Shown here: piece after piece, positions 1 to 64,000 of the stretch
Layout: each line of letters begins with the position of its first letter
Position numbering within the stretch: the stretch's first letter is position 1
Assembly (NCBI GenBank): GCA_037045155.1
Contig: JBAOIG010000005.1
Location: forward strand, 257,006-321,005
Length of the DNA: 64,000 bases
Direction of reading: 5' to 3'
Source of the DNA: Thermomicrobiales bacterium
GTDB taxonomy: Bacteria > Chloroflexota > Chloroflexia > Thermomicrobiales > CFX8
The notes under the pieces: model-generated
What the model saw: only the letters and a program-made list of their open reading frames with translations
Told to the model about the DNA's origin: nothing
Database searches by the model: none
Program-made: the position numbers and the translations under genes

Positions 1-101
1 TGGTAATCCCGCACACGCTTGCGCAAACAGGCGGTGTGTCACAGGATAATGATACCAGCGGCCGATCGGTCGCGATTACTCACGTAAGGGAGACTGTGCC
101 G

Positions 102-914
102 ATGGAAAAGATCGCGCCGCATCTGGTCGGGCCGGAAGAGCTGGCAGGGCGTACGCCGCTATTGGGGCAGCCAGCGCCGGAGTTCCAGATGAAGGACGAA
201 GCGGGGAACTACGTCACCCTCCGCAGGCTGGTGCGGCAGCGGCCGATCCTGCTGCATCTGTATCGGGGTGAGTGGTGACCCACTTGACGACTGTACCTGT
301 CGCAGTTGCGACAGCACTACTGGGAACTGCGCGGTCTGGGAATCGAACTGGTGGCAGCGGCGAACGACACGCCGGAGACGAATCGCGACCTACGCGAACG
401 GTATGACCTGCCGTTCATGATTCTGAGCGACGAGAACGCGAACGTCGCCGAGGCGTATGGGTCGCTCCACGAAAATGATTCGACCCGACCGCGGATTTCG
501 CGAGTGTCGATGTTCATCATCCGGCCGGCCGACGAAGGCTCGACCATTGCCTGGGAGTATGTCGGGCCAACCTCGCGGCACCGCGTCGCACCATCCCGAC
601 TGAGTCAGGAGATTCAGACCTACCTGGGCATGCGTCATCAGACGGTGAGCGTGATCGTGCCCTCGGCATGGCAGGTGGAACGGGTGATCGCGGGATTCCA
701 GGATCCTCCGTTCGGACTCTACCGGACGCCTGCCGAGATCAACGAGCCAGGTGTGATGGTCTACCGCGACTACATGCGCGAGCTGGCCATGCAGGCCCAC
801 GGGGAGGTATTCCGACTGCAGAGCAGCGGCTGGACGCTGGCCGCGGTCTCGCCTGAGATGGACGGCGACATCGCGGTCGGGCAACGGTATGTGTTTACGA
901 GGGATGGGGGATGA
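102..914 (+). CDS. Peroxiredoxin-like thioredoxin-fold protein (AhpC/TSA, PRX_like2 type) with two in-frame UGA codons at the CxxC positions. Candidate Sec-Pro-Thr-Sec selenoprotein with an unassigned C-terminal extension of about 110 aa.
   Basis: ORFs 36..278 and 306..914 share one frame and are separated only by TGA CCC ACT TGA plus 6 sense codons. The joined product reads LLHLYRGEW-*-PT-*-RLYLSQLRQHYWELRGLGIELVAAANDTPE..LPFMILSDENANVAEAYG, which matches the FYRGxWCPxC..L..L..LSD family pattern. ATG at 102 follows AAGGGAG. GTG at 36 is an alternative start. Confidence 0.6.
291..323 (+). promoter_or_regulatory. bSECIS-like stem-loop immediately downstream of the two in-frame UGA codons
   Basis: CUGUCGCA(297-304)-GU-UGCGACAG(307-314) is a perfect inverted repeat. 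It can be extended by 291-295/318-322 with one U-U mismatch. The loop centre lies about 28 nt from UGA-1 (276) and about 19 nt from UGA-2 (285). The apical loop contains GU. Confidence 0.45.
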
Positions 915-945
915 GGCAAAGGGGATGAGGGGGTAGGTAGGGGAG

Positions 946-972
946 CAGGGGCGAACACGAGGTTCGCCCCTG
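946..972 (+). terminator. Hairpin after the peroxiredoxin-like gene (no U-tract)
   Basis: CAGGGGCGAAC-acgag-GTTCGCCCCTG forms a perfect 11-bp stem 32 nt after the stop at 912-914. Confidence 0.45.
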
Positions 973-1033
973 CAAGCACGGTGACAGACGGGTTGTCTTC
1001 ACGCAGTCGGGCAGAGCGGAGGCAGAGGGGCGA

Positions 1034-2611
1034 ATGGTTGAGCGGACGGGCGCGATGGCGGTTGCCGAGGCGCTGGCCGATCTGGGCGTCCGGAGGATGT
1101 ACGGGGTGTCCGGCAACCAGGTGCTAGCGCTGATCGACGCGGCCGACCGGGTCGGGATCGAGCTGGTCCATATGCGTCACGAGACGGCTGCGCTCTATGC
1201 GGCGGCAAGCGCGGCGGCAACGACCGGCACGATCGCGGTTGCGCTGACATCGGCAGGTCCGGGTTTTCTGGCGGCGATGCAGGGCGCAGCCGGCGCCGCG
1301 ACGGTTGAAGCTCCGGTGCTGTATCTCGCTGGCGCGAGCCCGGTCGCTCAACGCGGCCACGGCGCATTCCAGGAGGTGGACCAGGCGCGGATTGCCGGGG
1401 CAGTCTGCAAGGGCTCGTTCGAGATTGGACGGGCGGAAGACGCTCGCCGAGTCACGATGGAGGCGGCGCGGCTGGCCCAGGCCGGAGTTCCCGGGCCGGC
1501 CCATGTGGCGATGCCGAACGATGTGCTGACGGCACGAATCACGGGTGAAGAGGCGGCGCTGGCGATAGCGAACGTCGAGGCCATGCAGCCCGGGCAGCGT
1601 GACGCGCTGCTGGCAATTGCCGAGCGACTCTCACGAGCGCGCCGGCCGGCGATAGTCGCGCGGCCAGCGGCAACACGCGGGGAGGCCGGCACGCTGCTGG
1701 CCGAGATTGCCGGGCGGCTGGGGATCGCGCCGATCATCGCCGACGCGCCGCGCGGACTGGGTGACCCGCGCTACGCCGAGCTGGCCGCCAACCTGCCGGA
1801 AGCCGATGCGACACTGCTGGTCGGAGCATATGACTATCTGGTTCGCGGCGCGCTCGGGACCGGCGGGGAGTTCTGCGTCATCGATGCGCCGGGCGAGCCG
1901 GAAGCGCCGGGCGCTATCTGCCAGATCCAGATACCTCCCGCGGAGGCACTCGCGTTCCTTGCGGAATATGTGACCGAGTCGCTCGATCGCGAGCCGGGGT
2001 GGGCGACGCGCTGGACGGTCTCGCCACCGCCGCTGGCGCCACCCGCGGACGACGACCTGCTGCATCCGCTGGCCGTCGGCTGGGCGATCCGCGAAGCGAT
2101 CCGACCGGACGACGTCGTGGTTTTCGACGGCGGAGAGTACGGACAATGGGTGCGGCTCGCGCTGCGCGATCTGCCGAACCCGATGATGACGACGGCGAAA
2201 ATCGGCGGGATCGGGAGCGGGATCCCGATGGCGATCGGCGTCCAGCGCGAACTGCCCGCGGCGCGAGTCGTCGCGATCGTCGGCGACGGATCCGCCGGCT
2301 ACCACCTGAGCGAGATGGAGACGGCAGCACGGCTGGGACTGCCGATCGTCGTGGTCGTCGGCAACGACGCGCGCTGGGGCGCGGAATGGCATCTGCAACG
2401 CGACCGGTACGGCGCGGGACGCGAGATCGCGACGGAGTTGGCCGACGCGCGTTACGACATCGCCGCGGCCGGATTCGGAGCGGCAGGGTACGATATCCAC
2501 TACCTGGGCGATCTCCAGGCGGCGCTTGCGCGGGCGCTACGGACGGAGCTGCCGGTGCTGATCAACGTGCATATCCGACCAGAACGCAGCCCGGTGACGA
2601 TTCAGCACTAA
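1034..2611 (+). CDS. Thiamine-pyrophosphate-dependent enzyme (acetolactate synthase / oxalyl-CoA or benzoylformate decarboxylase-like)
   Basis: 525 aa. The N-terminal TPP-pyrimidine domain reads AVAEALADLGVRRMYGVSGN. The C-terminal TPP motif reads GDGSAGYHLSEMETAARLGLPIVVVVGNDARWG. Confidence 0.8.
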   Translation: MVERTGAMAVAEALADLGVRRMYGVSGNQVLALIDAADRVGIELVHMRHETAALYAAASAAATTGTIAVALTSAGPGFLAAMQGAAGAATVEAPVLYLAGASPVAQRGHGAFQEVDQARIAGAVCKGSFEIGRAEDARRVTMEAARLAQAGVPGPAHVAMPNDVLTARITGEEAALAIANVEAMQPGQRDALLAIAERLSRARRPAIVARPAATRGEAGTLLAEIAGRLGIAPIIADAPRGLGDPRYAELAANLPEADATLLVGAYDYLVRGALGTGGEFCVIDAPGEPEAPGAICQIQIPPAEALAFLAEYVTESLDREPGWATRWTVSPPPLAPPADDDLLHPLAVGWAIREAIRPDDVVVFDGGEYGQWVRLALRDLPNPMMTTAKIGGIGSGIPMAIGVQRELPAARVVAIVGDGSAGYHLSEMETAARLGLPIVVVVGNDARWGAEWHLQRDRYGAGREIATELADARYDIAAAGFGAAGYDIHYLGDLQAALARALRTELPVLINVHIRPERSPVTIQH

Positions 2612-2626
2612 CGCAGAATCTGACAG

Positions 2627-3835
2627 TCAGTCGGGATCCCAGACCTGTACAGCGCCAGCGGCGGCGAGGCCGTCGATCTCGGCGTCGGTGAGCTTACAGC
2701 GCTCGCGGAGGACCTCGCGAGTGTGCTGGCCAAGGACGGGCGGAGCGGTGCGAACCTCGGCGGTCGTGGCACTGAAGGCCATCGGGACGCCGGGCAGCCG
2801 GATCTCGCCGAGGGTGGCGTGCTCGACCTCGACGAGCATCTTCCGGGCGAGGACGTGCGGATCAGCGAAGGTCTCAGCCATCGTATTGATCGGCGCAACC
2901 GGGACGCCGGCCTCGATCAGCAGCTCAACCCACTCGGCGGCCGGCTTGCGCGCCAGCTCCGTTTCGATCAGCGACGTGAGCGCCGGCCGGTTGGCGACAC
3001 GATCTGCGTTGGCGCAGAAGCGCGGGTCGTCGATCAGCTGGGGCCGGCCGAGCGCCTGGCAGAGCGCCGCGAAAAGCCGGTCGTTTCCAGCGGTGATGAT
3101 CAGTGGGTCGTCGGCCGTCTGGAACACCTGCTTGGGCGCGACCAGCGGGTCGACGTTGCCAGTGCGCGGCTGGTTCTCCCCGGTGATGAGGTAGTAGAGG
3201 TTCGCGCCAATCAGCCAGCCGATCATCGTATCGAGCAGATTGACCTCGACGAGCTGTCCCTCGCCAGTGCGCTCACGGTGGCGCAACGCCGCGAGAATCG
3301 TGCTGGTGGCAAGCATGCCGGCCGTGATGTCGCCGATGGCGACGCCAGCGCGCATCCCGTCCCCTTCCGACTCGCCGGTGACGCTCATGAATCCACTCAG
3401 AGCCTCGGCAATCAGGTCGTAACCAGGGCGCAACGCGTAGGGGCCGGAGCGGCCGAACGCAGAGATCGAGCAGTAGACGAGATCGGGACGGACGGCGCGC
3501 AAATCCTCATACCCGAGGCCGAGCCGCTCCATGACACCGACGCGAAAGTTCTCGACAACGACGTCCGCGCCGCGGACGAGGTCGAGCGCGATCTGGCGGC
3601 CCTTCTCGCTCTTCAGATCGAGCGCGATGCCACGCTTATTGCGGTTCACCGAGAGGTACGCGCCGGTCTGGTCGCCCAGCCAGGGCGGCCCCCAGGAGCG
3701 CGTGTCGTCGCCCTTGCCGGGCCGCTCAATCTTGATGACGTCCGCGCCCATGTCGGCCAGCAGCATCGTGCAGTACGGGCCGGCGAGAATCCGCGAGAAG
3801 TCGACGACCGTGATGCCATCCAGCGCGCCTGCCAT
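2627..3835 (-). CDS. Family III CoA-transferase (CaiB/BaiF/Frc-like)
   Basis: 402 aa. The N-terminus LDGITVVDFSRILAGPYCTMLLADMGADVIKIERPGKGDDTRSWGPP is the classic family III signature. GGGGGAG RBS. Confidence 0.88.
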   Translation of the reverse strand: MAGALDGITVVDFSRILAGPYCTMLLADMGADVIKIERPGKGDDTRSWGPPWLGDQTGAYLSVNRNKRGIALDLKSEKGRQIALDLVRGADVVVENFRVGVMERLGLGYEDLRAVRPDLVYCSISAFGRSGPYALRPGYDLIAEALSGFMSVTGESEGDGMRAGVAIGDITAGMLATSTILAALRHRERTGEGQLVEVNLLDTMIGWLIGANLYYLITGENQPRTGNVDPLVAPKQVFQTADDPLIITAGNDRLFAALCQALGRPQLIDDPRFCANADRVANRPALTSLIETELARKPAAEWVELLIEAGVPVAPINTMAETFADPHVLARKMLVEVEHATLGEIRLPGVPMAFSATTAEVRTAPPVLGQHTREVLRERCKLTDAEIDGLAAAGAVQVWDPD

Positions 3836-3853
3836 GCGTCTCCCCCGGCTGAC

Positions 3854-4474
3854 CTACTGACGCAACGCGTCCCGCGAGACAACAGCGCTCTTGTGGACAA
3901 CGAGCGTGCGGGCAGCGCGATCGCCGAGGCGCTGACGGGTGGGAGAGAGCTGGATGATGAGCGCGCCGACGACGCCCGCGAACATGCCATCGACGAGTCG
4001 CAGAAGCGAGCGGACGAGCGCGGGGAGCGGCCGCACCAGCGTGCCATCAAGATGAACGACGCGCAGCCCGACGACCAGCTTGCCGACGGTCGCGCCCCAA
4101 CGCGCCTCCATCAGCCAGGGGTAGAGGATGTAGATGGCGAGCATCACGGCGAGGACGCCGCCGTTTTCGGTGACCTCCTGGACGGTCGGCTCGCGTCCGG
4201 CGGGGAGAAAGTAGGACGCTGGAACCAGCGCGATTATCGTGATGACGATGAGGTCGATGAACCAGGCGATGCCGCGTTGGCCAAGCTGGGCGATGACAAC
4301 GGGCTGGGCGGCCGGCTGCTTCTCAGGGATTGGCGCTGGGGCCGGCTCGTCGGCAAACCCCTCCGGCATCCACTCGCCGCAGTAGCGGCACTTCAGCGCG
4401 ACCGCGTGGATCGGCTTCCCGCAATACGGACACGGCTTCATCGGCGACCTGGCGCTCATGCGCTCCCTGCTCAT
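3854..4474 (-). CDS. RDD-family membrane protein with N-terminal zinc-ribbon
   Basis: CPYCG..CRYCG zinc ribbon, a Pro/Ala linker, then hydrophobic segments and an RDD-type core (WLMEARWGATVGKLVVGLRVV). The start is uncertain (4474, 4459 or 4441). Confidence 0.7.
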   Translation of the reverse strand: MSRERMSARSPMKPCPYCGKPIHAVALKCRYCGEWMPEGFADEPAPAPIPEKQPAAQPVVIAQLGQRGIAWFIDLIVITIIALVPASYFLPAGREPTVQEVTENGGVLAVMLAIYILYPWLMEARWGATVGKLVVGLRVVHLDGTLVRPLPALVRSLLRLVDGMFAGVVGALIIQLSPTRQRLGDRAARTLVVHKSAVVSRDALRQ

Positions 4475-4606
4475 CCCGCTCTCAGCGCCTCACCCACAGT
4501 GGGCGCGGTATGGAGAGATGGTATCAGCGCGGGCGAGTGGCATGCGCGAACTGCCAGGCGGCGGGGCGCAGCCAGTGTCGCCTGGGCTTGGGCGTGCGCA
4601 CGAGCG

Positions 4607-5206
4607 TCAGCGCGTTAGTGAGCCCGACTCTTCCATCGCCGGCATTGATTCTTCGCGCTCCAGCCGAGCGATCGTTGCCACGAGCCAGTCGCGGTCGGCG
4701 TGGCGCATGGCCGTCAGGTGGTCGAGTGCGATGCCAAGATTGAGCTTGTCTCCGTGGGCAGCCACGTCCGGATTCGGCGCCAACAGAGCGTCGAGTCGCG
4801 ACAAGCGCTGGCGTAAGCAGGCGACCGCTTCGTTACGATCGAGGAAATTGATGAGCACAAGACCGATATCTCCGGCGTAGGTCGACTCGTCCGCGGCGGA
4901 CAGGTTTGCTCGAAGCAGATCACGAAAGAGGTCGCGGCCAACCGGCGTGATCGTATAGACCTTCCGCGGTGGGCGATTGCCGGCTTGCTCACTGTGGACC
5001 TCGATGAACCCGGCAGATTCCAAACGGGACAGGAGCGCGTAGGCCGTTGGCTTTTTCATGGTAGCTACATGACAGAGCGTGTTTTCGATGAACTCGTTGA
5101 TTTGATACCCGTGCTGATTCTGCGTCATCAAGACGCCGAGCAGCAGCAGGGCGCGCTCGTCCCAGATCGCCGTGTCGCGGACCATCCTCGGATCACGCTC
5201 GTCCAT
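4607..5206 (-). CDS. PadR-family transcriptional regulator
   Basis: Winged-helix motif LLLLGVLMTQNQHGYQINEFI..KKPTAYALLSRLESAGFIE..RKVYTITPVGRD. The start at 5206 follows AAGGAGG; the ORF-track start at 5230 has no RBS. Confidence 0.85.
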   Translation of the reverse strand: MDERDPRMVRDTAIWDERALLLLGVLMTQNQHGYQINEFIENTLCHVATMKKPTAYALLSRLESAGFIEVHSEQAGNRPPRKVYTITPVGRDLFRDLLRANLSAADESTYAGDIGLVLINFLDRNEAVACLRQRLSRLDALLAPNPDVAAHGDKLNLGIALDHLTAMRHADRDWLVATIARLEREESMPAMEESGSLTR

Positions 5207-5232
5207 CTCTACCTCCTTGATCACCCACATTA

Positions 5233-5295
5233 TAGTCTAGATTGACTAATCATCTCAACACGCCTATACTCAGCACTAATAGTCAAGCGTGACTA
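5233..5295. promoter_or_regulatory. Two copies of palindrome TAGTC-N6-GACTA in the padR / ABC divergent intergenic region (putative PadR operators)
   Basis: TAGTCtagattGACTA at 5233-5248 and TAGTCaagcgtGACTA at 5280-5295. This is the only AT-rich stretch between divergent starts 5206 (-) and 5359 (+). Confidence 0.5.
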
Positions 5296-5358
5296 CACGG
5301 GCCTGCGTATCCATGGTGGAAACGGGGCCGTCGCCTCGGTCGGGAAAGGAATTAGCCT

Positions 5359-6459
5359 GTGTTCCTTGCGCTCCGTGAGATTCGGCACGCCAAGTTGCGG
5401 TTCGCGTTAATCACTGGCGTCATCGTTATGGTATCGAGTCTCGTCTTTATTCTCTCCGGACTTGCCAACGGTCTCAGCGCCGGCAATACCGCCGCGATAG
5501 ATGCGATGCCGATCGATGGGATGGTCATTAGCAACGGGAGTGATTATCTCCTGGATCGCTCTTCCGTCGGGGCCGACAAAGCTCGTGGGATTGCATCCAT
5601 TGCTGGGATTGAGACTGCAGAGCCGCTCGGCGTGTCATCAGCGAGCATCAGGAAGCAAGGCGAGACAAAGCTCCTGGGGGTCTCATTCTTTGGCGTCGTC
5701 CCCGGTGGCGTGCTGGAGCCCCGAATTCAGAAGGGGAATCGCCTCGGCGCGCAAGCGCATGGCGTGGTCATCGACGAGTCGCTCGTCGACGACGGCATCC
5801 GTCTGGGTGACACGTTCACTACCGAGCCAGATGGCGTTGAGCTAACCGTGGTGGGGATCACGACTGGCCAGACCTATCGCCTGGCGCCGGTCGTCTTCAT
5901 GCCACTCGATCTCTGGCAGCAGATCCAGCCAATCCGGCAGGGCACAACGCAGGACGACGTAACGGCCATCGTAGTCCGCGGGTCATCACAAGCGATCGCG
6001 ACTATCCCCGAAACTGTGCCGAATACGATGGTCGGCAGCATCAATCAAATCGCCAACCATATCCCGGGAGAGTCGGAGCAAAACGCCACGTTGCTGCTCA
6101 TCCAGGTCTTCCTGGTGGTTATCGCAGCCGGAATCATCGCCGCGTTCTTCTACATCATCACGTTGCAAAAGATGCCAGAGCTGGGCGTGATGAAGGCGAT
6201 CGGCACCGGCACTGGTTATCTCGCGCGCACGCTTATCACGCAAGTCCTTGCGCTGGCGGTAGTTGGAGTGCTCATCGGGATCTCGATCGCAGACACGCTC
6301 GCGCTCATCATTGGCAACGCGGTCCCGTACAGCATCACCACGCAGCGTATGGCCCTGTTCGGCGGCGTCCTGCTGCTCGTCGCGGTCAGTGGCACGGCAC
6401 TATCGCTCGCGCGGATCGCGCGGGTCGACCCACTGGACGCGATCAACAAGGCTGGGTAA
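5359..6459 (+). CDS. ABC transporter permease, FtsX/MacB-like
   Basis: 366 aa. An N-terminal TM helix is followed by a large extracytoplasmic domain and a C-terminal FtsX-type 3-TM bundle. GTG start after GGAAAGGA. Confidence 0.8.
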   Translation: MFLALREIRHAKLRFALITGVIVMVSSLVFILSGLANGLSAGNTAAIDAMPIDGMVISNGSDYLLDRSSVGADKARGIASIAGIETAEPLGVSSASIRKQGETKLLGVSFFGVVPGGVLEPRIQKGNRLGAQAHGVVIDESLVDDGIRLGDTFTTEPDGVELTVVGITTGQTYRLAPVVFMPLDLWQQIQPIRQGTTQDDVTAIVVRGSSQAIATIPETVPNTMVGSINQIANHIPGESEQNATLLLIQVFLVVIAAGIIAAFFYIITLQKMPELGVMKAIGTGTGYLARTLITQVLALAVVGVLIGISIADTLALIIGNAVPYSITTQRMALFGGVLLLVAVSGTALSLARIARVDPLDAINKAG

Positions 6460-6490
6460 CTGGCTATCAAACGGGCATTGGAGAGCGATC

Positions 6491-7204
6491 ATGACGACGA
6501 ACATCCTTGAGCTGACGAGCATCGACAAGCACTTCGGTGATGGTGACTCCCGCGTTGATGCGCTCCAGGGCATCAATCTGACGGTCGGAATCGGCGAGCT
6601 GGTGGCGCTCATTGGCCCTTCGGGATCGGGCAAGTCGACGCTGTTGTCGATTGCGGGCGCACTCCTGACGCCAACGAACGGGGAGGTTCTCCTCGATGGC
6701 GCCAACATCACGCAACGTTCATCGGCGGAACGAACGCAGCTGCGGCTGGCGAAGTATGGGTTCATCTTCCAGGGGTCGAACCTGATTTCCTACCTGACCG
6801 GGCGGGAGCAGATGCTCTTCATCGCGCACCTCATCGGCTTACCTGGTGCGGAGGCAGAGCGGCGCGCCGACCGCCTGCTGCACGACCTTGGCATGACGGA
6901 TCGTGCTGGCCACTACCCCGAAGAACTCTCGGGCGGGCAGCGCCAACGCATCGCCATCGCGCGGTCGCTGATGAATGATCCGCGCATCATTCTGGCCGAC
7001 GAGCCGACCGCCAGCCTCGACTCAGTTCGCGGGCGACAGGTCGTGGAGATGCTGGCGAAGGAGGTCCACGAGCGTGAGAAGGGCGGCATCCTTGTCACGC
7101 ACGACGAGCGGCTGATCGACCTGTGTGACCGTGTCGTGCGCATCACCGACGGATTGCTCCACGAGGATGAGACGGTGGGCGCGGCGCGGGCCGTGGCTGT
7201 CTGA
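6491..7204 (+). CDS. ABC transporter ATP-binding protein (MacB/LolD-like)
   Basis: Walker A GPSGSGKST, signature LSGGQRQR, Walker B ILADEPT. ATG at 6491; the longer ORF-track N-terminus (from 6263) overlaps the permease gene. Confidence 0.9.
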   Translation: MTTNILELTSIDKHFGDGDSRVDALQGINLTVGIGELVALIGPSGSGKSTLLSIAGALLTPTNGEVLLDGANITQRSSAERTQLRLAKYGFIFQGSNLISYLTGREQMLFIAHLIGLPGAEAERRADRLLHDLGMTDRAGHYPEELSGGQRQRIAIARSLMNDPRIILADEPTASLDSVRGRQVVEMLAKEVHEREKGGILVTHDERLIDLCDRVVRITDGLLHEDETVGAARAVAV

Positions 7205-7373
7205 CCTACCCGCGGCAGCGAGCGATGCTGGGCGCCGTCGCACCTGGCATCGCAGCAACGATCGGACACCCGAAGCACGAGCATGGCTCCATCGGCGACC
7301 TGGCGCTCTTGCGCTCCGTGCTCGTCAGACGGCAGCGCGCCCAGCCGTGCGCGCTGAGGGGATGGTGTCAGGA

Positions 7374-7471
7374 TGGGGAGGGACGGCGCATGGGAGTCGA
7401 ACCCACCTGGGAGGCTCGTCACCCCCCACAGCGGTTTTGAAGACCGAACCCGTCGGTCCGTAAGTGCCCGC
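7374..7471 (-). pseudogene. Decayed tRNA-Sec paralogue or att-type remnant (no acceptor stem)
   Basis: 62 bp (7385-7446) match selC from anticodon stem to T arm with 1 mismatch. The 3' end has a 4-nt insertion (GCGCC-GTCC-CTCCCCA). The 5' third has diverged and cannot pair with the 3' end. Confidence 0.6.
7385..7446. repeat. Direct repeat copy 1 (62 bp, tRNA-Sec core)
   Basis: Identical to 8204-8265 except G7431 versus A8250. The offset is exactly 819 bp, and both copies give the shared peptide MGVEPTWEARHPPQRF in the ORF track. Confidence 0.9.
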
Positions 7472-7614
7472 TATCGTCTGGAATTGCCAGCACAACAGCG
7501 CGTTCAGCACCGCTGCCGTCCACTCTCAACTGCTCTGCTAGCGCAGAGCCGAGGGCTCCCGACCGTGGAAGTCGTGTGGACATTTCAGGCCGACTCCCTC
7601 GTGTGGATTGTCTG

Positions 7615-8082
7615 TCACTCGTAGTACTTCCACTCGCCTTCGAGCCAAAGGCCAACGCCGTCCTTCTGTACAGAGTCAATTATCTTGGGGAGACGATCTA
7701 GCGCCAACTCAAGCACCGCAGGATCGGATGTTGAAATATCGAATCTCGCTCGTCGATGATTATCAAGTTCCACGTATAGCTTCAGAGAAGCTGAAGGCGC
7801 GCCGGTTTCGTTGGCGACTCTATCTGACCACAGCTGATTTCGGGCCCAATCCCATGCGCGCACAACAGCGGGTTTCATTAGGTCGTAGGTTCCATTGCTA
7901 AGCATGCTAAGAGCAAAGTTGACCAGCAGAACCAGTTCTGGTGCACGTCCGCTCGCGCCTCCGACTTGAATCTCTCGATACTGCGCCTTGAACGGAGCCA
8001 GAGCCTCGACCAGCCCATCTGGTGGCATCTCGTACCTGGTGTAGATGATGAGCTGGTCAAGGACTTCGACATTGCGGATCAC
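7615..8082 (-). CDS. Hypothetical protein (155 aa) in the low-GC segment between the two tRNA-Sec copies
   Basis: GTG start preceded by GGGGGAGG at 7 nt. A GCTCTGC-tagc-GCAGAGC hairpin lies downstream. I recognise no motif. GC is about 50% on hand-counted lines. Confidence 0.55.
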   Translation of the reverse strand: MIRNVEVLDQLIIYTRYEMPPDGLVEALAPFKAQYREIQVGGASGRAPELVLLVNFALSMLSNGTYDLMKPAVVRAWDWARNQLWSDRVANETGAPSASLKLYVELDNHRRARFDISTSDPAVLELALDRLPKIIDSVQKDGVGLWLEGEWKYYE

Positions 8083-8196
8083 GTGGTACCTCCCCCTATT
8101 TCACGGGTCACTACCAAGTATCGCTTGCCTGCGTCCTTTCGATCGGGTTCGCTGGTTAGCGACGCGCCATATTCCTATATAAACGCGGAAAACAAG

Positions 8197-8293
8197 TGGC
8201 GAGGGCGCATGGGAGTCGAACCCACCTGGGAGGCTCGTCACCCCCCACAACGGTTTTGAAGACCGCACGAGCCACCGGGCCCGATCCGCCCCC
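8197..8293 (-). tRNA. selC: tRNA-Sec (anticodon UCA)
   Basis: 97 nt: GGGGGCGG-AU-CGGGCC-CGGU-GGCUCG-U-GCGGU-CUUCAAA-ACCGU, a 7-bp extra arm, GUGGG-UUCGACU-CCCAU, GCGCCCUC-G-CCA. It has the 8/5 architecture, a 6-bp D stem with a 4-nt loop, G73 and an encoded CCA. Confidence 0.85.
8204..8265. repeat. Direct repeat copy 2 (62 bp, inside selC)
   Basis: See 7385-7446. Confidence 0.9.
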
Positions 8294-8313
8294 AAGGGCC
8301 GGACGCGATTGTA

Positions 8314-9876
8314 TCAGCGGCGGCGGCCGAAGCGGAGGGTGAGGGCTTCGGCGAGATCGTCGGGCGAGGTGACGATGAGGTCGCCGCCGGCCCGGTGCGC
8401 GAGCTCTTCGGCGAAGCGGACGACCTGGAAGTGACGCGAGAGGACGCAGACGACAAGGTCGATGCCATCGCGCCGCAGGCGGTGCGCCTCGGCGTAGGTC
8501 GCAGTGAGCGCCTCTGGGCCGGGCGGCTGGTGGAAGTGGACGCGGCCTTCGAGGTCGCGATGGGCGGTTGGCTCGCCGTCGGTGAGCAAGATCAGGGTGC
8601 GCTGCATGCCGCGGTGGGTGGCGAGGGCGGTGCGGGCGAGGCGCAAGGCGTCCTGGATGTTCGTGCCCATGCCGTAACGGTCCCAGCCGAGGGCGGGAAG
8701 CTCGGAGAGCTGAAGCTGGCGGGCGGTGTCGGAGAAGCCGGCCAGCAGGAGCTCGTCACGCGGGTAGCGCTGCCGGACGAGGCTGGTCAGGCCGAGGGCG
8801 AGCTGTTTGGCGGCGAGGAGATAGCCACGCTCCCCCATCGAGCGGCTGAGGTCGATGGCCAGCATCGTTGCGGCGCGCGAGGATTCTTCGCGCTCGAAGA
8901 CGGTGAAGTCGTCGGCGCGGAGGCGGACGGGCGAGCCGCCGCCACGTCGCACGGCGCTCATGACGGTGGCGCCGAGGTCGAGGGTGAGGGCGTCGCCGAA
9001 TTCGTACGGACGGCTGGCGCCGGTGAGGTCGTGCTGGCCGGCGACGCCACGCGCGGCGCGATCTCCGGAGCGGTGCGCGCTGATCCGTTCGAGCGTGCGG
9101 GCCAGCAGCTCGACGCTGATGAGTCTGATGGCGCGTGCGGAGAGCTGGCGCTTGCCGGGTTTGCCACGCAGATAGCCGGAGTCGGAGAACGTCTGGAGAC
9201 TCACGGCGAGGCGGGTGAATCCATCGGCTGCGCGGTCACCGAGGGCGTGACGGACGAGCTGTTCGTCGATCAGATCGACATCATCGACGCGCCGAACGCT
9301 TCGCACCTGCTTCTCAAGGTCGTCGAGGGCGCTGAGATGGGCAATCTGCGTCAGCAAACCCTGGCTGGCGCCGCCCATCGAGAGGTTGATGTCGTCGGAG
9401 TCGAGGTGCCGGCCGGCGTCGGCGAGACGCTCGCGGAGGGCGGCGTCGAGCGGGAAGCGCTGGTCGGCGTCGAGGCCGGAGATCATCCGGGCGGAGGTGG
9501 CGGCGTTGGCAGTGAGGGCGTCGAGCAGACGGCTGAGGTCGGCGTCGAGCGATTGCGCGCCGCCCTGCTGGAGCTGGTCGACGAGGCGTTGGAGCTCGGG
9601 ATCGGCAGCGATCGCGTCGAGGAGCTCGCGGCGCTGGCGGCGTAGCAGCTCGCGGAGTTCGTCGAGGCCGAGCGCCTCCAGGTCGCCCGACGCGACGCCG
9701 CGGTGGAGCGCCTTGTCGAGCGCCTGGTCGATGCTGCCGGAGAGCAGATCATCGGCGAGGGCGGCGAGAAGGTCGGCGGGCAAGATCGCGGGGACGGACT
9801 GAGTGTCATCCCAGGCACGGTATCGATATCGCGGCGCGGTGGCGCGGTCTGCCTCGGTCACGTTGAGGACCTCCAT
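8314..9876 (-). CDS. von Willebrand factor type A (VWA) domain protein, CoxE-like
   Basis: 520 aa. The C-terminal VWA domain has a MIDAS-type DLSRSM motif and TLILLTDGEPTAH. The N-terminal helical region is unassigned. Confidence 0.75.
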   Translation of the reverse strand: MEVLNVTEADRATAPRYRYRAWDDTQSVPAILPADLLAALADDLLSGSIDQALDKALHRGVASGDLEALGLDELRELLRRQRRELLDAIAADPELQRLVDQLQQGGAQSLDADLSRLLDALTANAATSARMISGLDADQRFPLDAALRERLADAGRHLDSDDINLSMGGASQGLLTQIAHLSALDDLEKQVRSVRRVDDVDLIDEQLVRHALGDRAADGFTRLAVSLQTFSDSGYLRGKPGKRQLSARAIRLISVELLARTLERISAHRSGDRAARGVAGQHDLTGASRPYEFGDALTLDLGATVMSAVRRGGGSPVRLRADDFTVFEREESSRAATMLAIDLSRSMGERGYLLAAKQLALGLTSLVRQRYPRDELLLAGFSDTARQLQLSELPALGWDRYGMGTNIQDALRLARTALATHRGMQRTLILLTDGEPTAHRDLEGRVHFHQPPGPEALTATYAEAHRLRRDGIDLVVCVLSRHFQVVRFAEELAHRAGGDLIVTSPDDLAEALTLRFGRRR

Positions 9877-10047
9877 TTCGATGGCAATTATAGGAACCGG
9901 CCACGGAACAGCGTTGGTATGGTGGGCAAGCCAGTCGGTAGAATGACAGGACGCCTATTTTCCCGGCCCATTCGATTCGGGCCAGCGGGTGCTGGCGGTC
10001 ACGGCCGGTGGGAGCATCACGACACGGTTAACGAGCAGCGTGAAGCA

Positions 10048-10905
10048 GTGGTGAACGATCAGACAGCACCGACCAGCCCCGGACTTCTTCTGCCGGCGCT
10101 GCTGGACGAGCTAGAACGCGTCCAGCTGGATGTCGAGATCGCGCGGCGTAATCGACGGATCGAGCATCTGCGCGAGCTGATCGTCGCAGAGCAGGCGGCC
10201 CAGCAACGGCTGCGCCTGCAGATCGACGAGCGGATCGGGCTGCTGCGGCGAGATATTGATCGGATTGGATCCGAAATCCAACGACTGGAGATTCGGCTGG
10301 AGCGGCTGACGTTCGCCAGCCGGGCGCTCTCCGACCACGAGCTCGATCACGAGGAGCAGGCAGAACGCGCCGAGGAGGCGCAGTTCTGGGCAGAGTGGCG
10401 GCAGCACCGCGACGAGCGCACAGGCACGATGGTGGCTCGCGCCCCCCGACAGAATGCCGATGCGAATCTCCGCCAGCTCTACCGGGCGCTGGCGAGGATG
10501 ATCCATCCCGACCTGGCGCGCGACACGGGGGACCGGGCGCGACGCGAGGCTGTGATGCGGCTGGCGAACGCGGCGAACGAGGCCGGCGATATCGAGCAGT
10601 TGCGCCGGTTGCTGACGATCTGGTCGAAGGCGGACGCGGGGGAGATGACCCGCGACACGCGGACGATGCGGGCGCGACTGACCGAGCGCGAGGTGGAGAT
10701 CGCCGAGTTGGAGGCGGAGCTCGAGGAGCTGGCCGAGAGCACGCTCGGGACGCTCCGCCGACGCCCGCGCGCCGACCTGGCGCGGTTCGTCAAGCGCGAG
10801 GAGGAGCGGCTCCGGCGGGATGTTGCGACGCTTCGCCTACGGCGCCGTCGGCTATTGAGCTCGGTCGAGGACCGGCGTCAGCAGCTGACCAAAGCATCAG
10901 ACTGA
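10048..10905 (+). CDS. J-domain (DnaJ-like) protein with coiled-coil N-terminus
   Basis: LRQLYRALARMIHPDLARD contains the HPD motif. The flanking regions are heptad-like and Arg/Glu-rich. There is no ATG upstream, so the start is GTG at 10048 or 10051 (uncertain). Confidence 0.6.
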   Translation: MVNDQTAPTSPGLLLPALLDELERVQLDVEIARRNRRIEHLRELIVAEQAAQQRLRLQIDERIGLLRRDIDRIGSEIQRLEIRLERLTFASRALSDHELDHEEQAERAEEAQFWAEWRQHRDERTGTMVARAPRQNADANLRQLYRALARMIHPDLARDTGDRARREAVMRLANAANEAGDIEQLRRLLTIWSKADAGEMTRDTRTMRARLTEREVEIAELEAELEELAESTLGTLRRRPRADLARFVKREEERLRRDVATLRLRRRRLLSSVEDRRQQLTKASD

Positions 10906-11020
10906 GCGACTTTTCAATTGCTGGACAGAGGCCCGGAGTGCGCGTAGCATGAGCGGCGCGATTGGCGGCGGGCCAGCCGCCAACGTGATGGCTCTTGATT
11001 CCAACGTGGGAGGATCTGTA

Positions 11021-12910
11021 ATGAAGGACGACCTGAACGCAACGCCCGACCTTGGGGGATATTCACTCAATAGCCGGCTGACCCGGCGCGGGCTGCTGCG
11101 ACGGGCGCTGGGCGCCGCCGCCGGCCTGACGGTTGTCTCCGGCCTGCTGGCCGCCTGCGGTGGCAGCGCCACGGAATCGACAGCGACGACAGCCGCGCCG
11201 GCCGCCACACAGGCCCCCGGCTCAGCCGGAACGCCGACAACGGCCGCGACCGAGGCCGCGACCGAGGCGGCAAGCCCGGTGACGGGGAGCTCCCCGGTTG
11301 GGTCGCCATCAACCGGCGGCGGCATCCGCACCGAGGGCGGCGACCGGCTGATGGGCAAGACCATCGAGGAGCCGAAGAATACCGGCGGGACCCTGATTCA
11401 GGCGGACAGTCTCGACATCCGCACGCTCAACCCGGTTCTCCAAAACGACGTGCCCTCCGGATACGTCATCTCCCTCATCATGCAGAGCATGATCGAGACG
11501 AATCCGGACACGCTGGAGCCGACCGGCAACCTCGCCGTGGCCTGGGAGGCAGCGCCGGACGCGACAGAGTGGACGTTCTTCCTCCGCGATGGCGTGCGCT
11601 GGCAAGACGGGAAGCCGTTCACTGCGCAGGACGTCAAGTTCACTTACGACCTGTTCATGAATCCCGAGAGCGGCTCGAACCAGACCTCCGGTCTGGCAGC
11701 GAAGATCGCCTCAATCGATGTGGTCGATGACTTCACCGTCGACTTCAAGCTGAAGCAGGGGGTGGTTGACGCCCCGATCGACCTCGGTAGCTACGCAATC
11801 CTTGCGAACCACATCTGGAAGGATGTCGCCCCATCAGCTGTCCAGCAGGACCCGGGCTCGACCGGCGCGGACCCGTCGCGCGTGGTCGGGACCGGGCCAT
11901 TCAAGTTCAAGGAGTGGGTCACCGGTGACCATGTCACGCTGGTGAAGAATGACGACTACTGGGATGGCAAGGTCGTACTTGATGAGTGGATCCTCAAGAT
12001 CGTCCCAGACACAGCGTCGGGGATTCAGCAGCTGAAGACCGGCGAGATTGACATTTTCCCGGGCGTCGATGCCGGGCAGGTTCCGGATTTCAAGAACACC
12101 GATGTGAATATCGTCATCTACCCGCAACTGAGCTTCTCGTTCTACGGCACGAACCTCGACGAGACAAAGTCGACGAAGTTCCAGGACGCACGAGTGCGCC
12201 AGGCGCTGATGTACGGGCACGACCGGCCGGCCATCGCCGAGAACATCTATTTCGGTTACGCCGAGGTAGCGGTTGGGACGCTGCCGACGATGTCGTGGGC
12301 GGCGAATCCAAAGGGCATCAAACCAGAGCTGCGCTACGACTACGACGTGGATAAGGCGAACCAACTGCTAGACGAGGCCGGCTGGGTGGTTGGCGCTGAC
12401 GGCATTCGAGCCAAGGACGGCCAGCGGATGTCGTTCACGATGTATGGCATCTCGGGGAACAACATCGCGGTACAGACACTGCAGGCTATGCAGGCGGACT
12501 GGAAGAAGATCGGTGTCGAGATGACGCCGCAGCCAGAACCATTCCAGCAACTCGTCTCACGAATCACCGAGACGTTTGATTTCGAGATATTCCTGGTCGG
12601 CTTCAGTTGGGACGCAACGCCAGATCAGTCGCCGATGTGGGCCTGCGATTCGTACAAGGCCGGATTCAACATGGTCAAGTACTGCAACCCGAAGGTGGAC
12701 GACCTGCTGAAGAAGGCGGCGGCAGAGCCGGACAAGGCGAAGCGCATCGAGCTCTATACCGAGTTTCAGAACGTGCTACTGGCCGATGTCCCGATGGGGG
12801 TGACATTCTTCGGCCAAGGCATCACTGGTGTGAGCAAGCGCGTGCACAACTTCTTTGCAAACCAGCAGAACACGCGGTTCAACGCTGAGACCTGGTGGGT
12901 CGAGAAGTAG
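11021..12910 (+). CDS. ABC transporter substrate-binding lipoprotein, family 5 (peptide/nickel, OppA/DppA-like), Tat-type signal
   Basis: SRLTRRGLLRRALGAAAGLTVVSGLLAACGG (twin-Arg plus lipobox), an Ala/Thr/Pro linker, then the SBP_bac_5 body. ATG at 11021 follows GGGAGGA. Confidence 0.88.
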   Translation: MKDDLNATPDLGGYSLNSRLTRRGLLRRALGAAAGLTVVSGLLAACGGSATESTATTAAPAATQAPGSAGTPTTAATEAATEAASPVTGSSPVGSPSTGGGIRTEGGDRLMGKTIEEPKNTGGTLIQADSLDIRTLNPVLQNDVPSGYVISLIMQSMIETNPDTLEPTGNLAVAWEAAPDATEWTFFLRDGVRWQDGKPFTAQDVKFTYDLFMNPESGSNQTSGLAAKIASIDVVDDFTVDFKLKQGVVDAPIDLGSYAILANHIWKDVAPSAVQQDPGSTGADPSRVVGTGPFKFKEWVTGDHVTLVKNDDYWDGKVVLDEWILKIVPDTASGIQQLKTGEIDIFPGVDAGQVPDFKNTDVNIVIYPQLSFSFYGTNLDETKSTKFQDARVRQALMYGHDRPAIAENIYFGYAEVAVGTLPTMSWAANPKGIKPELRYDYDVDKANQLLDEAGWVVGADGIRAKDGQRMSFTMYGISGNNIAVQTLQAMQADWKKIGVEMTPQPEPFQQLVSRITETFDFEIFLVGFSWDATPDQSPMWACDSYKAGFNMVKYCNPKVDDLLKKAAAEPDKAKRIELYTEFQNVLLADVPMGVTFFGQGITGVSKRVHNFFANQQNTRFNAETWWVEK

Positions 12911-12933
12911 ACAACCGAACGACGGTAGTCCGG

Positions 12934-12962
12934 GGGTGGTCGGCATCGGGCCGGCCACCCTT
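12934..12962 (+). terminator. Rho-independent-type hairpin after SBP copy A
   Basis: GGGTGGTCGGC-atcgg-GCCGGCCACCC (11 bp with one G-U) followed by TT. Confidence 0.5.
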
Positions 12963-13164
12963 CGTGATATTCGGGGCCGTGAACAGGGCGTCACCTCATC
13001 GAGGCAGCAGGCTGCCATCGGTCCGAACGGCAACCGCTATGGGGATTTCCAGGTTGGGTCGCCAGATACTGGACATGTGTCGCAGCGCATGCGTACCATC
13101 TTACGGGCCGCCGGAAGGCGATCACCAGATTCAAGAGACGTATTGGCACAGAGGAGGATTCTCG

Positions 13165-15063
13165 ATGGGGGATGATTCGAGCTCATCGTCAGATCAGTCA
13201 GGGTATTCACTCAATAGCCGGCTGACCCGACGCGGGCTGCTGCGACGGGCACTGGGCGCCGCCGCCGGCCTGACGGTTGTCTCCGGCCTGCTGGCCGCCT
13301 GCGGTGGCAGCGCCACGGAGTCGACAGCGACGACAGCCGCGCCGGCCGCCACACAGGCCCCCGGCTCAGCCGGAACGCCGACAACGGCCGCGCCGGCCGC
13401 GACCGAGGCCGCGACCGAGGCGGCAAGCCCAGTGACGGGGAGCTCCCCGGTCGGGTCGCCATCAACCGGCGGCGGCATCCGCACCGAGGGCGGCGACCGG
13501 CTGATGGGCAAGACCATCGAGGAGCCGAAGAATACCGGCGGGACACTGATTCAGGCGGACAGTCTCGACATCCGCACGCTCAACCCGCTGCTGCAGAATG
13601 ACTCGCCGTCGTGGAACGTGATCTCGCTCTACATGCAGAGCATGATCGAGACGAACCCGGACACGCTGGAGCCGACCGGCAACCTCGCCGTGGCCTGGGA
13701 GGCAGCGCCGGACGCGACAGAGTGGACGTTCTTCCTCCGCGATGGCGTGCGCTGGCACGATGGGAAGCCATTCACCGCGCAGGATGTGAAGCTGACCTAC
13801 GACCTGTTCATGAATCCCGAGAGCGGCTCGAACCAGACCTCCAGTCTGACATCGAAGATCGCCTCGGTCGATGTGATCGATGACTTCACCGTCGACTTCA
13901 AGCTGAAGCTCGGAGTCGTTGACGCGCCGATCGACCTCGGGGCCGCGTGGATCTTCGCGAATCACATCTGGAAGGACACCCCTCCGGCGAGCATCCAGCA
14001 GGATCCGGGCTCGACCGGGGCGGACCCGTCGCGCGTGGTTGGGACCGGGCCATTCAAGTTCAAGGAGTGGATCACCGGCGACCATGTCACGATGGTGCGC
14101 AACGACGACTTCTGGGATGGCAAGGTGGCGCTCGACGAGGTGATCTATAAGGTCGTCCCGGACTCGGCGTCGGGGATTCAGCAGCTGAAGACCGGTGAGG
14201 TTGATATCTTCGCTGGCGTCGATGGCTCGCAGGTTCCGGACTTCAAGAACACCGACGTGAATATCGCCGTCTACCCGCAGCTCAGCTTCATCTTCTATGC
14301 AACCAACCTGGACGAGACGAAGACGACCAAGTTCCAGGATGTGCAAGTGCGGCAGGCGCTGATGTACGCGCTCGACCGGGAGGCGATCGTCGAGAACATC
14401 TACTTCGGCTACGCCGAGGTGGCGGTCGGGACCATTCCGACGATGTCCTGGGCGGCAAACGCGAAGGGCATCAAGCCCGAGCTGCGCTACGACTACGACG
14501 TGGATACGGCCAAGAAGCTGCTCGACGAGGCCGGCTGGGCGCCAGGCGCCGACGGCGTCCGGGCCAAGGACGGCCAGCGGTTGTCGTTCACGATGTACGG
14601 CATCGGCGGCAACAACATTCATATTCAGATGTTGCAGGCCATGCAGGAGTACTGGAAGGTTGTCGGCGTCGAGATGACGCCGCAGCCAGAACCGTTCCAG
14701 CAGCTGGTCTCGCGCATCACGGAGACGTTCGACTTCGAAACGTTCCTGGTCGGCTTTGGCTGGGACGCGACACCTGACCAGTCCGCGATGTGGGCCTGCG
14801 ACTCGTACAAGGCCGGCTTCAACATGGTCAAGTACTGCAACCCGAAGGTGGACGATCTGCTGAAGAAGGCGGCGGCAGAACCGGACCAGAAGAAGCGGAT
14901 CGAGCTCTACACCGAGTTCCAGAATGCGCTTCTGGCTGACGTCCCGATGGGTGTGACGATCTTCAGCCAGGGCATCACCGGCGTGAACAAGCGCGTGCAC
15001 AACTACTTCCCGAATCAGCAGAACACGCGGTTCAACGCTGAGACCTGGTGGGTCGAGAAGTAG
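13165..15063 (+). CDS. ABC transporter substrate-binding lipoprotein, family 5, tandem paralogue of 11021..12910
   Basis: Same Tat/lipobox signal and linker, and the two proteins are colinear throughout. ATG at 13165 follows GAGGAGGA. The ORF-track N-terminus (from 12895) is upstream read-in. Confidence 0.88.
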   Translation: MGDDSSSSSDQSGYSLNSRLTRRGLLRRALGAAAGLTVVSGLLAACGGSATESTATTAAPAATQAPGSAGTPTTAAPAATEAATEAASPVTGSSPVGSPSTGGGIRTEGGDRLMGKTIEEPKNTGGTLIQADSLDIRTLNPLLQNDSPSWNVISLYMQSMIETNPDTLEPTGNLAVAWEAAPDATEWTFFLRDGVRWHDGKPFTAQDVKLTYDLFMNPESGSNQTSSLTSKIASVDVIDDFTVDFKLKLGVVDAPIDLGAAWIFANHIWKDTPPASIQQDPGSTGADPSRVVGTGPFKFKEWITGDHVTMVRNDDFWDGKVALDEVIYKVVPDSASGIQQLKTGEVDIFAGVDGSQVPDFKNTDVNIAVYPQLSFIFYATNLDETKTTKFQDVQVRQALMYALDREAIVENIYFGYAEVAVGTIPTMSWAANAKGIKPELRYDYDVDTAKKLLDEAGWAPGADGVRAKDGQRLSFTMYGIGGNNIHIQMLQAMQEYWKVVGVEMTPQPEPFQQLVSRITETFDFETFLVGFGWDATPDQSAMWACDSYKAGFNMVKYCNPKVDDLLKKAAAEPDQKKRIELYTEFQNALLADVPMGVTIFSQGITGVNKRVHNYFPNQQNTRFNAETWWVEK

Positions 15064-15086
15064 ACAACCGAACGACGGTAGTCCCG

Positions 15087-15122
15087 GGGGTGGTCGGCAT
15101 TGGGCCGGCCACCCCTTTCTTT
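15087..15122 (+). terminator. Rho-independent terminator after SBP copy B
   Basis: GGGGTGGTCGGC-attgg-GCCGGCCACCCC followed by TTTCTTT. Confidence 0.65.
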
Positions 15123-15147
15123 ACGAGATCGACACCACTGAATCGCG

Positions 15148-16941
15148 CTAGTCCTGCTCTGCTGGCAGCTCCTGCCAGAGGAGCGCATTCTCGACGGCCT
15201 CGATGGCGTGGATGAGCTCCCAGACGACCTCGTTCTGACTACGAGTGAGGTCGTTGAGAATCACATGGCGCATATCGTCTCCGGCGTCCGCAAGTTGCAT
15301 CGCGGAGGCGAGTGCCGGGACTGGGGGGATGCCCCGCGCCGGGTCCTGGCGGAAGCGGCCGTCGCGGGTGTAGCCGAGCGTCACGAGGATTCGTCCCACG
15401 TCGATCTGGAGATCGTTTGCAAAGGCGAGCAGCTCGGGATCATCACCGATCGAGTCGAACGACGTGTATAGCTCGTCAAGGGCGTCGTGGAGCGCTTCCA
15501 GCAGGTCAAACGTCGGCTCGAAGTCGAACATATTCCGGGCAGCAGCCTGATACCGGCCGACGGCAGCCGCAATCTCGTCCACTGTCGCGCAGTAGTCAAA
15601 CGGCAGGATCGGCGCATTGACGGTGCGAAGGATGGCGGCGGCATAGACCCGCATGTCTCGCAAGAGGTTGTCGCGGTCGGCGATCCCGATCGTGTCGTCC
15701 TCGGTATGCCAGGCGATGTTGCCGCCGCAGCCGCCGACGGGGTAGTAGCCCTTCTCGGCGATGAGATCCTGCGGCATGGTCGAGGACAGCATGAAGTAGG
15801 TCGTGACGCCGAGGTTGTTGAACGAACAGTCGCCGGCGCGGAGAACATGGCTCTCGCCGGTCGACTCCTGACCGGTGACATCGCGGATAACGGCGCTGAC
15901 GAAGTCGGCGGCCTCGCTCATCCAGGCGACGTTTTCGTAGACACTGGCCCAACGGCATCCGGGAGAATCGCAGTTCACGTGCGCGACGCAGTTCTGGAGG
16001 ATGTCGTGCGCGAACTCCTGGGCATACCAGGTCGATCCGGCATACCGGCCGTGCGAGTGGCCGCTCCACCAGGCGACGCGGACCGAGCGATCGAGCTTGT
16101 CGCGGTGGCGCTGGAAGACACGAGCCAGCTCGAGCAGAGTGGCATCGCCGGTGGCGTTGTCGCCGACGCCGACATGCCACGAATCGAGATGGCCATGGAA
16201 GAGCAGGAAATCCTCGGTGGCAGCTCTCGCCTCGATTTCGGCGACGATGACGGGAATCTCGCGCCAGCCAGTATCGGTCTGGTTGGAAAAGGCGACGCGG
16301 ACGGGACCTTTGCGAAGCTGGTCGATGAGCTCCTCGCCATCGGGTCGGTTGATCGTCATGATCGGGACGGGCGGAGTTCGATCGAGCGAGGTGAGATCGG
16401 GAGAGCCCCAGGCCGTAGTCGTAATTCCTTCGTGGATGCGATGGCCGGGATTGATGAAGAGAGCTGCGACTGCGCCGGATTCCGCGAGGTCAAACCCGCG
16501 CGCGGCGATACCGAGCCCCTCGGTCATCACGATCTTCCCCCGCAGGTCCTGGCCGGCGGCGGTGCGCTGGTCGGAGAACAGCTCGGTGATCCCGGCCGCC
16601 TGATTGCCGGGCACGTAGACGAGCTCGGCCTCGATCTCTCGTCCGTCGGTCGTTGGCGAAAACGCAGGAGTCTTGACGACGTATTCAGCGCCCGGGTCGC
16701 CAACCACGCGGAGTGTGGCCGGCCCGGGCAGACTGATGAGGCAGGTCGGATGGTAGACGACGTGCTCGATACCCCAGCTCGCCAGCTTATCGGTGATGTA
16801 TTCGACAGCCTCGGCTTCTTCGTCTGAGCCGGACAGGCGGGTGAGCTGGCTGAAGCGCTCGATCAGTGCCCAGGGCTCATCCAGAGAGATATCGTCGAGG
16901 ATGGCCGCCTCGGTGGCGGGGTCACTCCAGGCTCGATTCAT
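15148..16941 (-). CDS. M28-family metallopeptidase-like protein with PA domain
   Basis: 597 aa. FHGHLDSWHVGVGDNATGDATLLELARVF is the M28 metal-ligand region. GAGGAG RBS. Confidence 0.7.
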   Translation of the reverse strand: MNRAWSDPATEAAILDDISLDEPWALIERFSQLTRLSGSDEEAEAVEYITDKLASWGIEHVVYHPTCLISLPGPATLRVVGDPGAEYVVKTPAFSPTTDGREIEAELVYVPGNQAAGITELFSDQRTAAGQDLRGKIVMTEGLGIAARGFDLAESGAVAALFINPGHRIHEGITTTAWGSPDLTSLDRTPPVPIMTINRPDGEELIDQLRKGPVRVAFSNQTDTGWREIPVIVAEIEARAATEDFLLFHGHLDSWHVGVGDNATGDATLLELARVFQRHRDKLDRSVRVAWWSGHSHGRYAGSTWYAQEFAHDILQNCVAHVNCDSPGCRWASVYENVAWMSEAADFVSAVIRDVTGQESTGESHVLRAGDCSFNNLGVTTYFMLSSTMPQDLIAEKGYYPVGGCGGNIAWHTEDDTIGIADRDNLLRDMRVYAAAILRTVNAPILPFDYCATVDEIAAAVGRYQAAARNMFDFEPTFDLLEALHDALDELYTSFDSIGDDPELLAFANDLQIDVGRILVTLGYTRDGRFRQDPARGIPPVPALASAMQLADAGDDMRHVILNDLTRSQNEVVWELIHAIEAVENALLWQELPAEQD

Positions 16942-16962
16942 GTGCCGCTCCTCGTCTTCTCG

Positions 16963-17826
16963 TCAGCGGTCGGTCGCGAACGCATTGTAGGGCATCAGCG
17001 GCGCCTCGCTGCTGAGACCGTGACGCTGGAGGAAACCGTGGACGGCGGCGTTCCAGGCGAGAGGGTCCTCGCGGGCTGCCCCATGGTGAGCATTCGGGAG
17101 GATAACGAACTCACTGTCGGGGATCATCTTGTGCCACTCGTAGGAGCCGGTGATGGTCTGTTGCGGCTCGTTGCCGCCAACCAGCACGAGGACAGGAACC
17201 GACAATGCGGCAAGCTCGGCAGCCCGCGGGCGAACGTCCCAGGCGCGCATCGCGCGGAGCATCCGGGTCGCGTCGGCCGGCGTGCGGCCAACCGGGGCGG
17301 GCATCGTGGCGAACAGGCGACCAAGGTCGGAGTCGCTGAAGCCCGGCCGCTGGGTTGGCGGACCTTCGGATTGCCAGGGGAACGAACGAGGCTGACTGAC
17401 GATCGGCCGGTCGCCGGATTCGACGATATCGATCTGTTCGTCCAGCCAGTCTCGTGACAGTTCATCGAGCCAGGGGACAGTGTGACCGATGACAAGGGCG
17501 AGCGAGCGGTCGGGGAAATCCAACCCGAACTGGCAGGCGATGACGCCACCGAGCGACGCGCCAGCGACGATTGCGCGGTCGATATCGAGGCCATCCAGCA
17601 GGCCAAGAAGATCCGCAGCGAAGTCGGCGGCACGCCACTCGCCGTCGGGCGATCCGGAGCGGCCTGTGCCACGCCGGTCGAAGGTGATGACACGATAGAA
17701 CTGCGAGAAGTAGGCGACCTGAAACGGCATCCAGGCTTGATGATGATGGGCCTGCAGCACGAGCGGCAGGCCCTCGCCGAGATCCTCGTAGTAGAGCTCA
17801 ACGCCGTTCGCTGTGAGGCGTGGCAT
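16963..17826 (-). CDS. Alpha/beta-fold hydrolase
   Basis: 287 aa. Nucleophile elbow VAGASLGGVIA (GxSxG). ATGA overlap with the upstream S9 peptidase gene. Confidence 0.8.
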   Translation of the reverse strand: MPRLTANGVELYYEDLGEGLPLVLQAHHHQAWMPFQVAYFSQFYRVITFDRRGTGRSGSPDGEWRAADFAADLLGLLDGLDIDRAIVAGASLGGVIACQFGLDFPDRSLALVIGHTVPWLDELSRDWLDEQIDIVESGDRPIVSQPRSFPWQSEGPPTQRPGFSDSDLGRLFATMPAPVGRTPADATRMLRAMRAWDVRPRAAELAALSVPVLVLVGGNEPQQTITGSYEWHKMIPDSEFVILPNAHHGAAREDPLAWNAAVHGFLQRHGLSSEAPLMPYNAFATDR

Positions 17827-19769
17827 CAGTCGTTTCCCGGAGCCGCGCCGGAACCGAGATACCGCTCGAACCAGCCAACGAGGCGCTGGAGCAGATCGAG
17901 CTCGAACGCACGTTCGTGAAACGCGTGGCCCTGACGTGGGTAGGAGACCATGTCGGCCGGGACTCCGGCTGCCTTGAGCGCCGAGTAGAACTCGGTCGCC
18001 TGGGTGACCGGCACACGAACGTCTGCCTGGCCATGGACCATGAGTGTCGGCGTCGTGGCGTTGCGGATGTACCGGATCGGCGAACGATCCCAGGAACGGT
18101 CCGGATCAGTATTGACCTCGCCGAGGTTCCACTCGTTGAACGGGCGAATGTCGGTCGTGCCGATCTTGGAGACCCAGTTGGTGGGCGCAGCGCCGGCTAC
18201 AGCGGCCTTGAAGCGATCGGTATGACCAACGGCCCAGGCGGTCATGAACCCACCGAATGACCAGCCGCAAATGCCGAGCCTGTCCGGATCGGCAACACCG
18301 CGCTCGATCAGCAGATCGACACCAGTCATAATGTCGTCGAAGTCGCCGCCGCCGAAATCGTAGCGGTTTGCGCCGGTGAACTGGCCACCCCGACCGGTGC
18401 TGCCGCGAGGGTTCGGCAGGAAGACTGCGTACCCGGCCGCGGCGAGAATCTGGCCCCAGTCATGCCAGGTGCCGTGGAACCAGTTGCCCCATTGCCAGGA
18501 CGGGCCGCCGTGGATGGCGGCAACGAGCGGCAACGGTCCACCCGGGTGACCGGGAGGAAGCATCAGCCAGCCGTGGACGACGGTGCCATCGGTCGCGTTC
18601 CAGCGCAGCGGTTCCATGTCCGCCATGCTGACGCCTCGCACCTGCGGGTTGAGGTCGGTAAGGCGCCGCGCGGCGCCCCCAAGGGGACCCGAGTAGACAT
18701 TCGCAGGATGATCGGGGAACGCGCCAACAACCGCGAAACGGCCGGCGCGGATGTCCCAACCGGCCCGTGGGTCCACCCATGCGCCGTCAAGCTCGGAACC
18801 GAGATTGATCTGCTCCCACTCGGCGCCATGAGGGTCGGTGCGATCGATTCGGGTGTGTTGAGTTTCGACAGAATGGACGAGCAGGTCGTCGCCGTCAAAG
18901 GCGACTACGGTCGGAGTCATGCCGCGGTCGTCGAGGACGGCCAGATTGCCGGAGATGACATCAACGACAAACACGTTCGTCGGGTCGATGTCAGGCGCGC
19001 GTGAGCCGACGACGGCGATCGCGCGGCCATCTGCCGACCAGACCGGGACACCGGGAAAGCCACTGAGACGCAACAGCTCGCGCTGGTCAGCGCCATCAAG
19101 GGCGGTGGTGACCAGGAGGACATTGTCCCAGGTAGCCGAGAGGTCCTCGGTGTCGGACACGAGCGCAGCAATCGTCGATCCGTCCGGCGAAATAGCAAAT
19201 GCCCAGACGTGACCATCGCGAGGGCCGATGAGTGCGGGCGGGCCGCCGGTCACAGCGACGGCGGCGAGGCCGTGCGGCCTCCAGACCTCGCTCTCGACAC
19301 GGTACTCGCGCTCGGGATCTTTCAGGCCGGCCAACGCTCTCCGGCGAGCGGTGAAGAGGATCGATCGGCCGTCCGGGGCGAAGGCCGGCTGAGTCACGCC
19401 CCCGTTGAGCCAGGTCAGACAGAGCGCCTCACCTCCGCGGGCAGGAATGACATGGATCTGCTGCCGGCCACGCTCGACCCGGTCGGACAGAAAGGCGACG
19501 CTGGCGCCATCCGGCGACCAGCATGGCGCAGTGTTGTTGCAATCGCTCCCGGTCAGCGCGCTGGGAAGTCCCGTTCCATCAGACGGGACGACGAAGATCG
19601 TCGAGGTGCGATCCTTCTGGTGGTGGCCGATCGGCTCGGTGCGGAACAGAACCTGCTGGCCGTCTGGAGAGAGTCGGATGTCGAACGGAACTCGAAGATC
19701 GACGGCCATCTCGGGGGTATACCGGTTGGGCACAGTGCGTCCTTTCAGGGTGTGACTCGTGACAGGCAA
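17826..19769 (-). CDS. S9-family serine peptidase (prolyl oligopeptidase / acylaminoacyl-peptidase type) with N-terminal beta-propeller
   Basis: GWSFGGFMTAWA (Ser), VHGQADVRVP (Asp) and GHAF (His). The propeller has repeated SPDG motifs. The start is TTG at 19769 or GTG at 19733 (after AAAGGA). Confidence 0.88.
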   Translation of the reverse strand: MPVTSHTLKGRTVPNRYTPEMAVDLRVPFDIRLSPDGQQVLFRTEPIGHHQKDRTSTIFVVPSDGTGLPSALTGSDCNNTAPCWSPDGASVAFLSDRVERGRQQIHVIPARGGEALCLTWLNGGVTQPAFAPDGRSILFTARRRALAGLKDPEREYRVESEVWRPHGLAAVAVTGGPPALIGPRDGHVWAFAISPDGSTIAALVSDTEDLSATWDNVLLVTTALDGADQRELLRLSGFPGVPVWSADGRAIAVVGSRAPDIDPTNVFVVDVISGNLAVLDDRGMTPTVVAFDGDDLLVHSVETQHTRIDRTDPHGAEWEQINLGSELDGAWVDPRAGWDIRAGRFAVVGAFPDHPANVYSGPLGGAARRLTDLNPQVRGVSMADMEPLRWNATDGTVVHGWLMLPPGHPGGPLPLVAAIHGGPSWQWGNWFHGTWHDWGQILAAAGYAVFLPNPRGSTGRGGQFTGANRYDFGGGDFDDIMTGVDLLIERGVADPDRLGICGWSFGGFMTAWAVGHTDRFKAAVAGAAPTNWVSKIGTTDIRPFNEWNLGEVNTDPDRSWDRSPIRYIRNATTPTLMVHGQADVRVPVTQATEFYSALKAAGVPADMVSYPRQGHAFHERAFELDLLQRLVGWFERYLGSGAAPGND

Positions 19770-19777
19770 AAATATGG

Positions 19778-20542
19778 TTAGAGGGTGTCCTCACGCTCCG
19801 CGGACTGGAGCTCGTCGACAATGGTGCGCAGGTCTGTTGCGCGAACGTGCATGCGAACGAGCGGCTCGCCTTCGTGATCGAAGAAGAGCACATCGACATG
19901 ATCATCTGCGTCAACCAGCTCGGAGCCGTTGTAGTCGATCTCGACGGTGAGCATCGGGACTGTGCCGGCGAGGTCGGCCTCGCGTTCACCAGGCTTGGTG
20001 TTGGCCGCCGCGTACCCCCAGTGATCGACAAGATCGACGAGAGCGCCACGCTCATTGGGCGCGACGCCAAGGTAGATCGATAGATCGATTCGACCATCAC
20101 TCAGATGCAGATAGAGGCCATCCTGGGCGCGCTCGATAGCCACATCGCCCGGAAACCAGACGTCATAGATGATCAGCGGCCTCGGCGCGTCGTCCTCGTC
20201 TTCGCCTTCAGCATTCTCCGCGTCGCCGTGGACGATCTGCTGCATCAGAGAGTAATGTGCGAGGCCATAGAGATAGAGCGTCTCGGAGACCTTGGGACGC
20301 AGCTCAGGATCGATCACGTCGCCGAGCACATCCCCGACGAGGCGCTCGAGAGCCCGGAGCATGCGATCGAACTCATCGACGCCGCGGAGCTCTCGGTCGA
20401 CAAATGCACTGGCATATCCGTATGCGGTTGCGAGATCCTCGTAGATACGGTCGGTGGAATTCTCGGATAGGAACTCGCGGATATCGTCGAACAGATCGTC
20501 CTCGCCGCCGTGGTGACTCGACCGATCGCCGTGTGCGGACAT
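19778..20542 (-). CDS. Hypothetical acidic protein (254 aa), first gene of the peptidase operon
   Basis: ATG at 20542 follows AGGAG. The ORF-track start at 20752 would overlap the divergent decarboxylase gene. I recognise no motif. The stop lies 8 nt before the S9 gene. Confidence 0.55.
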   Translation of the reverse strand: MSAHGDRSSHHGGEDDLFDDIREFLSENSTDRIYEDLATAYGYASAFVDRELRGVDEFDRMLRALERLVGDVLGDVIDPELRPKVSETLYLYGLAHYSLMQQIVHGDAENAEGEDEDDAPRPLIIYDVWFPGDVAIERAQDGLYLHLSDGRIDLSIYLGVAPNERGALVDLVDHWGYAAANTKPGEREADLAGTVPMLTVEIDYNGSELVDADDHVDVLFFDHEGEPLVRMHVRATDLRTIVDELQSAEREDTL

Positions 20543-20707
20543 CCGGACGCTCCTGTCTGCGCTGCGCGCTCGATCGTGCCGCATCGGCACCGGCCAATTG
20601 CGGCGTACCATACCAGAGGCGGGAACGGCGCGGTAGACAGCTCGTGTCGACCGACGCTCCGAAGCATGTGAGCAGCCAGCGCAACCTGGGACAGGGGGAT
20701 TTCGGTA

Positions 20708-22165
20708 GTGATGGATCAGCGGGACGCGCCATTCATCGAGGCACTGCAACAATATGCCGGGACTGCAGCCGTGCCATTCTCAACACCGGGCCATAAGCGC
20801 GGAGCCGGCGCCCCGGCGACCCTGCGACAACTGCTTCCCGACGCGCTCGCTTGCGACATCCCGCACGGCGGCGGAGTGGACACGACCCACCTGTCGAAAG
20901 GACTGCTGCGCGAGGCGGAGAAGCTGGCGGCGGCGGCGTATGGAAGCGACGAGGCGCGGTTCCTGGTAAACGGGAGCACGACTGGCAACCTCGCGATGCT
21001 GATGGCGGCGGCGCAGGATGGCGAGACCGTGCTGGTCAGCAGAATGCTGCACAAATCGCTGATGGCCGGCCTGATATATAGCGGCGCTCGACCGGTCTTT
21101 CTGACGCCCGAGATCGAGACGGCACGGAATCTGCCGCTGGCTATCACTCCGGGACGTATCGCTGACGCGCTGGCGAGCCACCCCGACGCGAAGGCCGTCG
21201 TGCTCGCGAGTCCGTCATACGTCGGGGTGAGCTGCGACCTGGCTGAGATCGCCCGCGTCTGCCACGAGGCCGGCAAGCCGCTGCTGGTGGACGAAGCCTG
21301 GGGGCCACACTTCCACTTTCACCCGGCGCTGCCCTTGTCGGCGATGCAGGCCGGCGCGGACGCGGGGGTATCGAGTACTCACAAGATGCTGGCAGCTCTC
21401 ACGCAGGGCTCGACGCTGGTCATGCGCCACGGACGGGTCGATGTCGAGCGGATGAGCACGATCGTGGACATGGCGCAAACGACAAGCCCGTCGGCCCTGA
21501 TCTATGCCTCGCTCGACGCGAGCCGACGACAGATGGCGCTGGACGGAGAGTGGCTTCTCGGGCGGACGATCGAGCTGGCTAACGACCTGCGCGATCGGTT
21601 GGGAGCGCTTTCGGGATTAGCGGTTATCGGACCGGAGATCATTGGAGGCCATCCGGGTGTTCAGCTGGACCCGACTCGCGTCGTGGTGGATGTGCATCAA
21701 CTAGGCTGGACCGGCTACGAGGCGGAGGATTATCTCCGCGACGAGCACGGGGTCTATGTCGAGATGAGCGACCTGCTGAGCGTGATGCTGCTGGTTACGA
21801 TCGGAGACAGCGCAGAGTCAATCGGGCGGGCAGCCCGGGGGTTTTCGATGCTGGCAGCGCGCCCGCGCCCGGCAAGGCACTCCACCGCCGCGCGCTCTGT
21901 CGGGGAGCTGCTGTTCGCCGGCGTCGCGGAGCTGACTCCCCGTGAGGCGTTCATGGGGCAAACCCGCGCGGTGGCGATCCCGGAGGCGCACGGGGAGATC
22001 AGCGCCGAGGCAATCACACCGTACCCGCCGGGCATCCCCATTGTCGCGCCAGGAGAACGGATATCCGCAGCGACGATCGACTATCTTCGCGTCGGGATCG
22101 CCGAGGGCATGTACATTTCCGGAATGGCGGATTCGACGTTCGAGACTGTGCGAGTGGTGAAGTGA
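20708..22165 (+). CDS. PLP-dependent Orn/Lys/Arg decarboxylase-family protein
   Basis: 485 aa. N-terminus PFSTPGHKRG and PLP-lysine motif SSTHKMLAALTQGS. Confidence 0.85.
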   Translation: MMDQRDAPFIEALQQYAGTAAVPFSTPGHKRGAGAPATLRQLLPDALACDIPHGGGVDTTHLSKGLLREAEKLAAAAYGSDEARFLVNGSTTGNLAMLMAAAQDGETVLVSRMLHKSLMAGLIYSGARPVFLTPEIETARNLPLAITPGRIADALASHPDAKAVVLASPSYVGVSCDLAEIARVCHEAGKPLLVDEAWGPHFHFHPALPLSAMQAGADAGVSSTHKMLAALTQGSTLVMRHGRVDVERMSTIVDMAQTTSPSALIYASLDASRRQMALDGEWLLGRTIELANDLRDRLGALSGLAVIGPEIIGGHPGVQLDPTRVVVDVHQLGWTGYEAEDYLRDEHGVYVEMSDLLSVMLLVTIGDSAESIGRAARGFSMLAARPRPARHSTAARSVGELLFAGVAELTPREAFMGQTRAVAIPEAHGEISAEAITPYPPGIPIVAPGERISAATIDYLRVGIAEGMYISGMADSTFETVRVVK

Positions 22166-22243
22166 CGAGCGCGGGTGATTGTGTGCGCCAGGCTTGGCAG
22201 TCGACGTCATGGCCGGATGCGTAACGTGCGAGGAAAAGGGACG

Positions 22244-22948
22244 ATGTCGAAGATCGAGGCGGTGCTGTTCGATATGGATGGGGTGCTGATCGACTCGGAG
22301 CCGGTCCACTTCCAGATGATGGTCGAAACATTGGACGCACACGGGCTGCCGACGCCGAACGACGCCGAGTGGGAGGAATTCCTCGTTGGCCGGCCCGACC
22401 GCGACGGACTGACCGACTGGTTGCTGGGTCACCGCATCGACGCCGACATCGGAGCGTTGATGGCCGACAAGCTGGAGCGAATGACGGCGCGTTTCGACGA
22501 GCTGGTGGCGCCGTGTGACGACGGGCAGTGGCTCGCGCGCGAGCTCGCTCGACGGGGGATGCCACTCGCGGTCGTCACAGGCGCGCGCCGGGCAGAGCTG
22601 GACATCGTGCTGAAGCGGTTCGATCTCGGCAATGTCTTCGCCGCGACGATCAGCGCGGACGACGTGCGGACCGGCAAGCCGGAACCCGAGCCATTTCTCG
22701 CGGGAGCAGCCGCGCTCGGCGTGTCCGCGACCGCGTGTGCGGTGATCGAGGATGCTGTGCCGGGGCTGCGCGCGGCCGAAGCGGCGGGAATGCGCCCGTT
22801 CGTCGTCGACCGAGGCGGTGACCCCGCTCGATTCGTCACGGTCACGCCGTTCTCAGCGCTCGATAGTCGTGTGCTGACGGTATTGCTGGAGCTGGCTGGG
22901 ATCGGATCAGCGCGACACGAACGCGACGGACTCGACCTCCAACGATAG
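22244..22948 (+). CDS. HAD-IA hydrolase (beta-phosphoglucomutase/phosphatase-like)
   Basis: Motif I reads AVLFDMDGVLIDSEP, with TGKPEPEPF and a DA..G motif further on. ATG at 22244. Confidence 0.8.
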   Translation: MSKIEAVLFDMDGVLIDSEPVHFQMMVETLDAHGLPTPNDAEWEEFLVGRPDRDGLTDWLLGHRIDADIGALMADKLERMTARFDELVAPCDDGQWLARELARRGMPLAVVTGARRAELDIVLKRFDLGNVFAATISADDVRTGKPEPEPFLAGAAALGVSATACAVIEDAVPGLRAAEAAGMRPFVVDRGGDPARFVTVTPFSALDSRVLTVLLELAGIGSARHERDGLDLQR

Positions 22949-23902
22949 CGCGGCCGGCACGACCGCCGTCCACCGCCACTCGCCGGGCGTGGCCCGCAGA
23001 AGTCGCCCGCCCGAGCAGATCGCCCAGACGGTATCATCCGGCGCTTCGACAAAGAGCTCGACCATGTCCTCCATCGGCACGTCGATTCCATCGGAGGCGG
23101 CCTGCCAGCTGTCGCCACCATCCGAGGAGACGACGATCCGGCCCTGGCGACCGACCCGTGGGGCTGGCCCGGCAAGGAGGAGGGATGGCGCAGCACGAGG
23201 AATCAACGTCGCCCGGGTATAGTCAGTCTCGACCTTCTCCCAGGTCGCGCCGCCATCGCGCGACCGGCCGACTCCGCCGAGGTGGTACTCGCCACGATCT
23301 CCATCACGCTTCAGAGCCGCATAGCCAAGCGCGGCGTAGAGCAGCGCTGGGTCAACCGGGTGGCCAGTGATGTGATGAATGTCGTCGTCCTGGATCACTG
23401 GCGCGATCGACCATGTTGCGCCGCCGTCGGGGCTGTCGAGCAGGCCGCCGACTTCGACCGACGCCAGTAGACGACGACTCCGACCCGGCGCATAGACGTT
23501 GCGAAGCGCTCCCGCCCGTGGCGAGTAGGGCAGGAACCAATCGGAGCTGGCGGGAAGGCGCCCGATGGCATCGAGCTCGGACCAAGTCTCGCCGCGATCG
23601 ATGCTGCGGAAGAGTCGCGCCGGCTCAGCGCCGGCCAGAATTGCCTCAGGATTGAGCGGGTCGGGGACGATCGTGCGGAACGCGGGCGCGGTAAGGCCGG
23701 CCTCGATCCGGGTCCAGGTAACGCCACTATCAACACTGCGGAACAGACCGTCGCCATACGTCCCGGCGAGGACACTGTCGTCGTTACCGAACCGCCAGGC
23801 ATGGACGGCGGAAACGCGATGGCCCGTCAGTCCGAGCGGATGGATCCCGTCGCCAGAGATGCGGTGGATGCCAGAGGATGTGCCGAGATAGGTGTCATAC
23901 AT
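22907..23902 (-). CDS. BNR/Asp-box repeat beta-propeller protein (sialidase-like / Ycf48-like)
   Basis: Five Asp-boxes: SVDSGVTW, SIDRGETW, SPDGGATW, SRDGGATW and SSDGGDSW. No signal peptide. Confidence 0.75.
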   Translation of the reverse strand: MYDTYLGTSSGIHRISGDGIHPLGLTGHRVSAVHAWRFGNDDSVLAGTYGDGLFRSVDSGVTWTRIEAGLTAPAFRTIVPDPLNPEAILAGAEPARLFRSIDRGETWSELDAIGRLPASSDWFLPYSPRAGALRNVYAPGRSRRLLASVEVGGLLDSPDGGATWSIAPVIQDDDIHHITGHPVDPALLYAALGYAALKRDGDRGEYHLGGVGRSRDGGATWEKVETDYTRATLIPRAAPSLLLAGPAPRVGRQGRIVVSSDGGDSWQAASDGIDVPMEDMVELFVEAPDDTVWAICSGGRLLRATPGEWRWTAVVPAALSLEVESVAFVSR

Positions 23903-23973
23903 GGATCGCTCCTCGTGATGCGACGCGTCGGAAGCTCGCGTCGCATCTATCTCGCAATCCGCAGGCCGCGCGC

Positions 23974-24684
23974 TCAGCCGAGCGCGCGGTCGATCGCTTC
24001 GACGAACGAGTCAGTGTCGGACAGGTCGCCGAGCAGCGCGTCGGGTCGATGGGGCTCCAGCGCGGAGAGGTCGAACCGGCCCGTCGCGACAGCGACAACG
24101 CGCGCTCCACCCAGGCGCGCGGCGGCGATGTCCGCTGGAGTGTCGCCAACCAGGACGGTCTCGGACGGCGCATAGCGCACTCCGGTCGCCCGCAGGGCTG
24201 CGCCGATTGCTTCATCCACCAGATGTCCGCGCTCGATGGCCCGGTCGCCCCACGCGCCGAAGGAGATGAGCATGCCGAGGCCAACGCCGCGCAGTTTCGC
24301 CTCGCCGACCGCGCGCCCGTTTCCAGTGAGCGCCCCAACCGCCCATCCATGATGGTGGGCGGCCAGGACTGCCTCGGTGACTCCGGGCAGCAGTCGTTCG
24401 CGGAGGTTGCTGCCGGCAATGGTCTCCGCATAGCGCAGACCCATCGCCGACATCATCTCGTCCAGGCGCATGCCTGCCTCGTCGATGTCCAGCCCATGGC
24501 GCTCGAAGAGAATGCGGGCGATCTGGGCATCGAGCATGCCGGCCAGCGGGACGCCTTCCAGCGTCACCGGCCGGCCATAGACCTGCTCGAAAGCGTGGGT
24601 GAACGCCGCGCCGTGGTGGCGGTCGCCGGCAATGAGGATCGTCCCGTCGATGTCAAACAGGACCAGCCCGCGCTGTCGGCTCAT
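23974..24684 (-). CDS. HAD-family hydrolase (phosphoglycolate phosphatase-like)
   Basis: LVLFDIDGTIL motif I and VGDTPADI motif IV. ATGA overlap with the upstream M20 gene. Confidence 0.8.
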   Translation of the reverse strand: MSRQRGLVLFDIDGTILIAGDRHHGAAFTHAFEQVYGRPVTLEGVPLAGMLDAQIARILFERHGLDIDEAGMRLDEMMSAMGLRYAETIAGSNLRERLLPGVTEAVLAAHHHGWAVGALTGNGRAVGEAKLRGVGLGMLISFGAWGDRAIERGHLVDEAIGAALRATGVRYAPSETVLVGDTPADIAAARLGGARVVAVATGRFDLSALEPHRPDALLGDLSDTDSFVEAIDRALG

Positions 24685-26024
24685 GCGCGCGCCGAACAGT
24701 AGCGGACAACGATCTCGAATAGCGCTTTGGTCGCGAAGAGCAGATTGTCGATTGCCACCCGCTCGTCGTGATTGTGAGCGCCGTTCATCTCCGCCACGGA
24801 ATACGGCGCCGGGTTGAAGCCGTAGACCTTTACACCGGGGATCGACTTGGCGTCGGTGCCTCCGGAAACGAGGAACGGCGCGACATCCGACCCAGGGTCG
24901 ACATCGCCCATGACGGCGCGGATCGTGTCGAAGAGCGGCGAGGCAGGATCGGCCTCGATGCCCGCGGCGCCACCACTGCCAACAATCGCGACTTCGTCGC
25001 CAAGAAGTTGCTGAACCTCGGCGCGGAATGCGTCGGGATCCTGCCCGGGGAGGATGCGACCATCGACATCGCAGTCCACCTCGCCGGGGATCACGTTAAT
25101 GCGATGGCCACCGTGGATGATGGTCGGGACGGCGGTATTGCGGGTGGTCGCGCGGAGCGAGAGCTTTTCGAAATCACTGAGCGGCAGGCGATTGAGATTG
25201 TCCCAGGTCGGATCAGCCAGGATCTCATCGACAACGCTGCCGCGATCGCCGAGCGCAGTCTGGAAGGTCCTCAACATCATATCGACCGATGACGTCATGA
25301 CCGTCGGGAACGTATGCTGAGAGAGCTTCACCAGCGCGCGGCCCATCCGGAGCATCGCGGTGTCGTCGCGCGGGACGGAGGCGTGGCCCGGCTCGGCGCG
25401 GGCGACAATCCGCATTCGTGCGCCACCCTTTTCGCCGGTCTGGCAGAGGTAGAAGCGCTTTCCGGCGATCTCGATGGCGTTGCCGCCGCCCTCGTTGATC
25501 GCGACCTCGGCATCGATCAGGTCGCGATGGTTCTCCCACATCCAGGTTGCGCCGTACCGGCCACCAGCTTCCTCGTCGGCGAACGTGCACATAATCAGGT
25601 CACGGTCGAGCGTCAGGCCCATTCGCCTGATGAGGAGCATCACGAGCAGCTCGGAGGCTACGAGGTTCTTGGTGTCAACTGCTCCGCGTCCCCAGATCAT
25701 CCCGTCGGCGATGTCGGCGGCGAAGGGCGGATGCTGCCACTTGTCGGCCTCGACGGAAACGACATCGCTGTGGGCCATCAGCATCAGCGGCCGGCCCTTG
25801 CCCTCGCCCCCGATACGGGTCACGAATGAGGCGCGGCCGGGATCGCTTTCGAGGATGTGAGAAGACAGTCCCACCGTAGAGACCACATCACGCAGATGAG
25901 TTGCGACCTGAATCTCGTTCCCCGGCGGATTGACCGTCTCGAATCGGATCAGATCCTGAAGGTGGGTTGTGACTTCGTCACGCACGCTGTCCCAGTTGAC
26001 CTGGGCGCTGATTCCTGCGGACAT
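24681..26024 (-). CDS. M20-family metallopeptidase (ArgE/DapE/CPG2-like)
   Basis: 447 aa, with LMLMAHSDVV, a GRGAVDTK-type metal site and ADEEAGG. Confidence 0.85.
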   Translation of the reverse strand: MSAGISAQVNWDSVRDEVTTHLQDLIRFETVNPPGNEIQVATHLRDVVSTVGLSSHILESDPGRASFVTRIGGEGKGRPLMLMAHSDVVSVEADKWQHPPFAADIADGMIWGRGAVDTKNLVASELLVMLLIRRMGLTLDRDLIMCTFADEEAGGRYGATWMWENHRDLIDAEVAINEGGGNAIEIAGKRFYLCQTGEKGGARMRIVARAEPGHASVPRDDTAMLRMGRALVKLSQHTFPTVMTSSVDMMLRTFQTALGDRGSVVDEILADPTWDNLNRLPLSDFEKLSLRATTRNTAVPTIIHGGHRINVIPGEVDCDVDGRILPGQDPDAFRAEVQQLLGDEVAIVGSGGAAGIEADPASPLFDTIRAVMGDVDPGSDVAPFLVSGGTDAKSIPGVKVYGFNPAPYSVAEMNGAHNHDERVAIDNLLFATKALFEIVVRYCSARA

Positions 26025-26120
26025 GAGCTTTCCTCCCTTACCGAACGATCGTCGGGGGCATGGTACGGTGTGCGGTCGGACGCGGCAACCGGGATGCTTT
26101 GGCCTGAGGGAAGAATAGCG

Positions 26121-26148
26121 CGCCGGCCAGCGGTGAGCGGCTGGCCGG
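26121..26148 (-). terminator. Hairpin downstream of the CpXC gene
   Basis: CCGGCCAGC-ggtgagcg-GCTGGCCGG forms a perfect 9-bp stem about 20 nt after the stop at 26166. Confidence 0.4.
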
Positions 26149-26165
26149 ATGGGAATAGAGCCCGG

Positions 26166-26690
26166 TCAGGCAGTCTCGACGTCGCGGACAACGCCAGGCG
26201 CGAGGTCACCGGAGGCGAGGTCCTGCTCGCGCTCCTGTCGGGCGCGCTCGATCGCTGCCTCAGCGGCCTCCTGGCCACCGAGATGCTTCTCGATGAGCTC
26301 GTCGAAGCCGAAGACGATGTCAACCTGCACATCTACGTCGGCCCATTTCTCGACGAGATTCTCCAGGCGACTCCAGTAGATCTCCTCGCCGCCGCCGGCC
26401 TTGAACTCCCACGCGGGCCGGACCTGGATGACCAGATTGCGGTCCGGATCGTAGGCGCAGAAGATATGATCCACTTCGATATGGTATTTGCAAGCGGGGC
26501 AGTAGGCGTGGTGCATCGCCTTGCGCAACATGCCCTCGCGGCCCTTCGGATCGGTCCCGAAGTTGACGAAGTTGGCGACGACCGGTGACCAGGTAGCGCG
26601 ACAGTTCGGGCAGCGCAACTCGGTCTCGGTGTACGCGGTCTTCAGTCGTTCCTCACGATCGGTGGCCTCGGCAGTCGTCTGGTCGTTCAT
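26166..26690 (-). CDS. CpXC-domain protein
   Basis: 174 aa with two CPxC motifs (CPNCRATW and CPACKYH) spaced as in the CpXC family. Confidence 0.6.
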   Translation of the reverse strand: MNDQTTAEATDREERLKTAYTETELRCPNCRATWSPVVANFVNFGTDPKGREGMLRKAMHHAYCPACKYHIEVDHIFCAYDPDRNLVIQVRPAWEFKAGGGEEIYWSRLENLVEKWADVDVQVDIVFGFDELIEKHLGGQEAAEAAIERARQEREQDLASGDLAPGVVRDVETA

Positions 26691-26716
26691 TTCTCAGTTC
26701 TCCAAGTGTTGGTCCG

Positions 26717-27733
26717 TCAGCAGCGGGGCGTCTCATTCACGCCCGATCCATCGCCGCGTTCAAGCAGTGCCCTGAATATATCAAGCGTGCGGGTTGGATC
26801 GCCGGGGCGAGAGCCACCCGCAGCAGGTGAGCCACGCAAAGGGTCGAGCAGCGCCATGGCCACCTCGCGAACGTCCGGGTGGGGGCTGAGCAGCGCGGCC
26901 TCGGCGGTGATCGGGTTGCGATGGCGCGCATAGAGCAGATCGGCAGCATCGTGAGCGAGGCGCTCGTCCGGATGAACGACGAAGACACTGAGCACCTCCG
27001 CAATGGCGCTCGTCGGCATACTCGTCCCGATCGCGAGAAGCGCGCTGCGCCGAAGCTGGATCGGCACAGCTTCATCCGCCAGCAGCGCGATGGCGCGGTC
27101 GAACGTGCCGCTGGTGGCAGCGCGCAGGCCGGTAAGCCAGGCGACCCCACGCACGCTTTCATCCTCGTCGGCAACGAGTGTGTCGAGGTTGTCGACGATC
27201 ACCGCCGGGGCAACTTCGGAGAGAAACTCAACTGCCGCGCCACGCGCGGCCGGCGAGCAGCCGGCCAGTGCTACTTCAGCGACACTGACGCGACGCTCGT
27301 CACCCAGACAGTGCTCGTCAATCGGGTCGAGGACCAGGATCGAGAGTGTCGTCTCGCCGGCCTCGCCCATCACGACGCGTTTCGCGAGGCGAATGAGTCG
27401 GTCCGGATCACTCGCGAACCGTCGCCACATCGCGGAGGCGGCCGGCCCGACCGCCAGGAATTCGGCGCGGGCATCGAGATCGTCCAGCGAGGCTAGCTCA
27501 ACGACACGATCCAGAGAGGTGTCGCGGCGGCGACCGACGAAGTCGTCCGGCCAATCGAGGAGCCGCGCGGCCAGCACCGGGTCCAGCGCCGGCCAGCTAC
27601 GGAGCCAGCGCCGGCCGCGCGGATCGCCGATCAATCCGTCAATCAGGGCTGTCCAGTCGTCCTGGGCAACCATCGCGGGATCGACCGGTTCGCCGGCAAC
27701 CACCCGCCCAACGATATCGTCGATCGACCGCAT
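26717..27733 (-). CDS. HEAT/ARM-like helical repeat protein
   Basis: 338 aa, Leu/Ala-rich, with repeats such as DESVRGVAWLTGL and HPDVREVAMALL. ATG at 27733. The first 142 aa of the ORF-track product are an out-of-frame overlap of queF. Confidence 0.45.
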   Translation of the reverse strand: MRSIDDIVGRVVAGEPVDPAMVAQDDWTALIDGLIGDPRGRRWLRSWPALDPVLAARLLDWPDDFVGRRRDTSLDRVVELASLDDLDARAEFLAVGPAASAMWRRFASDPDRLIRLAKRVVMGEAGETTLSILVLDPIDEHCLGDERRVSVAEVALAGCSPAARGAAVEFLSEVAPAVIVDNLDTLVADEDESVRGVAWLTGLRAATSGTFDRAIALLADEAVPIQLRRSALLAIGTSMPTSAIAEVLSVFVVHPDERLAHDAADLLYARHRNPITAEAALLSPHPDVREVAMALLDPLRGSPAAGGSRPGDPTRTLDIFRALLERGDGSGVNETPRC

Positions 27734-27743
27734 CGTATGCCGG

Positions 27744-28133
27744 CTAGGCGCGATCGGGCGCTGAGTAGGTCGCGGTAACCGTCGTGTAGAGGCCACCACG
27801 CACGTTGAACTGACCGATAACGGTCGCCTCACGCGGGGCGATCTTGTTGACGACTTCGTCCAGTATCTGGTTGGTGACCGCTTCGTGGAACGCGCCTTCG
27901 TTACGGAACGACCAGAAGTAGAGCTTGAGCGATTTGAGCTCAACACAGAGCTGATCTGGGATGTACCGCAGGGTGATCTCGGCGAAGTCGGGCTGGCCGG
28001 TGACCGGACAGAGGCAGGTGAACTCCGGCGTGTGGATCTCGATGGTGTAGTCGCGCTCGGGGTTCGGGTTGGGAAAGATCTGCAGCTCGTTCGCGGCCGC
28101 AGTCGGGGTTGCGCCAAGCAGGCTGGATGACAT
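27744..28133 (-). CDS. queF: NADPH-dependent 7-cyano-7-deazaguanine reductase (type I QueF)
   Basis: [48 protein letters not shown] is the QueF signature (catalytic Cys plus the E(S/L)K(S/A)hK(L/Y)(Y/F/W) motif). ATG at 28133 follows AGGAGG; 28172 is the alternative start. Confidence 0.9.
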
Positions 28134-28184
28134 CGGGGTTCGCACCTCCTGAGAGTCAATCGAATACGACATAAGGATACATCG

Positions 28185-28252
28185 GGGATGGGGGATGAGG
28201 CGGATCAGGCGATTCTGGTCGCGCTCATCCCTTGTGCCTCATCCCTCATCCC
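28185..28252 (-). terminator. Long imperfect inverted repeat built from GGGATGAGG-type motifs, downstream of the 28261..29760 gene
   Basis: GGGATGGGGGATGAGGC (28185-28201) pairs with GCCTCATCCCTCATCCC (28236-28252) with 1 mismatch and a 34-nt loop. Confidence 0.35.
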
Positions 28253-28260
28253 GCCTCGCG

Positions 28261-29760
28261 TCATGCCTTACGAACGAGCCCGTGATACCAGAATGGAACA
28301 GTCCCGCGAACGCCGTCGGACCATGACCAGCCGGTGAGCTCCGTGCGGTAGGGGAGGTGCTCACCATGCTGGAGGAAGGGAACACGAGCGATATCGGCAG
28401 CCAGGGCATCCTGGAGGGCGCGATAGTGGCGGCCCCGCTCGGCACGATCGACGGTGGCGCGGCCGGCCAGGAAGGCGGCATCGACGGCAGCGTTGTGATA
28501 GCGCATGGTGTTTCGCGGACCATCGGACGCGAGGAAGCTCGCCATGAGCTGCGGGTCGGGGCCGATGTCGCCGCTATCGAGGATCAGATCGAAGTCGCCG
28601 GCCTCCTGGAACCGCTCTTTCCAGCCAACCGGATCGACGGACTCGATCTCGGCAACGATCCCGATGCGGGCGAGCTGCTCGGCCATGATGTTCGCGGCGA
28701 CGCCGTAGTGCGAATAGAGCGAGCGATAGGCGAGGCCAACGCGGAATCGAACACCGGCGTCGTCCCGCCGATAGCCAGCCTCGTCCAACAGACGCTCAGA
28801 CTCGGCGGGGTCGTATCCGGGCGCAACAGCATCGGGATTGAATGCCCAGTCCACCCGCTCCAGGTAGTAGTGAGAGGGCGCCGTCGCGAGCGAGCAGACG
28901 CCGTCGGCAATCGGCCCACGGTCTATGGCGCGAGCAATTGCCTCGCGGACGCGATGGTCTTCGAACATCGGCTTTTGCCAGTTGAACGCGACGAAGGCAA
29001 TCGAATTACCCGGGTGGAACATCACGTCGACGCCGGGCTTGGCGCGATACTCCTCGACCTGCTGGCAGGGAACATCCTGGACGACGAAATGGACCTCGCC
29101 GGCCTCCAGCAGCCGAAAGGCGTCGTCGGTGTCGGGGATGATCCGGTAGGTGATGTGTTCGACGTATGGCCCTTCGCCAAAGTAGTCAGGGTTCGCGACG
29201 AGCTCGATACGCTCGCCAGGGACCCACTGCTCGAAGCGGAATGGGCCACTTCCGACGGGATCGAAGTTGTGCGGGTTCGTGGCCCAGTCGGTTCCGTCGT
29301 AGAGGTGCTTCGGCAGGATGTGGGTGAAGACGAACGCGCCAAGCTGGGCCAGAAAGGCTGCGTTGGGCGCCTTCAGCCGGCACGCGACGGTGTGGTCGTC
29401 GATGACATCGACGGTGTCAATGTCCTGGAGCCAGGAGAGTCCGTGGTAGCCGTGCTTCAGCACTTCGGAGTAGGTGTAGGCGACATCGTGGGCAGTAACG
29501 GGTGTGCCGTCGTGCCAGCGGGCGTCACGGTTGAGGTGGAAGACGTAGCGAGCGCCACCGTCGAGGATATCCCAGGAATCCGCAAGGTCGGGGTGAATGT
29601 CACCGCTCTCGAAGACATCGAGAACGACGAGTCGACTGTAGATATTGTTCGCCGCGAAGTAGCCGCCAGCGCCGGTGTAATTGCGCCAGACTTCGTTGAA
29701 ACCCTGTGCATCGAACGGCACCGCAACGACGAGATGCCCCTCGGGGTTCGCGTTGGCCAC
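28261..29760 (-). CDS. SBP_bac_5-fold (peptide/nickel-binding-protein-like) protein lacking any signal peptide
   Basis: 499 aa starting (GTG)ANANPEGHLVVAVPFD.., directly at the mature-domain region. AGGAAGGA RBS. The ORF cannot be extended upstream. Confidence 0.75.
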   Translation of the reverse strand: MANANPEGHLVVAVPFDAQGFNEVWRNYTGAGGYFAANNIYSRLVVLDVFESGDIHPDLADSWDILDGGARYVFHLNRDARWHDGTPVTAHDVAYTYSEVLKHGYHGLSWLQDIDTVDVIDDHTVACRLKAPNAAFLAQLGAFVFTHILPKHLYDGTDWATNPHNFDPVGSGPFRFEQWVPGERIELVANPDYFGEGPYVEHITYRIIPDTDDAFRLLEAGEVHFVVQDVPCQQVEEYRAKPGVDVMFHPGNSIAFVAFNWQKPMFEDHRVREAIARAIDRGPIADGVCSLATAPSHYYLERVDWAFNPDAVAPGYDPAESERLLDEAGYRRDDAGVRFRVGLAYRSLYSHYGVAANIMAEQLARIGIVAEIESVDPVGWKERFQEAGDFDLILDSGDIGPDPQLMASFLASDGPRNTMRYHNAAVDAAFLAGRATVDRAERGRHYRALQDALAADIARVPFLQHGEHLPYRTELTGWSWSDGVRGTVPFWYHGLVRKA

Positions 29761-29838
29761 CAGTCAGTCCTTCCTGTCCGAGCAAGTCCGTCGGGAAGAG
29801 CGTACAGGGAAACCGGCCGGCTGACGAGAGGCCCGGAC

Positions 29839-30525
29839 TCAGGCCGTCATCACGGCAGGAGTCACGTGGGCAAGCATGCTGAGCTGGAGCCAGGTCGGGA
29901 AGGCATGCTGGAGACCCGACGGGTCGTCGATTTCGATTGAGTGGGCCCGGAGGGCTGACCCAATCTCCTGATGGCCAACCCAGACGCGATGGAGCGTCAT
30001 CGTGTCAGCGGTGATCGCCAGATCGACATCGAATCCCGGGTCGGTCACACAGACTGACGCCCCGGAGCGCTCGAGCAACAGCCAGTAACGCCGCGAGGAG
30101 AGACCGGTGAACTGGATCTCGACGACAATCCGCCGCGCAGGGAGAAGGTCGAGGCTGATGCGACGGTGCATATCCCACATCAACAGATCGACGTCGATAT
30201 CTTCCGGCTGAATCTCGCGGTTCATCCAGCGCGCTCCCCATGCGCCGAGCATCTGGATCACGTCGAACAGCTCTTCGCCAGCGGGGGTGGGGACGTACTC
30301 AACGATGCGGCCGCCGTGCGTCGCGTGACGCTCGATGATGCCGTCACGCTCGAGCGATTTCAATCGTTGGGACAGAACGGAGCGCGAGATCCGCGGCAAG
30401 CCGCGTTCGAGCTCGTTGAAGTGACGGCTGCCGAGGAGGATCTCGCGCATGATCAGTGGAGTCCACCGCTCGGCGAAGACCTCGGCCGCCTTGGCGACCG
30501 GGCAGAACTGACCGTATCCGGGCAT
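29839..30525 (-). CDS. HxlR-family transcriptional regulator with C-terminal SCP2-like extension
   Basis: GQFCPVAKAAEVFAERWTPLIMREILLGSRHFNELERGLPRISRSVLSQRLKSLERDGII. The start is 30525 (GGAG RBS) or 30555. The ORF-track start would overlap the divergent gene. Confidence 0.8.
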   Translation of the reverse strand: MPGYGQFCPVAKAAEVFAERWTPLIMREILLGSRHFNELERGLPRISRSVLSQRLKSLERDGIIERHATHGGRIVEYVPTPAGEELFDVIQMLGAWGARWMNREIQPEDIDVDLLMWDMHRRISLDLLPARRIVVEIQFTGLSSRRYWLLLERSGASVCVTDPGFDVDLAITADTMTLHRVWVGHQEIGSALRAHSIEIDDPSGLQHAFPTWLQLSMLAHVTPAVMTA

Positions 30526-30695
30526 CGACGTAACTCCAATCGACGATCCGGTCATCTCATTCCCAGTATGCGACAGCAGCGCAATACAGCGGGGTTCGAA
30601 GATCGAACTGGTCGAGTCCGCAACCGGGGGGCAATCTGAGATCAGTTGCAGACAGGCGCGGGAGTGGCCGCGCCCGACCGAGCAGGAGGCATCCG

Positions 30696-31910
30696 ATGAC
30701 GACAATGGTCAACCGTGCGACGGTGTCCGGTGAAATCGTTCCATTTCGCCCGACGCCACTGGAGGCCGGAGACGATCGTTTCGTCGAGCTGGCGCGGGGG
30801 CTTGCGGCGGAGTTCGCAACCCGCGCAGCAGCGCACGATCACGAGAATACGTATGTCGGTGAGAACTACGACCGGATGAAGGCGTCCGGCTACACACGAC
30901 TCGGAATCCCGGAGCCGCTTGGAGGGCTTGGCGCGTCGATGCGGCAGGTCATCTACGCACAGGCCGAGCTTGGAACAGGGTGTGGATCAACCGCCCTCGC
31001 AATCGCAATGCACTTGTACAGCACGCTGGCCTTGAGCTATCGCTGGAGACACGGCGCGAGTGACGCTGGCGCGGCGTTGAAGAAGATCGCAGGAAACAAC
31101 CTGATCCTGATGACGAGCGGCGGATCGGACGGGATCTACCCCTCAGGTACGGCGACACGGATCGAGGGCGGCTACCTGATTTCTGGCCACAAGGTGTTCT
31201 GCAGTCAGGTTCAGGGAGCGGATCTTATCACTACGATGGCGCGATACGACGACCCGGAAGACGGGCCGATCGTGCTGATGATGGCGCTGCCGATCCGCCA
31301 ACCCGGAATCGAGATCGTCGAGACGTGGGACACACTCGGCATGCGGGGCACGCAGAGCCACGATCTGACGCTGACCGACGTGTTCGTGGCAGACGAGCAG
31401 ATCTCGGCGCGGAAAGCATGGGGACGAAATGACGCGCCGCTCCGCTCGGCACTGGCGCACTTTGCACCGACGGTGGCGGCAGTGTATTGGGGCATCGCGG
31501 CTGGCGCGCGGGATGAGGCAGTTCGAGTGATCGCTGGTCGGCGTGGCCCGGCCGGCGCGGCGGTGGAGAACCCGATGACACAGCGGCAAGTAGGGCTGAT
31601 GGACACAAAACTTCGAACTGCCTGGTGGGCGCTGGCCGGCGCGCTAACGGAGCTGGGCGATGACTTTCCGCTCGACGAGCGCACGGTGAACACGGTCGTG
31701 GTCGCGAAGCGAGAGGTCGTGACTGCCGCATCCGATGTGGTGAACCTCGCGATGTCAGTCACTGGCGGAAGCGCGTATTTCCGGCGCTCACCGATCGAGC
31801 GTGCCTACCGGGATGCGCGGGCTGGTGAGTTTCATCCGCTGACACCGGAGAAGACGCTGCTCTACGCTGGTCGAACAGCGCTGGGCCAGGATGTGAACGA
31901 CATCTGGTAG
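30696..31910 (+). CDS. Acyl-CoA dehydrogenase-fold flavoprotein (ACAD type 2 / flavin monooxygenase-like)
   Basis: 404 aa with a three-domain ACAD layout, WDTLGMRGTQSHD and C-terminal ERAYRDARAGEFHP. GCAGGAGG RBS. Confidence 0.7.
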   Translation: MTTMVNRATVSGEIVPFRPTPLEAGDDRFVELARGLAAEFATRAAAHDHENTYVGENYDRMKASGYTRLGIPEPLGGLGASMRQVIYAQAELGTGCGSTALAIAMHLYSTLALSYRWRHGASDAGAALKKIAGNNLILMTSGGSDGIYPSGTATRIEGGYLISGHKVFCSQVQGADLITTMARYDDPEDGPIVLMMALPIRQPGIEIVETWDTLGMRGTQSHDLTLTDVFVADEQISARKAWGRNDAPLRSALAHFAPTVAAVYWGIAAGARDEAVRVIAGRRGPAGAAVENPMTQRQVGLMDTKLRTAWWALAGALTELGDDFPLDERTVNTVVVAKREVVTAASDVVNLAMSVTGGSAYFRRSPIERAYRDARAGEFHPLTPEKTLLYAGRTALGQDVNDIW

Positions 31911-31944
31911 CGCGCGGGTTGAGGGCAGGTGATCACCGATCGGA

Positions 31945-32303
31945 GTCCCCTCCGCCTGTCACTGCCTGCCGGCAGAGCGGGATCTCCCCTATGCTCGACC
32001 GTGCCCAGCCAGGGGAGATCCTTCGGCTGCGGCCTCAGGATGACAAGGTGCGGGGAGGCTGCCAACCTGACAGTTCATGCTAGTCGATACACTGAATGCT
32101 CCGACCAGCGTGATGTGTCCTGTACTGTGGTGCGACAGCTACCACCGCTCGTTGTCATTCCGAGCCGCAGCGAGGAATCTCCCCTGGCTGGATACAGTCG
32201 AACGCAGGGAGATCCTTCGGCTGCGCGGGCGCCCTCTGGGCAGAGGATGACAAGGTGCGGGGAGGCTGCCAACCCGACACTTCATGCTAGTCACTGTACT
32301 CAG
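31945..32303. repeat. Left part of a head-to-tail array of MITE-like units of about 195-210 bp that carry the IS630-element terminus
   Basis: Unit junctions ..GGAGGCTGCCAACCTGACACTTCATGCTAGTC(G/A)CTG-TA-CTCAG.. lie near 32070-32095 (degenerate) and at 32262-32303. Each unit contains internal hairpins (GGAATCTCCCCTG/CAGGAGAGATCC). Confidence 0.7.
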
Positions 32304-32390
32304 TACAGCGACTAGCATGAAGTGACTTGTTGGCACAGAACTGGCTGATGGGATGCAACGCAGTTGTGTGCACCAGCGGGAGGGTCTGGC

Positions 32391-32852
32391 ATGAGTAATA
32401 AGCAACACGTGGTACGGCTGACGGCAGCGGAACGAACGGAATTGCGCCAGCTCATTGAGACAGGGTCCGCCCATGCCAGGCGCCTTAAACGCGCCCGCAT
32501 CCTGCTCAAAGCCGATGCCAGTATCGCCGGACCACGGTGGACCGATGTCCAGATTGCGGAGGCACTGGAATGCAGTCCCCGGACGGTCGCGCGACTCCGG
32601 GAACGATGCTGTCGTGAGGGTCTGGCCGCCAGTCTGGGGCGACGTCCCTCGACACGGGTCTATCGGCGACGCTTTGATGGCGCAGCGGAAGCCCGGCTGA
32701 CCACGCTTGCTTGTAGTCCTGCACCAGCGGGTGCTGCCCGCTGGACGCTGCGCTTGCTGGCCGATACCGTGGTGGAGCAGGAGATTGTCCCCCAGGTGTG
32801 CCCGGAGACGGTCCGCATGACACTTAAAAAAACGTCCTCAAGCCGTGGCTGA
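32391..32852 (+). CDS. IS630 transposase OrfA (HTH DNA-binding part)
   Basis: MSNKQHVVRLTAAERTELRQLIETGSAHARRLKRARILLKAD.. shows helix-turn-helix motifs typical of the IS630 N-terminus. Confidence 0.85.
   Translation: MSNKQHVVRLTAAERTELRQLIETGSAHARRLKRARILLKADASIAGPRWTDVQIAEALECSPRTVARLRERCCREGLAASLGRRPSTRVYRRRFDGAAEARLTTLACSPAPAGAARWTLRLLADTVVEQEIVPQVCPETVRMTLKKTSSSRG
32826..32832 (+). promoter_or_regulatory. A7 slippery run for programmed -1 ribosomal frameshift joining OrfA to OrfB
   Basis: At CTT AAA AAA ACG, shifting -1 gives ..TLKKNVLKPWLKRSWCLSGKPDAGFVAAMEDVLDVY.., which recreates the IS630 KKNxLKPW....WC motif. OrfA is in frame 0 and OrfB in frame 2. Confidence 0.7.
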
Positions 32853-32902
32853 AACGCAGCTGGTGTCTGTCCGGGAAGCCTGATGCGGGATTCGTCGCAG
32901 CC

Positions 32903-33541
32903 ATGGAAGATGTGCTCGACGTCTATGCTCGACCGATCGACCCACTGCGTCCACTAGTCTGCTTTGACGAGAGTGGCAAAGCACTCCGGGGCGATGTCCG
33001 TCCCAGTCAGCCAGCTGGACCCGGTCACGCGCTGCGGGAAGATCCGGCCTATATCCGCCACGGCAGTGCCAACCTCTTTCTCTGGTGTGCGCCCCATCTT
33101 GGACAGCGAGGCATCACCGTCACCGAGCGGCGCACCCGGGTCGACTGGGCCGTCGCCATGCGCCATCTCGTCGATGAGGTCTTCCCGACGGCGGAGCGGA
33201 TCGTGGTGGTGCTCGACAATCTCAACATCCATGCCGACCACTCACTCTATGCGGCGTTCCCGCCCCGGGAGGCAAAGCGCATTCGCGACAAGCTGGAACT
33301 GCATTACACCCCCAAGCATGCTTCGTGGCTGAACATCGCCGAACTGGAGTTTAGTGCGCTGGTGCGCCAATGTCTGGATCAGCGCATCCCCACGCCGACG
33401 GACTTGCAGCAGGCGGTTGATGCCTGGACAACCCGGCGCAACAGCCGCGCCAAACCGGTGCAATGGCACTTCATGGTGGAGCACGCACGCATCAAATTGC
33501 GCCGGCTGTATCCGGTCCCTGAACTGGACACTTCATGCTAG
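32903..33541 (+). CDS. IS630 transposase OrfB (DDE catalytic part; expressed as OrfAB fusion)
   Basis: DESG.., VVVLDNLNIH and ASWLNIAELEF are DD(35)E-type motifs. The TAG stop lies inside the right IR. Confidence 0.85.
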   Translation: MEDVLDVYARPIDPLRPLVCFDESGKALRGDVRPSQPAGPGHALREDPAYIRHGSANLFLWCAPHLGQRGITVTERRTRVDWAVAMRHLVDEVFPTAERIVVVLDNLNIHADHSLYAAFPPREAKRIRDKLELHYTPKHASWLNIAELEFSALVRQCLDQRIPTPTDLQQAVDAWTTRRNSRAKPVQWHFMVEHARIKLRRLYPVPELDTSC

Positions 33542-33547
33542 TCGCTG

Positions 33548-33945
33548 TACTCAGTGCACCGACCAGCGTGATGTGTCCTGTATTGTGGTGCGACAGCCAC
33601 CACCGCTCGTTGTCATTCCAAGCCGCAGCGAGGAATCTCCCCTGGCTGGATGCATTCAGACGCAGGAGAGATCCTTCGGCTGCGGCCTCAGGATGACAAG
33701 GTGCGGGGAGGCTGCCAACCTGACACATCATGCTAGTCGCTGTACTCAGTGCTCCGACCAGCGTGATGTGTCCTGTACTGTGGTGCGACAGCCACCCCGG
33801 CCGTTTGTCATGCTGAGCCTCAGCGAAGCATCTCCTCATGCTGGATGCATTCAGACGCAGGAGAGATCCTTCGGCTGCGGCCTCAGGATGACAAGGTGCG
33901 GGGAGGCTGCCAACCTGACACGTCATCCTAGTCGGAGCACTCAGA
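33548..33945. repeat. Right part of the MITE-like unit array
   Basis: There are two units of about 195 bp, one from 33548 and one starting near 33727, followed by a degenerate end near 33922-33945. They are colinear with the units left of the IS. Confidence 0.7.
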
Positions 33946-33986
33946 TTGACAACGGCGCTCCACTACGTGCGGCTCACTCTTGCGTA

Positions 33987-36026
33987 TCAGGGTGAGCGCT
34001 GGGGTTCACCCGTTATTTCGGCCAGTTGCGCCAGCATGATCGCGGGGTCAGTCGCAGGGAGCTCGCATGTGTAGTTGCGACAGACGTAGACGGTGGCTTT
34101 ATCTTCGATTCGTGGCCGATCCGCCAGCAGTGGAACGACGAGGGCCGCCCCACCGTCCGGATTGCCGAGGGCAATGACGGCGCGTGGCAGGAACATCTCC
34201 CGCAGTGGAGTCAGCAGTAACCCAGCGTCGATGAGATCACCGCTGATGGCGACCTCGGCGATCGGGCCGACGGCGAGATCGGCGGCGCAGAGAAGCCGGC
34301 CATAGCCGAGCGCGTTACCGGCCGCATGCGGCGCCAGGCCGCTGAGCACGCCTCTGGCGATTCGGGTCAGATCGATATCGCCGGTCAGATGGGCCAGGCG
34401 AAGCAGGACATCGCAAGCCACGCTGTTGCCGCTGGGGGTGGCGTTGTCGCTGAAATCGCGGGGCCGGCCGATGAGCGCGTCACCGGTGGCACGGGCATCG
34501 TAGAAGGCGCCGTCGACGTAGAACTCGTCCAGCATCGTGCGAGACACCTGATCGGCGAGCACGACCCAGGCGGGATCGAATGTCGCCTGCCAGGTCGCGA
34601 GGAGACCGTCGATGAAGTTGGCGTAGTCCTCGAGATAGCCGGGGATGCGCGCCTCGCCACGCATCCAGACACGGGCGAGCTGTTTGCCGTCCCAGAGACG
34701 GTCGCGGACAAAGGCGGCATTTGCGACTGCGGCTTGTCGGTAGCGCGCGTTGTCGAATGCCCAGGCGGCGGTCGCAACGGCCCGGAGCATCATCCCGTTC
34801 CAGGAGGTCAGCACCTTGTCGTCGCGGCTGGGGTGGACGCGAGCGGATCGGGTGTTGAAGAGCCGCTGGCGCGCGGCAGCGAGGTCACCTTCACGCCAGC
34901 GGAGGCGATCTTCAGCGCGCGCGATCGAGAGGACGTTCGAGCCCTCGAAGTTGCCGCGCTCGGTGATATCGAGAAGCGCGATGACATCGGTCGCCAGGGG
35001 ATCATCGTCGAGCGCAGCGCGGATCTCGGAGGGGGTCCAGGCGTAAAATCTGCCTTCCTCGCCTTCGGTGTCCGCATCCTGGGTAGCGTGGAAGCCGCCG
35101 TCCGGGTCGGTCATCTCGCGCAGGACATAGTCGACCGTCTCGGTCGCGATCGCGCGGTGGAACGGATCGCCCGTGACCTGCCAGGCGATCGTGTAGAGAT
35201 GGGACATCAGGGCGTTGTCGTAGAGCATCTTCTCGAAGTGCGGGACGAGCCAGACAGCATCGACGGCGTAGCGATGGAAGCCACCGCCAATCTGGTCATA
35301 GATGCCGCCACGGCCCATCGTGTCGAGCGTGTGCTCGACCATGCGCAGGGCCTGCTCGGCGCCAGTGCGTTGGTGGACTCGGAGAAGCAGCTCGAGCGCC
35401 ATCGGTGACGGGAACTTCGGCGCTCCGCCGAACCCACCGTTGACACGGTCATACTGGGTAGAGAGATTTCTGGCGGCTTCGTCAAGGAGACCCGGGGTGA
35501 GCTGCCCTTCATCGGGCATCGCCTCGAACTGGGCCTGCAGCGCGACGGCGACGCGGTCGGCTCCGGCCGCGACCTCCGTCCGGCGCTGCTCCCACGCCTC
35601 GTGGACGGCGAGCAAAATACGGGAAAAGCCGGGCATCGAACCGCGATCGGCCGGCGGGAAGTAGGTCCCAGCGTAGAACGGCTTACCACCCGGGGTGAGG
35701 AACACCGTCATCGGCCAGCCGCCGTGGCCAGTGAGGAGCTGGGTGGCAGTCATATAGATCGAGTCGAGGTCAGGACGTTCCTCGCGATCGACCTTGATGT
35801 TGATGTAGAGCCGGTTCATCAGCGCGGCGATCTCGTCGTTCTCGAAGCTCTCGTGGGCCATTACATGACACCAGTGACACGCGGAGTAGCCGATCGACAG
35901 CAGGATTGGCTTGTCCTCGGCGCGGGCGCGCTCGAGCGCCTCGTCACTCCAGGGATACCAGTCGACCGGATTATCGGCGTGCTGCAACAGGTAGGGGCTG
36001 GTTTCGCGGGATAAGCGGTTTGGCAC
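33987..36026 (-). CDS. Thioredoxin-domain protein of the YyaL/DUF255 (SPATA20-like) family
   Basis: [52 protein letters not shown], followed by a six-hairpin glycosidase-like C-terminal domain. 679 aa. Confidence 0.9.
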
Positions 36027-36130
36027 CGGGAGCTCCTTCCGGCCTGGTCATTCCTCGGCGTCGGCAGGCGAGAATCTGACGGCATTCAGAGCATACGACG
36101 CGGCGGCAGCGGAAGCGCCACCACCGGCCC

Positions 36131-38371
36131 TCATCTCGACTCGGCAATGACCTCGGACAGGATCGACTGGAGCATCGGAAGCACCGGCGACTCACGCTGG
36201 GGACGGTGGCCGGCACGGTGCCAGGAGATCCAGAGCGCGCGGCGCGCGCGGGTGAGGGCGACATAGAGCAAGCGCAGCCTTTCGGCAACGACCTCGATGC
36301 TGTCCGCCTCCAACGCGGCGCTGGGGTCGCGGAGTGGGTGGTCGGGCCGCCAGGCACGAGCGAGAGCGCGAAGCTCGTTTCGGGATTCGACGAGCGGGTC
36401 GCCAGGGCCGAGATAGTTGCGCATCTGTGGCCGGTAGATCTCGAGAGAGCCGGGAAACCAGTAATCATCACAGCCGGTCGCAAAGACGACATCCCACTCC
36501 AGCCCTTTGGCCTGATGGAAGGTCGATACGGTGAGCGTGCCAGGAAGTACGCGGACCGAGTCATCCTCTGGGGTGCCACGGAGGCGGCGGTGACGATCGC
36601 GCGTTTCCTGGAGCCAGCGTAACAGGTTGGCCAGGCGGTCACGGTCGGGATCCGGCTCGGCGTCGCGGATGGTGGCAATGACGCGGTTGAAGGTCGCGCG
36701 GTCGGCGTCCACTGGCTCGATCGTCGCGGCGACGAGGGCGAGCAGGTCGTGAGGCGGAGAGAGACGGGCATCAAGCCAGGCCGGCGCATGGGCGAGCCGC
36801 CGGAGTGTCGCTGCCTCGGCGTCGGTCCATGGTGACGGGACGTCGAGGGCGGCGGCGATCGCCTCGGGGCTGCGGCGCGGGTAGAACAGGCCGGCGACGA
36901 GCTCGGGATCGCGCTCTCGCCGTTGAAATGCAGCAACAACCCGGTCGGCATCGGGATCGGTGGACCATCGTTCCAGCGCACGGGAGAGATAGCGGGGCTG
37001 GTCGGGATTGAGGAGGAAAATGATGACGGGCTCGATCCGATCGATCAGATCGACAGGGCGGCCATCCTTCGAGCCAAGCAGCCGGATGATTCGCGACTGG
37101 GGGAGATGTTCGGACGCGCGAAGCGCGAGGGCGTAGCCTGTCTCGCCACGGCCGGCGAGGACAGCGACGGTGTCGCCGGGATGAGCGCGGAGCCAGCGGA
37201 CGGCGCGGCCGACGACCTCGGTGTGCTCGTCATCGGTAGTCTCGAAGTCGCGAATCGTAATGCCATGAGGCCCGTAGGAAAGAGGATTTTCCAGGCCGGC
37301 CGGCCCGATGACCGGCGCGATCGGCTGGTGAAGCAGCGCGGTTCGCGCACCAACGACGGGGTAGGCGTCGCGGACTCTATCGGAGAAGTGGTTGGCGAGT
37401 GTGAGAATCGACTGGGCCGATCGACTCGAGCCGGCCAGCGTGAATCGTTGGACCGCCGGGTCGGATAGCCAGTCTCGAAACCCTTGAGCATCGCTAGAGG
37501 TAAAGCTGGTCATGATGGCCTGGTTGCCATCGCCAACCCTGACGAGATTGCCGCCAGGACCCGCGATGAGCCGGAGCATACGCTCCTGCAGAGGGGTGCT
37601 GTCCTGCGCTTCATCTTCCAGCAGGTACGGCCACCGCTGGCGAAGCCGGGCGGCGAGCGATGGATCCTGCTCGAGCGCGGCAACCGCGCGGGTGACAAGA
37701 TCGTTGAAATCGAGCGCGCCGCGTTCGCGCAGGGCTCGTTCGTAGCGGTCGAACACGCTGGCGACAAACGGCAGCCAACGGGAGTCCGCGCCGCCGCGTA
37801 GCCCACTGCGGAGTGAGTCAGCGTCGAGTTGCAACTGCTTGGCTTCGTCGATGGCGCGCGCGGCGAGGACTGTCAGAATTTGCAGGCTGGGCCACTCGCG
37901 CGAGCGACCATCCTCGCGGTCGAGCACCAGCGCCATGAGCGCTTCGCTGTGTTCGACGATCTCTTCCTCAACGACAGATTCGACCAGGCGGTGGGCATCG
38001 CGCTCGTCGATGACGATCAGATCCGCATCGAGGCGAACGCGATGGCGTGTCGCGGCGAGCACGTCGTTTGCCAGACCGTGGAGCGTGCGGACTGCGATGC
38101 CCCGCTCGGGCAGACCTCGTTCGCGAAGACGGGCAGCAACGGCGCGCTGGAAGTTGGACACACCGGAGTTCTGATACGTGACGATCATCACGTGCCGATC
38201 CCGGCCGAGATTATCACCCCGTGCGATCAGCTCCGCGGCGAGAGCTGAGAGCGTCGTCGTCTTGCCGGCCCCCGGCACGGCTGCGATGGCGGCGTAGCCG
38301 CCGCGATAGCATTCGACAACCGCCCGCTGTTCGGGCCGCAGGCGCAGTGAGGCGGGTTCTGACCCGCTCAC
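36131..38371 (-). CDS. UvrD/Rep/PcrA-like SF1 DNA helicase
   Basis: Walker A AVPGAGKTTT, motif II LLEDEAQD, TFHQAKGLEWDVVF and YVALTRARR. The GTG start at 38371 overlaps the upstream stop (GTGA). The 79 extra residues in the ORF track overlap the upstream gene. Confidence 0.85.
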   Translation of the reverse strand: MSGSEPASLRLRPEQRAVVECYRGGYAAIAAVPGAGKTTTLSALAAELIARGDNLGRDRHVMIVTYQNSGVSNFQRAVAARLRERGLPERGIAVRTLHGLANDVLAATRHRVRLDADLIVIDERDAHRLVESVVEEEIVEHSEALMALVLDREDGRSREWPSLQILTVLAARAIDEAKQLQLDADSLRSGLRGGADSRWLPFVASVFDRYERALRERGALDFNDLVTRAVAALEQDPSLAARLRQRWPYLLEDEAQDSTPLQERMLRLIAGPGGNLVRVGDGNQAIMTSFTSSDAQGFRDWLSDPAVQRFTLAGSSRSAQSILTLANHFSDRVRDAYPVVGARTALLHQPIAPVIGPAGLENPLSYGPHGITIRDFETTDDEHTEVVGRAVRWLRAHPGDTVAVLAGRGETGYALALRASEHLPQSRIIRLLGSKDGRPVDLIDRIEPVIIFLLNPDQPRYLSRALERWSTDPDADRVVAAFQRRERDPELVAGLFYPRRSPEAIAAALDVPSPWTDAEAATLRRLAHAPAWLDARLSPPHDLLALVAATIEPVDADRATFNRVIATIRDAEPDPDRDRLANLLRWLQETRDRHRRLRGTPEDDSVRVLPGTLTVSTFHQAKGLEWDVVFATGCDDYWFPGSLEIYRPQMRNYLGPGDPLVESRNELRALARAWRPDHPLRDPSAALEADSIEVVAERLRLLYVALTRARRALWISWHRAGHRPQRESPVLPMLQSILSEVIAESR

Positions 38372-40389
38372 GAGTCCACCAGCCCGAGATCGTGGAATGC
38401 AGCCAGTAGCGGGCCGTCCAGCCGCTGACCATCCATGCTGGTGGCGCTGGCAAACACATGGATACCCTCGGTCACCCGCGCGGCCAGGTTGCGCAGGACA
38501 CGACCGAGAACCTCGCCACGAACACGGTCGTCGTGGGAAAGGTCGAGTTCCGCGCCGGACGCGATCGCGTGTGGGTTGGTCAGCACAAGGAGTGGCGGAT
38601 CCCACCAAAAGGGGGACGCGACATCGAGCCAGACTTGATGGGCAGCGGCCCGATTAGCGGTGAGGAAGCCATACGGCGTGGTCAGCGTCACGGCGGGCGC
38701 GAGTGGGCCCGAGGCATCGTCCGCTGCGATCACCTCGCTGTCGATGAACGAAAAGAAGCTGGCGAGGGAGGTATCGAACCCGAAGCGTGGCGCGGCCTCG
38801 GCAAAGCGGCGGGCGACAACAACAAGGCCATCGCAGACCGACTTCACGGCCGGAGCATCGACGAGGACATCGCAGGACAGGCGGTCGAGGGCAAGATCAA
38901 CCGGATCGTCGCCGGCCGCGATCAGGGTCGCCCAGTCGAGCAGGCGAGCAACCGGGTCGGGGAGAGCGCTGACGCCGGGAGAGGCGCGCCTCTCGACTTC
39001 TGGCCGCGCGCGGAGGTGGCCGGCGCGACTATCAAAAACGCGAGCGACGAGCGGCTGAACCGCGATGGGATTCCGGCCAAGTAGCGTGCCGAGCAGGTCG
39101 GCGACTTCGACCGGCGCAACCCGCCGGCCACCCGGTCGAGCGGCACGAAGCGCCGTCAGGCAAGCGCGGGCGGATGCGTCGTCGAAGAGCGAGCGCCAGC
39201 GCCGATCGACGGAGAATGGGATGCCGAAGGCCTCGAATCCGGCCATCAGCTCGCTGGTGACGACGGCGTCGAGGTAGGGGCTCAGCAGCACGATCCCCTT
39301 CGGAGGAACACCGGCATCCACAAGGCCGGCGACAGATTCGACGGCGGCGCGGGCCATGAGGTCTGGGCGATTCAGGGTCCTCAGGCTCCAGCCATCGAGT
39401 CGCGGCTGGCGAGGCGGGCCGGCAAGTGGGTCGCCGACGAGACGAGCGAGCTGGCCGGCAGCAGCGCGCCGCGGCGCGTCGGGGAGGTGATCGTCCCGCA
39501 AGCGCAGATGGCGGAACTCGCCGGCCCCGCCACCTACGAGCTTCGCGCAGACTGTGCTCGCGTGCGTGGTGGACGCGCCGAGCATCCAGCGAAGGCCCCC
39601 ATCGGTGGAATATCCGACCGTCACGCGCTCGACACTCGCAGCGAGGCTGCAGAGCGCCGAGGCGAGCGCTGGAACCATTTCATCCAGTCCGTCGATAGCG
39701 AGGACACGGTATTCGGCGACGAGTGAGTCGACAACCGGCTGCTGCCCGAGCAGCCAGACGGCCGCTTCGACCTGAAGGTCGAATGGCAAGACGCCGACCT
39801 GCAGGCATCGCTCGCGGAGGCGATGAGTGACACGGTAGCCGGACTGGATCACGTCATCCTCGAACGGTAGCTGCAGCCCGGCGGCGACCCGCCTCCACGC
39901 CTCATCGAGCGCGAGACCGCGGGCAGCGGCGAGGTTCATGTTGTCGATAAGCTGGACGATCAATCGCGGCTCGCGAATCGTGACCCGTGCCAGCGCGCCG
40001 GGATCGCGACGGTACTCCTGACGGCAGGCGTACTGGGTAACATCGAAAGGCAGGAACTCCGGCGTCTCTCCTGCTAGCCCAAACTGCTCGACGGCTTGTG
40101 TCCACCAGGTGGACACAAGCCGCTGCGCGAAGGTCAGGTAACTCTCCAGTCGAACCTGGCCGAACACGTCGGGAGGGACGAGGCGCGCGGCGGGGCGCTC
40201 GGCCCGACGATCGACGACCAGCATCAAGGCTTGCGCAGCCGAATCGCGCCGAAGCGCAACCTCGGCACGACTGAAGACCACGGTGGACACGCCAGATCGC
40301 GGCGGGCCGGAGATGACCCAGCGCGGCGCATCGTGCGCAATTACTCGTCGTTGCGCGGGCGTACTACGTTCGATCCAGCACCTCCGCAA
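38368..40389 (-). CDS. SF1-helicase-like protein with degenerate ATPase motifs (pseudo-helicase partner)
   Basis: 673 aa. TPAQRRVI resembles a Q motif. ISGPPRSGVST occupies the Walker A position with no Lys, and LAIDGLDEM occupies the DExx position. TTG start. Confidence 0.6.
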   Translation of the reverse strand: MRRCWIERSTPAQRRVIAHDAPRWVISGPPRSGVSTVVFSRAEVALRRDSAAQALMLVVDRRAERPAARLVPPDVFGQVRLESYLTFAQRLVSTWWTQAVEQFGLAGETPEFLPFDVTQYACRQEYRRDPGALARVTIREPRLIVQLIDNMNLAAARGLALDEAWRRVAAGLQLPFEDDVIQSGYRVTHRLRERCLQVGVLPFDLQVEAAVWLLGQQPVVDSLVAEYRVLAIDGLDEMVPALASALCSLAASVERVTVGYSTDGGLRWMLGASTTHASTVCAKLVGGGAGEFRHLRLRDDHLPDAPRRAAAGQLARLVGDPLAGPPRQPRLDGWSLRTLNRPDLMARAAVESVAGLVDAGVPPKGIVLLSPYLDAVVTSELMAGFEAFGIPFSVDRRWRSLFDDASARACLTALRAARPGGRRVAPVEVADLLGTLLGRNPIAVQPLVARVFDSRAGHLRARPEVERRASPGVSALPDPVARLLDWATLIAAGDDPVDLALDRLSCDVLVDAPAVKSVCDGLVVVARRFAEAAPRFGFDTSLASFFSFIDSEVIAADDASGPLAPAVTLTTPYGFLTANRAAAHQVWLDVASPFWWDPPLLVLTNPHAIASGAELDLSHDDRVRGEVLGRVLRNLAARVTEGIHVFASATSMDGQRLDGPLLAAFHDLGLVDS

Positions 40390-40453
40390 TCGAGACAGGG
40401 TCGATGAACCGGAGCATCAATGCTCCTCGAGCGTATTACTTGCGTCTACGATA

Positions 40454-40999
40454 TCAGGCTTCGAGATCGATCACCGCGCCAAGAGAGCGGGCCAGCAATA
40501 CCGCATGGTCGAGATCGAGCCGGACACCGCGCAGGTTGAGAAGCGACAGATCGACGCCGTCAAGGCGAGCGCCGCGGAGATCTGCGCCGCGTAACCGGGC
40601 GCGCAGCAAGCTGGCATTGGTGAGATCGCTGCCGCGGAAGTTGGCGCGCTCGAGATTACAGTCCTCCAGATTTGCGTCGGCAAGACGGACATCATGCAGA
40701 TCGATGCGGCGCAAGTCGTGGCCGGCGAAGATGACGAACGACCAGTCGCCGCCGACAATCGCGACCGTCATGAATCGCGCTTCGGCAAACGACGAGCCGG
40801 TCATCTTGCACTGTTCGAAGCGCGCGTCGGTCAGGTTAGCGAGGGAGAAGCGACAGTTGAGGAAGGCACTGCCGTCATGACGGGAGCCGTTCAGCCGCGC
40901 CCCGGAGAAATCGCAGGAGTCAAAGAGACAGTGGTCGGTGACGGCCTCATCGAGGTCAACGCTGCGGAACGAGCAGCCAGAGAAGCGACAGCCCTGCAT
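40454..40999 (-). CDS. Pentapeptide-repeat protein (Qnr/MfpA-like fold)
   Basis: 181 aa of tandem A(D/N)LxX units, e.g. ANLTDARFEQCKMTGSSFAEARF and ADANLEDCNLERANFRGSDLTNASLLRARLRGADLRGARL. Confidence 0.85.
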   Translation of the reverse strand: MQGCRFSGCSFRSVDLDEAVTDHCLFDSCDFSGARLNGSRHDGSAFLNCRFSLANLTDARFEQCKMTGSSFAEARFMTVAIVGGDWSFVIFAGHDLRRIDLHDVRLADANLEDCNLERANFRGSDLTNASLLRARLRGADLRGARLDGVDLSLLNLRGVRLDLDHAVLLARSLGAVIDLEA

Positions 41000-41135
41000 G
41001 ACGGCGCGGTAGAGATCGACGCTGTCGAACGACTCGCCTACGTGCTCGCGTTCGATCCAGGGTTCCGGCTGGTCGTCGATGGCGCACCTCGCTGCTTCTG
41101 GCTACCGTCTGCGGAGCGGACTATACATGGCCGGC

Positions 41136-42263
41136 TCAGCGCGCATTCACGAGTCGGCGGATCTGCCAGATGGCGCGGAGGCTGTTTGCGGCGGCACGGG
41201 GTGAGACGGCCGCGGAGGCCAGCTCGAGATTGGCGTGGCGTAGCCCGGCCTCGCCGAAGGCGCGGATACGAGCAGCGACCTGTGCGGGTGTGCCCCACAT
41301 CAGCACCTCGGCGAGCGCATCGACCGGAACACGGGCCATCGCGTCGAGAAGCTGTTCACGTGTGTGCTCGCTGGGGACGTAATCAAAGAAGCCCCTGAAG
41401 TCATCACCAAACGGGTGGGCGACGCCATGACGTCGCCACATCTCGGCCGGGGCGAGGACGGCAATAAAGCGGATGGGCGGCGCGCCAAGCATCTCACGGG
41501 CCTCGCGCTCCGTCGGCGCCGCGACGACGTATGCCTGCATCGCAGGCAGGATCGCGGCTGGGTCGCGGCCGGCCGTCTGTGCGGCGGCCCGGATTGTCGC
41601 CAAGCGGGCAGCGTAATCGTCCGGGTCGGTGACGAGCACCGGCAGCCAACCATCCCCATATCTGCCGGTCAGGTCAAGCATGCGCGGGCCGTGGGCTGCA
41701 ACCCAGATTCGCGGGACACGGTTCGGAGGAGGCTGCAGATCGAGCGCGGCCTGCGTCAACGTGTAGAAGCGGCCATCGAAATCGACCGGACCCTCGGATG
41801 TCCAGCACAGACGGATGATCTGAAGCGCTTCCTCCAGCCGGCTGACCGACCAGGACATCGAGAGGCCGTAGGGCTCGACATTCTCTCGCTCGCCGGTGCC
41901 GATGCCCAGGATCGGAGCGCGGCGGCTGACATGGGCGAGGGTGGCCATTGACTGGGCAATCAGAACCGGATGTCGGCGGATCGCCTCAGTGACACCGACG
42001 CCAAGCCGAAGCCGGCCGGCGTGAGCAGCGAGGTAGCCAAGCGTGACCTGGTAGTCAAGCATCTCGTGGGGAGACTTGCTCAGGCGCGCAAGCCACGTGA
42101 AATCCTCATCCCACAGCGACTGCGGGAAAAGATCCTGAACGTGATCCCAGACGGTGAGCGATTCCAACCGCATCAGGCGGGACGCATAGGCCAACGCGCG
42201 CAGGGTGACAACAGGGGGTTTCGGCGGCAGGTGCATACCAACCGTGATGCGTGGTCGCGCCAA
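41136..42263 (-). CDS. LLM-class (luciferase-like) flavin/F420-dependent oxidoreductase
   Basis: 375 aa. The TIM-barrel LLM pattern includes LESLTVWDH and GIGTGE. Assigned by family resemblance only. Confidence 0.7.
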   Translation of the reverse strand: MARPRITVGMHLPPKPPVVTLRALAYASRLMRLESLTVWDHVQDLFPQSLWDEDFTWLARLSKSPHEMLDYQVTLGYLAAHAGRLRLGVGVTEAIRRHPVLIAQSMATLAHVSRRAPILGIGTGERENVEPYGLSMSWSVSRLEEALQIIRLCWTSEGPVDFDGRFYTLTQAALDLQPPPNRVPRIWVAAHGPRMLDLTGRYGDGWLPVLVTDPDDYAARLATIRAAAQTAGRDPAAILPAMQAYVVAAPTEREAREMLGAPPIRFIAVLAPAEMWRRHGVAHPFGDDFRGFFDYVPSEHTREQLLDAMARVPVDALAEVLMWGTPAQVAARIRAFGEAGLRHANLELASAAVSPRAAANSLRAIWQIRRLVNAR

Positions 42264-42293
42264 CGGTAGCCTCTTCCCCCGCCACGCGGCGGA

Positions 42294-43472
42294 CTAGCTC
42301 ATCGGCACCTGAGCGAGGATCTTGCCGTCGATACGCTCGAAGATCTCCGGCAACGAGCGACCGGTGATCGTCAGCCCGTGATTCTTGAGCCCGACGACCG
42401 CCCGCGACGGATCCGGGGCCGCCCGAATGAGATCCGAGACGGCGACTGCCAACTCGCGCGTGCCGCATGGGTAGTTGATCTCGGTCGAGAAAATATCTTC
42501 CATCCAGGCGTGGATATGGACGATCGCGCCGACATCGGGATGCTCGCGATAGACCATGAAGTGCTCGATCGCATCGACCGAGACGCGCCGGGGCTTGACC
42601 TTTGGCGAGACGCTCAGGACCATCGCATTACGCTCGGGGACGTAGTCTGTGACGAGCAGAATATCGCGCCCGACCTCATAGAGCTTGGACTTGTCGACGC
42701 CACTCGCGCTCATCCAGAAGGTCAACGCGTCGCGGCGGGCTGAGAGGTTGCCGTACGACAGACCGCCGATGCCAAAGAGACGCATCACATGCCGGAGGTC
42801 GCGTTCGGAGAGCAGATCCTGAATCGGCCATGGGGCGGGGAGCAGGTTAAGCTTGCCGAGCTGCTCGCCGGCCCAGGTCACCTGGCGCGTGATTTCATCG
42901 CCGTCCCATAGCTCCTTGGGCAGGTCGGGGATGTAGTCGTTGTTGATAACGAGCTGGGATGTCGCCAATGGGGCGAGCCGGTTATAGATGGCAGCGAAGA
43001 AATCCGCCTCGGAGCGCGAAGGATCCCATGAGACGACGTAGTGGCCCTGCTCCATCGTCATAAAGTGAGCGTCGACTTCGTCTCCGCGCACGACCATGAT
43101 GATGCCAAGATTCGAGAGGGCATGGATGAGGACTGGGTAAAAGGCACGAAAGATGTCGGCCGGTTGTTCGTTTGTCTCGAGAATACTGGTGACGAACGTA
43201 CCCTGCGCCTTGCGGCGAAAGGGCTTCGGCGCGTCGTAGTCGGTGAAGTTGACGATCAACCCGACGTCATCGGTCGCAGCAGGAAGCTGAATATGCCCGC
43301 GGCGGAGCATCTCAGCGACGAGACCGTCGCGCACCCACTGCTGGCGCTGGGTTCGGGCGACGCCATTGAGCGTAAAGGTAAGATGCCCATTTGCAGAAGC
43401 CGCCTGGGTTGCTGCGGTATCCTGCAGTGCTTTCCCGGAATCGGTTGAACTGGATATCATGCAAACCACCAC
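42294..43472 (-). CDS. Fusion protein: unassigned N-terminal domain of about 190 aa plus C-terminal class II aldolase/adducin domain
   Basis: The C-terminal half has GNLSAR, VDAIEHFMVY and GAIVHIHAW (HxH metal site). I recognise no motif in the N-terminal half. Confidence 0.65.
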   Translation of the reverse strand: MVVCMISSSTDSGKALQDTAATQAASANGHLTFTLNGVARTQRQQWVRDGLVAEMLRRGHIQLPAATDDVGLIVNFTDYDAPKPFRRKAQGTFVTSILETNEQPADIFRAFYPVLIHALSNLGIIMVVRGDEVDAHFMTMEQGHYVVSWDPSRSEADFFAAIYNRLAPLATSQLVINNDYIPDLPKELWDGDEITRQVTWAGEQLGKLNLLPAPWPIQDLLSERDLRHVMRLFGIGGLSYGNLSARRDALTFWMSASGVDKSKLYEVGRDILLVTDYVPERNAMVLSVSPKVKPRRVSVDAIEHFMVYREHPDVGAIVHIHAWMEDIFSTEINYPCGTRELAVAVSDLIRAAPDPSRAVVGLKNHGLTITGRSLPEIFERIDGKILAQVPMS

Positions 43473-43573
43473 CTGATCTGAGGCTGCCCAACGGTTCGAG
43501 GGCGACGGATGCCGGCAAATCCGGCGGGTAGGCTGATAACGATCGTATCAACCGTGCACCCAACAACTATGAC

Positions 43574-44587
43574 CTATTGGCTTGGATCGGTGCAACCGCC
43601 GAATAGTTGGAGAGTCTCGGGAAGCCCGAACACCCGCAGGGTACGAGGAACTACCACGACCTCGATCGGTGTCTGGCCGATCTGCTCGCCATCCATCTCG
43701 ATCAGCATCCCTTCGTCGCAACGCACGGTCGCGCGGGTTGCCGACAGGTGGCGGACGCCAGGCCGGCCGACATGCGAGCCGCGATAGACGCGCGGCATGA
43801 TGTCGGTGATCAATGCCCGCCGACCGACGTCCTCGAGGACGAAGACCTCGAGCCGGCCATCGCAGAGCGACGCCATCGGGGCCACGTGCATGCCCCCGGC
43901 AAAATGGGCGCCGTTGGCGAACACCACCATGTTGGCTCGCCCGTCGAAAACCGTCTCGCCATCAGCGGTTACATCCACCGTGACGGGCTCGAAAGAAGCA
44001 ACCGACCGGACGGCGCTGGACATATAGGAGACCAGGCCACCAAACCGCTTCGATGTGCGATTGATTCGCAGAGCGGTCGCGCCACCGAGGCCGGCGTCGG
44101 CGACGTTGGCGAAGTAGCGGGATGTGAGCTGACCGGTCTGCGTGTCCAGATAGCTGATTCGTCCGACGTCGATCGTCGCAACACAGTCATCGCGTAGCGC
44201 CCGGATGGCGTCCTCAACACTTCGCACGCCGAGTGACCGGCTGAGATCGTGGCCGGTGCCACACGGGATCACGAGTAGCCGTGTGTGCTCGCTGACCGGA
44301 CGGTCGGCATCGATGAGGCCGTTGACGACCTCGTTCATGGTGCCATCTCCGCCGACACAGACGAGGATCGGCACATCGTGTCGCGCGAGGCGACGGGCGA
44401 TATCGGTGGCTTCGCCGGCGCCGGTCGTCAGATAGGCCTTGAAGTCATAACCGGCGGCGCGGAGGTGTTTCGCATATTCCGGCCAGCGACGGCCAGCACG
44501 ACCATTGCCGGCCATCGGGTTCACGACAACGTGGAGGGTAGTGGTCGGGGCTCCGCCCGTGGCACTCTGTCGCTCGGCGGCTACCAT
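43574..44587 (-). CDS. Diacylglycerol/lipid kinase-family protein (YegS/BmrU-like)
   Basis: LHVVVNPMAGNGRA and ILVCVGGDGTMNEVVNGL. ATG at 44587 follows GGAGGAG. The ORF-track N-terminus is spurious. Confidence 0.85.
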   Translation of the reverse strand: MVAAERQSATGGAPTTTLHVVVNPMAGNGRAGRRWPEYAKHLRAAGYDFKAYLTTGAGEATDIARRLARHDVPILVCVGGDGTMNEVVNGLIDADRPVSEHTRLLVIPCGTGHDLSRSLGVRSVEDAIRALRDDCVATIDVGRISYLDTQTGQLTSRYFANVADAGLGGATALRINRTSKRFGGLVSYMSSAVRSVASFEPVTVDVTADGETVFDGRANMVVFANGAHFAGGMHVAPMASLCDGRLEVFVLEDVGRRALITDIMPRVYRGSHVGRPGVRHLSATRATVRCDEGMLIEMDGEQIGQTPIEVVVVPRTLRVFGLPETLQLFGGCTDPSQ

Positions 44588-44679
44588 CGTCGAGTCTCTC
44601 CTCCGAACTTCTCGCCAGCGGGCCAGGTGACGCCTCGCGGACGAGGACCGTTGCCAATCGAATGGCCGGCAGTATACCG

Positions 44680-45777
44680 TCAGTGCCCAACCGCGCGCTG
44701 ATATACAGCCACAGTCCGCGCAGCCGCGTCGTCCCAGTCGAACTGCTTTGCCCGGGTAACCCCGCCAGCCGAGAGCGAACGCCATAGCTCGGCATCGCCT
44801 GCAACACGCTCGATCGCCGCGGCCCACTCACCGGGGTCGCCATCAATGACCTCGATCGCCACTGCGCCGGTAACCTCCGGGAGCGCGCCACCTCCCGAAG
44901 AAATGACCGGCGTCCCGACGGCCATTCCTTCCAGCGCGGCCAACCCGAACCCCTCCACTCTGCTGGGCAGGACGACCGCTATAGCCTCGCGGTAGAGCCT
45001 CCATACATCTGCGTCGGACGGCCCGACGAGCCACTCGACGCGGCCCGAGGCCGTCGCGGCTTGCAGCCGGGTCTGGGTGTCGTCACTACGCCAACCAGGG
45101 TGGCCGGCAACGACGAGCCGGATAGTCGGGTCGACGAGATGGAGCGCATCGAGCAACAAGTCATAGCGTTTGCGAGGCTCGACGGTGCCGACTGCCAGGA
45201 CATAATCGCCGCGCGATGAGCGCGGGAGCGCGGGCTGGTCGTCGATTCCCATTGTCACCCCCAGAGGGATGACAGTTACACGGGCAGGATCGATCGCATA
45301 GCGCTCGACCAGATCGGCTGCAGTCCAGGCAGATGGCACGATCCACTCGCGGGTCCAGCGAGCCGAGCGACCAAGCTGGCGGTAGTAGGCGAGGGCGTCG
45401 GCAGCGAGGTCCTCCGGCCACCGCAGAAACGCCAGATCATAGACGGTCGCGACGGCTGGGACGCCCGGGAGGATCGGCGCGATGAGATCGACAGCATGGT
45501 AGATATCCGGCCGGACCCGCCGCAGCATCAGCTCGACCGGGACGGCGTAGCGCTCCAGGCGATGGTGCGGCGGGGTGCGGAAACGAGCCGAAGACGGATC
45601 CACCGCCGGGTCGCGGACCGCACGGAGCGGGACCAGGTCAATGTCGGGCTGGCGACGAAGGGCCGCGGCGAGATCCGTCGAATAACGGGCGATGCCACCG
45701 GCCCGGTAGCCGGCCAGACGCATATCGAACGCAACGCGGAGCGCCACGTCAGACAAGCGCATCCAGCGCGAGGTCAC
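44680..45777 (-). CDS. GT4-family (GT-B) glycosyltransferase
   Basis: 365 aa. The C-terminal donor-binding region reads VLPSRVEGFGLAALEGMAVGTPVISS (E-x7-E type). Confidence 0.85.
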   Translation of the reverse strand: MTSRWMRLSDVALRVAFDMRLAGYRAGGIARYSTDLAAALRRQPDIDLVPLRAVRDPAVDPSSARFRTPPHHRLERYAVPVELMLRRVRPDIYHAVDLIAPILPGVPAVATVYDLAFLRWPEDLAADALAYYRQLGRSARWTREWIVPSAWTAADLVERYAIDPARVTVIPLGVTMGIDDQPALPRSSRGDYVLAVGTVEPRKRYDLLLDALHLVDPTIRLVVAGHPGWRSDDTQTRLQAATASGRVEWLVGPSDADVWRLYREAIAVVLPSRVEGFGLAALEGMAVGTPVISSGGGALPEVTGAVAIEVIDGDPGEWAAAIERVAGDAELWRSLSAGGVTRAKQFDWDDAAARTVAVYQRAVGH

Positions 45778-46507
45778 GAGCGCCGAAGCGAAGGAAGTGG
45801 AACTGCTCGGCGTATTCCATGCCGGACGCGCCGGCCGCCTGACGAGACATCCCTCTCATCCGATCCCCGAGCGTCTCGGGATCGCCGACCTGGGATCGAT
45901 GACAGCTCATCGCGCGCAGCTTACGTTCGATGACGTCGGTGATATCGATCCGCAGGTTCGGGGACATGGCGCTGACCAGATAGATGTCCTGGACCTGGTG
46001 GGGAGTAAGCCCCTCGTCGGCCAGCTCGACGAATGTGCGGCGATTGCCGGATAGCGGAAAGAGCGCCGCCAATGCCGCCTCGCCGCTGGTCCAATGGTCG
46101 GGGTGCTGAACGTAGCCGGGCATCACCCGCCGCTGAGGGTCGAAGAGAATCGCTGCCTGCGGGCGAGCACGGCGAATCTCGCGGACGAGCTGCCGGCGCA
46201 GCTCGAGCGTATGGATAAGCTCTCCATCGCGATGGTCGAAGAAGACAACGTCGTGTGCGCCGATGATCGCTGCTGCCTCGCGCTGCTCTCGTTGGCGCAT
46301 GGCAACGAGGTCGACGTCGGAGATCGGAGTATCACCGAGCCCCTGGACGCCGGCGCGGCCATCGGTCATCAGCACATAGGTGATTCGGCAGCCGCCGTCG
46401 GCCCAGCGAGCCAGCGTTCCGCCACAGATAAAGTCCGGGTCATCGGGATGAGCGAACAGGCAGATCGCGCTCTCGGGGATACCGATACGCTCGTCAATAT
46501 CAATCAT
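45749..46507 (-). CDS. PIG-L/LmbE-family N-acetylglucosaminyl deacetylase
   Basis: ICLFAHPDDPDFICGGTLARW is the AHPDD signature, with HPDH later in the protein. ATG at 46507 follows GGAG. Confidence 0.85.
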   Translation of the reverse strand: MIDIDERIGIPESAICLFAHPDDPDFICGGTLARWADGGCRITYVLMTDGRAGVQGLGDTPISDVDLVAMRQREQREAAAIIGAHDVVFFDHRDGELIHTLELRRQLVREIRRARPQAAILFDPQRRVMPGYVQHPDHWTSGEAALAALFPLSGNRRTFVELADEGLTPHQVQDIYLVSAMSPNLRIDITDVIERKLRAMSCHRSQVGDPETLGDRMRGMSRQAAGASGMEYAEQFHFLRFGARDLALDALV

Positions 46508-47009
46508 TCGTGTCTCCAGTATGACGTTCAGCCGAGAACGGATAGTCGCGGCTCTCCGCGAGCGCAACCAGCTCATCGCGAGCATCGAGGATCATTCGAT
46601 GAAGATCCGGGTCGCTGGCGGCGATGCCGGACGCTTCCAGCTCGTCAAGGTCAACGACAGCGATCGCGCCACCCGGCAGAACGAGGACATCAACCCAGAG
46701 GTCGTGCCAGGTGATGACGCCGTCGGAGACGCTGGTCGGGTGAGTGACGTTGCAATACCAGCCCACCAGGCGGCCATCCGGGCGATAGTTGGCGAACAGG
46801 TTGAAAGGACGCACCGTCGAGAAATACTCGTAGAGCACGTCGCCCCGCTCGAACGTGTAGTAGCCGATATCGACCGTCCCGAACGTCCAGACTGCGCGAG
46901 CAGCGACCCAGCCGGCCGGGGCTTCGATGTCGGTGGCCTGGTAGCGGGTTGCCACGCTGCCGTCCGGTCGCAGCTTGACGACGGTCCATTCAGTCGCCGC
47001 TAGTGACAT
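46500..47009 (-). CDS. DUF402-domain protein (FomD/RNase G-E associated-like)
   Basis: 169 aa. WYCNVTHP..WHDLWVDVLVLPGG resembles the DUF402 core. The start overlaps the stop of the upstream gene (ATGA at 47009). Confidence 0.55.
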   Translation of the reverse strand: MSLAATEWTVVKLRPDGSVATRYQATDIEAPAGWVAARAVWTFGTVDIGYYTFERGDVLYEYFSTVRPFNLFANYRPDGRLVGWYCNVTHPTSVSDGVITWHDLWVDVLVLPGGAIAVVDLDELEASGIAASDPDLHRMILDARDELVALAESRDYPFSAERHTGDTND

Positions 47010-48358
47010 CAGGCCTGCCCGCGAATGATGGCGAGGACATCGGCGGCACGATCATCGAGCTGGCGGCGCGTGTCCGCCTCGACGTTCAAGCGCAGCAGCG
47101 GCTGGGTGTTGGACGCGCGCAGGTTGAACCACCACGTCGGGTAGCTCACCGTCAGACCATCCAGCTCGTCCATCTCGGCGTCAGAGAACGCGGCGCGAAC
47201 GCGCTCGATTGTGCCGGCCACGTCGGCGACTTCGGAGTTGATCTCGCCGGACCGGAACCGTGTGTCGATCGGCGCAAGGTATTCGCTGACCGACATGCCC
47301 TCGTTCGAGAGGAGCTCGAGGACGGTCAGGAAGGCGATCAGGCCCGAATCGGCGTACCAGTTATCGCGGAAATAGAAGTGTCCGGAATGCTCGCCGCCGA
47401 AGACGGCATCTTCCCCGCGCATGAGCGCCTTGATGAACGAGTGGCCGACACGCGAGCGGATCGGTCGCCCACCCTCGCGCTCGATCAGCTCGGGGACAGT
47501 TCGCGAGCAGATGAGGTTGTAGACGATGGCCGAGCCGGGGTATTTGCGCAGCATGCGCTGGGCCACAATCGCGGTCACCATGTCGCCGCCGACAAACTCG
47601 CCACGATCGTCGATCAGAAACATGCGATCCGCGTCTCCATCGAACGCGATGCCCATATCGAGGCCGTGCGCGACGACGGCGGCGCGCAGATCGCGGGTAT
47701 TCTCCGGCTCGATCGGGTTGGCCTCATGATTCGGGAAGGCGCCGTCCAGCTCGAAGAAGAGCGGGGTGAGCTCGCCGGGCAGGTGTTCGAAAACGAGCGG
47801 CAGCACCTTGCCGGCCATGCCATTGCCGGCGTCGATGGCAATCCGCATCGGCCGGACGGCGGAGACATCGATCATCGACAATGCGTGCGCGACAAACGCC
47901 TCGGTAACGTCACGCTCATTCAGGTCGCCATGGCGACCGGGATCGCCAAACTCGCCGGCCAGGACGAGGTCGCGAATCTCGCCAATGCCCTGATCCATCG
48001 AGAGCGGGCGCGCTTCCTCGCGGCAGAGCTTGAATCCGTTGTATTCGGCGGGGTTATGGGATGCAGTAACCATCACGCCGGCCGGGAAGCCGTACTTGCC
48101 GACGGCGAAATAGAGGCCATCGGTCGAGATGAGACCGATGTCCGTCACATCGGCGCCCTGGTCGCGAATGCCGTTGATCAACGCCGCGGCAAGCATCGGG
48201 CCGGAGACGCGCATGTCGCGCCCGACACAGACATGGTCCACACCGAGGTAGGTCACGAGCGCGCGGCCGATCCGGTAGGCGATCTCCGGCGTCAGCTCCG
48301 CTGGCACAACCCCACGAATATCGTAGGCCTTGAACAGGTCTGACGTGGTCTGGTCCAT
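47009..48358 (-). CDS. Phosphomannomutase/phosphoglucomutase (alpha-D-phosphohexomutase family)
   Basis: FKAYDIRG, TASHNPAEYNGFK (phosphoserine loop), DGDADR and GGEHSGH. ATG at 48358. Confidence 0.9.
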   Translation of the reverse strand: MDQTTSDLFKAYDIRGVVPAELTPEIAYRIGRALVTYLGVDHVCVGRDMRVSGPMLAAALINGIRDQGADVTDIGLISTDGLYFAVGKYGFPAGVMVTASHNPAEYNGFKLCREEARPLSMDQGIGEIRDLVLAGEFGDPGRHGDLNERDVTEAFVAHALSMIDVSAVRPMRIAIDAGNGMAGKVLPLVFEHLPGELTPLFFELDGAFPNHEANPIEPENTRDLRAAVVAHGLDMGIAFDGDADRMFLIDDRGEFVGGDMVTAIVAQRMLRKYPGSAIVYNLICSRTVPELIEREGGRPIRSRVGHSFIKALMRGEDAVFGGEHSGHFYFRDNWYADSGLIAFLTVLELLSNEGMSVSEYLAPIDTRFRSGEINSEVADVAGTIERVRAAFSDAEMDELDGLTVSYPTWWFNLRASNTQPLLRLNVEADTRRQLDDRAADVLAIIRGQA

Positions 48359-48359
48359 C

Positions 48360-48842
48360 TCAATCCTGCCTCTCCGTTGTTGCTTGCTCGAGGTCAAGGC
48401 GCATGATCGCCTCCCCAGCGTCGATCTCTCCGGTCCGATGAAACCCGACACTCTCGTACAGACGCTCCGCAACCTTGTTGCCTTCGGTGACGCCGAGAAT
48501 GATCTCGCGGCAGCCGTGCCGCTCGCGGATCAGTTCGACCGCTGCCACCACCGTGGCCCGACCAAATCCACGACCCTGCTGCCCGGCGCCAACCATCAGC
48601 CGCATGATCCAGTATCTACCCGTCTCCGGATCTCGGCTGTACATGACAAACCCGACCATCTCATCTCCGGCGTAGACGGCCAACGGCCAGGTGTCTGGGG
48701 TAACCGCCGCCTCGGCGAGCGAGAAGACGTTCGAAGCAACGAAACCTGCCTGCGTCGATGCAACCTGCAGCCGGATGCACTGGCGGAGGGTCTCGCGGGT
48801 CACCGCGCGCAACTCAACGCTCGGCGCTCGATCCGTCACCAT
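48360..48842 (-). CDS. GNAT-family N-acetyltransferase
   Basis: 160 aa. The acetyl-CoA loop reads QQGRGFGRATV. Confidence 0.7.
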   Translation of the reverse strand: MVTDRAPSVELRAVTRETLRQCIRLQVASTQAGFVASNVFSLAEAAVTPDTWPLAVYAGDEMVGFVMYSRDPETGRYWIMRLMVGAGQQGRGFGRATVVAAVELIRERHGCREIILGVTEGNKVAERLYESVGFHRTGEIDAGEAIMRLDLEQATTERQD

Positions 48843-48844
48843 CG

Positions 48845-49609
48845 CTAGATCGGGTTCGGGTCGGCGATGAAGCGTGCCTCGATCGCGAAATTATCGGCGA
48901 GCTCGCCGGCCAGCGCCTGAACGCCGAGCCGTTCGGTCGCCTCGTGGCCGGCCGCGACAACGACAATTCCCAACTCGCGCGCCTCGGCCATCGTGGTCTC
49001 GCGGATGTCGCCGGTGACCAGCGCCGCGCAACCAGCCGCGACGGCTTCGTCCAGCGCCGAGTAGCCCGAACCGGTCAGGAAGCCAACCCGAGCCAGCACC
49101 GACGGATTCCCGACCGCGCCGACCGCCAGCGGCTCCCGCTCGGTGACACGCGCCATCGTTTCCAGCAACTGGCCGACTGATTGCGGATCGGTTCGCGTTC
49201 CGACAACACCGAGTGGCTCACTGCCGACCACCGCGAAGCGACCGGCCGGCTCATAGCCAGCGGCGTGCGCAAGCAGGGCGCAATTTCCGATCTCCGGGTG
49301 GCCGTCCAGTGGAAGGTGGTAGGCGATCAGGCTGATATCGTTGGCCAGCAGCAGCCGTAGCCGCTCGGCGAAGGGTCCGTCGATCGGTCCGTTCCGGCTT
49401 CCCCACAGCAGCCCATGATGAACGAGGATCGCGTCGGCGCCCCAGTCGACTGCCTGAAGAAGGGTGAATTGCGAGGCGCTGACGGCGACAGCCAACCGGG
49501 AGATCTCCCGGCGGCCAGCCACTTGCAGTCCGTTGACGGCGACGTCAGAGAACGCCGATGCGCGCAGGCGCTCATCACTCCAGCGGATCAGGTCATCCCG
49601 TCGGGCCAT
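48845..49609 (-). CDS. Nif3-like dinuclear-metal-centre protein (YbgI/GTP cyclohydrolase 1 type 2 homologue)
   Basis: 254 aa with ADAILVHHGLLW and the AYHLPLD and GHEATE motifs. Confidence 0.8.
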   Translation of the reverse strand: MARRDDLIRWSDERLRASAFSDVAVNGLQVAGRREISRLAVAVSASQFTLLQAVDWGADAILVHHGLLWGSRNGPIDGPFAERLRLLLANDISLIAYHLPLDGHPEIGNCALLAHAAGYEPAGRFAVVGSEPLGVVGTRTDPQSVGQLLETMARVTEREPLAVGAVGNPSVLARVGFLTGSGYSALDEAVAAGCAALVTGDIRETTMAEARELGIVVVAAGHEATERLGVQALAGELADNFAIEARFIADPNPI

Positions 49610-49731
49610 TCACCGGCCTCCCTCCATCAGTCGATTACGTGCATATTGTGCCATCGAGCCACGAAAGGCCAGGGGGTATACTGATTCTCCAGGGTCACAA
49701 CCCTGTCTCCGATGCCTCAGATTGGACGAGC

Positions 49732-50652
49732 ATGCCCCCACGAATCACTCTCCGCCCGACCGACTCGATCGACCTTCACATGCATACCTGGGCGTCGGAC
49801 GGTGGTTGGGACCCACCGGCACTGGCGCAGCATCTCGCGGACCGCGGCTTCCGGGTGATCGCCGTTGCCGACCACGACACGATGTACTCGGTTCCGGCAA
49901 TGCAGCGCGAGGCTGTCGAGCGGGGGATGATCCTGATCCCGGCGGTCGAGGTGACGACACGCTGGAACGGCCGGCAGGTGCACGTGCTGATCTACGGCAT
50001 CGACCTGGACTCGAGCCGCGCGGCAGCCTTTCGCGATCTGATGGCGCTCCAGCGCGAGCAATTGCGCGCGACCGCCCAGCGAGCGGCCGATCTGATCGAG
50101 CACCACGGACGACGCATACCAGCGCTGGCCGAGATGAGCCGCGGACTATCGTTGACGCCACATCACGTCTTCACAGCGATGATCCGCGCCGGACACGGTC
50201 ACAACCTGTACCAGGCACACAACATCGTCCGCTCGCTCGGCGAGCCAGTCGTCGTGGACGTGCCAATCGGGGACACAATCGCCGCCGCTCACGAGGCCGG
50301 CGCGATTGCGATTGTCGCCCACCCGGGGCGCGACGAGGGCAACGGTATCCTGACGGCCGAATTGCTCGACCAGCTGCGGCAGGAAGCGCCGGTGGACGGG
50401 GTCGAAGCGCACTATCGCTCATACAAGGACGCGGATGTCCAGCGCTACCGCGACTGGGCAGATGAACGGCGCTTGCTGGTCAGCACCGGATCCGATTCTC
50501 ACCGGCCGGCCTTCCCTGTCGACCCGATCGCCTTCGAGGCGCGATGGAGCGCGGCGTTGCTGGAACGGCTGGGGATCGAGGTGGAACCGTGGGACGGGCC
50601 GGCGTGGGAGCCCGCGACAGCGCCGGAGCCGGTCGCCGCGACAGCGGGGTAG
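49732..50652 (+). CDS. PHP-domain metal-dependent phosphoesterase
   Basis: IDLHMHTWASDGG, VIAVADHDT and IVAHPGR. ATG at 49732. The ORF-track N-terminus overlaps the divergent Nif3 gene. Confidence 0.75.
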   Translation: MPPRITLRPTDSIDLHMHTWASDGGWDPPALAQHLADRGFRVIAVADHDTMYSVPAMQREAVERGMILIPAVEVTTRWNGRQVHVLIYGIDLDSSRAAAFRDLMALQREQLRATAQRAADLIEHHGRRIPALAEMSRGLSLTPHHVFTAMIRAGHGHNLYQAHNIVRSLGEPVVVDVPIGDTIAAAHEAGAIAIVAHPGRDEGNGILTAELLDQLRQEAPVDGVEAHYRSYKDADVQRYRDWADERRLLVSTGSDSHRPAFPVDPIAFEARWSAALLERLGIEVEPWDGPAWEPATAPEPVAATAG

Positions 50653-50670
50653 CAAATCCGGCAGATCTCA

Positions 50671-51267
50671 TCACCTCGTCTGCGGCGCGGGGCGAACGAC
50701 CTCGTGGAGTGGGCCGGGGCCGATCTCACTGGCGAGCACATCCATGACCAGCACGTCCACCCGCTCCCGGCCAATGCGTTTGGCCTGGCGAAGCAGGCCG
50801 ACCCGTTGGAAACCAGCGCGCTCGTACGCGCGGATGCCCCGCTCGTTGTGCGCGTAGACATCCAGCCGCAGGTGATGGAGACCGAGCGCATCGAATGCGT
50901 ACGAGATCATCATCGCCGTCGTCTCCGTGCCAAAGCCGCGACCCCACGCATCCGGATCGCCGATCATGATCCCGAACTCGGCGGCGCCATCGAAGTGATT
51001 GACGCCGTTCAGCCCGGTCGTGCCAACCGGACGCATTGTTGCGAGATCGTAGACGGTGAAGTGGGGGTCGCTGCCGACGCTGGTCGCATCAACCCACGCG
51101 GTCTCGGCGGCGAGTGTCATCGGGGCCGGCGGGAGGGCAAGCGTGCGGGTGACGCGCAGATCATTGAGCCAACGCTGATACGTTTCAGACAGATCGCGCC
51201 GGATCGGCCCGAGCCCGACCAGCGAGCCACGAATGGTCAGGATAACCTCGGAGGCGGTGTCGTCCAC
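50671..51267 (-). CDS. GNAT-family N-acetyltransferase (RimJ/RimL-like)
   Basis: 198 aa with WGRGFGTETTAMMISYAF and YAHNERGIRAYERAGF. Confidence 0.75.
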   Translation of the reverse strand: MDDTASEVILTIRGSLVGLGPIRRDLSETYQRWLNDLRVTRTLALPPAPMTLAAETAWVDATSVGSDPHFTVYDLATMRPVGTTGLNGVNHFDGAAEFGIMIGDPDAWGRGFGTETTAMMISYAFDALGLHHLRLDVYAHNERGIRAYERAGFQRVGLLRQAKRIGRERVDVLVMDVLASEIGPGPLHEVVRPAPQTR

Positions 51268-51347
51268 GCACTGATCCTCTCATCTGGTTGGTGGGCCTGC
51301 AATGGATTCGGTATCATATACCGGCGCGACGGCAGCCTCGCGAGCAT

Positions 51348-51420
51348 GCCCTTGTAGCTCAGTAGGCAGAGCACATTCTTGGTAAGAATGAGGTCTCGAG
51401 TTCGAATCTCGACAAGGGCT
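51348..51420 (+). tRNA. tRNA-Thr (anticodon GGU)
   Basis: GCCCTTG-TA-GCTC..GAGC-A-CATTC-TTGGTAA-GAATG-AGGTC-TCGAG-TTCGAAT-CTCGA-CAAGGGC-T. All stems are Watson-Crick. CCA is not encoded. Confidence 0.9.
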
Positions 51421-51425
51421 CAGGC

Positions 51426-51455
51426 AACCCGCTCCCCTCAGTGGGAGCGGGTTTT
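51426..51455. terminator. Rho-independent terminator after tRNA-Thr (possibly bidirectional, facing the convergent receiver gene)
   Basis: AACCCGCTCCC-ctcagt-GGGAGCGGGTT followed by TTTT. Confidence 0.65.
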
Positions 51456-51472
51456 CGCATGTTGGCGCTCTG

Positions 51473-51892
51473 TTAGGACCAGGCTGGAGCGCGATGCAGA
51501 GCTGCGTCGAGAACCTCGGGGGCGCGGCGCATCGTGAGAGCGGCAGCGAGAGCATCCGGATCGAAGGGCCGGCCGTGCAGGGTGCAGCCACGCAACGTGA
51601 GATACATGCTGTGGGCATCGAGCATGGCGGCGTCGCTGAGGCAGACGGCGATGGGGACATCCATAAGGCTGGATTGTTCCCGCAGGCGATCGACGATGGC
51701 GACGAGGGAATGGGCCCGTGGTAGCGTCGCCTCGATGACAATAGCATCGACTTCGCCATCGAGCGCCAGCGACACTGCATCATCCAGGCCGCTCGGAGTA
51801 GCGATCCGCAGACCACGCGCGGTCAATTCGCGGGCAGCATGGTAGCGAAATGTCGAGTCGTCCGAGATCAGCAGGGTTCTTCTCCCGGTCAT
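51473..51892 (-). CDS. Stand-alone receiver-domain protein with atypical active site (pseudo-receiver)
   Basis: LLISDD (acidic pair), then DAIVIEATLP where the phospho-Asp position is Glu, and RPF where KPF is expected. ATG at 51892. Confidence 0.6.
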   Translation of the reverse strand: MTGRRTLLISDDSTFRYHAARELTARGLRIATPSGLDDAVSLALDGEVDAIVIEATLPRAHSLVAIVDRLREQSSLMDVPIAVCLSDAAMLDAHSMYLTLRGCTLHGRPFDPDALAAALTMRRAPEVLDAALHRAPAWS

Positions 51893-52039
51893 GGTTGTCC
51901 CTATCTCTGGCTCATGGCGACACGTAATGTCTGGCACACGTATTGCACGGACTGTGCCACGGTGTCACGTCGCGCCGTGGCGTTTGCGCCGGGCACTCTG
52001 CTATACTCACCGCCGGCGCGAGGCGCCGGAGTGTTGCGT

Positions 52040-52112
52040 GCCGACGTAGCTCAGCTGGCAGAGCAGCTGTTTCGTAAACAGCAGGTCCGGGGTTCGAATC
52101 CCCGCGTCGGCT
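52040..52112 (+). tRNA. tRNA-Thr (anticodon CGU)
   Basis: GCCGACG-TA-GCTC..GAGC-A-GCTGT-TTCGTAA-ACAGC-AGGTC-CGGGG-TTCGAAT-CCCCG-CGTCGGC-T. Confidence 0.9.
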
Positions 52113-52337
52113 CCCCCGAAACCCGCATACAGACGCTAAAACTACTGTCGGCCGATATGGCAGCCGAAGCCTTTTCGGTCCGCGCGACGATGCCGAGGTT
52201 GCGCACGGCTGACAGGCCGCCTCGCATCGTGACGCGGGCGCTTGCGCCGTGTGTCCTGGCGCGTGTGATACGATCACGAACCCGATGCGACAGTTCAGGG
52301 CGACGTGACTATCCCGCCCCGATCGAAAGGTTCGCCT

Positions 52338-54086
52338 GTGAGGCTGCTCTCAACACTCGTTGCCGCATTTGTCATCGCCGGATCGCTGCTTCTGGCGGTT
52401 CCGTCCGACCGGCCGGCCATCGCTGCCAACAACCGAGCGCCGGTGTACTTCGACACAACTGGCTTCTGGCTGCAGGGTTCGTTCCGCGAATACTGGGAGA
52501 CACACGGCGGTCTGTTTATCTTCGGCTACCCGATCACCGGTGTGTTCATGGACAACGGGCTCTGGAAACAGTACTTCGAGCGCGCGATCTTCGAGTACCA
52601 CCCGGAGCATGCTGGCACGCAGTACGAAGTGCTTCTCCAACGACTCGGCGCAATCCGCACAGAGGGGCGCGAGGGGGAAGCGGCGTTTCAGCGAATCCAG
52701 ACTGATTCCGATGCCAATTGCACGTTCTACGACGCCACCGGCCACCGGCTGTGCTTCGGCTTCCGGTCGTACTGGGGGGACAACGGCGGGCTGCCAAACT
52801 TCGGCTACCCGCTCTCCGAAGAGTTCGACGAGCGTAACCAGCCGCCGCCGGCTGGCGACGGCCAGATCCATACAGTTCAGTATTTCGAGCGCGCCCGGTT
52901 TGAATATCACCCTGAGTATCAGGGGACAAAATACGAGACGCTACTCGGCCTGCTCGGCACTGAATATCTGCAAATCCACCCGGCGCCGGCCGATGCTGTA
53001 GCGCGTCAGAATCCCTCGACACCGCCGGCCGACCCGACCGCGCCTCCGACACAGGCGCAGTCGCTCCACGCAGTGCCGGGATTCAACGCTTTTCTCGCAG
53101 GAGACGGCAGCCCGGCGGCGATCGCGTTCAACCAGAAGACGATCGATATGGTCAAGGCCGCGGGCTTCGAGTGGGTTCATTTTCAGGTGTCATGGGCGCA
53201 GATCGAGCAGAACGGCGCAGGGATCTACGACCCGAGTAGCCTGGACAACATCACCAGCCAGACCAGCCGCAACGGGATCAAGCTGCTGGTCAGCGTCGTC
53301 GGGCCGACGCCAGGGTGGGCCGGCGGCTCGGTCAGCATCCCGTCCAACACCGCGCAGTTCCGCGACCTGATGCGTTTTCTTTCCGGTCGATACAAGGGAA
53401 AGGTTCAGGCGTGGGAGATCTGGAACGAACAGAATCTCGCGTCGAATAGTGGCGGGCGAGTCGATGTCGGTCCATACGTAGAGCTGCTGAAAGCCGCCCA
53501 CGAAGGAGTCAAGGCCGGCGATAGCTCTGCGACGGTTCTCTTCGGCGCGCTGACCCCCAACGGCCTGGATCGACCCGACCTGGCGGTCGCCGACGATCTC
53601 TATCTCCAACGCGCGTACGAATACTCCAACGGCAAGCTCTCCGATTACTTTGACGCGCTTGGCGCTCACCCAGGCAGCAACGACAACTCACCGGATCAGT
53701 GGTGGCCGGGCAACCCTGGCACAGATGGCTGGGATAACGACAATTCGTTCTATTTTCGTCGGATCGAGGACCTGCGCGCGATCATGGTCCGCTGGGGTGA
53801 CTCCGACAAGCAGATCTGGCTCACGGAGTTCGGCTGGACGACCGCCAACGACGCGCCAGGTTACGAATACGGAGCGGCCATCTCCGAGCAGCTTCAGGCG
53901 CAATATCTCGTGCGTGCTTTCGAGATCGGCCGCACGGAGTGGCCATGGGTCGGGCCGATGTTCGTCTGGAACCTGAACTACAGCATCATCACCAGTGCAT
54001 CGGACGAGAAATACCCGTGGGCCGTGTTGCGCGGTGACTGGTCGCCGCGGCCAGCCTACGATGCGTTGAAGGCGATGCCGAAGTAG
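52338..54086 (+). CDS. Secreted clan GH-A glycoside hydrolase (GH5/GH39-like) with N-terminal tandem YW..GGL..FGYP repeat domains
   Basis: Signal/TM segment VRLLSTLVAAFVIAGSLLLAV. Two repeats, FREYWETHGGLFIFGYPIT and FRSYWGDNGGLPNFGYPLS. The catalytic pair is WEIWNEQN (acid/base) and WLTEFGW (nucleophile). GTG at 52338. Confidence 0.75.
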   Translation: MRLLSTLVAAFVIAGSLLLAVPSDRPAIAANNRAPVYFDTTGFWLQGSFREYWETHGGLFIFGYPITGVFMDNGLWKQYFERAIFEYHPEHAGTQYEVLLQRLGAIRTEGREGEAAFQRIQTDSDANCTFYDATGHRLCFGFRSYWGDNGGLPNFGYPLSEEFDERNQPPPAGDGQIHTVQYFERARFEYHPEYQGTKYETLLGLLGTEYLQIHPAPADAVARQNPSTPPADPTAPPTQAQSLHAVPGFNAFLAGDGSPAAIAFNQKTIDMVKAAGFEWVHFQVSWAQIEQNGAGIYDPSSLDNITSQTSRNGIKLLVSVVGPTPGWAGGSVSIPSNTAQFRDLMRFLSGRYKGKVQAWEIWNEQNLASNSGGRVDVGPYVELLKAAHEGVKAGDSSATVLFGALTPNGLDRPDLAVADDLYLQRAYEYSNGKLSDYFDALGAHPGSNDNSPDQWWPGNPGTDGWDNDNSFYFRRIEDLRAIMVRWGDSDKQIWLTEFGWTTANDAPGYEYGAAISEQLQAQYLVRAFEIGRTEWPWVGPMFVWNLNYSIITSASDEKYPWAVLRGDWSPRPAYDALKAMPK

Positions 54087-54178
54087 CCGGAGGTCTTTCG
54101 GCAGGGAGTTGCATCGCGAGGCGATCTGCTTCAGAATCGAGCTGCGCGGTTCGCGCATTCGCGAAGGGAGCGTCCGAC

Positions 54179-54880
54179 ATGTCATGGTCACCCGAGGTTC
54201 AGCCGTTCGCGGACAGGGTATGCGATAGCGCTCACAAGCTTGCCGCCGGGCATGCGGTGCTCTCGCACTCATTGCACGGCAACATCAGCATCCGGCTTCC
54301 CGAAGGGGATCGATTCCTGCTGACCGGCGGCGGGACGCTGGAGGAGCTGAAGCCATCGGATCTGGCGCTATTGACGCTGGATGGCGAGCTCCTTGGCGGC
54401 CATATCGAGCCAGCATCGAACGAGATCATCCAGATGCATGCTGCCGTCTATCGCCGCCGGCCGGATGTCAACGGCGTCGTCCATACGCACTCTCCATACG
54501 TCACTGCCTACGCGATCGCACACAAGCCGATCGAGCCGACCTACGAGGCAATGGTGCGCTTCGACATCAACGAGGCCGTGCCGGTCGCTGCCTATGGTCC
54601 GCGCGGCTCTGAGAGTTCCGTCACCAACATCGTCGATGTCGTCAGTGACTCGAACAAGGCTGTGTTGCTCGCTAATCACGGCCTGCTCGCCTTCGACACG
54701 ACGCTGGAGAAGGCGACCCACCTCGTGTTCGTCCTCGAGGAGGCGGCTCAGTTCAGCCTGATGGCGAATGTCATCGGCGGACCGCAGCCACTCCCGATGG
54801 AGGCAATCCGCGCGGCGCAGCAGCGGCGCGACGAGTTCGAGCGCGCTGGCTCCCTCTCGGCTGCCCCCGACGACAAGTAG
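54179..54880 (+). CDS. Class II aldolase/adducin-family protein (fuculose-/ribulose-phosphate aldolase/epimerase-like)
   Basis: 233 aa with GNISIR, VVHTHSPYVTAYA and LLANHGLLAF. Confidence 0.85.
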   Translation: MSWSPEVQPFADRVCDSAHKLAAGHAVLSHSLHGNISIRLPEGDRFLLTGGGTLEELKPSDLALLTLDGELLGGHIEPASNEIIQMHAAVYRRRPDVNGVVHTHSPYVTAYAIAHKPIEPTYEAMVRFDINEAVPVAAYGPRGSESSVTNIVDVVSDSNKAVLLANHGLLAFDTTLEKATHLVFVLEEAAQFSLMANVIGGPQPLPMEAIRAAQQRRDEFERAGSLSAAPDDK

Positions 54881-54949
54881 CGCTGTGTCCGGGCCTCGTC
54901 GTTTCCAGACAGCGACGGGGTCCGGCCTGCACGGCAGGAGGGTGTCAGT

Positions 54950-55846
54950 CTGATCGACGTCTGCCTGCTGGGGACCGGTGGAATGATGCCCCTGCCGGGG
55001 CGGCCCTTGTCAGCGTGTCTGATTCGCGTCAACGGCGAGACGATTCTCTGGGATTGCGGCGAGGGAACGCAGGTGAACTGGCGTGCCAGCGGCTGGGCGT
55101 TCCGGTCGACAAGCACAATCCTGCTGAGCCATCTTCACGCCGACCATGTCGCCGGACTCCCCGGCATCCTCTTCCAGATCGCCCACGCCGGCCGGACCGA
55201 GCCCGTCACAATCTACGGCCCCCCGAGAACGCATGATGTCGTCAGTCATCTGTTCAGCATCGTCGGACGACTGCCATTCGAGCTCGGCGTCGGCGAGCTG
55301 TCGGGCGGCGAGGAGATCGAGCTGGCCGGCGGGCTGCGCGCCACGACGCTTCACGTCCACCATCGTTCACACTGTCTGGCCTGGCGGATCGATCTCCCTC
55401 GCGCGCGGCGTTTCGACCCGCAGCGAGCGCGAGAGCTCGACGTGCCGATAGACCAGTGGAAGCGTCTTCAGGGTGGCGAGCCGGTGGGCGGGATCATGCC
55501 GTCGCAGGTTCTCGGCCCACCACGGCGTGGGCTGCGTGTCTCGCTGGTGACGGACACATCGGTGTTCGACGATCTGGCTGGTTTCGTTGCCGGCAGCGAT
55601 CTACTGGTCTGCGAGGCGATGTACGCGCGTGACGAGGATGCCGAACGAGCTCAGGAGCGCGGCCACATGACCGCGCGCCAGGCCGGCCGGCTGGCGCATG
55701 ACGGGGCGGTCCATCGGCTCTGGCTGACGCACTTCAGCCCGGCGGTTGAGAATGTGGCCGATGTTGAGATCGCAGCCCGGGCCGAATACCCCGGCGCCAC
55801 CGTCGGCACGCCGGGGCTGACGCTGACGCTGCGCTACATCGACTGA
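54950..55846 (+). CDS. rnz: Ribonuclease Z (MBL-fold tRNA 3' endonuclease)
   Basis: LLGTGGMMPLPGR, ILWDCGEGTQ, SHLHADHVAGLPG and LTHFS. The first ATG (54983) falls inside the conserved N-terminus. A CTG at 54950 lies 8 nt after AGGAGG. Confidence 0.8.
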   Translation: MIDVCLLGTGGMMPLPGRPLSACLIRVNGETILWDCGEGTQVNWRASGWAFRSTSTILLSHLHADHVAGLPGILFQIAHAGRTEPVTIYGPPRTHDVVSHLFSIVGRLPFELGVGELSGGEEIELAGGLRATTLHVHHRSHCLAWRIDLPRARRFDPQRARELDVPIDQWKRLQGGEPVGGIMPSQVLGPPRRGLRVSLVTDTSVFDDLAGFVAGSDLLVCEAMYARDEDAERAQERGHMTARQAGRLAHDGAVHRLWLTHFSPAVENVADVEIAARAEYPGATVGTPGLTLTLRYID

Positions 55847-55907
55847 CTCGTGTCTGGCCCGCCGGTGAAGCTTCTTCGGATCCGCAGGCACGATGGCGCG
55901 CTTGGGG

Positions 55908-56303
55908 CTAGTCGGCGACTGGCCGTGGGCCACCGCGCATCGGGTCGGCGTGGAGCTGTGACACGATCGCGGCAAGGAGCATGTCGAGGTCGAAGGGCTT
56001 TGCGACGAGGCCATCGGCTGGGAGATCAATGGCGTGGATGCCAAGATTCGGGCCGGCGGAGATCGCAATAATCGGGATCATCTGCGTTGCCGGATCACCC
56101 TTGAGCTGGCGCGTCGCGGCCATGCCATCGAGCACGGGAAGCATGAGATCCATCAGGATAAGATCGGGGTGATCCATCCTCGCCGCCAGGACACCTGCTT
56201 CACCATCCCCGGCAGCCTGGACGTCGTAGCCCTCATCCGCGAGCAGCTCCAGGAGCAAGCTCTGGATAGCCGGGTCATCCTCGATCAACAGGATACGTTG
56301 CAC
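55908..56303 (-). CDS. Single-domain CheY-like response regulator
   Basis: ILLIEDD, LILMDLMLPVLDG, IAISA and KPFD, all canonical. The start is GTG at 56303 after GGGGGA, or ATG at 56336. Confidence 0.85.
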   Translation of the reverse strand: MQRILLIEDDPAIQSLLLELLADEGYDVQAAGDGEAGVLAARMDHPDLILMDLMLPVLDGMAATRQLKGDPATQMIPIIAISAGPNLGIHAIDLPADGLVAKPFDLDMLLAAIVSQLHADPMRGGPRPVAD

Positions 56304-56473
56304 CGGTCCCCCAATAAATCGCGCAGCCACGAGCATGGACGCAAGTTGCGTACCAGATATTCCCGCGCTCAGATCGTGGAGTCGGCGTTGATTACGTAAT
56401 TTTCACGATGCGCACAGTGACAGATCCTGAGACGATCGTGCTGAGGAACTAGCACGGGGCAAGGGAGGGCGCG

Positions 56474-56683
56474 ATGTTAAGTCACGAACACGCCAACGGA
56501 TTCTGTCCACACCTGACTACGCCGCTCTATTGCATCTGTCGGGAGCAGGGCTATGACCCTGTGCTCGGCTGCGCGGTGTCAGTTCGCGGCTGTGTTCGCT
56601 CCGCATCGGATCATGACGATCCTGTCACCGAATCCTCCGGCCAAACAGTGCTGTCTATCATGAACGATCTGGCCGACGAGTAG
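56474..56683 (+). CDS. Small Cys-rich hypothetical protein (69 aa)
   Basis: ATG at 56474 follows GGGAGGG. There are five Cys in the first 40 aa. The gene lies in a lower-GC intergenic block, and I recognise no motif. Confidence 0.4.
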   Translation: MLSHEHANGFCPHLTTPLYCICREQGYDPVLGCAVSVRGCVRSASDHDDPVTESSGQTVLSIMNDLADE

Positions 56684-56875
56684 CATCTCAACCTTCTGGA
56701 GGACTCTCACACCGAATCAGCCCTGTCGTCGCCCAGTGATCCGTCGCTTCCATCAAGTTGCCACGGAGTTGTAACGCGGGACTTGTGGAAACGATCGATA
56801 CTGTTATGAGCGGGAGCGTAGGCTGGGTGTAGCCGGTGCCCTGGCGCCGCGCGCGCGTATCGACAGGAGTAGAAG

Positions 56876-57793
56876 ATGAAACGAATTCTGATCCCTCTCG
56901 ATGGTTCGACACTGGCCGAGGCAGCCCTCCCCTTTGGCGCGTCGATTGCTCGAGCGACCGGCGCGACGATTGAGGTCGTCCATATTATCGAAGCGCCCGC
57001 GCTGATCGACCTGCCAACGTCGCAGCTGATCCCGGACCCGACCCGCGTCCACGCGTACCTGCACGACACCGCCGAGCGCGTCATTCCAGGTGTGGCGGTG
57101 GAGAGCTGGGTGCGAGCCGGAGATGCGGTGGACGAGCTGATCAGCCATGCCGCCGAACAGCCTGAGTCCATGATCGTCATGGCGACACGTGGGCGCGGCG
57201 GGCTTGGCCGGTTGGTTCTCGGCAGCGTTGCCGACAAGGTCGTGCGACTCTCGACGACGCCGGTCGGGCTCGTCCGCCCGGTGGAAGGCGAAGCTGTGGG
57301 CGCTGCCGACATCCGCTCGATTGCGGTCGCGCTCGATGGATCGGAGACAGCCGAGCAAGGGTTGGCGATCGCTGTCGATTTTGCGAAGACGGCCGGCGCG
57401 GCACTCCACCTGATCGAGGTGGTCGAACCGGTCTGGGCATCCCCCTACATCGCCGCTAGCCCGGATATGCTCGCGGTAAACGTGAACCAGCTCACCGAGC
57501 TCCAGATGCTTGCTGAGGACGATGCTCGAACGTATCTCGGGGCGACAGCCGAACGACTTCGCGCCGAAACACCTGGCATGTCGGTGGACTGGGCAATGCG
57601 CGTCGGCAGGGCAGCCGAAGAGATCGACCGAGTCGCGGTCGAGGCAAACGCGGATCTGATTGTGGTCACAAGTCACGGGCGGAGCGGGATCCGCAGGTTT
57701 GTGCTCGGAAGCGTCACGACCGGGCTCACCCAGATCGCGTCCAGACCGCTCATCATCGTGCCTGCAACCACCGCGCAAGATGCGGATGAATAG
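56876..57793 (+). CDS. Tandem-domain universal stress protein (UspA family)
   Basis: RILIPLDGS..MATRGRGGLGRLVLGSVADKVV and a second half ending VVTSHGRSGIRRFVLGSVT. Confidence 0.9.
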   Translation: MKRILIPLDGSTLAEAALPFGASIARATGATIEVVHIIEAPALIDLPTSQLIPDPTRVHAYLHDTAERVIPGVAVESWVRAGDAVDELISHAAEQPESMIVMATRGRGGLGRLVLGSVADKVVRLSTTPVGLVRPVEGEAVGAADIRSIAVALDGSETAEQGLAIAVDFAKTAGAALHLIEVVEPVWASPYIAASPDMLAVNVNQLTELQMLAEDDARTYLGATAERLRAETPGMSVDWAMRVGRAAEEIDRVAVEANADLIVVTSHGRSGIRRFVLGSVTTGLTQIASRPLIIVPATTAQDADE

Positions 57794-57810
57794 AAAGCTG
57801 GCGGAGGACA

Positions 57811-58935
57811 ATGACAGCGACGATGTCGCGGCATGCGCTTGCTTCGGTCGATGCTGGCGATGACATGGTTCTCTCGGCGCAGCTCGACCTCTCTGGAGAT
57901 CGGCAGATCGAACGCTCCTACCGCGTCGCCTTCGACGACATGGCTCGGCGATATCGCGCTGCGCTGGCCCGGGCAGCATGGCCCGCATTCGATCGCGAAG
58001 TCGATCGCGTTCGCGAGTATCTGGCGGCACTGATGCCGGCCGGCGCCGGGCTGGTCATCCACTCGTGCGAACCGTTGGGATTGTGGCATGTCGTCGCGGT
58101 TCCAACGCCCATCCCCAACGAGATTGCGCTCGGCAGGTTCGCTCGCGTTCGTTCGCTCCTGGATTTCGTTGACGAGCACGAGCCGAGCGCGGTCGCGCTC
58201 GTCGACAGCGAGGAGGCGCGCGTCTTCCTTCTCGAACGCGGGCAGGTGGTCGACTCCTGGGATCTCCTCAGCCTTGTCCCTGGCCGGCATAAGCAGGGCG
58301 GCTGGTCGCAGGCGAACTACCAGCGGCATCACGACAACGTCGTTGATGTCCATCTGCGGACGGTGTGCGACCAGCTCGTCGAGCTGGGCCAACGCCAGCC
58401 GTACCGACGACTGATCATCGGAGGGCCGGTCGAGCCGGTCTCCCGATTGCAGGAGCTTCTCCCACGAACGCTGCGGGAGCGTCTGGCCGGCACATTCGAG
58501 GCCGAGATGTTTGCGTCCAATTCGGAGACACTGGATCGCGCATCCGCGGTTCTTAAGGCAGCGGAGCGCGAATCCGAAGAGCGTGTCGTCGCGCAGCTTC
58601 GCGAGGGTGCCCACGACGGAGGGGCAGCCGTGCTCGGCTTCACCCCGACACTCGCAGCGGTTGCGGCGCGGCAGGCGCGGACTCTCGTTGTCGCCAGCGC
58701 CACCAGTCAGCAGGGGGCGTCCTGTCCATCGTGCGGGGGACTATTCGTCGGGGCGCTGTCCATCTGCCCGGCGTGTGGGAATGTGGTCGAGACGGTCGGC
58801 GATGTCGTCGACGAGGCAATGCGCCGCACGATCGTGTCCGGTGGCGATGTTGAGGTCACTCACGGAGTGGCAGCCGCCGAGCTGCTGGCCATCGGGGCTG
58901 GAATCGGCGCGCTGTTGCGCTATGCGGCCGGCTGA
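57811..58935 (+). CDS. eRF1-fold protein of the bacterial Vms1/ANKZF1-like (baeRF, Rv2629-like) family with an inserted Zn-ribbon
   Basis: 374 aa. The loop GRHKQGGWSQANYQRHHDN resembles a GGQ/GxxQ loop. The C-terminus GAGIGALLRY is typical of the family as I recall it. CPSCG..CPACG zinc ribbon. Confidence 0.6.
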   Translation: MTATMSRHALASVDAGDDMVLSAQLDLSGDRQIERSYRVAFDDMARRYRAALARAAWPAFDREVDRVREYLAALMPAGAGLVIHSCEPLGLWHVVAVPTPIPNEIALGRFARVRSLLDFVDEHEPSAVALVDSEEARVFLLERGQVVDSWDLLSLVPGRHKQGGWSQANYQRHHDNVVDVHLRTVCDQLVELGQRQPYRRLIIGGPVEPVSRLQELLPRTLRERLAGTFEAEMFASNSETLDRASAVLKAAERESEERVVAQLREGAHDGGAAVLGFTPTLAAVAARQARTLVVASATSQQGASCPSCGGLFVGALSICPACGNVVETVGDVVDEAMRRTIVSGGDVEVTHGVAAAELLAIGAGIGALLRYAAG

Positions 58936-58962
58936 TCGGCGGTTGAGACTGAGGAGGTTCGA

Positions 58963-59883
58963 ATGCGAACGGTCGTCGTTCCTCTCACCGATCCCTCGCA
59001 GGATCCGGATCGAATTGCTGAATGTGCGTTGCCATTCGCCCGCGAGCTGGCGGCCCGCAATCACGTTCGTGTCGTCCTCGTCAGCGTCATCGAGCTGCCG
59101 GCCGAAATCGGCCCGCTCTCCGGCTCGCTCGGGGTTGTGTTCTCAAAGGGCCTGGAGAAGTGGACCACTGACACTCGGGAGTATCTGGACGCTATCGCCC
59201 GCACGTTCGACACGCCGGACGTGCGAACAGTCGTCCTCCATGGCGAGGTTGGGCCGCAGCTTCTCATGCTACTCGACGAGGTTCGCGACCCCGTGGTCGT
59301 CATGGGGTCGCATTGCCGGCGCGGACCGCGCCGCGCCCTCGTCGGGAGTGTTACGTTCCATCTGATCCACGCAGCCCGCTGTCCGTTCTTGATCGTGCCG
59401 CCGGAGTTTCGCCGCCTGCATGACCCAGCGCCAATCGGGATGCACCGTGTGCTCGTGCCACTCGATGGCGCTGGCTCCGGCGACGAGACACTGAGCGTGT
59501 TGCACGATGTCCTCGGGGATGGGTTGCGGGTGCAGCTTCTCCGAGTTCTGGAGTCAAGCGACAGTGCCTGGTACTACACCGAGATAGAACGCGAAACGCT
59601 CCGAAAGAAGGCGGAAGCCACGCTCTCTGGCATCGCCCAGCGGTTACGCGAGGCAGGCAACGACGCCAGCACCGCCATCGTAGAGGGCAAGGCCGATGAA
59701 GAGATCGTCCGCGTCGCGGATGACTTCGGCGCGGAGTTGCTGGCGATGCCCACCCACGGCAGAGCCGGTCTGAGTCGCCTCATATTCGGGTCGGTCGCCG
59801 AGCGTCTGGCCAACATGGGGCACCGACCACTGCTGCTGATTCCCGCAGCCTACTCCAGCAACTCCAACGACGAGGCTGACTGA
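58963..59883 (+). CDS. Tandem-domain universal stress protein (UspA family)
   Basis: VVVPLTD..VVMGSHCRRGPRRALVGSVT and VLVPLDGA..MPTHGRAGLSRLIFGSVA. Confidence 0.9.
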   Translation: MRTVVVPLTDPSQDPDRIAECALPFARELAARNHVRVVLVSVIELPAEIGPLSGSLGVVFSKGLEKWTTDTREYLDAIARTFDTPDVRTVVLHGEVGPQLLMLLDEVRDPVVVMGSHCRRGPRRALVGSVTFHLIHAARCPFLIVPPEFRRLHDPAPIGMHRVLVPLDGAGSGDETLSVLHDVLGDGLRVQLLRVLESSDSAWYYTEIERETLRKKAEATLSGIAQRLREAGNDASTAIVEGKADEEIVRVADDFGAELLAMPTHGRAGLSRLIFGSVAERLANMGHRPLLLIPAAYSSNSNDEAD

Positions 59884-59999
59884 CGCAGTCCTCCGCGTTG
59901 AGCGGCTGCGTCGGAACCCGTCGGGTCGCAGTGAGCGTGAACGTTGTGGGGTGGCCGGCCGGCCACCCCACTGAGTCCGATGTTGGCGAACGGTTCTCG

Positions 60000-60233
60000 T
60001 TAGCGAGGCGGATCGATATCCGGCGGCTCTTGCTGAATGTCGATCTCGCCCCGCTCAACCTCGCCCCGGCAGGCGTCACAGAGAATGAGCGGATCGGCCA
60101 TCTGGCCTGGGGGGAACTCGGCCTGCTCGAAAAAGACTGCTTCGCCAGCGATCGGGGCTCCGCAGAGTTCGCAGAGCTGAACCGTCTTGCCAGTGATTTC
60201 ACGGCGTCGTAACGCCAGATCCTCGTCAACCAT
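60000..60233 (-). CDS. Small zinc-ribbon protein (77 aa)
   Basis: CELCG..CDAC. ATG at 60233 follows GAGGAAGGG. The ORF-track start at 60305 has no RBS. Confidence 0.5.
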   Translation of the reverse strand: MVDEDLALRRREITGKTVQLCELCGAPIAGEAVFFEQAEFPPGQMADPLILCDACRGEVERGEIDIQQEPPDIDPPR

Positions 60234-60509
60234 GTCAGCCCTTCCTCTCGATCGTTCGGACGCGGTCGGGCGCGGCCACTTCGCAATCGGCCGGCGATCC
60301 CTCAACGGGCGCGTCCTGCGCGTCGGCGATCCACCTGTGACCGTGATCGCGCACGCTCATGGTGACCTCCTGACTCTCGTTCGGGTCTGCCTCCGGGCTC
60401 AAGTATCGGCCATACACCGTGAAACCGGCGCGGCATCCACGCGCGTTAGCGCGCCAAAAGCGTTACAGTCCTGGCGCTGGGGTCCATCCGCAGGATAAAG
60501 GAGGGTGTT

Positions 60510-61025
60510 ATGGCCAACAGCGAACCCCGAATGAAGCGCGAACCAGCCGGGCGGATTCAGCGTCTCCTCCTGCGCGGTCCGGCGCTGACGTACTACGGGC
60601 CACTGGCCGAGCTGTTCCGCTGGCGCTGCATCATGCGAATGACGACGACCGGACGAAAGACAGGCCAGCCCCGAACAATCGGCGTCAGCTTCATGCCCGA
60701 CGGCGATCGGTTCATCATCTTCTCTGGTTGGGGTGTCAACTCGAGCTGGTATCGGAACATCCGCGCCAATCCGCGCGTCACGATCAAGGTTGGCCGCCAC
60801 ACGATGAACGCGGAAGGGCGTCTCATCGCGGACCCCGCCGAGCGCGCGGCGCTGATGCGCCGGATGCGGGATCGCTCTGGCTCGTGCGGTCCGCCGAAGG
60901 CGCTACGACCGCTGCTGAGGGGATCGCGTCTGTTCGACTATGACGCCGAGATCAGGATGGCAATCGAGCAGGGCGGAGATCTCCCCGTGCTCGAAATCGT
61001 GCCGGACGACAAGACTGCGCGCTAG
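60510..61025 (+). CDS. Deazaflavin (F420H2)-dependent nitroreductase-family protein (DDN/DUF385, PNPOx-like fold)
   Basis: TTTGRKTGQPRTIGVSFMPDGDRFIIFSGWGVNSSWYRNIRANPRVTIKVG matches the DDN-family core. Confidence 0.75.
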   Translation: MANSEPRMKREPAGRIQRLLLRGPALTYYGPLAELFRWRCIMRMTTTGRKTGQPRTIGVSFMPDGDRFIIFSGWGVNSSWYRNIRANPRVTIKVGRHTMNAEGRLIADPAERAALMRRMRDRSGSCGPPKALRPLLRGSRLFDYDAEIRMAIEQGGDLPVLEIVPDDKTAR

Positions 61026-61411
61026 CGAGCCTCGTAATCGTGCCGCCGCTGGCAGGCGACGCACCGCGCCGCCTGGGGCAGGGCCTCCAACCGTCCGGGA
61101 TCGAGCGGCATCCCGCACTCAACGCAGTACCCGTACGACCCATCGTGAATGCGGCGGAGCGCGTCGTCAATCCCGACAAGCTCGGCGCGGAGGTAGCGGA
61201 TCTCGGAGACGTCAGTCTCGGCGGTCAGCAACTCGCCGGCCGCATCGGCCGGGTGATTGGCGACGGTTCCCTCGATGGCCTGGCTTGAGGTCGCTCCGAG
61301 GAGGTCGGCGCCAACCTCGGCAATCCGCCCCAGAATCTCCCGGCGCTGCTCCTCGAGCTGAATCCGCGCCGCATCAATCGCGATGGGTTGGCGTGGTGGG
61401 TGGTGGCGCAT
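61022..61411 (-). CDS. TraR/DksA-family C4 zinc-finger protein
   Basis: CVECGMPLDPGRLEALPQAARCVACQ. ATG at 61411 follows GAGGAAGG. Confidence 0.8.
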   Translation of the reverse strand: MRHHPPRQPIAIDAARIQLEEQRREILGRIAEVGADLLGATSSQAIEGTVANHPADAAGELLTAETDVSEIRYLRAELVGIDDALRRIHDGSYGYCVECGMPLDPGRLEALPQAARCVACQRRHDYEAR

Positions 61412-61726
61412 AATACCTTCCTCGTCCAATGGCTCTACTCCCCTTCAGTCTGGCTGGGAGTGGCCCTTCTCAGCGCTATTGTCCAGCGCTACGCATCGCG
61501 CTTGCGTTACAGAGCCACCCCGTACGTAGCAACTTCGTGACGATTCAGACCGCGCGGGTTACTCATGCGCGCCTGTATCGACACGCCGTAACCGCCGCGC
61601 CGGCGCAATTGTCACGGAGCTGACACTCCTGCCAGCCGAACGTCGCGCGATTGTGACGCGTCGCCGGGTACGGTGATACGGCGATTCATAGCGCGGCGAG
61701 TCATGTGGAGTCGGGAGGGTGGTGGA

Positions 61727-62008
61727 ATGCGCTTTCGGGTTGTAGCAGTCCCGGCGAACTTCGTCCCGTATGACAGCTTCGTCGTCGAGGATCAGGATGG
61801 CCGGTGGTATCTCTTTGAACGCGGCCGGCTGGAGGTTCTCGCGATCGACGACGCGGCCCTGGTGCTGACTGTCTTCGAGCCGTCGTTGTCGCTCGGCTGG
61901 CACAGCGCAGACGAGCTGGTTCATCTGCTTGGCAAGGGTTCCGACAGTCGTCGGTATCGCTTCAGCTCCCCAACACGCACCCGAAGCGCGACCCCTGCCG
62001 CCGCCTGA
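61727..62008 (+). CDS. Hypothetical protein (93 aa)
   Basis: ATG follows GGGAGGGTGG. Codon usage is GC3-rich. I recognise no motif. Confidence 0.35.
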   Translation: MRFRVVAVPANFVPYDSFVVEDQDGRWYLFERGRLEVLAIDDAALVLTVFEPSLSLGWHSADELVHLLGKGSDSRRYRFSSPTRTRSATPAAA

Positions 62009-62184
62009 CCACCCTGCGGCCACGCCGATAGTCAGACTTGTCACACTCCTGAGGCACATCCACCCCGGACGTTGTGACTTCGACACGCTGTCGCTGCGAC
62101 GATAGCAATGCCGGGGGCGGCTCGGCACGTTCATCATGACGGCGCCTGGGTTTGATGCGCCGGGACTGGAGGTGCGTGGTGGGA

Positions 62185-62484
62185 ATGAATGTTCGATACC
62201 ACGATTATGGAGAGACCGGATCGCGCCTTCGCGCGATCGTAGATCGGCGAGTAGATCTTCTGGCTCAGATCCTTGCGGGCGAGCCCGGCGAGAAGACGCT
62301 CTTCGTCGATTTGCACTACGATCTGCGCGACGACGCAATCCACGCACACCTGATACTCGATCTCGGCGCAGAGAGCTTGCGCGCGGATGCCCGCGCTCGA
62401 GACCGAGCAGTGGCGCTGACCTCGGCGTTCGCAACGCTGTGTCGGGCTGCCCGCGCCCGCGCCGGGCAGCCCGTCGCAGCGTGA
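62185..62484 (+). CDS. Hypothetical protein (99 aa)
   Basis: ATG follows GGAGGTGCGTGGTGGGA. There is a competing antisense ORF (62134..62532). I recognise no motif. Confidence 0.35.
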   Translation: MNVRYHDYGETGSRLRAIVDRRVDLLAQILAGEPGEKTLFVDLHYDLRDDAIHAHLILDLGAESLRADARARDRAVALTSAFATLCRAARARAGQPVAA

Positions 62485-62486
62485 TG

Positions 62487-63128
62487 TCAGTGTGCGATCA
62501 CCAGCCTGTCGCGGGCGAGCGCGGCGAACCATCCGTGCAGGCGTCCATCATCGGTCAGCTCCGGGTGGAACGACGTCCCCAGTAGCCGGCCATCTGAGAC
62601 GGCGACGATGTTGCCCCGCCCATCGGTTGCCTCGGTTGTCACCGACGGCCCGACACGCGACACCACCGGCGCGCGGATAAACACTGCCCGCAGATCCGTG
62701 ATCCCGAAGCGCGTCAGGGCGATGTCTTCCTCAAACGACGCCAGCTGTGATCCATAGGCATTGCGCTCGACGTCGATATCGAGCAGTCCGAGCAGCGGTT
62801 GATCGCGGCCAACCTCGCGGGCCAGCAGGATCATTCCGGCGCAGGTGCCCCAGATCGCGCCACCCCGGCCGGCGAACGACCGAATGGCGTCGTCGAGTCC
62901 ATACTTCACCATCAGCTTGCCGATAACCGTGCTCTCGCCGCCGGGGATGATCAGCCCGGCCAGCCCGTCGAGATGCTCGGGCAACCTCACCTCTCGCGTT
63001 GGAACGCCCAGCCGGGCCAGAACGGCGAGATGCTCGACAAACGCGCCCTGGAGGGCGAGGACGCCGATTGCGCTCTCGCCCTCGACAGCAGGCGGCAGGG
63101 ATGGGTTGACGCGATGCCGCCCGTTCAT
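62487..63128 (-). CDS. pdxT: Pyridoxal 5'-phosphate synthase glutaminase subunit PdxT
   Basis: IGVLALQGAF.EH, IIPGGESTV, GTCAG (catalytic Cys) and FHPE. Confidence 0.9.
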   Translation of the reverse strand: MNGRHRVNPSLPPAVEGESAIGVLALQGAFVEHLAVLARLGVPTREVRLPEHLDGLAGLIIPGGESTVIGKLMVKYGLDDAIRSFAGRGGAIWGTCAGMILLAREVGRDQPLLGLLDIDVERNAYGSQLASFEEDIALTRFGITDLRAVFIRAPVVSRVGPSVTTEATDGRGNIVAVSDGRLLGTSFHPELTDDGRLHGWFAALARDRLVIAH

Positions 63129-63132
63129 CGGC

Positions 63133-64000
63133 TTACCAGCCCCGGGTTGCGAGCAGCTCGTCGGCCGGCAGGGTGCTGACGTTGATCCCGACCATCGCCT
63201 CGCCGAGATTCTCGCTGACCTTCGCGATGCGGACCGGATCGTTGTAGTGTGTCACTGCTTCGACAATCGCCGCCGCTCGACGCTCCGGATTGCCCGACTT
63301 GAAGATGCCCGAGCCAACAAAGACCCCGTCGCAACCAAGCTGCATCATCAGCGCCGCATCGGCTGGGGTTGCGATTCCACCAGCCGCGAAATTCACGACG
63401 GGCAGCCGCCCCAGATCGGCGACCTCGCGAAGCAGCTCGAGTGGAGCGCCGAGCTCCTTGGCAAACGCAGGCAGCTCGTCGCGGGTCATTCCGGCTGCCC
63501 GGCGGATCTGGGACTGCATCGTGCGCATGTGCCGGACCGCCTCGACGACGTTGCCGGTGCCGGCCTCGCCCTTTGTTCGAATCATCGCTGCGCCCTCGCT
63601 GAGCCGCCGCAGCGCCTCGCCGAGGTCGCGCGCGCCACAGACGAACGGGATGCGAAACGCGCTCTTCTCGATATGGTGATCCTCGTCGGCGGGCGTCAGG
63701 ACTTCCGACTCATCGATGTAGTCGATGTCACACGCCTCGATGATCTGTGCTTCGACGAAGTGGCCAATGCGCGCCTTGGCCATGACCGGAATTGTGACGG
63801 TTGCCTTGATCTGACGGATCAACGCCGGGTCGCTCATCCTGGCGACTCCGCCATCACGCCGGATGTCGGCCGGCACCCGTTCGAGCGCCATGACCGCGAC
63901 CGCGCCAGCCTCTTCGGCGATCCTCGCCTGATCCGGAGTGACGACGTCCATGATGACGCCGCCCTTCAACATCTGAGCCAGACCGACTTTCGTTCGCCAT
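63133..64000 (-). CDS. pdxS: Pyridoxal 5'-phosphate synthase lyase subunit PdxS (5' end beyond window)
   Basis: ..[56 protein letters not shown]... The frame stays open to the window edge, so the ORF-track Met at 63972 is internal. Confidence 0.92.

Follow-up and report, generated by a model that had tools for sequence, protein, structure and literature searches.

The Prx-like thiol:disulfide oxidoreductases were reportedly first described as a selenoprotein family by Kryukov and Gladyshev in 2004, and the direct demonstration of the SelL diselenide is said to be that of Shchedrina in 2007 (PNAS). Members of the family fall within pfam00578 and carry one or two selenocysteine (Sec) residues in a UxxC or UxxU motif (PMC9312934, PMC13188914). 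UxxU Prx-like selenoproteins with a single SECIS have already been published (PMC9312934, PMC13188914, PMC2398784, PMC4989117), and the UxxU precedents with one SECIS comprise SelL, the Prx-like UxxC/UxxU proteins, Lokiarchaeal PrxL.1 and the UXXU hydrogenases. For SelL, a diselenide bond is recorded in later papers (PMC2397514, PMC4989117, PMC2398784). The original prediction for the locus described below had held that two Sec residues with one shared SECIS would be unusual, which overstated the novelty, UxxU Prx-like proteins having been known since SelL (2007).

The locus lies in a 64-kb stretch of DNA, referred to here as the window. The gene probably encodes a cytoplasmic selenoprotein of 270 residues, in which a Prx-like domain with the motif U59-P-T-U62 is joined to a C-terminal domain and both in-frame UGAs are read as Sec (Table 1). 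From the ATG at 102 the frame is broken only by these two TGAs, separated by CCC ACT, and is then open to its terminal TGA. Read through, the motif is LLHLYRGEW-U-P-T-U-RLYLSQLRQ, and the product has no Cys anywhere, only the two Sec positions. The two ORFs that had been joined in the original prediction across a UGA at each redox-Cys position therefore form one 270-codon frame with W-U-P-T-U at its redox site, and the start, both stops, the motif, the hairpin and the tRNA-Sec were all found where they had been placed.

Table 1. Features of the locus, in window coordinates, with strand and the basis of each assignment
Feature	Position	Strand	Description	Basis
Shine-Dalgarno-like AAGGGAG	86..92	+	9 nt 5' of ATG	direct sequence reading
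Full predicted selenoprotein CDS	102..914	+	270 codons, Sec59 and Sec62, ends at TGA 912-914	single frame
Peroxiredoxin-like (BCP/PrxQ-like) thioredoxin-fold domain	165..626	+	residues about 22-175	Pfam, AF2, alignment
UGA-1, predicted Sec59 (codon 59)	276..278	+	aligns with Thr/Ser of Prx T/SxxC and first Cys of CxxC relatives	TGA 19/19
UGA-2, predicted Sec62 (codon 62)	285..287	+	aligns with BCP/PrxQ peroxidatic Cys and second Cys of CxxC relatives	TGA 19/19
Putative bacterial SECIS hairpin, within ORF	297..314	+	7-bp stem, AGUU loop, encodes L-S-Q-L-R-Q	folding, covariation, frozen codons
C-terminal domain, ~95 aa	627..911	+	strand-helix-conserved loop-helix-strand-strand	AF2, Pfam in relatives
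Canonical tRNA-Sec (selC)	8197..8293	-		ARAGORN; Rfam RF01852 75.2 bits

With U replaced by C for profile scoring, the protein matches Pfam AhpC-TSA (PF00578) at 6e-24 (84.8 bits against a gathering cutoff of 26, residues 22-131) and Pfam Redoxin at 1.5e-16, the Pfam coverage together extending over residues 22-131/139. AF2 models were available for residues 63-270 and 175-270, that is, downstream of UGA-2, and the longer of these resembles the BCP/PrxQ structures 2cx3, 3hjp and 4gqf. In the alignment, the Sec62 column is that of the invariant peroxidatic Cys of BCPs. Distant relatives have Cys at both UGA columns (YRGDWCPFC in P0143, YRGNWCPKC in L072) or UxxC (L014 and L028), and one from a Bacillota MAG (L015) has UxxU with the same hairpin. 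The PxxxTxxC motif of the peroxiredoxins proper is absent, with Arg where Pro would stand and Sec59 in the Thr position, and the catalytic Arg is itself Leu in one clade of the family (L009-L012). None of the NCBIfam peroxiredoxin cutoffs is reached by the window protein, the best NCBIfam match being thiol peroxidase, which scores 49.9 bits where the cutoff is 140. What is present is a CxxC-type motif whose second position is the peroxidatic Cys, within PF00578 and with the rest of the Prx triad missing, which is the PRX_like2 type, modelled in CDD as cd02970. By alignment and Pfam match, the protein is accordingly classed with PRX_like2 / Prx-like thiol:disulfide oxidoreductases (UxxC/UxxU). 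The AhpC/TSA PRX_like2 pattern first recognised in the translated sequence is thereby borne out, with both UGAs falling in the CxxC columns.

Both TGAs recur, in frame and at the same two columns, in 19 of 19 orthologous loci from other genomes and metagenomes (Thermomicrobiales/Chloroflexia MAGs, about 50-86% identity). The neighbouring codons vary among these orthologues, and neither TGA has a TGC or TGT variant. On this alignment, a double in-frame TGA in every orthologue is far beyond chance. When 1.84 billion cluster representatives were searched with a profile, no full-length Cys form appeared among the matches listed, and neither a Cys-form nor a UxxC/CxxC orthologue of the subfamily was found. 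The absence of any Cys-form orthologue is atypical among selenoprotein families.

The predicted tRNA-Sec, detected by ARAGORN and scoring well above the Rfam RF01852 cutoff of 47 bits, has the anticodon UCA, 8/5 acceptor/T arms, a 6-bp D stem, a long variable arm, a discriminator G and an encoded CCA. It lies 7.3 kb from the gene. No tRNA-Sec was present near the gene at any other locus examined, and the proximity seen in the window is therefore not a conserved linkage. Among the 35 larger ORFs scanned in the window there was no selA, selB or selD. UGA terminates 12 of the 18 domain-supported genes in the window and is the commonest ordinary stop there, which excludes a reassigned genetic code and agrees with the local recoding originally proposed. 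A crude coding-potential scan also returned one further candidate for a gene with an in-frame TGA, at 61286; this was rejected, its translation being of low complexity and antisense-like.

SECIS-directed recoding could in principle deliver Cys instead of Sec. tRNA(ReC) has been shown to decode SECIS-dependent UGA as Cys and has been reported from about 56% of UXXU-hydrogenase genomes, the figure for other Sec-type genomes being about 2% (PMC13582414). If a tRNA(ReC)/selC*-type tRNA encoded outside the window were to read one or both UGAs as Cys, the product would be CxxC, CxxU, UxxC or a mixture, and the enrichment of tRNA(ReC) in UXXU genomes, together with the window being just a 64-kb part of the genome, lends the idea some weight. 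The sole such tRNA in the window is, nevertheless, a canonical SelC, with G and not U at the discriminator position that separates the two tRNA types (PMC13582414). Moreover, a TGA pair kept in all 19 orthologues, with TGC or TGT in no lineage, would be hard to explain if Cys were intended, and two true Sec residues have a precedent in SelL, for which a diselenide bond is described in reviews. Decoding as Cys is consequently regarded as improbable, and insertion of Sec at both positions is preferred.

The hairpin downstream of UGA-2 is perfect, with CTGTCGC (297-303) pairing with GCGACAG (308-314) around AGTT. Published bacterial SECIS elements have an apical loop of 3-9 nt with a G in its first two positions, an upper stem of 4-16 bp, a distance of 16-37 nt from the UGA and an MFE of -7.5 kcal/mol or lower (PMC13188914). 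Compared with these constraints (PMC13188914), the hairpin is suitable for both UGAs. Its 4-nt loop, AGUU, has G as its second base and U as its third and begins 25 nt past UGA-1 and 16 nt past UGA-2, the former spacing being more central and the latter at the very lower limit of the range, and its folding energy is -8.0 to -11.5 kcal/mol across all orthologues. Pair 300/311 occurs as UA, AU, GC, UG and GU among orthologues and is never unpaired, with a covariation of 0.203 compared with 0.053 +/- 0.025 in shuffles (0 of 500 as high). The hairpin codons CTG, CAG and TTG are each invariant in 19 of 19 loci; conserved Leu codons outside the hairpin use 3-4 different codons. From these patterns of substitution, the hairpin is under RNA-level selection, exactly where a SECIS is expected, and the earlier suggestion of a hairpin in the bSECIS position is strengthened by its fit to the published model, its covariation and its frozen synonymous sites. 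Some sequences can form a longer lower stem (GUA/UAC), which is unconserved and was rejected as part of the element.

Sec insertion in E. coli fdhF is reportedly sensitive to spacing, and efficient decoding at two registers is for this reason not self-evident. A single Sec, most likely at UGA-1, might then be inserted, with the other UGA either passed by near-cognate read-through (Trp/Cys) or terminating often, leaving most of the product truncated or with one Sec. The minimal spacing of UGA-2 would fit such a scheme, as would the base after both UGAs, which is usually C; UGA followed by C is the leakiest bacterial termination context. Set against this are the retention of TGA at both positions in every orthologue, whereas neighbouring codons vary, and the place of UGA-2 at the essential peroxidatic Cys column. 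A Trp in that column would abolish the redox centre, and the 208 residues downstream of UGA-2 are nevertheless under strong purifying selection. This outcome seems a shade less probable still than decoding as Cys, and recoding of both UGAs as Sec again gives the better account.

Conservation among orthologues spans the whole length of the 102-914 product. At 14 loci, differences by codon position were distributed 1174:544:1856 over the 40 codons 5' of UGA-1 and 709:490:1805 over the 40 codons 3' of UGA-2, with mean amino-acid identities of 66% upstream of UGA-1 and 72% downstream of UGA-2. Judged by this divergence, purifying selection is acting on both flanks of the UGA pair. Public annotation gives a different picture of the gene. 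In a database of 5.8 billion proteins, all 79 homologues (clusters at 90% identity) are called as proteins of 171-221 aa that start after UGA-2, and YRGxW is found in 0 of 79. The called starts differ, being ATG, TTG or GTG at various codons, and neither a conserved start codon nor a conserved ribosome-binding site follows UGA-2 in the homologues. In some annotations the upstream part, too, is called, as an ORF of its own with 62-76 aa. Public records name the family 'redoxin domain' or 'hypothetical', at about 200 aa and with the active site missing, and no curated NCBIfam model captures it. The reading of the locus as a decaying pseudogene, a sequencing error or two polypeptides (58 aa and about 200 aa, the latter started after UGA-2) has in its favour that the truncated downstream ORF is what all public annotations show, in some cases with the upstream ORF as well, and that one orthologue (L013) has an apparent frameshift, but it is effectively refuted by the comparative data, since the identical double TGA recurs in 19 assemblies made independently, by different projects and on different sequencing platforms, with coding-pattern divergence on both sides, two separate chains would leave the thioredoxin fold divided at its active site with no conserved means of restarting after UGA-2, and RNA-level constraint lies exactly at the expected SECIS position. 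The doubt already expressed about a decaying pseudogene was thus well founded, and Sec at both CxxC-type positions by local recoding draws support jointly from the conserved TGAs, flank selection, the SECIS and the canonical tRNA-Sec.

The family has been seen only in uncultured Thermomicrobiales/Chloroflexia, and in the GTDB scan the gene was absent from every cultured species representative. A metagenome scan added one more orthologue, its other matches being distant BCP/PrxQ genes, which display both Cys and Sec variants across the wider superfamily. Several clades have an MFS_3 transporter downstream of the gene and a phosphodiesterase on its upstream side, an arrangement that does not occur in the window, and the gene neighbourhood offered no clue to a redox partner. 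A literature search on selenoproteins of Thermomicrobia or Sphaerobacter found nothing relevant.

The original prediction recognised no motif in the C-terminal extension, and here it needs revision, as the extension makes up a folded domain, about 95 aa long (AF2 pLDDT 85), with the conserved loop FQDPPxGxYxxP and a weak resemblance to Pfam DUF4177 (PF13783). The latter was matched by 15 of 22 family members at E <= 1 (best 5e-5), the window protein itself being unmatched, and a faint precomputed DUF4177 match exists for P0060. The domain model had no PDB match at E < 0.09, and, among the best 150 listed from the profile search, those matching at the C-terminal positions alone were all fragments of the same family. 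The domain appears to be family-specific and is weakly DUF4177-like; a literature search on DUF4177 gave nothing relevant.

The proposed mechanism is that SelB carrying Sec-tRNA(Sec) would recode both UGAs, recruited by the single in-ORF hairpin. As this lies within the permitted distance of both, it would have to be used twice while the ribosome advances three codons; after the second use, the ribosome would melt the hairpin and read L-S-Q-L-R-Q. Sec59 and Sec62, the only redox-active residues, may cycle between a diselenol and an intramolecular diselenide, with Sec62 standing in for the peroxidatic Cys and Sec59 resolving it. On such chemistry, the activity could be that of a very low-potential selenol/diselenide oxidoreductase or of a Sec-based hydroperoxide reductase.

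What appears to be undescribed is a subfamily that is obligately UxxU, has no Cys and carries a family-specific domain of about 95 aa at its C-terminus. The understanding of selenoproteins is unchanged by it, because one-SECIS UxxU Prx-like proteins had already been described. The corrected gene model would mend annotation throughout Thermomicrobiales/Chloroflexia MAGs, and the family adds a well-supported and strictly conserved diselenide-motif protein for high-GC soil and wastewater Chloroflexi, which have been little discussed for selenium use. The locus is also an unusually clean comparative case of a single in-ORF SECIS, marked by covariation and by frozen synonymous sites, for two UGAs that lie 9 nt from each other. 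A more speculative and rather doubtful possibility is that of a selenium-obligate enzyme family, in which UxxU has never reverted to Cys in the sampled lineages, no other Cys is present, the C-terminal domain is found nowhere else, and the chemistry might depend on a diselenide/diselenol couple, something more than a thiol that reacts faster. If this were true, roles may include selenium/chalcogen handling or very low-potential substrate reduction in aerobic soil Thermomicrobiales, and the gene would be a compact, naturally occurring system whose single bacterial SECIS has to be loaded twice within three codons.

Among known systems, the BCP/PrxQ proteins, including their Sec form TxxU, provide the closest solved structures and share the peroxidatic Cys column with Sec62, whereas the window protein has Sec59 for the Thr of the triad and Arg for the Pro of PxxxT. 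Lokiarchaeal PrxL.1 is similar in that both Cys of its redox box are Sec and it has no other Cys, but it is archaeal and single-domain, and its SECIS is of a eukaryote-like kind that lies away from the recoded site (PMC4989117). SelL likewise combines a Prx-like thioredoxin fold with UxxU and one SECIS for two UGAs two codons apart. In contrast, it comes from aquatic animals and marine bacteria and is without a DUF4177-like C-terminal domain. The window protein scores 35.1 bits against the cutoff of 120 for NCBIfam NF040769 'SelL-related redox protein', and membership of the SelL family is ruled out. With the Prx-like thiol:disulfide oxidoreductase family, whose reference protein is WP_010940744.1, it shares PF00578, a redox motif at the thioredoxin-fold CxxC site with Sec at the first or both positions, a SECIS in the ORF just downstream and a function that is predicted. 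Going by the description of that family, the window subfamily is set apart in being exclusively UxxU, in its extra C-terminal domain of about 95 aa and in its restriction to uncultured Thermomicrobiales/Chloroflexia.

From ATG 102, the frame runs through 58 sense codons to TGA 276-278 (UGA-1, Sec59), continues through CCC ACT to TGA 285-287 (UGA-2, Sec62) and is then open until TGA 912-914. Read-through gives 270 codons containing ...LLHLYRGEW-U-P-T-U-RLYLSQLRQ..., as the original prediction described. With Cys at both U positions, the protein matches Pfam AhpC-TSA over residues 22-131 (6e-24, 84.8 bits against a cutoff of 26) and Redoxin (1.5e-16). UGA, an ordinary stop elsewhere in the window according to the original prediction, is indeed the normal and also the commonest stop codon there, terminating 12 of 18 domain-supported genes. 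The downstream neighbour is a TPP enzyme gene, but neighbours differ among clades; in several, the gene lies between a phosphodiesterase on its upstream side and an MFS_3 transporter on its downstream side. Between gene 102-914 and the TPP enzyme gene at 1034 lies a perfect 11-bp inverted repeat (944-971; CAGGGGCGAAC ... GTTCGCCCCTG), 30 nt past the stop codon, which was not reported by the terminator scan because no T-run follows it; its role may be to stabilise the transcript as a hairpin or to terminate transcription independently of a T-tract.

Features supporting the predicted selenoprotein gene
Feature	Position	Strand	Evidence
Shine-Dalgarno-like AAGGGAG	86-92	+	upstream of ATG 102, read from sequence
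Perfect hairpin CTGTCGC-AGTT-GCGACAG	297-303 + 308-314	+	just past UGA-2; 7-bp stem, 4-nt AGUU loop
tRNA-Sec (selC)	8197-8293	-	ARAGORN; Rfam RF01852, 75.2 bits vs 47

A search of the joined sequence against 5.8 billion proteins returned 79 close homologues (46-98% identity), assigned by their source names to Thermomicrobiales and Nitrolancea; the next-best matches were ordinary BCP/PrxQ proteins at 35% identity. All 79 are 171-221 aa long, align with no more than the final ~58-77% of the query (~75% for most of them), lack the YRGxW motif and start no more than six residues ahead of an RQxYWE anchor, that is, past UGA-2. In assemblies of the more divergent clades, gene callers make two ORFs of each orthologous gene, one of 62-76 aa upstream and a truncated one downstream, and the database therefore holds only the truncated downstream proteins. 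Orthologous DNA was taken from GTDB species genomes (L001-L013), JGI metagenomes (L017) and assemblies of four more divergent clades (L097, L098, L100, L102/L103). The original prediction had called for such an alignment, and TGA occupies both columns throughout: W-TGA-CCN-[ACN/TCN/AGC]-TGA is in frame, and ungapped relative to the window, in 19 of 19 orthologous sequences analysed. Differences at codon positions 1:2:3 are 1174:544:1856 over the 40 codons upstream of UGA-1 (mean amino acid identity 66%) and 709:490:1805 over the 40 codons downstream of UGA-2 (72%); both flanks diverge as coding sequence, and the gene forms one conserved frame in which both UGAs are conserved as well. At one orthologous locus (L013:10001-10799, contig CAVXOL010000001.1, 688 kb), W-TGA-P-S-TGA and the hairpin are kept and the frame is lost after ...LDLPFMLLSDPG, with database protein P0071 restarting downstream; recent pseudogenisation or an indel error of the long-read MAG would account for the loss.

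In the published model of the bacterial SECIS (PMC13188914), the apical loop has 3-9 nt, one of the first two being a G that usually precedes G or U; the upper stem has 4-16 bp, the loop lies 16-37 nt from the UGA, and the minimum free energy does not exceed -7.5 kcal/mol. The hairpin, originally predicted to lie at the bSECIS position, agrees with this model in all four respects, with its loop 25 nt past UGA-1 and 16 nt past UGA-2 and folding energies of -8.0 to -11.5 kcal/mol in all orthologues. Pair 300/311 joins the first base of a Ser/Ala/Thr codon to the wobble base of an Arg codon and, in a 15-sequence alignment, occurs as UA (5), AU (4), UG (3), GC (2) and GU (1), never unpaired; the four extra clades contribute further GU pairs. 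It scores 0.203 for covariation, compared with 0.053 +/- 0.025 for shuffled data (0 of 500 shuffles as high). Since the sequences group into three or four clades, this corresponds to at least two independent compensatory changes rather than fifteen. Pairing falls to 15-69% in slid registers, and RNAalifold recovered six of the seven pairs. Moreover, hairpin codons are fixed at synonymous sites (Leu CTG, Gln CAG and the rare Leu TTG, each 19/19), whereas other, equally conserved Leu codons of the gene each appear as three or four different codons. The hairpin is under selection as RNA.

The tRNA-Sec gene, predicted to lie 7.3 kb from gene 102-914, is recognised by ARAGORN and Rfam alike. It has an acceptor stem of eight positions (seven pairs plus a G.G mismatch at the base), a T stem of 5 bp, a D stem of 6 bp with a 4-nt D loop, a long variable arm, anticodon UCA, discriminator G and an encoded CCA. 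By published operational criteria, a discriminator G or A denotes SelC and U a Cys-inserting tRNA-ReC (PMC13582414), and the window tRNA is therefore canonical SelC. Insertion of Cys at one or both UGAs by a tRNA-ReC encoded elsewhere in the genome is quite unlikely, the discriminator G standing against it. None of the other orthologous loci has a tRNA-Sec nearby, so the proximity in the window is incidental, and selA, selB and selD were absent from the 35 larger ORFs scanned in the 64-kb window. A second copy of the 3' two-thirds of the tRNA gene (anticodon stem to acceptor end) lies 819 nt downstream, the two forming a direct repeat of 68 nt with 96% identity (7382-7449 and 8201-8268, both -). 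GC between the copies is 50-58% against 65-72% in the flanks, and the intervening stretch contains no integrase and one 155-aa ORF (7615-8082, -) that matches neither Pfam nor NCBIfam; the repeat looks like an att-site duplication from a small or decayed element integrated at the selC 3' end. In addition, an ORF at 57811-58935 (+; baeRF_family10 1.6e-27, acVLRF1 2.2e-11) is predicted to be an eRF1-like ribosome-rescue or release factor of the kind typical of Actinobacteria and Chloroflexi, with no apparent link to UGA recoding.

The conserved TGAs (19/19), the coding flanks, the RNA-selected hairpin and selC support the original reading of local UGA recoding with Sec at both motif positions under one SECIS, and gene 102-914 is supported as a solid, annotatable member of a selenoprotein family, with Sec insertion itself predicted from sequence. 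SelB carrying Sec-tRNA(Sec) would bind the hairpin and deliver Sec at UGA-1; once the ribosome had advanced three codons, the hairpin would be used again by another SelB complex to deliver Sec at UGA-2, before being unwound and translated. That only one of the two UGAs receives Sec is very unlikely. A pseudogene, sequencing error or split gene is highly improbable, being effectively excluded by the comparative data. With Sec at both positions, the product would cycle between diselenol and intramolecular diselenide, with Sec62, at the peroxidatic position, attacking and Sec59 resolving. The redox potentials of diselenides are very low, which makes such bonds difficult to reduce (PMC2397514).

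Residues 63-270 as modelled with AF2 (pLDDT 84, pTM 0.78) match BCP/PrxQ structures 2cx3, 3hjp and 4gqf (E about 3e-4), and the modelled fold of the N-terminal domain is Prx-like. A peroxiredoxin proper was rejected on the multiple alignment, where Arg stands in place of the Pro of PxxxT, Sec59 in place of the Thr and, in one clade, Leu in place of the catalytic Arg. No NCBIfam model reached its cutoff, the best being thiol peroxidase (49.9 vs 140) and SelL-related redox protein (35.1 vs 120). The second U aligns with the peroxidatic Cys that is invariant in BCP/PrxQ, and the first U with their Thr/Ser, giving a CxxC-type motif with a peroxidatic second position and the rest of the Prx triad absent, which is the definition of PRX_like2. 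The window protein contains no Cys, and none is visible in 76 of the 79 homologues, which leaves the U-P-T-U pair as the sole redox centre. The C-terminal domain (residues about 176-270; pLDDT 85) is modelled as strand-helix-loop-helix-strand-strand, with a loop, FQDPPxGxYxxP, of conserved sequence and low model confidence. It has no PDB match (best E 0.09); Pfam DUF4177 matches weakly in 15 of 22 members (best E 5e-5), the window protein not among them, and among the best 150 matches listed in a search of 1.84 billion proteins, those limited to C-terminal profile positions are only fragments of its own family. Another thioredoxin-fold protein of the window (33987-36026, -; 679 aa) has an N-terminal Thioredox_DsbH/DUF255 domain (1.5e-77) and no in-frame UGA.

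A profile search across 1.84 billion cluster representatives yielded no full-length member of the two-domain family with Cys. In the wider family, CxxC occupies both columns in protein P0143 (YRGDWCPFC) and locus L072 (YRGNWCPKC), and UxxC occurs at loci L014 and L028. A single-domain Prx-like homologue from a Bacillota MAG (L015:10001-10447, JAJYWN010000034.1; ~160 aa, 31% identity) has two in-frame TGAs, W-TGA-GGC-CCC-TGA, and essentially the same hairpin (UUGUCGC-AGUU-GCGACAC, encoding LSQLRH), so the UxxU-plus-SECIS module is shared between phyla. The profile search also gave hundreds of ~100-115 aa proteins (P0094, P0097-P0105 and many others) aligning from residue 1 just after the redox-motif position, which are probably further Prx-like selenoproteins cut by gene callers at an in-frame TGA. 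A tandem form, P0096, has its first domain truncated likewise and WSEYC in its second. BCP/PrxQ-type genes with TPG-TGA-T, the known TxxU Prx selenoprotein with Sec at the peroxidatic position, recur among distant matches in metagenomes and one Actinomycetota MAG (L016, L022, L026, L029, L039, L041, L060, L071, L089).

UxxU thioredoxin-fold selenoproteins are already established. In SelL (Shchedrina 2007, as summarised in PMC2397514 and PMC4989117), a diselenide is demonstrated and one SECIS serves both of two UGAs that are separated by two codons; the GOS 'Prx-like 2' family includes UxxU sequences (PMC2398784), Lokiarchaeal PrxL.1 contains two Sec but lacks any other Cys (PMC4989117), and UXXU is present in group 4 [NiFeSe] hydrogenases (PMC13582414). 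The original description of a double-Sec, one-SECIS form as unusual thus overstated its novelty. The Thermomicrobiales/Chloroflexia two-domain subfamily, its strict UxxU state without a Cys orthologue, its private C-terminal domain and its uniform mis-annotation appear to be undescribed in the searchable literature. Gene 102-914 differs from SelL in scoring below the SelL-related NCBIfam cutoff (35.1 vs 120) and resembles PrxL.1 in its two predicted Sec and lack of other Cys; it works like the known UxxU proteins and falls within the Prx-like UxxC/UxxU group, offering a clean case in nature of two UGAs served by a single SECIS rather than a new principle.

Follow-up and report, generated by a model that had tools for sequence, protein, structure and literature searches.

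The selenocysteine tRNA gene (selC) of a Thermomicrobiales bacterium is followed by a partial copy of itself, and a short stretch of low-GC DNA carrying one open reading frame lies between the two. The question raised by this locus is how that stretch came to be there, and whether the second copy is a decayed tRNA gene or the trace of an integration event. Genomic islands are reportedly found integrated in tRNA and tmRNA genes. The window analysed here is the whole stretch of 64,000 nucleotides in which this islet lies.

At this site, ARAGORN made a single call, tRNA-SeC(tca), at 8197-8293 on the minus strand. This functional selC, with anticodon TCA and an encoded CCA end, scores 75.2 bits with Rfam RF01852 (cut-off 47), and its sequence is the same or almost the same in the relatives L009, L016 and L015. 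A repeat search showed that 7382-7449 corresponds to 8201-8268 (minus strand) over 68 nt, with 96% identity, 3 mismatches and a spacing of 819. The 62-nt core with one mismatch at offset 819, given in a preliminary description of this DNA, is contained in this repeat. The repeat extends from the anticodon stem through the extra arm and T arm to the acceptor 3' strand, and thus comprises the 3' two-thirds of the tRNA; its second copy lies distal to the tRNA 3' end, in the same orientation. The similarity is far above chance, as a core-derived 22-mer is present at just two places in the 64 kb and gave 0 matches in 100 shuffles. The second copy had been called upstream, but as selC is on the minus strand, it is located downstream of the tRNA 3' end, as would be expected of a displaced att fragment.

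The second copy, hereafter T', occupies 7382-7471 on the minus strand and comprises the repeat core (7382-7449) and adjacent arm DNA (7450-7471). With RF01852 it scores 38.7 bits, under the cut-off of 47; its acceptor pairs are flagged as non-canonical, a cloverleaf with an 8-9 bp acceptor stem is missing, and it is not called by ARAGORN, which bears out the earlier statement that it cannot form an acceptor stem. The T arm and the extra arm are intact in the Rfam alignment. The edges of T' are sharp, with 3 mismatches in 68 nt inside and 9 in 22 just outside. In L001 and L021, the repeat identity extends to ...GCGCCCTCGC, i.e. to the complete tRNA 3' part; the junction is a hypervariable patch, and the GTCC insertion previously proposed there is not supported. 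T' is a displaced tRNA fragment and not a decayed whole tRNA. The corresponding attL side is played by selC itself, with its 5' third (8269-8293) and the core (8201-8268), T' being attR-like. In the annotation, 7382-7471 is to be labelled as a tRNA-Sec fragment (att scar) and not as a pseudogene left by a tRNA duplication.

The interior of the islet is compositionally foreign. Its GC content is 0.553, compared with 0.65 in the left flank, 0.70 in the right flank and a window mean of 0.647. It is the lowest-GC 747-bp stretch of the 64-kb window, in agreement with the low-GC islet first described, although the contrast is smaller than the 50% against 70-75% given at that time. The interior contains ORF155 (7615-8082, minus strand), which encodes 155 amino acids from a GTG start and exhibits a GC3 of 0.564, compared with 0.74-0.87 in the neighbouring genes. 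The spacer between the tRNA 3' end and ORF155 (8083-8196, minus strand) contains the RBS GGGGGAGG at 8089-8096, 6 nt upstream of the start; the reading frame and its RBS are thus as previously reported. No sigma-70-like promoter was found on the minus strand in this spacer. Alignments with the sister species L002 showed that the first ~27 nt after the tRNA (8170-8196) are common to both, L002 DNA further downstream being unrelated. Should this ~27-nt stretch prove to be a native trailer, the foreign DNA would have its left boundary near 8170 and not inside the tRNA. On the other side of ORF155, the segment 7472-7614 (minus strand) is a structured 3' UTR or element arm with hairpins including GCUCUGC-GCUA-GCAGAGC; strand folding gave an MFE of -58.8 kcal/mol (z = -2.30), which agrees with the hairpin noticed earlier, and no T-run terminator was found in this segment.

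The occupancy of the site was compared among related strains. ORF155 and T' are carried by four assemblies, namely the window, L001, L014 and L021, and since these are independent, the arrangement is not an assembly artefact. At least 10 contigs, namely L005 (the same as L022), L008 and L023-L030, carry a 3.9-4.5 kb Dcm restriction-modification (R-M)/IS island in place of ORF155 and T'. This island comprises a DDE fragment, Dcm (PF00145, 8e-67) and HhH-GPD; the flanks of these contigs are 99% identical to the window, and the VWA protein encoded next to the site is 100% identical. The R-M island joins the host flank exactly at window position 7384/7385, the 3' edge of T' (L005 and L008). T' is absent from the R-M-type strains, and T' and ORF155 are gained and lost together among strains. 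As the R-M allele exhibits no detectable displaced fragment despite ending at the same nucleotide, not every occupant of the site shows the signature: a degenerate tRNA fragment was considered at the distal junction of the R-M allele (P = 0.40) and at the L018 and L036 junctions (P = 0.18 and 0.18), and none was significant.

Further variation is observed outside this group, every one of the 20-odd relatives having different DNA directly after tRNA-Sec. Defence genes are frequent there, and the cargo includes a type III res subunit, HSDR_N_2 and HEPN. In L018, a second tRNA-Sec-like copy (80% identity, 26 bits) bounds a HEPN island, which is missing in the conspecific L036. The latter displays the simplest state of the locus, but belongs to another species. 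The partial tRNA-Sec of L017 was rejected as an independent att site, as IS-like DNA adjoins it directly on a contig of 1.5 kb and an IS insertion into the tRNA is possible. The preliminary description had regarded two copies and an ORF shared by all relatives as the mark of an ancient core arrangement; the relatives do not share them. The comparison of the selC locus that it had suggested revealed differently occupied alleles but no empty attB allele in the 37 loci; the search for one used the tRNA core in metagenomes and the identical and 78-86% relatives of the VWA protein.

With regard to recombination genes, no recombinase box-II motif is present in real frames of the window or of the loci, no integrase Pfam match was obtained in the relatives' cargo, and no integrase adjoins tRNA-Sec in the 37 loci. 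An integrase-bearing version of the islet, suggested as a possibility earlier, was found neither in these loci nor in IMG/VR, phages and plasmids, and the tRNA-Sec core gave 0 matches against IMG/VR.

Based on these observations, the 819-bp unit is probably what remains of an integrative element that targeted tRNA-Sec; it lacks an integrase, resembles a CIME (cis-mobilizable element) and is located in an accretion hotspot. This corresponds to the first of the two origins initially envisaged, a stripped remnant with att-type repeats and no integrase, and it agrees with the repeated 3' two-thirds, the sharp edges, the foreign interior and the presence or absence of the unit in near-identical strains. 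Crossing-over in selC, close to the anticodon stem, would have been catalysed by a site-specific recombinase, probably a tyrosine integrase. The element's own tRNA 3' two-thirds would have restored the working tRNA-Sec at 8197-8293, and the original 3' two-thirds would have been displaced to the far end of the insert, at 7382-7449. The integration genes may have been lost later, or the cassette may always have been mobilised in trans. What remains would be one expressed-looking cargo gene, ORF155, co-oriented with the tRNA and possibly transcribed by read-through from it, as the spacer contains no promoter-like site. In a single wastewater Thermomicrobiales/Chloroflexi population, the site carries alternative cassettes, either ORF155 or the Dcm R-M/IS island; wastewater runs such as ERR712369, ERR712381 and JGI 3300005655 and 3300005660 contain the two alleles together.

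Homologous recombination could also account for the presence of the allele in this genome. In that case, the allele comprising ORF155 and T' was acquired from another strain through the conserved VWA/tRNA side and the ABC/B' side, with no site-specific integration in this genome, T' being an old scar from a different lineage and the locus a passive swap cassette. Two or three alleles do share 98-100% identical flanks within the same wastewater projects, as would be expected from such a swap. The comparison of the window with L001 points in the same direction, since it revealed a mosaic patch with 39 differences in 7317-7384, compared with 3 in the 810-nt islet, which is 99.6% identical; this patch begins at the same position as the R-M island junction, a coincidence that also speaks for the remnant of an integrative element. 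The absence of an integrase from the window and the loci is also in line with it. Nevertheless, the origin of T' is left unexplained and a site-specific event is still required, and with differences from selC at only 1-3 of 62-68 positions, the scar is young. We therefore consider such a swap unlikely.

The second origin envisaged earlier was a tandem selC duplication with captured foreign DNA. In this case, the whole of selC would have been duplicated and foreign DNA inserted between the copies, one of which would have decayed while its core was kept identical by gene conversion. In favour of this are the 22 nt located 5' of the T' core (7450-7471), which match the 5' third of the tRNA at 13 of 22 positions in register, with P ~0.003 for that single register. 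Once 9 shifts are allowed, the probability becomes P ~0.04, and in a local-alignment test the 5' part of T' was not significantly similar to the tRNA, its score being under the background mean; the resemblance to tRNA-Sec outside the core, reported earlier, is thus marginal. The compensatory changes proposed for the D arm of T' were rejected as well, given this marginal similarity of the 5' arm and a hairpin that shares positions with the anticodon stem. Rfam does align T' end to end, and the second copy of L018 is tRNA-like over its full length with a uniform 80% identity, as expected of a duplicate. In contrast, the decay of T' is step-like and not uniform, T' and ORF155 behave as one unit among strains, and the old downstream flank B'a (described below) follows T', as expected of a displaced 3' fragment. 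A duplication of selC is therefore even less probable than a swap.

Finally, T' is most improbable as a functional RNA element, be it a second, suppressor-type tRNA or a tRNA-like signal by which the ORF155 transcript is stabilised or processed at its 3' end. Its intact T and extra arms would suit such a role, as would its position on the ORF155 strand, behind a structured UTR and 143 nt past the stop codon. However, it has no acceptor stem, a sub-threshold Rfam score and no ARAGORN call, its two core substitutions are not compensatory, and the family members L019, L020 and L037 have no such element after the gene.

ORF155 itself is a real but orphan protein. No significant match was obtained with Pfam, PHROGs, PADLOC, NCBIfam or PDB sequences, and no relatives were detected in phages, plasmids and IMG/VR (0 matches, the search of IMG/VR including one by profile). 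A fold assignment was attempted with two AF2 models (pLDDT 67 and 73) against PDB and BFVD, but all matches were sub-threshold; their names were inconsistent (XPF/PD-(D/E)XK, then MIF/tautomerase) and they were dropped as evidence. The absence of a recognised motif, reported earlier, thus extends to family and fold. The homologs P0002, P0003 and P0091 share 31-36% identity with ORF155, and the family comprises four clusters worldwide, with an invariant VGGA(S/T)G-PE motif. Three of the four family members have a tRNA gene at a distance of at most 1.1 kb, and one of these three is embedded in an array of 13 tRNAs; the association of the family with tRNA genes is non-random. ORF155 is the allelic alternative to an R-M island in a hotspot otherwise full of defence genes, and it could for this reason be a defence or addiction module. 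It is conceivable, albeit doubtful, that the family is a new single-gene cargo type for tRNA-gene integration sites, possibly an unrecognised one-gene module of this kind; the unit bracketed by selC and T' would then be a minimal integrase-less cassette that is still exchanged in trans at tRNA-Sec.

The DNA beyond T' indicates that the islet is part of a larger structure. The flank B'a (7205-7381, minus strand), with the landmark CTGACACCATC starting at 7371, contains an RDD' pseudogene (MEPCSCFGCPI...*) and was delimited by self-BLAST, alignment and translations. This flank is paralogous (~78%) to an RDD gene, covering the DNA upstream of that gene and its first ~25 codons; positions 4409-4475 match 7260-7326 in self-BLAST. 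The second copy, B'b (3854-4527, minus strand), comprises the landmark CTGATACCATC, starting at 4527, and the intact RDD/zinc-ribbon gene at 3854-4474 (Pfam RDD match 1.4e-19). Between the two B' copies lies an older, lower-GC module (4607-7204, GC 0.606) encoding, according to Pfam, PadR (4607-5230, minus strand), an FtsX permease (5359-6459, plus strand) and an ABC ATPase (6491-7204, plus strand). By synteny, L003, L018 and L036 also carry this module and L012 lacks it. It was not retained as a proven island, as the support is circumstantial (lower GC, absence in L012, B' paralogs on both sides). Directly upstream of the second B' landmark, the segment 4532-4556 (minus strand), T'', is a possible third remnant of the tRNA-Sec 3' end, heavily decayed: its in-position alignment scores 61 (P = 0.009 against 6396 random 40-mers), while Rfam detected nothing there and an unrestricted local-alignment test was not significant. 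The landmark precedes RDD in L012, L018, L036 and L001, and in every lineage CTGAYACCATC and RDD form the far border of the variable interval. The selC-to-RDD interval is thus a larger, multi-layer accretion hotspot, which holds, besides the islet, the PadR-ABC module, a flank present in two copies and perhaps the remnant T''. The strand of selC, the RDD paralogy of the flank after T' and the multi-layer hotspot are points beyond the preliminary description.

The islet is ordinary in kind and reveals no new mechanism. It nevertheless brings to notice a very small protein family that could be assigned neither a domain nor a fold, and provides a clean natural example of an orphan gene and an R-M system as alternative cassettes at one tRNA site in a single wastewater population. 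Its foreign composition and variable presence among strains are those of a genomic island. Like the islands catalogued in Islander (PMC4383910), about half of which use an anticodon-centred site, it has at its endpoints a regenerated tDNA (8197-8293) and a displaced 3' fragment in the same orientation (7382-7449), with an att site of the anticodon-centred class. However, Islander requires an integrase gene inside the island, whereas the sole ORF of the islet has no domain and no tyrosine recombinase gene is present within it, and at 0.8 kb it is far under the usual island sizes.

The closest category is that of CIMEs, which are defined by att-type ends and the lack of a recombinase; both this definition and accretion are treated in PMC5704250. 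The islet has kept attL/attR-type direct repeats (1-3 mismatches) at the 3' end of its target gene, lacks integration and transfer genes, and lies in a tandem accretion site. According to a study cited in that source, CIME19258 and CIME302 of Streptococcus thermophilus adjoin ICESt1 and ICESt3 (Pavlovic et al. 2004, cited in PMC5704250). These CIMEs target the 3' end of a protein-coding gene and not tRNA-Sec; the islet, in contrast, is a single gene of 0.8 kb with putative mobilisation, and no autonomous ICE, IME or prophage with a related att site and cognate integrase was identified for it. Within the same phylum (Chloroflexi), Dehalococcoides harbours tandem ssrA islands; 15 of them, in which the integration module is missing, have been proposed as CIMEs (PMC3146451). 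Like the islet, the ssrA islands are low-GC and located downstream of a single-copy small-RNA gene, with direct repeats of its 3' end. They differ in their tmRNA target, 20-bp repeat, serine integrase DsiB and rdhA cargo, whereas the islet has a repeat of 62-75 nt from the tRNA-Sec anticodon stem, and no recombinase of any type was seen. In enterobacteria, selC is an integration hotspot (PMC6174562), and its islands (LEE, SHI-2, retronphage phiR73) share with the islet the target gene and the alternative, strain-specific inserts. They are 3-60 kb long and encode P4-type integrases, and their repeat is short and lies at the very 3' terminus of selC; none of these features was found at the islet, and the phylum is unrelated. 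With the locus described here, hotspot behaviour of the selC type, which is familiar mainly in enterobacteria, is also seen in Thermomicrobiales/Chloroflexi.

The window contains a single selenocysteine tRNA gene according to ARAGORN, selC, which is located on the minus strand at positions 8197-8293, carries the anticodon TCA and an encoded CCA, and reaches 75.2 bits with Rfam RF01852 (cut-off of 47). A repeat search showed that 8201-8268 recurs at 7382-7449, with three mismatches over 68 nt and a spacing of 819 bp; the 62-nt core with one mismatch reported in the preliminary description lies inside this repeat. A 22-mer of the core has exactly two occurrences in the 64 kb, and 100 shuffles gave none. 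Read on the tRNA strand, the repeated block begins with the 5' strand of the anticodon stem, takes in the long extra arm and the T arm, and ends in the 3' strand of the acceptor stem; it therefore corresponds to the 3' two-thirds of the tRNA. As selC is on the minus strand, this second copy is located downstream of the tRNA 3' end, and not upstream as first described. At 7382-7471, it scores 38.7 bits, below the Rfam cut-off of 47, with non-canonical acceptor pairs, and ARAGORN makes no tRNA call there. The islet bracketed by selC and a partial copy of it is confirmed.

This arrangement could result from a tandem duplication of selC with captured DNA, or from an integrative element that was later stripped. 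The edges of the copy bear on this choice. The 22 nt located 5' of the core match the 5' third of the tRNA at 13 positions (P about 0.003 for one register, about 0.04 if nine registers are allowed), and a gapped local alignment of this flank with the tRNA scores below the background mean, so the tRNA-like character previously seen outside the core is weak. At this 5' edge, one or two bases suffice for identity to drop from 96% to about 59%. The 3' edge reads GCGCC|GTCCCT in the window and GCGCCCTCGC|TCC in L001 and L021, two 98%-identical contigs in which the identity reaches the tRNA's discriminator region; the GTCC formerly taken as an insertion is therefore a local difference at a hypervariable junction and no property of the copy. 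Such step-like edges are the trace expected of site-specific recombination and would be absent from a duplicated gene that decayed uniformly; tandem duplication is disfavoured. The stripped-element reading is supported by these edges, by an anatomy that follows the Islander rule and by the absence of an integrase.

The interior of the islet (7450-8196) has a GC content of 0.553 (window mean, 0.647), the lowest of any stretch of that length in the window. It contains ORF155 (7615..8082, minus strand), which encodes 155 residues from a GTG start preceded, 6 nt upstream, by GGGGGAGG; its GC3 is 0.564, against 0.74-0.87 in the neighbouring genes, and its 143-nt 3' tail is structured (z = -2.3). 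No promoter-like site was found in the 115-nt spacer upstream of ORF155, and transcription by read-through from selC is plausible, as both genes are co-oriented. About 27 nt immediately after selC are common to the sister species represented by L002, beyond which the L002 DNA is unrelated. Should this stretch be a native trailer, the foreign DNA would begin, on its selC side, near 8170.

The source organism belongs to the Thermomicrobiales/Chloroflexi. For the neighbouring VWA protein, identity is 85% to a Thermomicrobiales MAG protein (L002) and 100% to a "Chloroflexi bacterium" MAG protein and to 24-29 wastewater contigs. The ORF155 allele is present in four independent assemblies (the window, L001, L014 and L021). 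At least 10 contigs with 99% identical flanks (L005 = L022, L008, L023-L030) carry other DNA after selC, a restriction-modification (R-M) insert of 3.9-4.5 kb comprising an IS5-type DDE fragment, a 273-aa ORF, a C5 cytosine methyltransferase (PF00145, 8e-67) and a HhH-GPD protein. In these contigs, the host flank restarts at window position 7384, the exact 3' edge of the displaced core; neither ORF155 nor the displaced fragment was found in them, despite the end at the same nucleotide. The same position starts a patch (7317-7384) in which the window differs from L001 39 times, whereas the 810-nt islet shows only three differences. Two R-M alleles differ by about 640 bp (L005 3000-3660, L008 70-100) encoding a 153-aa putative lipoprotein and bounded by CTCCTAGACGG and CGCCTAGAGGG; as an IS5-type DDE fragment lies beside this segment, the indel may have been IS-mediated. 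Scanning metagenomes with the tRNA core gave 16 loci, to which protein-anchored loci were added. In every relative, the DNA immediately after the CCA is different, and where cargo was scanned, it comprised a type III restriction subunit (L004), a HSDR_N_2 protein (L003) and a HEPN protein (L018). In the short contig L017, positions 649-737 hold the 3' part of tRNA-Sec from the anticodon loop onwards (Rfam 23.9 bits), abutting IS-like DNA of unrelated sequence; this part is either an att fragment or an IS-disrupted tRNA gene. No integrase was found in any locus examined, the tRNA core and ORF155 had no match in IMG/VR, phage or plasmid collections, and searches of related loci and element collections revealed neither an empty site nor an autonomous relative.

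ORF155 belongs to a real but tiny protein family. A HMMER search over 1.84 billion representatives gave two relatives, P0002 (32% identity, E 2.6e-15) and P0003 (33%, E 1.3e-10), and a profile search added P0091. The invariant positions include Y14-T15, a VGGA(S/T)G-x2-PE motif, K70, W77 and W146. No match was found in Pfam, NCBIfam, PHROG, PADLOC or the PDB sequences. Two AlphaFold models (pLDDT 67 and 73, pTM 0.69 and 0.76) gave nothing below E = 0.066 against the PDB and BFVD, with a best TM of 0.41 and top-hit names that differed between the models. ORF155 adjoins tRNA-Sec, P0003 is 1.1 kb from a tRNA-Ser and adjoins an IstB fragment, P0091 lies between tRNA-Gly and tRNA-Trp in an array of 13 tRNAs, and P0002 stands alone between hrcA and prfB, in a low-GC patch. 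Proximity to tRNA genes in three of four members is unlikely to be due to chance, since by rough estimate a few percent of genes are that close to a tRNA, and it fits the cargo of a tRNA-targeting element. The P0091 array (L037 9842-13626) also contains low-GC ORFs for a DUF4145 protein and a 224-aa product (GC down to 0.40), together with a possible tRNA-like remnant at 12457-12497.

Past the displaced copy, the minus-strand flank from 7384 to about 7205 is paralogous, at about 78% identity over about 165 nt, to part of the RDD/zinc-ribbon locus (gene at 3854-4474), comprising the first ~25 codons and the sequence upstream of them (about 4400-4540). Its translation, ...ERKSARSPMEPCSCFGCPI...*, against MSRERMSARSPMKPCPYCGKPI in the real gene, identifies a truncated pseudogene, RDD'. 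In every lineage, RDD is preceded by the landmark CTGAYACCATC, of which the window has two occurrences, at 7371 and 4527. The two flank copies, B'a and B'b, bracket a PadR-FtsX-ABC module. In tRNA direction, the window reads selC, ORF155, displaced copy, B'a with RDD', ABC ATPase, FtsX, PadR, and B'b with RDD. Another species (L036) has selC, 210 bp, ABC, FtsX, PadR, and B' with RDD; its conspecific L018 (96-99%) has in addition, between PadR and B', a second tRNA-Sec-like copy and a HEPN island; L012 has selC, 3.45 kb of other ORFs and B', without the ABC module. The second L018 copy (6599-6687; 80% identity over 89 nt, Rfam 26 bits), 3 kb from the real selC, is full-length-like, retains the TCA anticodon loop and CCA, and bounds a two-gene island (205-aa and HEPN proteins) absent from L036. 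Given these differing gene orders, the selC-to-RDD interval is a hotspot with accumulated layers. Immediately upstream of the second landmark, 40 nt resemble the last 32 nt of the tRNA (score 61, P = 0.009, position fixed beforehand); as Rfam and an unrestricted test detect nothing there, a third, older tRNA scar is possible. The PadR-FtsX-ABC module (4607-7204) has a GC content of 0.606, lower than its surroundings, and adjoins selC in L003, L018 and L036; with its absence in L012, this suggests that it may be an older island. The VWA-to-selC spacer also differs between conspecifics (L018 2433-3456, 1.0 kb; L036 3184-3814, 0.63 kb, encoding a small zinc-ribbon/transmembrane ORF), so both sides of selC are variable. 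Elsewhere in the window, 11057-11823 and 13201-13976 form a 777-nt direct repeat of 92% identity, apparently the 5' portions of paralogous genes for two SBP_bac_5 peptide-binding proteins.

Under the stripped-element reading, an element would have recombined with selC close to the anticodon stem, displacing the original 3' two-thirds of the tRNA to 7382-7449, and its recombination genes would have been lost afterwards. A nested history would fit the gene order, the ABC module arriving first with B'a and RDD' as a hitch-hiked flank, and ORF155 later. The modest interest of the unit resides in its phylum, in its clean alternation, as an allele, with an R-M island, and in the orphan tRNA-associated protein. 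According to the Islander rule, integration splits the tRNA gene, the island DNA restores it, and the restored gene and displaced fragment form the island ends; the site is anticodon-centred in about half of the islands catalogued (PMC4383910). The islet shares this anatomy, with selC and a displaced fragment, but Islander islands require an integrase by definition and the islet has none. CIMEs keep both att ends, have lost their integration genes and pile up in tandem by accretion (PMC5704250), and 15 integrase-less ssrA islands of Dehalococcoides, also Chloroflexi, were proposed to be CIMEs (PMC3146451). As in CIMEs, both att-type ends are present in the islet and the integrase is missing; the sequence evidence supports its assignment as a probable tRNA-site island remnant or CIME-like cassette, a known kind of element.

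Follow-up and report, generated by a model that had tools for sequence, protein, structure and literature searches.

A canonical selenocysteine tRNA gene of a Thermomicrobiales bacterium, its SelL-like neighbour with two in-frame UGA codons, and a putative remnant of integration at selC

The DNA here analysed (the window, a stretch of 64 kb) comes from a Thermomicrobiales bacterium of the Chloroflexota, and its annotated proteins run from MEI2618206.1 to MEI2618254.1, one of the locus tags being V9F06_11420. It carries a selC gene, a gene with two in-frame UGA codons and, lying between both, a low-GC islet bordered by an incomplete second copy of the tRNA. The features of interest are the following:

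102-914, plus strand: gene for a 270-aa protein, SelL-like and of thioredoxin fold (AhpC/TSA), likely client of the tRNA-Sec; Pfam AhpC-TSA/Redoxin match after the UGAs
276-278 and 285-287, plus strand: two in-frame TGA codons at the cysteine positions of a CxxC motif, predicted to yield UxxU (DNA tgg tga ccc act tga cga)
297-314, plus strand: SECIS-like hairpin CUGUCGC-AGUU-GCGACAG, from the comparison of five sequences
7382-7449, minus strand: partial, non-functional second copy of the tRNA-Sec gene, matching 8201-8268 in 65 of its 68 nt, proposed att-type direct repeat
7450-8196, no strand assigned: low-GC islet of 747 bp (55.3% GC versus ~70% in both flanks), proposed leftover of a selC-integrated element
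7615-8082, minus strand: the one ORF that the islet contains (155 aa), a near-orphan listed as hypothetical protein MEI2618212.1
8197-8293, minus strand: tRNA-Sec (selC) gene, 97 nt, 8/5 fold, G73, encoded CCA (ARAGORN, Rfam, covariation and population invariance)
8257-8259, minus strand: anticodon UCA of that tRNA, reading UGA, tRNA positions 35-37 (ARAGORN, which places the anticodon at position 35, and direct reading)

An earlier note on this DNA had described a tRNA-Sec gene of 97 nt on the minus strand at 8197-8293 and had proposed running a tRNA predictor on it. ARAGORN calls a tRNA-SeC with anticodon tca at exactly these coordinates, reporting one such gene, and the Rfam family RF01852 (tRNA-Sec; gathering score of 47 bits) agrees, matching 8201-8293 along model positions 1-91 of 91 with 75.2 bits and E = 1.3e-13. 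Read on the minus strand, the 5' part of the gene is GGGGGCGG AU CGGGCC CGGU GGCUCG U GCGGU CUUCAAA ACCGU U G, and its 3' part is UGGGGGG UGACGAG CCUCCCA G GUGGG UUCGACU CCCAU GCGCCCUC G CCA. The acceptor GGGGGCGG/GCGCCCUC comprises 7 standard pairs, with G2-U71 as wobble, plus a G opposite G at layer 8, and the two-base linker AU follows its 5' strand. The D stem (6 bp, CGGGCC/GGCUCG) closes the 4-nt loop CGGU, the anticodon stem GCGGU/ACCGU encloses the loop CUUCAAA, and the extra arm consists of 7 bp (UGGGGGG/CCUCCCA), while the T arm GUGGG-UUCGACU-CCCAU, with its 5-bp stem, leads to the G73 discriminator and the encoded CCA. All structural details given in the earlier note, from acceptor, D stem and loop to extra arm, T arm, G73 and CCA, are therefore present on the minus strand, and the bacterial 8/5 fold that it assigned is backed by two predictors and by covariation in relatives. 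The sequence-level marks of a bacterial tRNA-Sec are found without exception, namely UCA, the RF01852 score, the 13-layer domain in 8/5 arrangement, the D stem, the extra arm and G73. Minimum-energy folding of the single sequence failed to give a cloverleaf, and shuffled sequences fold equally well (z = -0.88); this is no argument against the gene, since minimum-energy folds commonly miss the cloverleaf of GC-rich tRNAs and the GC content here is 70%. A scan for promoter and terminator consensus found none adjoining the tRNA gene.

The fold was further evaluated across homologues, retrieved with a pattern built from the anticodon and T arms and taking one genome per species. The resulting 120 loci belong chiefly to Chloroflexota and Acidobacteriota, and ARAGORN finds a tRNA-Sec in 119 of them. 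Upon aligning 120 tRNA-Sec genes, including that of the window, with the fold of the earlier note imposed (114 distinct sequences), 91.0% of the cells pair versus 71.4% in shuffles, with 0 of 500 shuffles reaching the observed value, and the covariation score amounts to 0.555, where shuffles give 0.186 and sliding the partners by 1-3 columns gives no more than 0.155. Changes on both sides occur in 24 of the 32 pairs. In the relatives, the D stem is paired in 97.7% (both-side changes in 5 of 6 pairs) and the extra arm in 83.5% (both-side changes in all 7 pairs). The G opposite G at the eighth acceptor position, also pointed out before, is confirmed and proves to be a common feature of the lineage: layer 8 appears paired in 67 of the 114 distinct sequences (GC 40, AU 18, CG 6, UA 2, GU 1) and unpaired in the remaining 47. 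Since a G:G at this layer is also present in tRNAs that directly adjoin selA-selB (loci L022, L021, L079 and L110), it is a lineage trait and no mark of decay. Such an acceptor mismatch being widespread in Chloroflexota, it gives no ground for rejecting a tRNA-Sec.

Layer 8 also bears on whether the gene might encode a tRNA-Sec-like molecule of other identity, that is, an allo-tRNA or a selC-derived UGA suppressor inserting Ser or Cys. Such an identity could be argued from the G opposite G, which leaves only 7 standard acceptor pairs, and from SelA and SelB not being seen in the 64-kb window or near its edges. On the contrary, the RF01852 match is full-length and far above threshold, G73, the long extra arm, the 5-bp T stem and the D stem of 6 bp around a 4-nt loop are all in place, and layer 8 behaves as a covarying pair in most relatives while staying unpaired in others, tRNAs beside selA-selB included, which makes another identity scarcely credible. 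The gene at 8197-8293 (minus strand) is a genuine, ordinary and canonical bacterial tRNA-Sec, a further member of a well-known family.

The same population is represented in several wastewater metagenome assemblies at 96-99% DNA identity. Among the 8 population contigs that span the locus, none of the 97 tRNA positions varies, as compared with 4 of 747 in the islet and 16 of 52 in the flank at 7330-7381. More distant relatives behave alike. In L088 the tRNA is 100% identical, without any change, within neighbouring DNA of only ~75% identity; in L145, whose DNA runs collinear with that of the window between the M28 peptidase and VWA genes, at ~80-83% identity in the flanks, the tRNA keeps 99% identity, its sole change being at the unpaired base 27; and in L147 (97% identity in the tRNA) base 27 is changed together with a compensatory replacement of G30-C42 by A30-U42 in the anticodon stem. 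The tRNA-Sec is under purifying selection. Considering that it is (i) invariant in its population, (ii) near-unchanged amid diverged flanks, and (iii) accompanied by an evident client gene, it also looks functional.

The client had been announced in the earlier note as a UGA-containing gene of the same neighbourhood, and it is indeed found 8 kb away, at 102-914 on the plus strand, with two conserved in-frame UGAs. Its translation reads YRGEW-U-PT-U-RLYLSQL, both cysteines of the expected WCPxC being replaced by TGA. A homologue search with the Cys-substituted protein produced 84 matches of 31-98% identity, about 80 of which are proteins of ~200-220 aa that start only after the motif. As these cover just the part beyond the motif, gene callers evidently split all of them at the stops; a full-length Cys form of the protein is absent from the 84 matches. 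In all four homologues inspected as DNA (L135, L133, L143 and L144; 46-69% identity) the motif W-TGA-P-(S/T)-TGA-R is kept, and the protein is conserved on either side of both TGAs.

The hairpin at 297-314 starts 18 nt past the first UGA and 9 nt past the second one. At the fourth stem pair, the window and L135 have U-A, L133 has U.G, L143 has A-U and L144 has G.U; pairing is thus kept in all of them, a pattern that would be expected of a bacterial SECIS and for which we term the element SECIS-like. The Rfam search of the UGA gene returned no SECIS family even at permissive thresholds, and folding 273-345 for minimum energy gave no significant result. Scanning the 64-kb window for further genes with in-frame TGA gave antisense-frame artefacts only. 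Because the protein is conserved around both TGAs, no full-length Cys form is found and the hairpin changes are compensatory, the comparison of homologues shows that UGA would be read through in gene 102-914, and it is very likely that the tRNA-Sec serves this nearby gene with its two Sec codons.

Regarding the kind of protein encoded, UxxU motifs have already been described in SelL and, within the GOS data, in Prx-like 2 sequences (PMC2398784). The protein of 102-914 scores 35.1 bits against the NCBIfam model NF040769 'SelL-related redox protein', whose cut-off is 120, so that it is not a scored member of that family. From its sequence it resembles SelL and would represent a known kind of selenoprotein that is seldom seen outside aquatic samples. 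In practical terms, the tRNA-Sec justifies the Sec reading of both TGAs, and 102-914 should be annotated as one 270-aa selenoprotein and not as the two fragments into which all gene callers in the databases divide it.

The remaining Sec machinery was then sought around the locus. Pfam scans of ~60 ORFs reveal neither selA nor selB nor selD in the 64-kb window, tblastn of SelA and SelB from locus L104 against the window gives no match, and sel genes are equally absent from ~10 kb past its right edge and from ~0.8 kb past the left one. A search seeded with a Chloroflexi SelA yielded ~8000 matches, and among the 120 listed, all close to the query, none is assignable to Thermomicrobiales. Compact selC-selA-selB clusters do exist in Chloroflexota, as in L104 (2518-6587; Chloroflexi bacterium Hainich-H41-bin260), where SelA matches PF03841 at 8.4e-114 and SelB shows GTP_EFTU and SelB-wing_3 domains, and likewise in L056, L079 and L093. 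Nonetheless, selC adjoins selA-selB in only 16-22 of the 120 loci, so its location apart from them is not unusual.

These absences raise the question of whether the tRNA could be a relic, in a lineage that is losing or lacks Sec decoding and in which both tRNA and UGA gene are decaying. That selA, selB and selD are missing from 64 kb, while other Chloroflexota keep the three genes selC-selA-selB together, would fit such a reading, as would the insertion that has disturbed the selC locus. On the contrary, decay is hardly compatible with a tRNA that is invariant in the population next to a highly variable flank (7330-7381), nor with changes in relatives that are confined to an unpaired base or come as a compensatory pair, when the partial copy, free of constraint, has gained 3 mismatches in 68 nt. 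In addition, homologues of 46-98% identity preserve both UGAs together with the reading frame and the hairpin, and selC stands apart from selA/selB in most of the 120 loci; a relic is thus very improbable. In 102-914, the Sec trait manifests itself in in-frame UGAs at conserved Cys/Sec positions followed by a SECIS-like hairpin with compensatory changes. Decoding of UGA as Sec by the organism has strong, although indirect, support, since the tRNA is under purifying selection and its neighbour keeps two UGAs and a SECIS-like hairpin.

By analogy with the established pathway, SerRS would charge the tRNA-Sec with serine, recognising its long extra arm and G73, SelA would turn this serine into selenocysteine on the tRNA, and SelB would bring the loaded molecule to UGA codons that have a SECIS hairpin downstream. 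The most visible client would be the SelL-like redox protein encoded 8 kb away, in which a single downstream hairpin would direct the insertion of two Sec residues (UxxU).

Some other genes of the window touch on translation or on mobile DNA. PF01276 (2e-67) identifies the product of 20708-22165 (plus strand) as an Orn/Lys/Arg decarboxylase, which in second place also matches SepSecS weakly (PF05889, 1.1e-5); as a candidate Sec synthase or SelA it was rejected, the SepSecS match reflecting the shared PLP fold. With a Usp gene on either side (56876-57793 and 58963-59883), a release-factor-like gene of the baeRF family 10 / acVLRF1 type (PF18854, 1.6e-27) lies at 57811-58935 (plus strand); its product is a factor of the translation-termination or rescue kind. 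Two tRNA-Thr genes, with anticodons GGU (51348-51421, plus strand) and CGU (52040-52114, plus strand), have strong Rfam tRNA scores. A DDE_3 (IS630-type) transposase ORF occupies 32903-33541 on the plus strand (PF13358, 4.9e-25), in a region of lower coding density at 31.9-34 kb.

The partial copy of the tRNA at 7382-7449 is a new observation, absent from the earlier note. It lies on the same strand as the tRNA-Sec, 819 nt downstream of it, and spans tRNA nucleotides ~26-93, that is, the anticodon arm, extra arm, T arm and 3' acceptor strand. In the window haplotype the copy stops before G73-CCA, while in the commoner haplotype of the population the repeat is 70 nt long at 97% and extends through G73 and C74. 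RF01852 scores it at 38.7 bits, below the 47-bit threshold, its acceptor and D arms being broken. The ORF of the islet enclosed by both copies has no Pfam, NCBIfam or PHROGs match, and a search of 1.84 billion representative proteins brings up no more than 2 remote homologues, at 32-33% identity; its tblastn against viral and genome loci gave nothing, and the phage collection a single trivial match. Pfam, NCBIfam and PHROGs likewise detect no integrase or other mobility gene in 7450-8196 or nearby.

Synteny between the window and L145, at 83% DNA identity, ends exactly at the last base of the tRNA, beyond which L145 carries a different low-GC stretch. This stretch, right after selC (8672-10300 of L145; GCA_029980365.1, JARXNO010001188.1), has a GC content of 0.49-0.54 versus 0.73, contains a 423-aa ORF without Pfam match and shows no tRNA repeat within 5 kb. 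An empty attB was found neither among the 120 tRNA-Sec loci nor among the VWA homologues. At the other end of the islet, the two haplotypes of the population differ at 16 of the 52 positions of 7330-7381, the surrounding 10 kb being ~99% identical; divergence thus peaks sharply and locally in this segment, right at the proposed att boundary. Just past the partial copy, the 67 nt at 7260-7326 are 81% identical to 4409-4475, the 5' end of an RDD/zinc-ribbon gene (3854-4474, minus strand). These two segments bracket a PadR plus FtsX/ABC-ATPase module (4607-7204) of ~0.60-0.61 GC versus 0.66-0.68 outside, which hints at another event of insertion or rearrangement on the downstream side of selC.

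Viral contigs were scanned with the same tRNA-Sec pattern as the genomes. In the provirus IMGVR_UViG_3300020567_000320 (L141), a 90% identical tRNA-Sec is directly followed by a 400-aa tyrosine integrase (9461-10663; PF00589, E 1.7e-22), this being the only place where an integrase was seen at the equivalent position. The same contig also holds a 3' partial copy of the tRNA, with the same start point in the anticodon stem as the copy of the window. Another viral contig, L136, has only a 3' fragment of tRNA-Sec, and partial copies occur as well in L106, L086, L072 and L078. In the first of these, an Actinomycetes MAG (CAVPLG010000005.1; positions 383-420, 3318-3381 and 5887-5978), a tRNA-Sec is followed by two successive 3' partial copies, of 64 nt at 100% and 38 nt at 92%; selC would thus seem to carry islets in tandem in a second phylum as well. 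Islands and prophages linked to selC are known from Enterobacteria (PMC6174562, PMC2704930), and we infer that selC is a hot spot of integration in this Chloroflexota lineage too.

A local duplication or rearrangement, as opposed to site-specific integration, might also have produced the partial copy at 7382-7449. No mobility gene lies between the repeats, and the second duplicated fragment nearby (7260-7326 versus 4409-4475) hints at a messier history of rearrangements. Such an origin would nonetheless leave unaccounted that the DNA between the repeats has 55% GC versus 70% outside and encodes a near-orphan, that the same segment, from anticodon arm to 3' end, is duplicated around the integrase-bearing provirus at its related tRNA-Sec, and that synteny with L145 goes up to the 3' end of the tRNA and no further; hence, we find it unlikely. 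Under site-specific integration, selC would have been the attachment site of an integrase-type mobile element, of which only 747 bp of low-GC DNA, with a single orphan ORF and devoid of integrase, would be left between the repeat copies. As the integrase is missing, the islet looks like the trace of an integration into selC and can be a remnant at best.

Altogether, it is highly probable that 8197-8293 represents the chromosomal selC of a Thermomicrobiales bacterium (Chloroflexota) known from a MAG and wastewater metagenomes, encoding a canonical tRNA-Sec with a SelL-like UxxU gene as client, and that it has served in the past as attachment site of a mobile element. By itself the tRNA-Sec is a matter of routine annotation, found by standard tRNA finders; its value is contextual, the UxxU gene being the more interesting of the two. 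A broader proposal can be put forward only tentatively, and we deem it rather doubtful as a whole: that the Sec apparatus of Thermomicrobiales and Nitrolancea-type bacteria may be retained in the main for an obligate di-Sec (UxxU) redox protein, lineage-wide, without a Cys form, with an uncharacterised C-terminal domain and with a single SECIS for UGAs three codons apart, and that phage integrases, bringing their own copy of the 3' two-thirds of the gene, may repeatedly rebuild a working selC.

In comparison with known systems, the tRNA of the window shares with bacterial tRNA-Sec (RF01852) the UCA anticodon, the 13 layers arranged as 8+5, the 6-bp D stem with its 4-nt loop, the long extra arm, G73 and CCA. 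The tRNA-Sec of E. coli and Aquifex aeolicus display the 8/5 acceptor/T arrangement. Unlike them, the window gene has G opposite G and no Watson-Crick pair at acceptor layer 8, a mismatch common to many Chloroflexota tRNA-Sec, and its anticodon stem is made of 5 pairs plus a U:U. Its selC also differs from that of L104 in not being clustered with selA-selB.

LEE, PAI-I and SHI-2 are selC-associated islands of Enterobacteria. As in these, compositionally deviant DNA is located directly 3' of selC in the window, with a direct repeat of the 3' part of the tRNA as its border. On the contrary, the insert is here of only 747 bp, lacks an integrase and resides in a Chloroflexota host, its intact, integrase-bearing counterpart appearing only in the provirus contig IMGVR_UViG_3300020567_000320.

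Finally, the protein of 102-914 would coincide with SelL and the UxxU type of Prx-like 2 in its AhpC/TSA-type thioredoxin fold, in the two predicted Sec residues in place of CxxC, and in the single downstream hairpin placed for both UGAs. It departs from them in an extra C-terminal region of ~110 aa without family match and, relative to the marine SelL / Prx-like 2 proteins, in its source, since this type comes from Thermomicrobiales and Nitrolancea-type bacteria of wastewater and soil.
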